NCBI GenBank assembly: GCA_963820865.1 | Contig: CAWGBZ010000005.1 | Span: forward strand, 42,867-66,866 | DNA from: an uncultured Verrucomicrobiae bacterium | Lineage (GTDB): Bacteria; Verrucomicrobiota; Verrucomicrobiia; Chthoniobacterales; Terrimicrobiaceae | Length of the DNA stretch: 24,000 nucleotides | Direction: 5' to 3' | In this document: piece after piece, positions 1 to 24,000 of the stretch | Position numbering within the stretch: the first letter of the stretch is position 1 | Layout of the letters: each line of letters opens with the position of its first letter | Program-made: the position numbers and the translations under genes | The notes under the pieces: model-generated | What the model saw: only the letters and a program-made list of their open reading frames with translations | The model's database searches: none | Told to the model about the DNA's origin: nothing

Positions 1-336
1 CGTGCGTGGCTGCTTTACGAATCGTGCCGCGAACATCAGGACCAGCCCCGCTGCGGCACCACCCAGCGTTGGAACGACGATTCTCTGCCACCACGGAAGA
101 TGCGCGAAACTCTCGCTCACTCCGGCCTCCCAACTCCCCGTAAAGAGCCAATGGACCGCCTCCGTTGCCTTTCGAAAGGCCAGAGATCCCAATGCGCCGA
201 GAAACCCCGCCAGCCCCGCCAGCACGAGGGTGATCTGCAGTTCTTTTGGCCGCAACCACTCGACCAGCCGAAGCCACCAGCGAAGTCCTCGCCGTCCTGA
301 GGCAAAAAACGAAGACTTGCCAGGATCTGATGACAT
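1..336 (-). CDS. ClC-family voltage-gated chloride channel / Cl-/H+ antiporter, N-terminal part (gene runs off the left edge)
   Basis: Own translation of the minus strand; this ORF is not in the supplied track. ATG at 336..334, open to position 1: MSSDPGKSSFFASGRRGLRWWLRLVEWLRPKELQITLVLAGLAGFLGALGSLAFRKATEAVHWLFTG...HLPWWQRIVVPTLGGAAAGLVLMF. The hydrophobic helices with G/A-rich faces are typical of ClC helices B/C. The start lies 2 nt after the stop of the upstream EIIA gene. Confidence 0.6.
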   Translation of the reverse strand, partial: MSSDPGKSSFFASGRRGLRWWLRLVEWLRPKELQITLVLAGLAGFLGALGSLAFRKATEAVHWLFTGSWEAGVSESFAHLPWWQRIVVPTLGGAAAGLVLMFAARFVKQPRT

Positions 337-338
337 TC

Positions 339-798
339 TCACGAACCGGAGGCGAGCGTCTGGAGAAGAGCCTCCGGAGTGTCCGCAAGCATCAGCGTCG
401 TCCGCGTTTTCGGATCCCGCACACGTCGAGCCAGCCAGGCGACACAACCAAGATAGTCCGCAATCCCATCTGAAGGGGCTCCCAACAGAAAAATCAGATG
501 CACGACCGGCAGCTCAGGTCGGAACGAAATCCCCGTTTCGCTTCGTCCGATTGCGAGAAAAAGCTGCGACACGGCCGTCGTTCGGGCATGGGGGAACGCG
601 ATCTGCTCGGAAGTAGCAGTGGACACGACCGCTTCCCGGAGACGCACCTGTCGCATGAAGGCGTCCGGGTCATTGACCGCCCGGTGCTTTCGGACCACGG
701 GCTCGAGGGCGCTTAAACACTCCTCGAATGTACCCCGCCCCGATATTCATGAGTACAGAGGACGGATCCACTATCGCCTTAAACTGTTCCGCCGTCAC
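339..798 (-). CDS. PTS EIIA-2 (PtsN / EIIA-Ntr-like) domain protein; reading frame interrupted by a 1-nt indel
   Basis: The track ORF 339..698 contains the EIIA-2 core (QIAFPHARTTAV with the phospho-His, then VHLIFLLGAP). The missing N-terminus is in another frame from GTG 798: VTAEQFKAIVDPSSVLMNIGAG. It joins to TFEECLSALEPVVRKH if one G is removed from the runs at 733-741 (+ strand ccccgcccc). Total length is 460 nt, i.e. 3n+1. Confidence 0.6.
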
Positions 799-890
799 AG
801 GGTTTCATTGTATTCGCAGCGGCGGATCGTGCGAGACAGTTTCTCGCTCACGGCTCTCCCGTACCGAAGAGGAAATGTCGTCGTAAGGAA

Positions 891-1628
891 ATGCACGGTT
901 TCGCCGACAAACCGCATAGGATGCCCGAAACGATCGTGGGCCTATTTTGGACGGCGGTTGGCGCATATGCCGCAACCGGCATCGCCTTCGCGGTTCCATT
1001 CGTGCTATCTTGGTCGGCGCGACTCGATCCGGGAGCACGGGCGGGCAGCTGGGGGTTTCGGCTGGCCATCCTGCCGGGCGCGGTCGCCCTTTGGCCGTTG
1101 CTCGGCTGGAAAACTCTGCGCGCTTTTCGCGAAACCGTGTCGCCGCCCGATCCCGAAGAACCCGTTCCTCCGGCCACGCAGCGCCTGATCCACGGCGTTT
1201 CGATGCTCTGCCTCACGTTGGTGGTTCCAGTCATTGGCAGTCTGGCAATCCTCTACCGTCCCGACGAGCGACTCTCCACAGAACGTCAGGTTGGGCCCAG
1301 GCCGCTTGCCGATTCACTAAACCTCCGAAACCCAGTCCCTGAAGGATTGCCGGTTCACGCCTCCCTGCGGACAGACGGCTCGCAAGACCAAATTGAACTC
1401 AAGGTATCTCGCTCGATTGACGAGCCAGTCGTGGCGTTGTTCTGGAGCCCCCAGACACACCCCGACCGCCCTGCCCCGGACGCCATCTTTCTGGGTTCGT
1501 TATGGGGACCAACCAAGCTCTTGTTCGACCTCCCCCGAGAGAATCATCAATCGCCCGGGACGCTGTTCTTTGTCGCTTTGACAGACGAACAGCGGGTAGT
1601 CGCCAAGCTTTCGCTCGACCCGCTCTAG
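891..1628 (+). CDS. hypothetical membrane protein (about 3 TM helices plus a soluble C-terminal domain)
   Basis: 245-aa ORF with hydrophobic segments (IVGLFWTAVGAYAATGIAFAVPFVL, WGFRLAILPGAVALWPLLGW, GVSMLCLTLVVPVIGSLAILY). The stop is 2 nt before the ATG of the next gene. An alternative start at 921 (MPETIV) is possible. I recognise no family. Confidence 0.5.
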   Translation: MHGFADKPHRMPETIVGLFWTAVGAYAATGIAFAVPFVLSWSARLDPGARAGSWGFRLAILPGAVALWPLLGWKTLRAFRETVSPPDPEEPVPPATQRLIHGVSMLCLTLVVPVIGSLAILYRPDERLSTERQVGPRPLADSLNLRNPVPEGLPVHASLRTDGSQDQIELKVSRSIDEPVVALFWSPQTHPDRPAPDAIFLGSLWGPTKLLFDLPRENHQSPGTLFFVALTDEQRVVAKLSLDPL

Positions 1629-1630
1629 GC

Positions 1631-3451
1631 ATGTCGCTCGCTTACCGTGCTCTTGGTTGGAACCGCCAAAAACGGCTCTACGACCTCGCGATGGCATCCG
1701 CCCTGCTCCTGGGCTTGGTCGTCTACGGCGGGACGGTTTATTCTTTCCACCCGGACACCACTGCCGAAACATTCGTTATCCGATTCAGCGCGCTTGCAGC
1801 GGTCCTTCTCCTTCATGTCATTCTGGCCATCGGACCGCTGGTCCGCCTCGACTCACGATTCCTGCCGCTGCTTTATAACCGGCGCCATCTGGGGGTGATG
1901 ATGTTCCTACTGGCGCTCTTGCATGGAAGTTTCGCCATCGTCCAGTTTCACGCCGGAGGCAATTTGAATCCTCTCATCAGCGTCCTGACCTCCTATCGAC
2001 GCGACTACCTTTCGTTCTCCTCCGGTCTCGATCAGATCGTGCACTTTCCCTTCGAGGCCCTTGGACTGACCGCCCTTTTGATACTATTCGTCATGGCCGC
2101 GACCAGCCACGATTTCTGGCTTAGGAATCTGGGTCCATCCTTCTGGAAGACGATGCATATGCTCGTCTACCTGGCCTATGCACTCCTGCTGGCTCATGTC
2201 TTTCTCGGGGCGTTTCAGTCGGAGAGAAACCTCATCTTTCCTTTGATCCTGGGAATCGGATTCGCGGTGCTTCTCATCCTGCATGGGGCGGCCTTCGCCA
2301 AGGAGTTCACCTTCGACCGTGCCGGTGGGCCTGGGTCACGCGCCGGGTTTGTTCTTGCGGCCAAGCGCGCCGATCTGGTCCCGGAGACCGGCAAGGTCGT
2401 CGTTGCTGCAGGGAAGAGGATTGCTCTGTTTCTCCATGACGGAAGGATCTTTGCCCTTTCCAATGTCTGCCAGCATCAAGGCGGGCCGTTGGGAGAAGGA
2501 CGCATCGTGGCGGGTTGTCTGACCTGTCCATGGCATGGCTATCAATACCAAGTCGAAGATGGTCACAGCCCACCCCCTTTCACGGAAGGGGTGCCGACGT
2601 ACGAAGTCCGATTGTCTGGCGAAGATATCTATGTTTCGACGCAAGCGCTGCCCCTCGGCACCAAGTCACGCGGTGCGATCGTTGACGGATTGGTCAACTC
2701 GGTCGCCGCCGCGCAGCCAGCGTTCTATATCGGATGGCAGTCGAAATGCCCGGCTCAGCTCGGCAGGCATTCACAAAGGTTCTTCGCCCTCGTGCTCGCC
2801 GCGACTGCCGCTCTATTCTTCATGGCGGCCAGGTTCCAGAACCCTGTCGATCCCGGGACGTTTGAGTTTGGCGGTGAGCGAACCTTCGCAGGAACCTTGC
2901 TGGAGTCGCCTCTCCCCATCCTGCACGTGCCGGGACCGGGAGACAGATCCGGCATGAACTTCCTGCTGGTTGGGTCGGGAAAGTTCGGAGCCTCTCATAT
3001 CGTGCGAAGACTCGACCGCCACTCGCTCCGCTTCACGGGGAGCCTGATCCATCGGAATGGGATGGTCATGATCCAGATGAGCAGACCTGAATCGCTGGAA
3101 GTCATCAACGCGCCTTCAACAATTCCTCCGCCGGTAGTCTCGCTCGGAAGGTCAACGTTCCGCGGGGAACTGGTCGATACCAAATGCTTCCTCGGCGTGA
3201 TGCGCCCCGCGACCGGAAAGGTGCATCGCGCTTGCGCCGTTCGCTGTCTGAGCGGCGGCGCGCCTCCCGCGCTCCTGGTCAGAGACGAACAAGGCCATGG
3301 CACCGCTTTGCTTCTCGCCGCCTCGCCTGACCAGCCGCTCGACATCGACCCGGAACTGGCCGCGCGCACACTTGAAGTTCAGGGGAGCCTTGAGCTTCAT
3401 AGCGGCTTGCCAATCCTCCGGGTTCATTCTTGGCGCGTGGTGGAGGAGTAA
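1631..3451 (+). CDS. fusion protein: MsrQ/YedZ-like ferric-reductase heme-b membrane domain + Rieske [2Fe-2S] domain + TM segment + Cys/His-containing C-terminal domain of unknown function
   Basis: I chose the in-frame ATG at 1631 (MSLAYRALGW...), directly after the upstream stop. The MsrQ-like motifs are YNRRHLGVMMFLLALLHGSFAI and ATSHDFWLRNLGPSFWKTMHMLVYLAYALLLAHVFL. The Rieske motif is CQH-x16-CPWH (CQHQGGPLGEGRIVAGCLTCPWHGYQY). The C-terminal part contains DTKCFLGVMRPATGKVHRACAVRCLSGGAPP. Confidence 0.75.
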   Translation: MSLAYRALGWNRQKRLYDLAMASALLLGLVVYGGTVYSFHPDTTAETFVIRFSALAAVLLLHVILAIGPLVRLDSRFLPLLYNRRHLGVMMFLLALLHGSFAIVQFHAGGNLNPLISVLTSYRRDYLSFSSGLDQIVHFPFEALGLTALLILFVMAATSHDFWLRNLGPSFWKTMHMLVYLAYALLLAHVFLGAFQSERNLIFPLILGIGFAVLLILHGAAFAKEFTFDRAGGPGSRAGFVLAAKRADLVPETGKVVVAAGKRIALFLHDGRIFALSNVCQHQGGPLGEGRIVAGCLTCPWHGYQYQVEDGHSPPPFTEGVPTYEVRLSGEDIYVSTQALPLGTKSRGAIVDGLVNSVAAAQPAFYIGWQSKCPAQLGRHSQRFFALVLAATAALFFMAARFQNPVDPGTFEFGGERTFAGTLLESPLPILHVPGPGDRSGMNFLLVGSGKFGASHIVRRLDRHSLRFTGSLIHRNGMVMIQMSRPESLEVINAPSTIPPPVVSLGRSTFRGELVDTKCFLGVMRPATGKVHRACAVRCLSGGAPPALLVRDEQGHGTALLLAASPDQPLDIDPELAARTLEVQGSLELHSGLPILRVHSWRVVEE

Positions 3452-3655
3452 CGCTCTCGCTGATCACACCGCCCCCACGCAAGGTGACCTGCCGGCGTGT
3501 TGACCATGGCAAAACTCTGCGGACGGTTTCGCGACGATGCCCTAAGACAATTCCAGCCCACGCTCGCCCTTCCTCCCTTGTCCGCCAATCGCGCTTGACA
3601 GTGAAGCGCCAAATGCTAAGCGTGCACCGCCCTGTCGGATACGACGCGGTGACTA

Positions 3656-5200
3656 ATGACGATGCCCGAAAAAGCCCGAACACGCCTGGCGCTCGCCGGC
3701 TTGAGCCTGAGCGCCTTTGTCGCCTATCTGGACTTTGCGATTGTTAACACGGCGCTACCCTCCATGCAGCGAGAACTGACCCTAACTTTCGTGCAGCTCC
3801 AATGGGTCATGAACATTTTCGTGCTCGCTCTCTGTATTTTCATGGTGAACATGGGGCGCTTCGGCGACATGTTTGGCAGGCGCCTGTTGCTCTACATCGG
3901 TTTGACGTGCTTTGCCGCGGCTTCGCTCCTGGCAGGCCTGGCGCCGAACGGTCAAACATTGATCGCGGCTCGAGCCTTCCAAGGGGTTGCCATCACGATG
4001 ATCGTGCCCTCGAGTGTCGCGCTGGTCTCCCAGACGGTTTCTCCCAGCGAGCGCGGACGGGCGATTGGGATTTGGACGAGTGTCACCGGCGTGGGATTAG
4101 CCATCGGCCCGGTCGTTGGCGGCCTCTTGACGAGCGCGCTGTCCTGGCGATGGATATTCTTCGTCAATATTCCGATCGTGGTGATCGCTTTTTCGCTCTG
4201 CTTTGTGAGCGTTCGAGACGCTGTCAAAAGCAACCATGAAATGCGGGTCGACTGGGCGGGTTTTTTCTTGATGATCGTCGGGATCGGTTCCCTGATTTGC
4301 GCCGTCGTCCAGGGTCCGGAATGGGGATGGGCGTCACGACCGACTCTCGCCTTAGCTCTGACCGCCGTTGTCTCTCTCGGCTTGCTTCTGGTAGTCGAAT
4401 CGAAAGTCAAGTCCCCCATCCTTGATCTGGGGCTATTGGCCAACCGCGGGTTTCTTGCCGGAGCTTTCGCAAACTTCACCCTCATGGGCTTCGCCTATTC
4501 CGCGTTCTTTCTCATGCCTCTGTTCCTGCGGGGCATCGTCGGTCAGGAACCCTACGCTATCGGGTTCCTTATGCTTCCAATCACCGTGTTAATCGTCATC
4601 GTTGCACCGATCGCCGGAAGGATGGTTGACACCAAGGGAGCCAAGCTTCCGGTTCTCCTTGGTCTCTTGTCCCTGGCTGTGTCGGCCCTCATCCAGTCGA
4701 CGCTCCGAGACGACAGTTCGCTAGTTCATATTCTCCTTGGGTTCGTCTTTGTCGGCCTTGGTTGGGGCCTGGTGTTGAGCTCGGCGGCGTTTTCCGCCAT
4801 CTCCTCGCTTCCTCCCACCCTTTCCGGCACGGCTTCGGGTGCGCTCTGGACGTTTCAAAACCTGGGTGGATCCATTGGCCTTGCCATTGCCGGGACCATT
4901 TTTCGACATGCGGAGCGAACGTCCCTGATGACGGGCCTCGGCGCGTCAGACATTCATTTGACTCCAGAGCAACAGGATCTGATAAAGAGCCTGCTGGGCG
5001 ATTCGAACGAAGCCAGGCAGATCCTCGGTGAGTTTCCCAGCTCTCTCGCCGAAAGCATTTGGCCGCTTTTTCGGAACGCGTTCATGCAGGGCTACTCCTG
5101 GTCGTTTCTTTTCCTCCTGGGTCTGTCACTGGCAGCATTCCTGGTTGTCGCTGTCCTGATGAAAAATATTGCCAGGAAGGAACCGCCTCCCTCGTCGTGA
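3656..5200 (+). CDS. MFS transporter, DHA2 (EmrB/QacA-like, 14-TMS) family drug/H+ antiporter
   Basis: 514 aa and multi-TM throughout. N-terminal signature: LDFAIVNTALPSMQRELTLTFVQLQWVMNIFVLALCIFMVNMGRFGDMFGRRLLL. Motif C-like segment: GIWTSVTGVGLAIGPVVGGLL. Confidence 0.85.
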   Translation: MTMPEKARTRLALAGLSLSAFVAYLDFAIVNTALPSMQRELTLTFVQLQWVMNIFVLALCIFMVNMGRFGDMFGRRLLLYIGLTCFAAASLLAGLAPNGQTLIAARAFQGVAITMIVPSSVALVSQTVSPSERGRAIGIWTSVTGVGLAIGPVVGGLLTSALSWRWIFFVNIPIVVIAFSLCFVSVRDAVKSNHEMRVDWAGFFLMIVGIGSLICAVVQGPEWGWASRPTLALALTAVVSLGLLLVVESKVKSPILDLGLLANRGFLAGAFANFTLMGFAYSAFFLMPLFLRGIVGQEPYAIGFLMLPITVLIVIVAPIAGRMVDTKGAKLPVLLGLLSLAVSALIQSTLRDDSSLVHILLGFVFVGLGWGLVLSSAAFSAISSLPPTLSGTASGALWTFQNLGGSIGLAIAGTIFRHAERTSLMTGLGASDIHLTPEQQDLIKSLLGDSNEARQILGEFPSSLAESIWPLFRNAFMQGYSWSFLFLLGLSLAAFLVVAVLMKNIARKEPPPSS

Positions 5201-5344
5201 CTGACGGCCTTTGCCCACGTCTCATCCCGGAAGCACCGCGGCTCGATATGCCGCGATGCTCGTCCAGGCCTTTCTCCGAGTGACGAATCGGTTCAGTGGG
5301 TCTTCTCTTTGTTTGCGACCGGCACGAGCTTGAGTCGGATGCCG

Positions 5345-5512
5345 TTATCCTTCGCCACCGTCGTCTTCACCCGATACTGGGGCGCCGCACACTTGACAGC
5401 GAACAACTCCAGGATCGGCATAGGACAACGTGGCATCGGCCGCGATCGCCGGAGCCGCCAAAACGCCAAACGCCATCGCGCTATAAGCCAGGGTTCTCAT
5501 TAGCTTTCTCAT
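5345..5512 (-). CDS. small secreted protein candidate (signal peptide); possibly frameshifted, with the real C-terminus ending at 5293
   Basis: Own translation: MRKLMRTLAYSAMAFGVLAAPAIA|ADATLSYADPG..., a textbook Sec signal with an AxA site. After about codon 35 a different frame reads more protein-like: ...LELFAVKCAAPQYRVKTTVAKDNGIRLKLVPVANKEKTH, with its stop at 5293. Confidence 0.25.
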   Translation of the reverse strand: MRKLMRTLAYSAMAFGVLAAPAIAADATLSYADPGVVRCQVCGAPVSGEDDGGEG

Positions 5513-5556
5513 AGTGATCTTATCTTAGATTTGATTCTGCGTTCGTCAGGCGCCTG

Positions 5557-5829
5557 TCAATTTGTCGTGAAAGACCGCGCTTCCGTACGTAAGAAGTCGC
5601 CACGATCTGATCTTGAAGAGAAATCGCTGCGCAGCGACAGCGGCTGCGCGGAGGAGAATGCCCAGCGCTCGCGCGCATGGCGGTGTGGAGGGCCTTGGCT
5701 GCGAAGCGCCTCGTATCCGGCGATGAGATCGAAGAGCTCTTCGTCAATCGTCGCCTGCCGGCGGCGATGGTAGCTCACCGGCAGTGCGCTCAGGAGCTCG
5801 TTGATATTTTGCTCCGCCCCTTCTGACAA
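5557..5829 (-). CDS. hypothetical ORF downstream of the NRDE gene (possible gene remnant)
   Basis: TTG-initiated 90-aa ORF. The first half is helix-like (AEQNINELLSALPVSYHRRRQATIDEELFDLIAGYEALRSQ). The second half is low-complexity (S/R-rich). I recognise no family. Confidence 0.2.
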   Translation of the reverse strand: MSEGAEQNINELLSALPVSYHRRRQATIDEELFDLIAGYEALRSQGPPHRHARERWAFSSAQPLSLRSDFSSRSDRGDFLRTEARSFTTN

Positions 5830-5862
5830 AGCCCCGTATCCCTCGAACGCTTCTGGGAGAAT

Positions 5863-6606
5863 CTAGGCGGCTCGAGAAATGGCGCAGGGAAACGCCAGAT
5901 CCAGCGACGCTTGGAAGCTTCGGGAACAAGAACAGGGCGGGGCAGGAACGTAATGGATTGCCGCGCGCGAACCTCGGACACTTATTTCGGTATAACTGAC
6001 CGTGCCGGCCTCGGGACGATGCATGCACATCGAGAAGGGGCCCGCTTCCGGCACATGACTTCGATGAAGTGCCCTTAGCGTCGGCAAATTCAAAGCGCCG
6101 TCCGAAATCTGCTCGCAAACCTTCCGCCTGACGTCATCTGCTTTTGCTTCATCGAAGCCCGACGAGAACCAATGCTGGCGAGTCCATGGTAGCGGGATGT
6201 GTTCAACCCGCTCAGCGCCAGAGCGCCATTCCCAAAGGGAGCGCTCCGCCAAGCTTATGGCAACCAGGCGAAAGGGATTCATGCGCTCGCAGGGAAGTTG
6301 CCTGACGATCCGGGCGGCTGCCTGAGGGCTGTGCGCCGACAGAACGGCCCGAACCACCTCGCCGCGGCTCACCAGGTCTTCGCCGGCGCGGTCAGGCTGC
6401 GAGTGCCAGTTGAGGAGCGAGAACGCCATCCCGACGCTGTTGATGCCAACCCACGTTCCACCGCTCTGCTCCCGCGGGTAAAGCATAGCCAACCCGTCGC
6501 GCTGAGACACCTCCGGCGGCAGGGCCGACGGACGCGAGAACAATTCATCCCGGTTCATCGCCAGGACGAAACCATCGTCGCGAGGAAGAAAGGTCACACT
6601 GCACAT
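5863..6606 (-). CDS. NRDE-family protein (TANGO2-like, Ntn-type fold with N-terminal Cys)
   Basis: The protein starts MCSVTFLPRDDGFVLAMNRDE, i.e. Met-Cys at the N-terminus plus the eponymous NRDE motif. It is 247 aa. The start lies 3 nt after the stop of the upstream ATP-grasp gene. Confidence 0.8.
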   Translation of the reverse strand: MCSVTFLPRDDGFVLAMNRDELFSRPSALPPEVSQRDGLAMLYPREQSGGTWVGINSVGMAFSLLNWHSQPDRAGEDLVSRGEVVRAVLSAHSPQAAARIVRQLPCERMNPFRLVAISLAERSLWEWRSGAERVEHIPLPWTRQHWFSSGFDEAKADDVRRKVCEQISDGALNLPTLRALHRSHVPEAGPFSMCMHRPEAGTVSYTEISVRGSRAAIHYVPAPPCSCSRSFQASLDLAFPCAISRAA

Positions 6607-6609
6607 GGT

Positions 6610-8229
6610 TCAATCCGCGAAGGGGTGACAAAGACTGGCTCGTCGATAGCGCCGCCATTCCGTGAGGATTTTCGTGGCCGCATCCGGACGATATCCGCGT
6701 CGTCGGTTCGCCGCACCAATGGCAAAGACAAGCTCCCATTGCTGGAACAGGATGCCATATGCCTCGCGCAACGACTTGCTGGAGTCATAGGCACTCGTAG
6801 CCTCGGAGGCGGCCCCATTCAACTCCAGAATTTTAAACCCTCGACCCGCCCGAAATTCCTCGATCGACCGGAAGCGCACGTCATATCTTCCGATGAAGAA
6901 ACCGGGCAACCGGGAGGAAATCGCGTCGATTTGTTCCTCGAGCTCGCTGCTCCAGAAACGCATGCCATCACGAAAGATGCATCCCTGAGCGTGGTTTCCG
7001 GCCTCGACGAGTCGCAAGCTTTCGCCATTCTCCAGCACCCGAGTTCGCCAGCGATCGAACCTTCGCAGATAGGTGTCGGCCAGCAGCGAAGCGCGCGCAT
7101 CCGCCCGAATTAACGCCTCCACCGTGCTTCGGCCATCACCGACGACTACCGGAAACACCTTTTCGGTGATGGCGAAAATCTTGCCCGCGGGTTGATTCGG
7201 GAAACGATAGTAGAAGATTCCCGCTTCGTACGGCCCGTAGATGTACTCCTGCGCCACGATCGAAACGTGAACCTCACGCAAATACTCTTCCGCCCGGGCG
7301 GCGCTCCTCGCGACCCGAAAGCCGCTTCCTCGTTGGGCGACATCGGGCTTCAGGACAATCGGAAAATCCGAGCCAAGAATGCCCATGCCCTCCTCAAAGA
7401 CCTTTAGCCGGTCGGCCACCGCTCCGACCGGGATCAGGACACTTGCCGCGACCCATTCTGCACTGCCTTGCGTAAGAGCCTCAAGGGTCTCGTGCTTGGA
7501 TTCGCCGATCAATCCGCCGGTATGCATTCCGGGATTCGCGCATGTCGGCAGGCTCAAACTCCGGTACTTGAGAGAGAGTCTTAGATAGTGGATCCCAATC
7601 GGAAGATAAAATAACCAGGCCGGCCAGAACTCCCATTTTAACCACCGTTGAAATGCGGCGGATGCTCGAAGTCTCCGAGCGGCTGGGAGCCAGCGAGTCC
7701 GCGTCAAAAATAGTGCCAGCACCAGAAGACCGAACACCACCAACTGTAGGACGCCGTTCAGATCGCGAGCCAGATCCGTCCGCACTTCAAACCACCGGAA
7801 AAAGCCGAAAATCAATCCGACCCAACCGGCGGCCAGAAAGCCAGTGATCACGGCAAAGCGCGCGATCGGCATCCCCAAGAGCCCCGCGGCCAGGAAAGTG
7901 GGGAGTCTCGTGCCGGGAACAAAGCGGCAGACGACCAGCGCCCACAGCCCGTGCCGGACGAACCAATCTTCGCCCTTTTGAAGACTCCTTGTCTCGCCAC
8001 GGAGAAGGAGCGCGCTTACCACCGGGCGTCCGCAGAACCGTGCAAGTCCGTAAAGACCGAGATCGCCGACCCAGATGCCGAGGAAACATGCCGCGAAGGC
8101 AAACGACCAGGGAAGGTTGCCCAGCGCTGCCAGGAAGGCGCCCGTGAGCGTGGCCGAGTCCTCCGAAAGAAGTGACAGCAGGAATATCCCCGCGCCTCCC
8201 GCCGCATGATACCACGGCTCCGAAGTCAT
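6610..8229 (-). CDS. fusion protein: N-terminal DedA/VTT (SNARE-associated) membrane domain + C-terminal ATP-grasp carboxylate-amine ligase domain
   Basis: N-terminal part of about 200 aa: multi-TM with a DedA-like LLSEDSATLTGAFLAALG ... VVCRFVPGTRLPTFLAAGLLGM. C-terminal part of about 300 aa: ATP-grasp-like, with FPIVLKPDVAQRGSGFRV, VAQEYIYGPYEAGIFYYR, VVVGDGRSTVEALI and FKILELNGAASEATSAYD. Confidence 0.8.
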   Translation of the reverse strand: MTSEPWYHAAGGAGIFLLSLLSEDSATLTGAFLAALGNLPWSFAFAACFLGIWVGDLGLYGLARFCGRPVVSALLLRGETRSLQKGEDWFVRHGLWALVVCRFVPGTRLPTFLAAGLLGMPIARFAVITGFLAAGWVGLIFGFFRWFEVRTDLARDLNGVLQLVVFGLLVLALFLTRTRWLPAARRLRASAAFQRWLKWEFWPAWLFYLPIGIHYLRLSLKYRSLSLPTCANPGMHTGGLIGESKHETLEALTQGSAEWVAASVLIPVGAVADRLKVFEEGMGILGSDFPIVLKPDVAQRGSGFRVARSAARAEEYLREVHVSIVAQEYIYGPYEAGIFYYRFPNQPAGKIFAITEKVFPVVVGDGRSTVEALIRADARASLLADTYLRRFDRWRTRVLENGESLRLVEAGNHAQGCIFRDGMRFWSSELEEQIDAISSRLPGFFIGRYDVRFRSIEEFRAGRGFKILELNGAASEATSAYDSSKSLREAYGILFQQWELVFAIGAANRRRGYRPDAATKILTEWRRYRRASLCHPFAD

Positions 8230-8235
8230 CCATCT

Positions 8236-8817
8236 TCAAGCCGCCCGTTGGTCCCGGGCAGGCTCCCCGTTTAGGGACGATCCAAAACGATCACCGTCCG
8301 GGACGGCCGGCTCGCGATGCTTGATGGTCGCGGGAGCAACTCCAAAGCCTTCCGGAAGGAGGACGCCCAGCATGCCACACATCACGCGAATCAACGCGTA
8401 GTGATGGATCGCGTGAACGATGCAAAACATCATCTCGCGACCGACCGTCGAGATCGCGGACGGAGGCTCCTCGATCGCATAGGAAACTTTGCTGCGAACC
8501 CGGATCGGACATCCCAGCGTCCAGTTGCCGATTCCTTCACTCCGTTGCAGCAGATTTCTCGTCTGGTCCAGGGCAACATCTCGAATCGTCTCGACGCGGG
8601 CGTCTCGCCTCCGATGGTCGTAGTTCACTTCCGCCGCACCGAGCGCATCAAAAACGCTCCGGAAGTGGTCCAGGCAATGACGGTAGTGACCACCTACCGA
8701 AGAGTTGAAGGCCGCGGGGACCTTCGCGCAGTAGGCTGCATCATCCAGAACACCGAGGAGAACTTCTCCCTGTCGCAGAATCTCCCTGGTCGCGTTGAGA
8801 ATAGTTCGTTCGTTCAT
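8236..8817 (-). CDS. DinB-like (DinB_2 superfamily) metal-dependent protein
   Basis: Four-helix-bundle-type His motifs: VGGHYRHCLDHFRSVF near the N-terminus and MMFCIVHAIHHYALI near the C-terminus. The ATG overlaps the doxX stop (ATGA at 8814-8817). Confidence 0.7.
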   Translation of the reverse strand: MNERTILNATREILRQGEVLLGVLDDAAYCAKVPAAFNSSVGGHYRHCLDHFRSVFDALGAAEVNYDHRRRDARVETIRDVALDQTRNLLQRSEGIGNWTLGCPIRVRSKVSYAIEEPPSAISTVGREMMFCIVHAIHHYALIRVMCGMLGVLLPEGFGVAPATIKHREPAVPDGDRFGSSLNGEPARDQRAA

Positions 8818-9233
8818 CTGAGCAGGAGGTTGCCAATCACTGGAATGGTCCGGCGGTAGATAAAAAGGAGGATTGCCGAGCAGACAGCCACGGCCACCGC
8901 CAACCCGAAGAGCAGACCGTGGTCGCCCTGCACTTCGATCCCGAGCACACTAAGATGACTGAGAATAGCACCGCCAATCACGCCGAGAGCCAGCCCGGCT
9001 CCAAGCCAGGTCAGACCCGGCACGAACAACAAGATCGCCGCAATTAGTTCCACGATTCCCGATCCGATGCGACCCCATGGCTCGATGCCAACCTTGGTGA
9101 AGATATAGACGGATTCCGGCGCCGCAGAGAATTTGAAGAAGAGCGTCTGCAGCAAAATCGTGGCTGCAACGATTCGGCAAATCCATGCAACGACCACTTC
9201 GGTTTTGGTAAGTTCGTTCATAGGCTTTTCCAT
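8814..9233 (-). CDS. DoxX-family integral membrane protein
   Basis: 139 aa with 4 TM helices: ICRIVAATILLQTLFFKFS..., GSGIVELIAAILLFVPGLTWLGAGLALGVIGGAILSHL. This is a DoxX-like pattern. Confidence 0.7.
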   Translation of the reverse strand: MEKPMNELTKTEVVVAWICRIVAATILLQTLFFKFSAAPESVYIFTKVGIEPWGRIGSGIVELIAAILLFVPGLTWLGAGLALGVIGGAILSHLSVLGIEVQGDHGLLFGLAVAVAVCSAILLFIYRRTIPVIGNLLLR

Positions 9234-9407
9234 TCGTCGAGCGCCTCACGCTTTCCTTACAGGCGCGCCACGGAGGATCACCCGCTGCAGAGAAAATCTC
9301 GACACGCGCTCAGTCGCATGTGTCGCAACGCGACCAACCTCGTCGACACTGCTCCGGCCCGAATTCGCAAGATATTGAGTATTCGTATCTTATACGCTGC
9401 ACGACAT

Positions 9408-9422
9408 TGGCACGGGAACTGC
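9408..9422 (+). promoter_or_regulatory. candidate sigma-54 (-24/-12) promoter upstream of the isochorismatase-family gene
   Basis: TGGCACgggaacTGC matches the TGGCAC-N5-TTGC consensus at 14 of 15 defined/spacing positions. It lies 65 nt upstream of the ATG at 9487 in the correct orientation. Confidence 0.3.
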
Positions 9423-9486
9423 GCACCTACCCGCACGCCCGAGCCGCGAACCTGAGTCACGGCCGGCAAACCCTACCCGTACTCCG

Positions 9487-10200
9487 ATGCAAGATGTAAT
9501 TACGAACAACACGAGCGTGACTCGATACGTGGAAGCGAATCCTTATCCCTGGCCCTATGATGGCGATCTGCGTCCGGAGATCACTGCCGTGATCGTCATC
9601 GACATGCAAACCGACTTCTGTGGCAAGGGAGGATACGTGGACAGCATGGGCTACGACCTCTCCCTAACCCAGGCACCCATCGAACCGATCAAGCGTGTCC
9701 TCAAGGCGGCTCGCGAGGAGTCATTTCAAATTTTTCATACGCGCGAAGGGCATCGACCCGACCTTGCCGATCTCCCGGCGAACAAGCAATGGCGCAGCCG
9801 GCGCATCGGAGCAGGCATCGGCGACCCAGGACCGTGCGGTCGGATCCTCACCCGCGGCGAACCTGGCTGGGAAATCATTCCCGATCTCGCTCCGGCACCC
9901 GGGGAGAGCATCATCGACAAGCCGGGAAAGGGCTCGTTCTATGGAACGGACCTCGACATGCTTTTACGCCAAAGAGGTATCCGAAACATCGTCCTCACAG
10001 GCATTACCACGGACGTCTGCGTGCACACTACCATGCGTGAAGCCAATGATCGGGGCTACGAGTGCCTGATCCTCTCCGATTGCACCGCAGCCACGGACCC
10101 CGGCAATCACGCCGCTGCGCTCAAGATGGTGACCATGCAGGGAGGCGTCTTCGGCGCCGTGGCCGACTCGAACGCATTCATAAAAGCCATTACCGCCTGA
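9487..10200 (+). CDS. isochorismatase-family cysteine hydrolase (amidohydrolase of the RutB / N-carbamoylsarcosine amidase / biuret hydrolase type)
   Basis: D-K-C triad context: [45 protein letters not shown]. The protein is 237 aa. Confidence 0.85.
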
Positions 10201-10212
10201 GGCATCACCGGG

Positions 10213-10231
10213 AACTCGCACACTGCGAGTT
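10213..10231. terminator. perfect 8-bp hairpin (AACTCGCA-cac-TGCGAGTT) between convergent genes; possible terminator without a U-tract
   Basis: Read directly from the sequence. It lies 13 nt after the TGA of the hydrolase gene. No T-run follows on either strand. Confidence 0.3.
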
Positions 10232-10352
10232 GACGGCCTATTGCGTCCGCCTGCGATTCCGACGCTCCTCGCGCTTTCCAAAGCGCAATTTGCTCGTCTT
10301 CCCGGCGAGCTAGCTTCCAACGCCGCCCCCCACGGCGGTCATCCCGAACGTC

Positions 10353-10481
10353 CTACTCGTCGTAAGGCCTGGTGGATTCTTCCAGCTTGCTCCCGTTAAG
10401 GGCGATAAGTCCGATGAAGGCTGCGCTGATGATGATCAGGCAAAGAACGACCGAGCCTACGACGACGACAGGATGTTTCAT
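10353..10481 (-). CDS. 42-aa single-pass membrane mini-protein (hypothetical)
   Basis: Own translation: MKHPVVVVGSVVLCLIIISAAFIGLIALNGSKLEESTRPYDE. It is co-directional with, and 64 nt downstream of, the DUF1223 gene. Confidence 0.35.
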   Translation of the reverse strand: MKHPVVVVGSVVLCLIIISAAFIGLIALNGSKLEESTRPYDE

Positions 10482-10545
10482 ACGGCCGAACTATGGACTA
10501 AGGTTCGGCTCGCTGCAAAGACTGACGACTCCGGATGTCTCACGG

Positions 10546-11304
10546 TCAAGGAATCCATCCACCTGCGGCTTGAATCGGAGCCAGGCTTTTCGCGGGTCTC
10601 ACCCAGGCCGCCAAACCCGCGACGGGAACAGTCGCATCTGGCAAGACCAACTGCGCAACGTAGACACCATCGGCCTCGGGTTGCAGTTCGCCCGAGACGA
10701 GAGCCAAGGCCACAAACTCATGGTGAAGTTCTCGCCCGGCATTCTCCCCGCGGCGAACAGCGGTCCGCTGATCAGCAGCCAAGGCGACCACCTCCGCAAT
10801 CAGCGGTTCACGCCATTCGCGAGACGCGGCGAAGGACACTACCAACGTCCCGTCCTCTCTTGCGCTGACCCGCAGTCTTCCTGGCGTCTCGCTCGACGCA
10901 GATGGGAAGCCTCGCGCGGGGCGCCACTCTTCTCCGTTCAGGACGAAGGCCGGCGTATAGACTGTGCTCGCGTTCCAATTCTCGGCGTAGGTGCGCTGAC
11001 GCTGCGTGAACTCCGGCAGTGCAAACCTGTCAACCCAGCCGAGACGGTCCCAGTAGTCCACATGAAACGCAACCGGCACAAACCGCTTCCAAAGGGCGGG
11101 GTTATCCTTCAAGGAAGTGAGCCATGCCTCAGCCGGCGGGCAACTGCTGCACCCTTCGGAGGTGAAGAGTTCGACCAGCGCCACCTTCGTATCCGGGCTT
11201 TCGAGAGTGAACGCTCGATTTGCTCCGGGCAGGTTCGAAGAAGCCGTCATGATCACGAAGAGAGCGACCCCAATCAGCCGCGCGCACATTGAACGGAATA
11301 ACAT
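10546..11304 (-). CDS. DUF1223-domain protein (secreted thioredoxin-fold protein)
   Basis: Signal-like N-terminus, then the family hallmark VALVELFTSEGCSSCPPAEAWL and HVDYWDRLGW. Confidence 0.8.
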   Translation of the reverse strand: MLFRSMCARLIGVALFVIMTASSNLPGANRAFTLESPDTKVALVELFTSEGCSSCPPAEAWLTSLKDNPALWKRFVPVAFHVDYWDRLGWVDRFALPEFTQRQRTYAENWNASTVYTPAFVLNGEEWRPARGFPSASSETPGRLRVSAREDGTLVVSFAASREWREPLIAEVVALAADQRTAVRRGENAGRELHHEFVALALVSGELQPEADGVYVAQLVLPDATVPVAGLAAWVRPAKSLAPIQAAGGWIP

Positions 11305-11397
11305 GGTCTTTGTGAATATCTCGAAGATCGCCCGTTTTGAATCCGCCGCAACCTGATCCCCTTATTCCGCGCGCCGGCGGCATATCAAGGCCGCGCG

Positions 11398-11847
11398 TTA
11401 CTTGCCCTTCTTCTCGATGATTGAAGGCCAATTGGCGTCAGCCTTCCTCAGGTTTCCCTCGGTGTCAGCGCTAAAATCCTTGCGAACCTTAAGACTATAC
11501 TGAAGCAACAAACGTCCGTTCACGATCTGAAAGGCATTCGGATCGACGGGCGCCGTGTAACCGCGCGAAACTGCCCACGCACAGAATCCGCCGAACTGCG
11601 GTTCATACTTGGCCGGATTCGTGTCAAAAGCCGCCTTGTTCTCGGCAGACGCGAAATAATAGATGACGCCGTCGGCCTTGCTCTGAAATTGCGCGTCGCC
11701 TCTCACCGCTTTGTCTTGTGTGAAGTAAGCCACGGGATCGTACCCCTTAATGCCCACGCCGCTCCGGTCAACATTGAGCAGGGATTTGGCGGAGGCTGCC
11801 GAGATCATGGCGAGAGCTAGAATTGCTGTCAGGGCGATATTTCTCAT
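11398..11847 (-). CDS. YHS-domain-like periplasmic protein (Cys form of the family annotated as YHS domain-containing (seleno)protein)
   Basis: Signal peptide MRNIALTAILALAMISAASA, then GIKGYDPVAYF..., YYFASAENKAAFDTNPAKYEPQFGGFCAWAV. Confidence 0.7.
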   Translation of the reverse strand: MRNIALTAILALAMISAASAKSLLNVDRSGVGIKGYDPVAYFTQDKAVRGDAQFQSKADGVIYYFASAENKAAFDTNPAKYEPQFGGFCAWAVSRGYTAPVDPNAFQIVNGRLLLQYSLKVRKDFSADTEGNLRKADANWPSIIEKKGK

Positions 11848-12134
11848 GATGTGATGCGATTGTTACCTCCTCAGTCGCGCGGAGGCCGGATTCCTTACGC
11901 CAAATGCTTTCCTGACAGAGCATCCGAGGACGCGCCTCTGTGCGAGGAGACGAGGCGCAGACGTGGGCGCTTGGGCCAACCGCCTGGCCGAAGTTTCGTA
12001 GTTTGGAAGGGTTTGTCGTTCTCTCGGCAATATTTGAGGTCCCACAGAGGGAGTAGAGGTCAGCGGGCGCGATGAAGCCGTGTGTGCGGACCCAACCTGT
12101 AGACGAGCAAGGCTTGGGATGAGAAAATGGCGGC

Positions 12135-12455
12135 ATGTTCCTGAAGCGGGAAGTCCGACGCAAAGATGGCAAGGAGCATGTCTATTATTATCTTGGCCGG
12201 GATCGGTCGATACAGCGGCGGCTGCTCAACCTGGGAGAGCCCAACGCCACGCAGATCGATCGCTGGCAGCGCTCCATCGAAGCCATCGAAAAGTTAACGA
12301 AAATCGACCTTTTATCAGTAACTTACGTGAAAGTTGGGAGGGCGAGGGGAGAAGAAAGGAGCCGAGGGGAACAGAACATGAATTGCGCGTCGCTCGCATC
12401 AAACAGAACACCTGTCGCCCGTCTCGATCACTGGCCTTTCTTCACTGTTGATTGA
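12135..12455 (+). mobile_element. IS1634-family (IS4 superfamily) transposase N-terminal stub - remnant of an insertion sequence
   Basis: MFLKREVRRKDGKEHVYYYL...RRLLNLGEPNATQIDRWQRSIEAIE matches the characteristic IS1634 transposase N-terminus as I remember it (MFLRR..RKDGKEH.YW...LYLGE.N..Q...W..SIE). Homology ends after about 55 aa, and the remaining roughly 500 aa of a transposase are absent. Confidence 0.6.
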
Positions 12456-12561
12456 AGCGGTCGTTGTCCGCCGGCCTTCTTGGGGTTTCAGAGGTTTTGC
12501 CAATTCCCAAATGGGGGTCGCGTTAAAGAATGGAAGACGTCCAACAACTGTAGGTGGGAAC

Positions 12562-13135
12562 CTACTTCGACGCCGATATGTAGATTCCTCGCCAGTCGGC
12601 GGGAGGCGGCACTTGCAAAAAGGCCTTGCACCGTTCGATCAAGACGGCGCTCGGAGGGTCGCTCGCGTTCTCCTGCAGGACGTTTGAGCGCGCCCTCGAA
12701 ATTTCCGGCTGCATACGCTGCGAATGCAGTCTCGTAAAGGGATACCACGTGGTAGCAGTGCTCCAAAGCGCCCTTCGTTCCAAGTAATTCGTAAATCGTA
12801 ATCGGGTCACTCTTTCCCTTCACCGCCACGACATCCAGAAATCGAAAATCGAAAGCCTGATTTCCGCGATCGACGATCGTATGGCTGGCGATGATCGACG
12901 TTCCGTATGTTTGGTTGAGTCCTCCGAGTCGTGAGGCGAGATTAATCGCATCCCTTGCGTGAACTGATCATCTTTCTTGATTCCGTGGAAGGCTGCGGCG
13001 CAGACCCGAATTGGATGCGGTCTGCACGCTGGCCAACGGAAAAAACCGTTGTGATCCCTTCGGGGAAATTCTTACGCCCGTCGACCACCTCGATCAAAAT
13101 GCCTTCCATTCCTCGGTTGCGCAGCTCGTTGACGC
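12562..13135 (-). pseudogene. class III adenylate/guanylate cyclase, truncated at the N-terminus and carrying several frameshifts
   Basis: Pieces found by hand in three minus-strand frames:
- RVNELRNRGMEGILIEVVDGRKNFPEGITTVF (degenerate).
- FHGIKKDDQFT.
- DAINLASRLGGLNQTYGTSIIASHTIVDRGNQAFDFRFLDVVAVKGKSDPITIYELLG (canonical CHD C-terminus).
- YETAFAAYAAGNFEGAL.
- After another shift, ENASDPPSAVLIERCKAFLQVPPPADWRGIY, with the stop at 12562.
The first metal-binding strand (F.DI.GFT) is missing. Confidence 0.7.
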
Positions 13136-13216
13136 GTCAACGACGGGCTGCTGATTTCTTTAGCGCAAATTTTCCGTTTTATTGCTACTGGTAGTCGGAA
13201 CTGGGGATCGTGCAGT

Positions 13217-14233
13217 ATGGAAATTATCTGTGCGGGAAATCTCGTTGCCGACATCTTTGCCTACCCCATCGCTGCTTTGCCGGCCGCGGGGCAGTTGAGT
13301 CTGACGCAGTGCCTCCTGTTCGGTGCTGGTGGATGTGCCACCAATACGGCTGCGTGTCTCCGCAGGTTGGGAAGGCCAGCAAAAGTTCTGGGAAAGGTTG
13401 GGGACGATGTCTTCGGGAATTTGGTGATCGAGGATCTCAAGCGATTGGGGATTGATGCTTCAGGCGTCCAGCGCAGTCGAACGCATCCGACCTCAGGGAC
13501 TGTGATCATCAACGTCATCGGAGAAGAGCGGCGGTACATCCATTGCATCGGGGCAAACGCCGATTTTTCTTTTTCGGATATCGATTGTTTGGCGTTGAAC
13601 GGAGCAAAAGCCCTCTATCTTGGAGGGTACATGGCGATGCCGCGGTTCGGCGCTGAAGACCTCGCCCAGCTGTTCCGCGAGGCCAAAAAGCGATCCCTCA
13701 CGACCATTCTCGACGTTGTGATCCCCTCGGGCCAGTCCATTCCTGGCGAGGAAGTAGCGGCGATGTTGGCTTACACCGATGTCTTTCTGCCCAATGATGA
13801 CGAAGCCTGTGCACTGACCGGACTGCGCGAACCCCGGGCGCAAGCAGGCTATCTCGGCCGAATGAATCCCGACTGCTGCGTGGTGGTCACTCAGGGGCGT
13901 CGGGGCGCTTTGGCGCAGCGGAAAGACGAAGTGATTCAGGTCGGAAGCTACGCCGTGGAAGCCATTGACGAATCTGGTTCCGGCGACGCGTTCGCAGCTG
14001 GGTTCATTACGGGCGTGCTCCAGGGTTGGTCGCTGGAAGACACACTGCGTTTTGCGAGCGCCGTGGGCGCCTCCTGCACCAGAGCTCTAGGGTGCACGGA
14101 CGGGGTCTTTCGGTTCGACGAAGCTCTGACGTTCGTGTCAGAGAATTCACTCCCGGTAGAGAAGTCGCCCGCGAAAAGTGAGCCTCAATCCCCTTCGGGT
14201 GTCGGTGCCGCGATTAATGTGACGGAAACATAA
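13217..14233 (+). CDS. PfkB-family carbohydrate kinase (ribokinase-like)
   Basis: GAGGCATNTAACL (GG motif), the ATP/anion-hole signature AIDESGSGDAFAAGFITG, and NDDEA. The protein is 338 aa. Confidence 0.85.
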   Translation: MEIICAGNLVADIFAYPIAALPAAGQLSLTQCLLFGAGGCATNTAACLRRLGRPAKVLGKVGDDVFGNLVIEDLKRLGIDASGVQRSRTHPTSGTVIINVIGEERRYIHCIGANADFSFSDIDCLALNGAKALYLGGYMAMPRFGAEDLAQLFREAKKRSLTTILDVVIPSGQSIPGEEVAAMLAYTDVFLPNDDEACALTGLREPRAQAGYLGRMNPDCCVVVTQGRRGALAQRKDEVIQVGSYAVEAIDESGSGDAFAAGFITGVLQGWSLEDTLRFASAVGASCTRALGCTDGVFRFDEALTFVSENSLPVEKSPAKSEPQSPSGVGAAINVTET

Positions 14234-14791
14234 CCGGCGTCGCTCGCTAGGAGCTTGTTCAGTTACTTCATTGCGTGAACCGCCGAGTTCCTCCATCGCC
14301 TGATTACGTTCTTCGCGCCGCACACGGATTTCGGGGGCTCCGGCAACTGCCGGGCGGGAACGAGTGCACCGTCGCGGCTCTCCACCCCTTTCCGTCTGGT
14401 TGAATCGAGTGGGAAACAACTATCAATTTCTCAATCAAAACACGTTACGGCGCATCATGCCTGTAACGCAAGGTCCCGAGAATCCCGTGGACATGAATCA
14501 AGACTCCGCATTCCAACTTCGCATGGGTGCGCCCGAGAGAATGTTGATGACGTTTGACGGGCCTCGGCGCCGGGCTCCGGGCGATCTTTGAAGCTCGTCA
14601 TCCGGACTCGACTAAATATTGGGCCAAGGCCGTGGAGGGATACCCTACCATAAGCGACCTTTGCGATGTCATGGCGCGGCGCGTGCCATCACGGAACTCG
14701 ACGCAACTTGCCTCGTGGAGAATCCGTTTAAGTTGCACTTAATCGAAATATTGCGCCCGGCCTCTGCGGGACCAGCCGGACGCACCGACCG

Positions 14792-16515
14792 TCATTCCGC
14801 GGCTTCGCGTCCGGCCATGGCCAACTGGGCGCGGAGCACGTCGTGTAGCGTCACAACCGCCAGTGGTCTGCCGCCTTCGCGATCGGTGATCACGACCATC
14901 GCTTCGTCCGATTCGATGAGCAATGTTTGCACCTCACGAAGGAGTTGCCCGGGACGGACAGAGGTCGCGCGACTGAGTCTGGGTGCCCGCCCCTCCTTGA
15001 GCGCGATCTCGATCTCCGCCCGAGTGAGAATTCCCGTCAATGCGCTGTCGTTGACCACCGGAAAGCGCTGGAAGGGATTCTCAAGAGCCGTCCGAAGCGC
15101 CTCCGGTTCGAGACCGTCCACCATGGCGGGTTCGAAGCGGGCGATCGCTGAGATCGGGAGGTTTTGCCAGGCATGGATGTCACGTGGCGGAACAATGTGC
15201 TCCATTCGATAGCCATCCTGGAGCAGGGCGGTTTCATAGAAATTCGCGTGGACCACCTTCCGGGCCACCACCTGGCTAATGAGACCCGCCAGCATCAGGC
15301 CCGGCACGAGCGAGAACTGATGCGTCATTTCAAAGATGATCAGGATCGCTGTGACCGGCGCCTGAACGACCGCTCCCAGGCACGCGCTCATCCCTCCGAC
15401 GGCCAGCAGGATGCGATCCGAAGGACTCAGCGCCAGCGCTTGGCCGAACCACCCTGTCAGCATGGTTCCACACATGGCTCCAAAGAACAAACAGGGCGAA
15501 AAAATGCCGCCGCACCCGCCCGAGCTGTAGCAGGCCACAGTCGCCAACCACTTGGCCAGCAGAAGCACTCCCGCGACCTGCCAAACGAGCCCATCACTCA
15601 AAGCATGGGAGAGATCCGTATAGCCGATGCCGAAGACACCCAACTTTCCCGTGAGGGCAAACGCCGTCATCCCCAAGACCCAGGTCACCAGCGCTCCGAA
15701 AACCGGACGCACCTCGGTGGGGCCGAGGCGCGCTTTCCGAATTCGCCCGCGCATGCTCAGGGTGACTTGCTGAAATCCCACTCCAATCAGCGCTGCCAGA
15801 GTGGCTACCAGCGGCATCAAGAGATAAGCTCGCCAGGTGGGCTCCTCAATCCAAGGCAACTGGAACGCCGGATCAGGCCCCAGAATCGCATGCACGGTAA
15901 AGGCACCGATCACAGCCGCCACCAGCACCGGACCCAAAAAGCGACTATTCAGGTCCTCGAGGATCTCTTCAAGAACGAAGGCCACCCCCGCCAAAGGGGC
16001 ATTGAATGCGGCCGCCAGGGCGGCGGCGGACCCCGCCGCCACGGCGGAACGCTTCCCCTGCTTGGAAACCCCGAGCATCCCGGCGATGGTTGACCCGAGA
16101 TTTCCACCAATCTGCACGCTCGGACCTTCCCGACCCAAACTCAGCCCTGCCCCAATGCCAACGACACCCGCGACGAATTTCACCAGGCCGATGTGGGGCG
16201 GCGTGTGGCCGAAGTCTTTCCAGAAGGCCAGCTTCAACTGCGGATGCCGCTGCCCGCGGCTTCGGGACACAGACGATTCAACAAGACACCAGTAAATAAG
16301 GCCGCCCCGCAAATGATCGCCAGCGACCCCAGGGCAAAGGCACCTGCCGACGACCAGTGGGACTCGTTGTAGATGAGCCGCGCCAGAGCATCAATGCCGG
16401 CCTGAAAAGCGACTGCCGCCAACCCGGCTGCCAAGCCCACGATACAGGTCTCGATGAGCGTGCGACCTTCACGAGGCAATCTGCCAAGAAGGCCGATCAG
16501 TTTCGCCCGCATCAA
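14792..16515 (-). pseudogene. ClC chloride channel / Cl-/H+ antiporter with a C-terminal CBS pair; split into two ORFs by a 1-nt deletion (or a base-calling error)
   Basis: ORF 16234..16515 ends ...CPEAAGSGIRS*. ORF 14792..16312 continues in another frame as ...PQLKLAFWKDFG. Restoring one C in ATC(C)CG (+ strand gg at 16242-16243) gives the canonical GSGIPQ. Also present are GREGP (LSLGREGPSVQIG), GGIFSP and C-terminal CBS-like repeats. Confidence 0.8.
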
Positions 16516-16600
16516 TCAATTGTGAAGCGTGCGCGGATTGACGACAACGGATTATTTGGCTGGCGTAGCGTCCCGGTCCCGTCTCGCCCGGTTCATTCTG

Positions 16601-17122
16601 CTACGGGTGGATGCTCCCGGGCACATAGCCGGTTGCATCGCTCCGCCGCTTCGCGGCCAACACTCGAAAGACCACATAGTGGCTCACCAACAAGCTGGGG
16701 ACCCAAAAAGCGGGAATCCAGTAAGCCGCCCCCATATATGCCTGCGCATGATAGATGTTCGCCAAGACGATCGCTATCACGAGATCCAGTGTTCCGAAGA
16801 TATTAAACACCCACAAGAGACCCTTCGCCGAATCAAAATCCCGACGGACCAGCGGTATCGCCAGGAACGCCAGAACCGCCGCCACCAAATCGCCCACTGC
16901 CGCCGGCAAGGCAAATTGGGCCGGCATCCCCGGAAAGACCGCACCGCTCGCCAGAAACATGAGACCAAGGTGCCGTTGGGAATGAAGCAGCAGGATCGGG
17001 ACCAGGATGGTCTGCGGACTCCATTCCTTAATTCGCGGAAGCACATAGAGCCTGGCCACCGTCGCAAAGATCAGCGTGCCACCCGCCAGATTCACGGTCA
17101 GCGCCTGCTCGTCGAATCCCAC
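16601..17122 (-). CDS. hypothetical polytopic membrane protein (about 5 TM)
   Basis: GTG-initiated 173-aa ORF that is strongly hydrophobic (LVPILLLHSQRHLGLMFLASGAVFPG, LPAAVGDLVAAVLAFLAIPLV, LLWVFNIFGTLDLVIAIVLA, AAYWIPAFWVPSLLVSHYVVF). I recognise no family. Confidence 0.5.
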   Translation of the reverse strand: MGFDEQALTVNLAGGTLIFATVARLYVLPRIKEWSPQTILVPILLLHSQRHLGLMFLASGAVFPGMPAQFALPAAVGDLVAAVLAFLAIPLVRRDFDSAKGLLWVFNIFGTLDLVIAIVLANIYHAQAYMGAAYWIPAFWVPSLLVSHYVVFRVLAAKRRSDATGYVPGSIHP

Positions 17123-17219
17123 AAGCCCACCTTAATAGATCACTTTGAAGTCCGGCGGCGCGGGCATGGGTGCCGTTTGTCAGATGTGCGCATGGCCGCG
17201 AGCATCCGGCCCTCGAGCG

Positions 17220-24000: not shown

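Follow-up and report, generated by a model that had tools for sequence, protein, structure and literature searches.

A widely conserved, so far uncharacterised bacterial operon built around a VTT::ATP-grasp fusion probably modifies amino-acid-containing membrane lipids

In MprF (lysyl-phosphatidylglycerol synthase/flippase), an N-terminal polytopic membrane domain implicated in translocating lipids is fused to a cytosolic C-terminal enzyme that attaches a group derived from an amino acid to a lipid head group. The G-domain of cyanophycin synthetase (CphA1), GshAB, and Ddl act on N-acylated amino acids or peptides, whose alpha-carboxylate they activate by phosphorylation before an amine attacks. 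Cerilipin, the product of a taurine transfer, is made by Gluconobacter cerinus. The transfer of taurine onto the ornithine-lipid carboxyl is ATP-dependent and an orphan activity, its gene being unassigned; Ser-Gly and Orn-Ser-Gly head groups are also known, and flavolipin is made via glycine lipid (PMC12971839). A third ornithine-lipid pathway pairs OlsH, for ATP-dependent N-acylation, with OlsI, an alpha/beta-hydrolase O-acyltransferase (PMC12493201; PMC12971839). The structure of TANGO2 resembles the lipid-amide Cys-Ntn enzymes acid ceramidase, NAAA, bile-salt hydrolase, and AAT (PMC13044924).

The locus compared here with these systems is a four-gene cassette on the minus strand of the window, the whole 24-kb stretch of DNA analysed, accompanied by three outer genes:

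8814..9233, minus strand: DoxX-family small membrane protein, 139 aa (ORF list, Pfam)
8236..8817, minus strand: putative metalloprotein of DinB/YfiT fold, 193 aa (ORF list, Pfam, AF2)
6610-8229, minus strand: VTT::ATP-grasp fusion, 539 aa (ORF list)
7660..8229, minus strand: VTT/DedA polytopic membrane domain, fusion residues 1-190 (Pfam VTT_dom)
7444..7659, minus strand: juxtamembrane aromatic-rich module, fusion residues ~191-262 (conservation, AF2 model)
6613..7443, minus strand: ATP-grasp ligase domain, fusion residues ~263-539 (NCBIfam, PDB profile, Foldseek)
5863..6606, minus strand: NRDE/TANGO2-family protein, 247 aa, starting MCSV...AMNRDE (Pfam TANGO2)
11398..11847, minus strand: secreted protein with YHS (seleno)protein domain, 149 aa (NCBIfam NF041384, Pfam YHS)
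10546..11304, minus strand: DUF1223 protein with CSSC motif and signal-like N-terminus, 252 aa (Pfam DUF1223)
1502..3451, plus strand: ferric-reductase-like transmembrane domain::Rieske [2Fe-2S] domain, 649 aa (Pfam Ferric_reduct, Rieske)

The initial annotation described four packed co-directional genes, and the ORF list gives exactly those coordinates and junctions on the minus strand: the DoxX stop and the DinB start share 4 nt (8814-8817), 6 nt separate DinB from the fusion (8230-8235), and 3 nt separate the fusion from NRDE (6607-6609). This spacing makes a single, stoichiometrically coupled transcript plausible for the four genes. They hold as a unit, but the unit does not end with them as first proposed, since the YHS, DUF1223, and ferric-reductase::Rieske genes belong to it too.

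Comparison of 162 neighbourhoods, 82 from a close clade and an independent 80 from metagenomes (distant clade), reveals that the cassette is a real, widely conserved bacterial operon, so far uncharacterised. Of the 82 related loci, ~94% carry its core, DinB - VTT::ATP-grasp - NRDE; the related loci are phylogenetically non-independent, so that locus counts exceed the true number of independent events. The arrangement is far beyond chance: nearly all of these loci have matching flanks on the fusion's strand, with DinB directly upstream of the ligase in 77/82 and NRDE directly next to it in 78/82. The neighbours are found together in Verrucomicrobiota and Alphaproteobacteria as well as in unbinned metagenomic lineages. 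DoxX, initially counted as an equal member, is accessory, being found on the cassette strand in 48/82 close-clade loci (~58%) and 27/80 distant-clade loci. A literature search found no paper on the four-part system, in line with the earlier statement that no characterised example was known.

Among the 80 metagenomic loci, gene order is shuffled and fusion states vary. VTT, NRDE, and ATP-grasp occur as separate genes in that order, with VTT as its own gene in L140, L147, L157, L159, and L161-L163. Fusions of the form alpha/beta-hydrolase (ABH)::VTT::ATP-grasp account for 24/80 loci; in TANGO2::ABH::VTT::ATP-grasp fusions the TANGO2 part is extreme N-terminal and keeps Cys2 there, and L050 presents the single in-frame DinB::VTT::ATP-grasp fusion. 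These fission and fusion states recombine the same parts and thereby link them.

The fusion protein itself has >2,383 full-length homologs, with relatives in 260 species genomes, excluding an assembly artefact, and its AF2 model reaches a pLDDT of 86.3. VTT_dom spans residues 32-141 (E=5.5e-13, exceeding the Pfam cut-off), and this part of the model is helical with pLDDT mostly >83. Residues E23, D24, G51, W53, G55, D56, R64, R102, P105, G106, and R108 are invariant in the homolog alignment; the DedA-type acidic and basic residues among them speak for a membrane domain that functions as more than a mere anchor. UptA/DedA NCBIfam models match the domain weakly, the best being the undecaprenyl-phosphate transporter UptA (E=1.7e-9). 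Together with Ddl-type ligases among the Foldseek matches, this hit would suit a polyprenyl-phosphate-linked envelope precursor (lipid II or another undecaprenyl-phosphate-linked compound), with DedA binding the carrier and a Ddl-like ATP-grasp adding an amino acid. We regard this reading as improbable: the UptA score of 38 bits is far under the cut-off of 250, and peptidoglycan/glycan-assembly genes are not recurrent in the 162 neighbourhoods, whereas OlsB/OlsA are.

The juxtamembrane module (WEFWPAWLFYLP...ANPGMHTGGLIGESK) is the best-conserved stretch of the fusion protein, with W199-P203, F207, Y208, P210, N232-G234, G238, G239, G242, S244, and K245 invariant and pLDDT of 88-97. It occupies the usual place of the ATP-grasp N-terminal domain and is kept in stand-alone ATP-grasp genes and in every fusion architecture. 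We infer that it binds the membrane interface and substrate.

The C-terminal domain, predicted to be cytoplasmic, reaches threshold with no Pfam ATP-grasp model in the window fusion protein. NCBIfam matches include cyanophycin synthetase (2.5e-5) and Ddl, GshAB, and CPS-like models; a PDB profile search aligns CphA1 residues 244-342 (E=1.6e-3), and Foldseek with the AF2 model returns CphA1/CphA2, GshAB, Ddl, and CPS (E 7e-10 to 1e-6). K294, G301-S-G-F304, Q327, R448, D450, E469, and N471 are invariant, likewise in the distant clade. Alignment, profile search, and Foldseek uphold the ATP-grasp assignment first made from the sequence, with catalytic motifs intact. The fold, the catalytic Lys, the Gly-rich loop, and the R-x-D and E-x-N motifs are common to the fusion and to its top sequence and structure matches, the CphA G-domain, GshAB, and Ddl. 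Identity to these enzymes is just 12-21% over ~260-300 aligned columns, the N- and M-domains of CphA are absent, and an invariant aromatic module plus VTT, fused or partnered, stands in place of the N-terminal ATP-grasp domain.

OlsB/OlsA-type synthase genes adjoin the cassette and often share its operon. OlsB is found in 11/45 well-flanked close-clade loci and 12/18 of the distant clade, and 15/82 close-clade loci have an OlsB/OlsA pair no more than 6 kb away. A contiguous operon OlsB-OlsA-DoxX-DinB-fusion is present in L027. Directly upstream of ABH::VTT::ATP-grasp in L087/L088 are OlsB-like and OlsA-like genes, the latter overlapping the fusion start, and in L083 an OlsF-like gene and the TANGO2::ABH::VTT::ATP-grasp mega-fusion are divergently oriented. 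These neighbours match the NCBIfam OlsB and OlsA models full-length (E 1e-33 to 1e-43). Because the cassette is repeatedly found beside ornithine-lipid synthesis genes, it probably modifies amino-acid-containing membrane lipids. The four genes would be this locus's version of a widespread module for a membrane lipid, whose most likely target is an ornithine-lipid-type N-acyl-amino-acid lipid from OlsB/OlsA. Our favoured reading, held tentatively and a little short of even confidence, is that the ligase forms an amide on an aminolipid head group at the expense of ATP, while VTT handles the lipid and NRDE acts as an amidase or transferase. Between the example functions offered initially, head-group modification is thus preferred to a soluble low-molecular-weight thiol, which has no specific support, because OlsB/OlsA genes and ABH fusions recur beside the ligase.

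Several observations count against the aminolipid reading. OlsB/OlsA are absent from the 24-kb window, out of view in 34/45 well-flanked close-clade loci, and found in none of the alphaproteobacterial loci; the OlsB-like scores are under the NCBIfam equivalog cut-offs and so fix no amino-acid specificity. The family is tied to lipids by gene linkage, OlsB/OlsA/OlsF-type genes being its recurrent operon partners, and the window has no Ols gene.

For this module we infer the following substrate, reaction, and partner roles. The VTT/DedA domain and the aromatic juxtamembrane module would keep the cytoplasmic ATP-grasp domain at the membrane surface, where it would phosphorylate a lipid head-group carboxylate, the natural candidate being the free alpha-carboxylate of an N-acylated amino acid. 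Attack of an amine on the acyl-phosphate would create a new amide, extending or neutralising the head group, and the VTT domain would hand the lipid to the ligase or carry the product across the membrane. NRDE/TANGO2 could use its N-terminal Cys as the nucleophile to attack an amide in that lipid, so as to remove or edit the addition or to transfer an acyl/amido group; in other lineages the fused ABH may supplement or replace this function, acting on an ester-linked acyl chain. The DinB-fold metalloprotein might carry out an additional step. Taurine transfer to give cerilipin is likewise an ATP-dependent amide formation on a head-group carboxylate (PMC12971839), an ATP-grasp-type reaction. The likeness to MprF, a transmembrane domain joined to a cytosolic synthase, is an analogy of function only: the proteins are not homologous, MprF draws on aminoacyl-tRNA to make an ester, the ATP-grasp would make an amide, and MprF has its own flippase fold in place of DedA/VTT.

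OlsH and OlsI illustrate that ATP-dependent ligases and alpha/beta-hydrolases already serve aminolipid synthesis. The cassette could itself be an alternative aminolipid synthase, the ATP-grasp activating a fatty-acid carboxylate and N-acylating an amino acid in convergence with the GH3-like OlsH, the ABH O-acylating like OlsI, and NRDE acting as acyl-transferring or deacylating partner. The OlsH/OlsI pairing, the common ABH::VTT::ATP-grasp architecture, and the catalytic GxSxG-type serine region kept in the ABH domain fit this proposal. We consider it unlikely, as OlsB and OlsA are very often co-operonic with the fusion, making a second full synthase redundant, the window clade is without an ABH domain, and the nearest ATP-grasp relatives use amino-acid or peptide carboxylates instead of fatty acids.

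The NRDE protein scores above the Pfam TANGO2 cut-off (E=1.9e-14), matches AAT weakly, and aligns with human TANGO2 (8sv7) at E=2.3e-5, an alignment limited to the N-terminal half (~residues 13-119), with equivalents of TANGO2 Asn157/Lys166 not placed. Of 71 orthologs, at least 97% keep Cys2 and N18-R19-D20-E21, so the Cys noted at the outset is retained, as in human TANGO2, and the protein is a putative Cys N-terminal-nucleophile amidohydrolase or transferase. The cassette may hint at the role of the human disease protein. HtpA, a bacterial TANGO2 homolog, is reported to bind haem and to help in cytochrome c maturation (PMC10470608), and a ferric-reductase::Rieske gene recurs near the cassette (12/82 and 11/80 loci), and in L002, L086, and L089. 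NRDE might accordingly be a haem-trafficking protein serving a haem-b ferric-reductase::Rieske, its adjacency to the ligase being incidental or regulatory. This is highly improbable: NRDE is covalently fused to ABH::VTT::ATP-grasp in some lineages and sits between the VTT and ATP-grasp genes in others, its catalytic-type Cys2 and NRDE motif are conserved, the ferric-reductase gene occurs in just ~14% of loci, and a crystal-structure study judged haem binding non-specific (PMC13044924).

The DinB-like protein falls just under the Pfam DinB_2 cut-off (E=8e-5, 23.5 bits vs 24.8), and homologs carry PF12867/PF05163. Foldseek with its AF2 model (pLDDT 81.8) returns only DinB/YfiT structures as top matches (2f22, 3dka, 3gor, 6iz2, 1rxq, 8f5v, 5wk0). 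The four-helix-bundle fold and conserved His residues are common to BstA, mycothiol S-transferase, and the EgtB N-domain, whereas identity to the DinB/YfiT thiol S-transferases and the EgtB N-domain is 9-17%. Invariant positions comprise GGHYRHCLDHF (H44, H47, C48, D50, H51), Y66-D67-x-R69-x-R71, and H135/H138/H139; by sequence, GGHYRHCLDHF with Cys48 and YDxRxR set the cassette proteins apart as a separate subfamily. The matches to mycothiol and bacillithiol S-transferases (8f5v, 5wk0), the invariant Cys48 beside the His ligands, and GshAB-type ATP-grasp among the top structural matches of the ligase are compatible with a pathway that makes or recycles a soluble low-molecular-weight thiol or its conjugate, in which a GshB-like ligase, a DinB S-transferase, an EgtC-like NRDE, and a DoxX thiol-redox partner would cooperate. 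DoxX, YHS, DUF1223, TlpA-like, AhpC-like, and OsmC neighbours also recur. Such a pathway has a low probability in our estimate, for the ligase is always membrane-linked, with VTT fused or its gene adjacent, and the recurring biosynthetic neighbours are lipid acyltransferases, not the cysteine ligases, glycosyltransferases, or deacetylases of thiol pathways. Unbiased flank clustering gave no recurrent thiol-biosynthesis family, and a GT4 gene is confined to L001.

The redox-type neighbours DoxX, YHS, the CxxC-type DUF1223, TlpA-like, AhpC-like, and ferric-reductase::Rieske also count against the aminolipid reading, because simple head-group ligation leaves their recurrence unaccounted for. The YHS protein matches NF041384 above cut-off (E=1.1e-42); its gene occurs in 37/82 close-clade loci, 35 of them on the cassette strand, and abuts DinB where DoxX is missing. 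DUF1223 (Pfam E=4.3e-45) is encoded in 19/82 close-clade loci. L002 contains the YHS gene in a contiguous six-gene operon, with DUF1223 between YHS and DoxX. In the window, the ferric-reductase::Rieske gene is convergent with the cassette. The window DoxX protein stays under the Pfam cut-offs in its matches to DoxX_2 (E=4.7e-4) and to DoxX (E=1.3e-3), but its orthologs in L006, L027, L097, and L144 pass. In L113, L119, and L120, DoxX adjoins OlsB co-directionally.

The ORF list confirms the four co-directional genes, all on the minus strand, that the initial annotation had proposed as the operon of a membrane amide-ligase pathway, and the tight packing described for them, a 4-nt overlap followed by gaps of 6 and 3 nt, follows from the ORF coordinates. 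These four genes and their neighbors are:

8814-9233, minus strand: DoxX-like protein (ORF list)
8236-8817, minus strand: DinB-like protein (ORF list)
6610-8229, minus strand: VTT::ATP-grasp fusion, 539 aa (ORF list)
5863-6606, minus strand: NRDE protein with the N-terminus MCSV...AMNRDE (ORF list)
11398-11847, minus strand: YHS (seleno)protein-domain protein, secreted (recurrent neighbor family)
10546-11304, minus strand: DUF1223 protein with a CSSC motif (recurrent neighbor family)
1502-3451, plus strand: ferric-reductase::Rieske membrane protein (recurrent neighbor family)
9487-10200, plus strand: biuret amidohydrolase BiuH (NF050097, E=6.6e-126, above the equivalog cut-off)
3656-5200, plus strand: DHA2-family MFS efflux transporter (TIGR00711, E=5e-78)

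The closest relatives of the window are Terrimicrobiaceae/Chthoniobacterales (Verrucomicrobiota) sequences, with one homolog 98% identical and named MAG proteins 73% identical. A consensus promoter scan around the operon was uninformative, returning a single promoter-like site inside the YHS gene, and terminator-like sites (13 vs 6.8 expected) are mostly intragenic, with one located ~220 nt downstream of the NRDE gene. RNA-gene searches of the window returned no tRNA or Rfam family.

In a scan with one genome per species, 260 genomes encode relatives of the fusion; MAGs of Verrucomicrobiota and Alphaproteobacteria (Rhizomicrobium, Dongiaceae) account for nearly all of the best 80, and a few bins are labeled otherwise. 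More than 2,383 fusion homologs of about 535-540 aa rule out an assembly artefact. Of the 82 close-clade loci, annotated with phmmer and jackhmmer, 77 have a DinB gene immediately upstream of the fusion and 78 an NRDE gene immediately downstream, most misses falling at contig ends; DoxX occurs in 48 of the 82, chiefly those from Verrucomicrobiota. These counts define a DinB–VTT::ATP-grasp–NRDE core, and of the four families initially grouped together, DinB and NRDE keep their place beside the fusion while DoxX is accessory. Unbiased clustering of the flanks revealed further same-strand partners, the YHS (seleno)protein-domain family (42/82; 37/82 by jackhmmer) and DUF1223 (19 loci), and also a TlpA-like thioredoxin (16 loci) and the ferric-reductase::Rieske protein (11 loci; 12/82 by jackhmmer). 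One related locus, L002, assembles six contiguous genes in the order YHS-DUF1223-DoxX-DinB-fusion-NRDE.

In the window, the plus-strand biuret amidohydrolase gene separates DUF1223 from DoxX; since these two are contiguous in L002, it looks like an insertion into an ancestral operon. The DHA2 MFS gene, which separates the ferric-reductase::Rieske gene from the cassette's 3' end, has no counterpart at that position in L002 and thus probably represents a second local insertion. A ferric-reductase::Rieske gene also lies near the cassette in L002, L086, L089, L120, L136, L140, and L161-L163. The window protein of this family possesses an extra C-terminal part of ~270 aa, which corresponds to a separate gene without a Pfam match in L086 and others.

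Databases name the central protein just "DedA" or "VTT domain-containing protein". Its VTT_dom match (PF09335, residues 32-141; E=5.5e-13, 49.9 bits vs a cut-off of 33.9) exceeds the curated threshold, supporting the DedA/VTT assignment made from the sequence. Residues E23, D24, R102, P105, G106, and R108 are invariant, and we take the charged ones to be the DedA functional residues of the re-entrant-loop motifs.

The C-terminal half of the fusion has no Pfam match and weak NCBIfam matches to cyanophycin synthetase, Ddl, GshAB, and CPS-like ATP-grasp models, while a PDB profile search aligns it with CphA1 (query 276-376 to CphA1 244-342). An AF2 model of the fusion (pLDDT 86.3) yields 319 PDB matches at E<=1e-3 by Foldseek, including the ATP-grasp domains of CphA1/CphA2, GshAB, Ddl, and CPS; the 50 best of the 319 are all ATP-grasp enzymes, with CphA1 first (E=7e-10). 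As modeled, the C-terminal half has the ATP-grasp fold, composed of the central and C-terminal domains. The ATP-binding Lys, the Gly-rich loop, and the R-x-D and E-x-N motifs are kept, with K294, G301-S-G-F304, R448, D450, E469, and N471 invariant among 24 homologs and equivalents of these signature residues invariant in the distant clade as well. With these fold matches and invariant residues, the ATP-grasp identity first read from the sequence stands, predicted catalytic residues included.

The canonical α/β N-terminal (A) domain of ATP-grasp enzymes, which helps bind substrate, is absent from the AF2 model, where residues 191-262 form short helices only. This region, modeled at pLDDT 88-97, carries an invariant aromatic-rich motif (WEFWP...ANPG...GGxxGESK) and is the most conserved part of the protein. 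Because the 191-262 module stands in for the usual N-terminal domain in the model, the predicted fold is a variant architecture within the ATP-grasp superfamily. Membership in the cyanophycin synthetases was rejected, as only the G-domain region aligns and the protein falls far short of the NCBIfam cut-off (22.5 vs 850 bits); CphA1/CphA2 have an N-G-M multi-domain architecture with a Mur-ligase-like M domain, which the fusion lacks.

The window DinB-like protein scores 23.5 bits in Pfam against a cut-off of 24.8, and a profile search against the PDB gave no informative match (E>0.1, dynein light chain and the like). Many close homologs carry precomputed PF12867/PF05163 matches, and H44, H47, H51, H135, H138, and H139 are invariant, with a candidate metal-binding His triad among them. 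The AF2 model forms a four-helix bundle, and its 31 best Foldseek matches all belong to the DinB/YfiT family (target-normalised TM-score up to 0.77), in agreement with the DinB-fold protein initially placed upstream of the fusion. Homologs with family matches, invariant His clusters, and fold matches together secure the predicted DinB assignment. The window DoxX-like protein falls below threshold with the DoxX models (20.7 bits vs 26.3; 19.8 vs 23.6), and its orthologs pass, with DoxX in L006, L097, and L144 and DoxX_2 in L027.

An exhaustive search with the ATP-grasp module (residues 190-539) yielded 2,824 50%-identity cluster representatives at E<=1e-3 and 1,089 at E<=1e-30. The proteins group at lengths of around 350-400, 530-550, 800-935, and 1,120-1,130 aa, and Pfam analysis resolves the long forms into ABH::VTT::ATP-grasp (ABH, α/β-hydrolase) and the mega-fusion TANGO2::ABH::VTT::ATP-grasp. 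In L140, L147, L157, L159, and L161-L163, VTT, NRDE, and ATP-grasp are instead three separate consecutive genes downstream of DinB; the unfused state is defined by these loci, since the stand-alone ATP-grasp proteins P0124 and P0130 lie at contig ends and may be truncated. Such Rosetta-stone relations of fusion and fission show, at the level of gene architecture, that the cassette proteins work together. At 5377-7599 (plus strand) of L050, from a Chthoniobacteraceae MAG, DinB is in frame with VTT::ATP-grasp with no stop between, and the shared frame reflects either a true fusion of three domains or a stop codon lost in sequencing. A DinB domain was ruled out in the N-terminal extensions of the homologs P0136 and P0159 (683-724 aa), leaving DinB::VTT::ATP-grasp in L050 alone. 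The ABH fusions possess an extra hydrophobic helix before the hydrolase domain (about residues 22-42 in P0140 and 268-285 in P0194), so the ABH domain could lie across the membrane from the ATP-grasp domain.

With fusion relatives in 260 representative species genomes and 2,824 cluster representatives of its ligase module, the cassette represents a large, conserved, so far unannotated gene system. Full-text searches for its domain combinations found no description of it among open-access papers, which agrees with the earlier remark that no characterized system has this four-part composition.

Genes for ornithine-lipid-type aminolipid synthesis (Ols) are a further element of these neighborhoods. 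Two co-directional genes, one Acetyltransf_5 (OlsB-like) and one PlsC-type (OlsA-like), lie upstream of the gene for P0140, an ABH::VTT::ATP-grasp protein, the OlsA-like gene overlapping the start of the P0140 gene (L087/L088), and the mega-fusion P0194 of L083 has DinB upstream and a divergent OlsF-like bifunctional acyltransferase adjoining. Of the 82 close-clade loci, 15 have an OlsB/OlsA pair no farther than 6 kb away, with L027 forming a contiguous operon, OlsB-OlsA-DoxX-DinB-fusion. An independent metagenome scan seeded with the long fusions added the 80 loci of the distant clade, where the cassette and Ols families recur in many orders and OlsB/OlsA feature in 25 loci; these orders include OlsB-OlsA-DinB-NRDE-ABH::VTT::ATP-grasp-DoxX, OlsB-OlsA-ABH::VTT::ATP-grasp, a divergent OlsB beside (YHS-)DoxX-DinB-VTT-NRDE-ATP-grasp, and OlsB followed co-directionally by DoxX. 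When the count is restricted to loci whose flanks reach 4 kb or more upstream and 2.5 kb or more downstream, 11 of 45 close-clade and 12 of 18 distant-clade loci carry OlsB; by rough estimate, the chance expectation for one or two Ols genes per several-Mb genome is well under 1%.

These Ols neighbors match the NCBIfam OlsB/OlsA models over their full length (E 1e-33 to 1e-43) with scores below the equivalog cut-offs, too low to assign the amino acid used by the OlsB-like proteins. Most close-clade loci, all alphaproteobacterial loci, and the window have no Ols gene in view; OlsB/OlsA were not found in the 24-kb window, whose operon is linked to the Ols clusters by family association and not by its own content. 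Adjacent OlsB and DoxX genes point the same way in L113, L119, and L120 and diverge in L161-L163 and L169, three of these with a YHS gene between; such pairs suggest a link of the cassette's DoxX subfamily to aminolipid metabolism, instead of or in addition to thiol/quinone redox chemistry. At L083 only, a TMEM164-family membrane protein gene (7436-8209, plus strand) adjoins the OlsF-like and mega-fusion genes; members of this family are lipid acyltransferases in animals.

The closest relatives of the ligase activate the α-carboxylate of an N-acylated amino acid or peptide by phosphorylation before joining it to an amine; ornithine-type aminolipids, being N-acyl amino acids, expose just such a free α-carboxylate at the surface of the membrane. 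Head-group amides are on record: taurine is joined to the ornithine carboxyl in cerilipin by an ATP-dependent activity known since the 1970s whose gene "remains unknown", and lipids with Ser-Gly and Orn-Ser-Gly head groups are also described, flavolipin being formed via glycine lipid (PMC12971839). Because the chemistry of its relatives fits such a free carboxylate and such amides, VTT::ATP-grasp may work on the cytoplasmic side of the membrane, joining an amine to the head group of an aminolipid, with the VTT domain presenting or translocating the lipid, an MprF-like logic of a membrane domain joined to a head-group-adding enzyme. In other lineages, the ABH domain would act on the ester-linked chain; in OlsI, an ABH-type domain can be an O-acyltransferase (PMC12493201). 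Drawn from genomic context, this reading as a whole is the one we favor tentatively, at slightly less than an even chance. That the cassette is instead a fourth aminolipid synthase, analogous to OlsH/OlsI, is unlikely, and modification of a polyprenyl-phosphate-linked precursor is more doubtful again.

Under head-group ligation, the DedA/VTT domain would be the membrane arm of a lipid-modifying enzyme, a new role for such a domain, and the fusion would provide a candidate enzyme class for orphan lipid reactions, namely taurine transfer to ornithine lipid and possibly the conversion of glycine lipid to Ser-Gly and Orn-Ser-Gly forms. The parts come from known superfamilies and the predicted chemistry has biochemical precedent; the system is not categorically new.

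TANGO2, the human homolog of the NRDE protein, is linked to disease, and its biochemical role is contested, with haem trafficking, acyl-CoA binding, and a Cys-Ntn hydrolase all under debate. The NRDE protein matches the TANGO2 model PF05742 (E=1.9e-14, 54.9 bits vs a cut-off of 22.6) and aligns with human TANGO2 (8sv7; E=2.3e-5) over residues 13-119 alone. Cys2, initially proposed as the mature N-terminus, and the N-R-D-E motif are kept in at least 97% of 71 orthologs. The C-terminal half conserves S148-S149, H181/H184, and C194-x-H-R197, and the distal active-site residues of TANGO2, Asn157 and Lys166, fall outside the aligned segment. An N-terminal-nucleophile enzyme requires its nucleophile residue at the N-terminus, and in the mega-fusion P0194 the TANGO2 domain is at the extreme N-terminus and begins Met-Cys. 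Since the TANGO2 structure resembles the Cys-Ntn enzymes acid ceramidase, NAAA, bile-salt hydrolase, and AAT (PMC13044924), the NRDE protein is proposed to act, as an amidase or transferase, on the aminolipid that the ligase would modify, or perhaps to serve as an ammonia-donating amidotransferase. Service as a haem chaperone for a neighboring haem protein, a role in line with the haem-trafficking view of TANGO2, is very improbable. Bacterial TANGO2 homologs had not been investigated before HtpA, by one paper's statement (PMC10470608). Their genomic and fusion context with VTT, an amide ligase, ABH, and aminolipid synthases provides a testable hypothesis on the TANGO2 substrate class.

Simple ligation does not account for the redox-type neighbors, namely DoxX, YHS, DUF1223 with its CSSC motif, the TlpA-like protein, the AhpC-like protein and OsmC of L086, and ferric-reductase::Rieske. 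An ECF sigma factor gene lies beside the cassette in 23 related loci (e.g., L087 9641-10345, plus strand), and a small Cys-rich ORF that may encode an anti-sigma factor lies beside it in 12 (e.g., L042 923-1333, plus strand); their recurrence hints at envelope-stress regulation. Because these redox-type neighbors recur and sigma and putative anti-sigma genes lie nearby, we keep alive a thiol- or oxidation-related variant, with a sulfur-bearing head group or a link to oxidative lipid damage. A soluble low-molecular-weight-thiol pathway is a poor candidate, decidedly improbable given that no cysteine-ligating or sulfur-inserting enzyme of the Gsh, Msh, Bsh, or Egt pathways is among the recurrent neighbors of the 162 loci or in the window. 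An unbiased search of the recurrent neighbors likewise revealed no amine or thiol biosynthesis genes that might have pointed to the second substrate.

A bolder extension of head-group ligation, which we consider improbable, is that the cassette makes and translocates an undescribed membrane-lipid class, an OlsB/OlsA aminolipid whose head-group carboxylate is amide-extended by the ATP-grasp enzyme, possibly with a thiol-, sulfinate-, or sulfonate-bearing (cysteamine- or taurine-like) amine. If so, DinB, DoxX, YHS, DUF1223, and Rieske proteins would be users or recyclers of a membrane-anchored redox-active head group, the ligase family would supply the so far missing class of enzymes that amidate head groups with ATP (in cerilipin and perhaps in aminolipids with peptide head groups), and the ancestral role of TANGO2 would be that of an amidase or transferase on N-acyl-amino-acid lipids.

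Elsewhere in the window, an ORF at 18368-19276 (minus strand) encodes a domain of the Vps62-like family (PF06101, E=2.5e-28), whose members are known chiefly in eukaryotes. The gene lies in a local dip in G+C at 18001-19000 (0.50, vs 55-62% across the rest of the window) and may have been horizontally acquired. An amidase-signature gene (PF01425, E=2.6e-99) occupies 21101-22480 (minus strand); the 657-aa ORF opposite it at 21173-23146 (plus strand), which has no family match, most likely represents a shadow ORF due to high GC. Next in order is a gene for an ECF-type sigma factor at 22864-23487 (minus strand).
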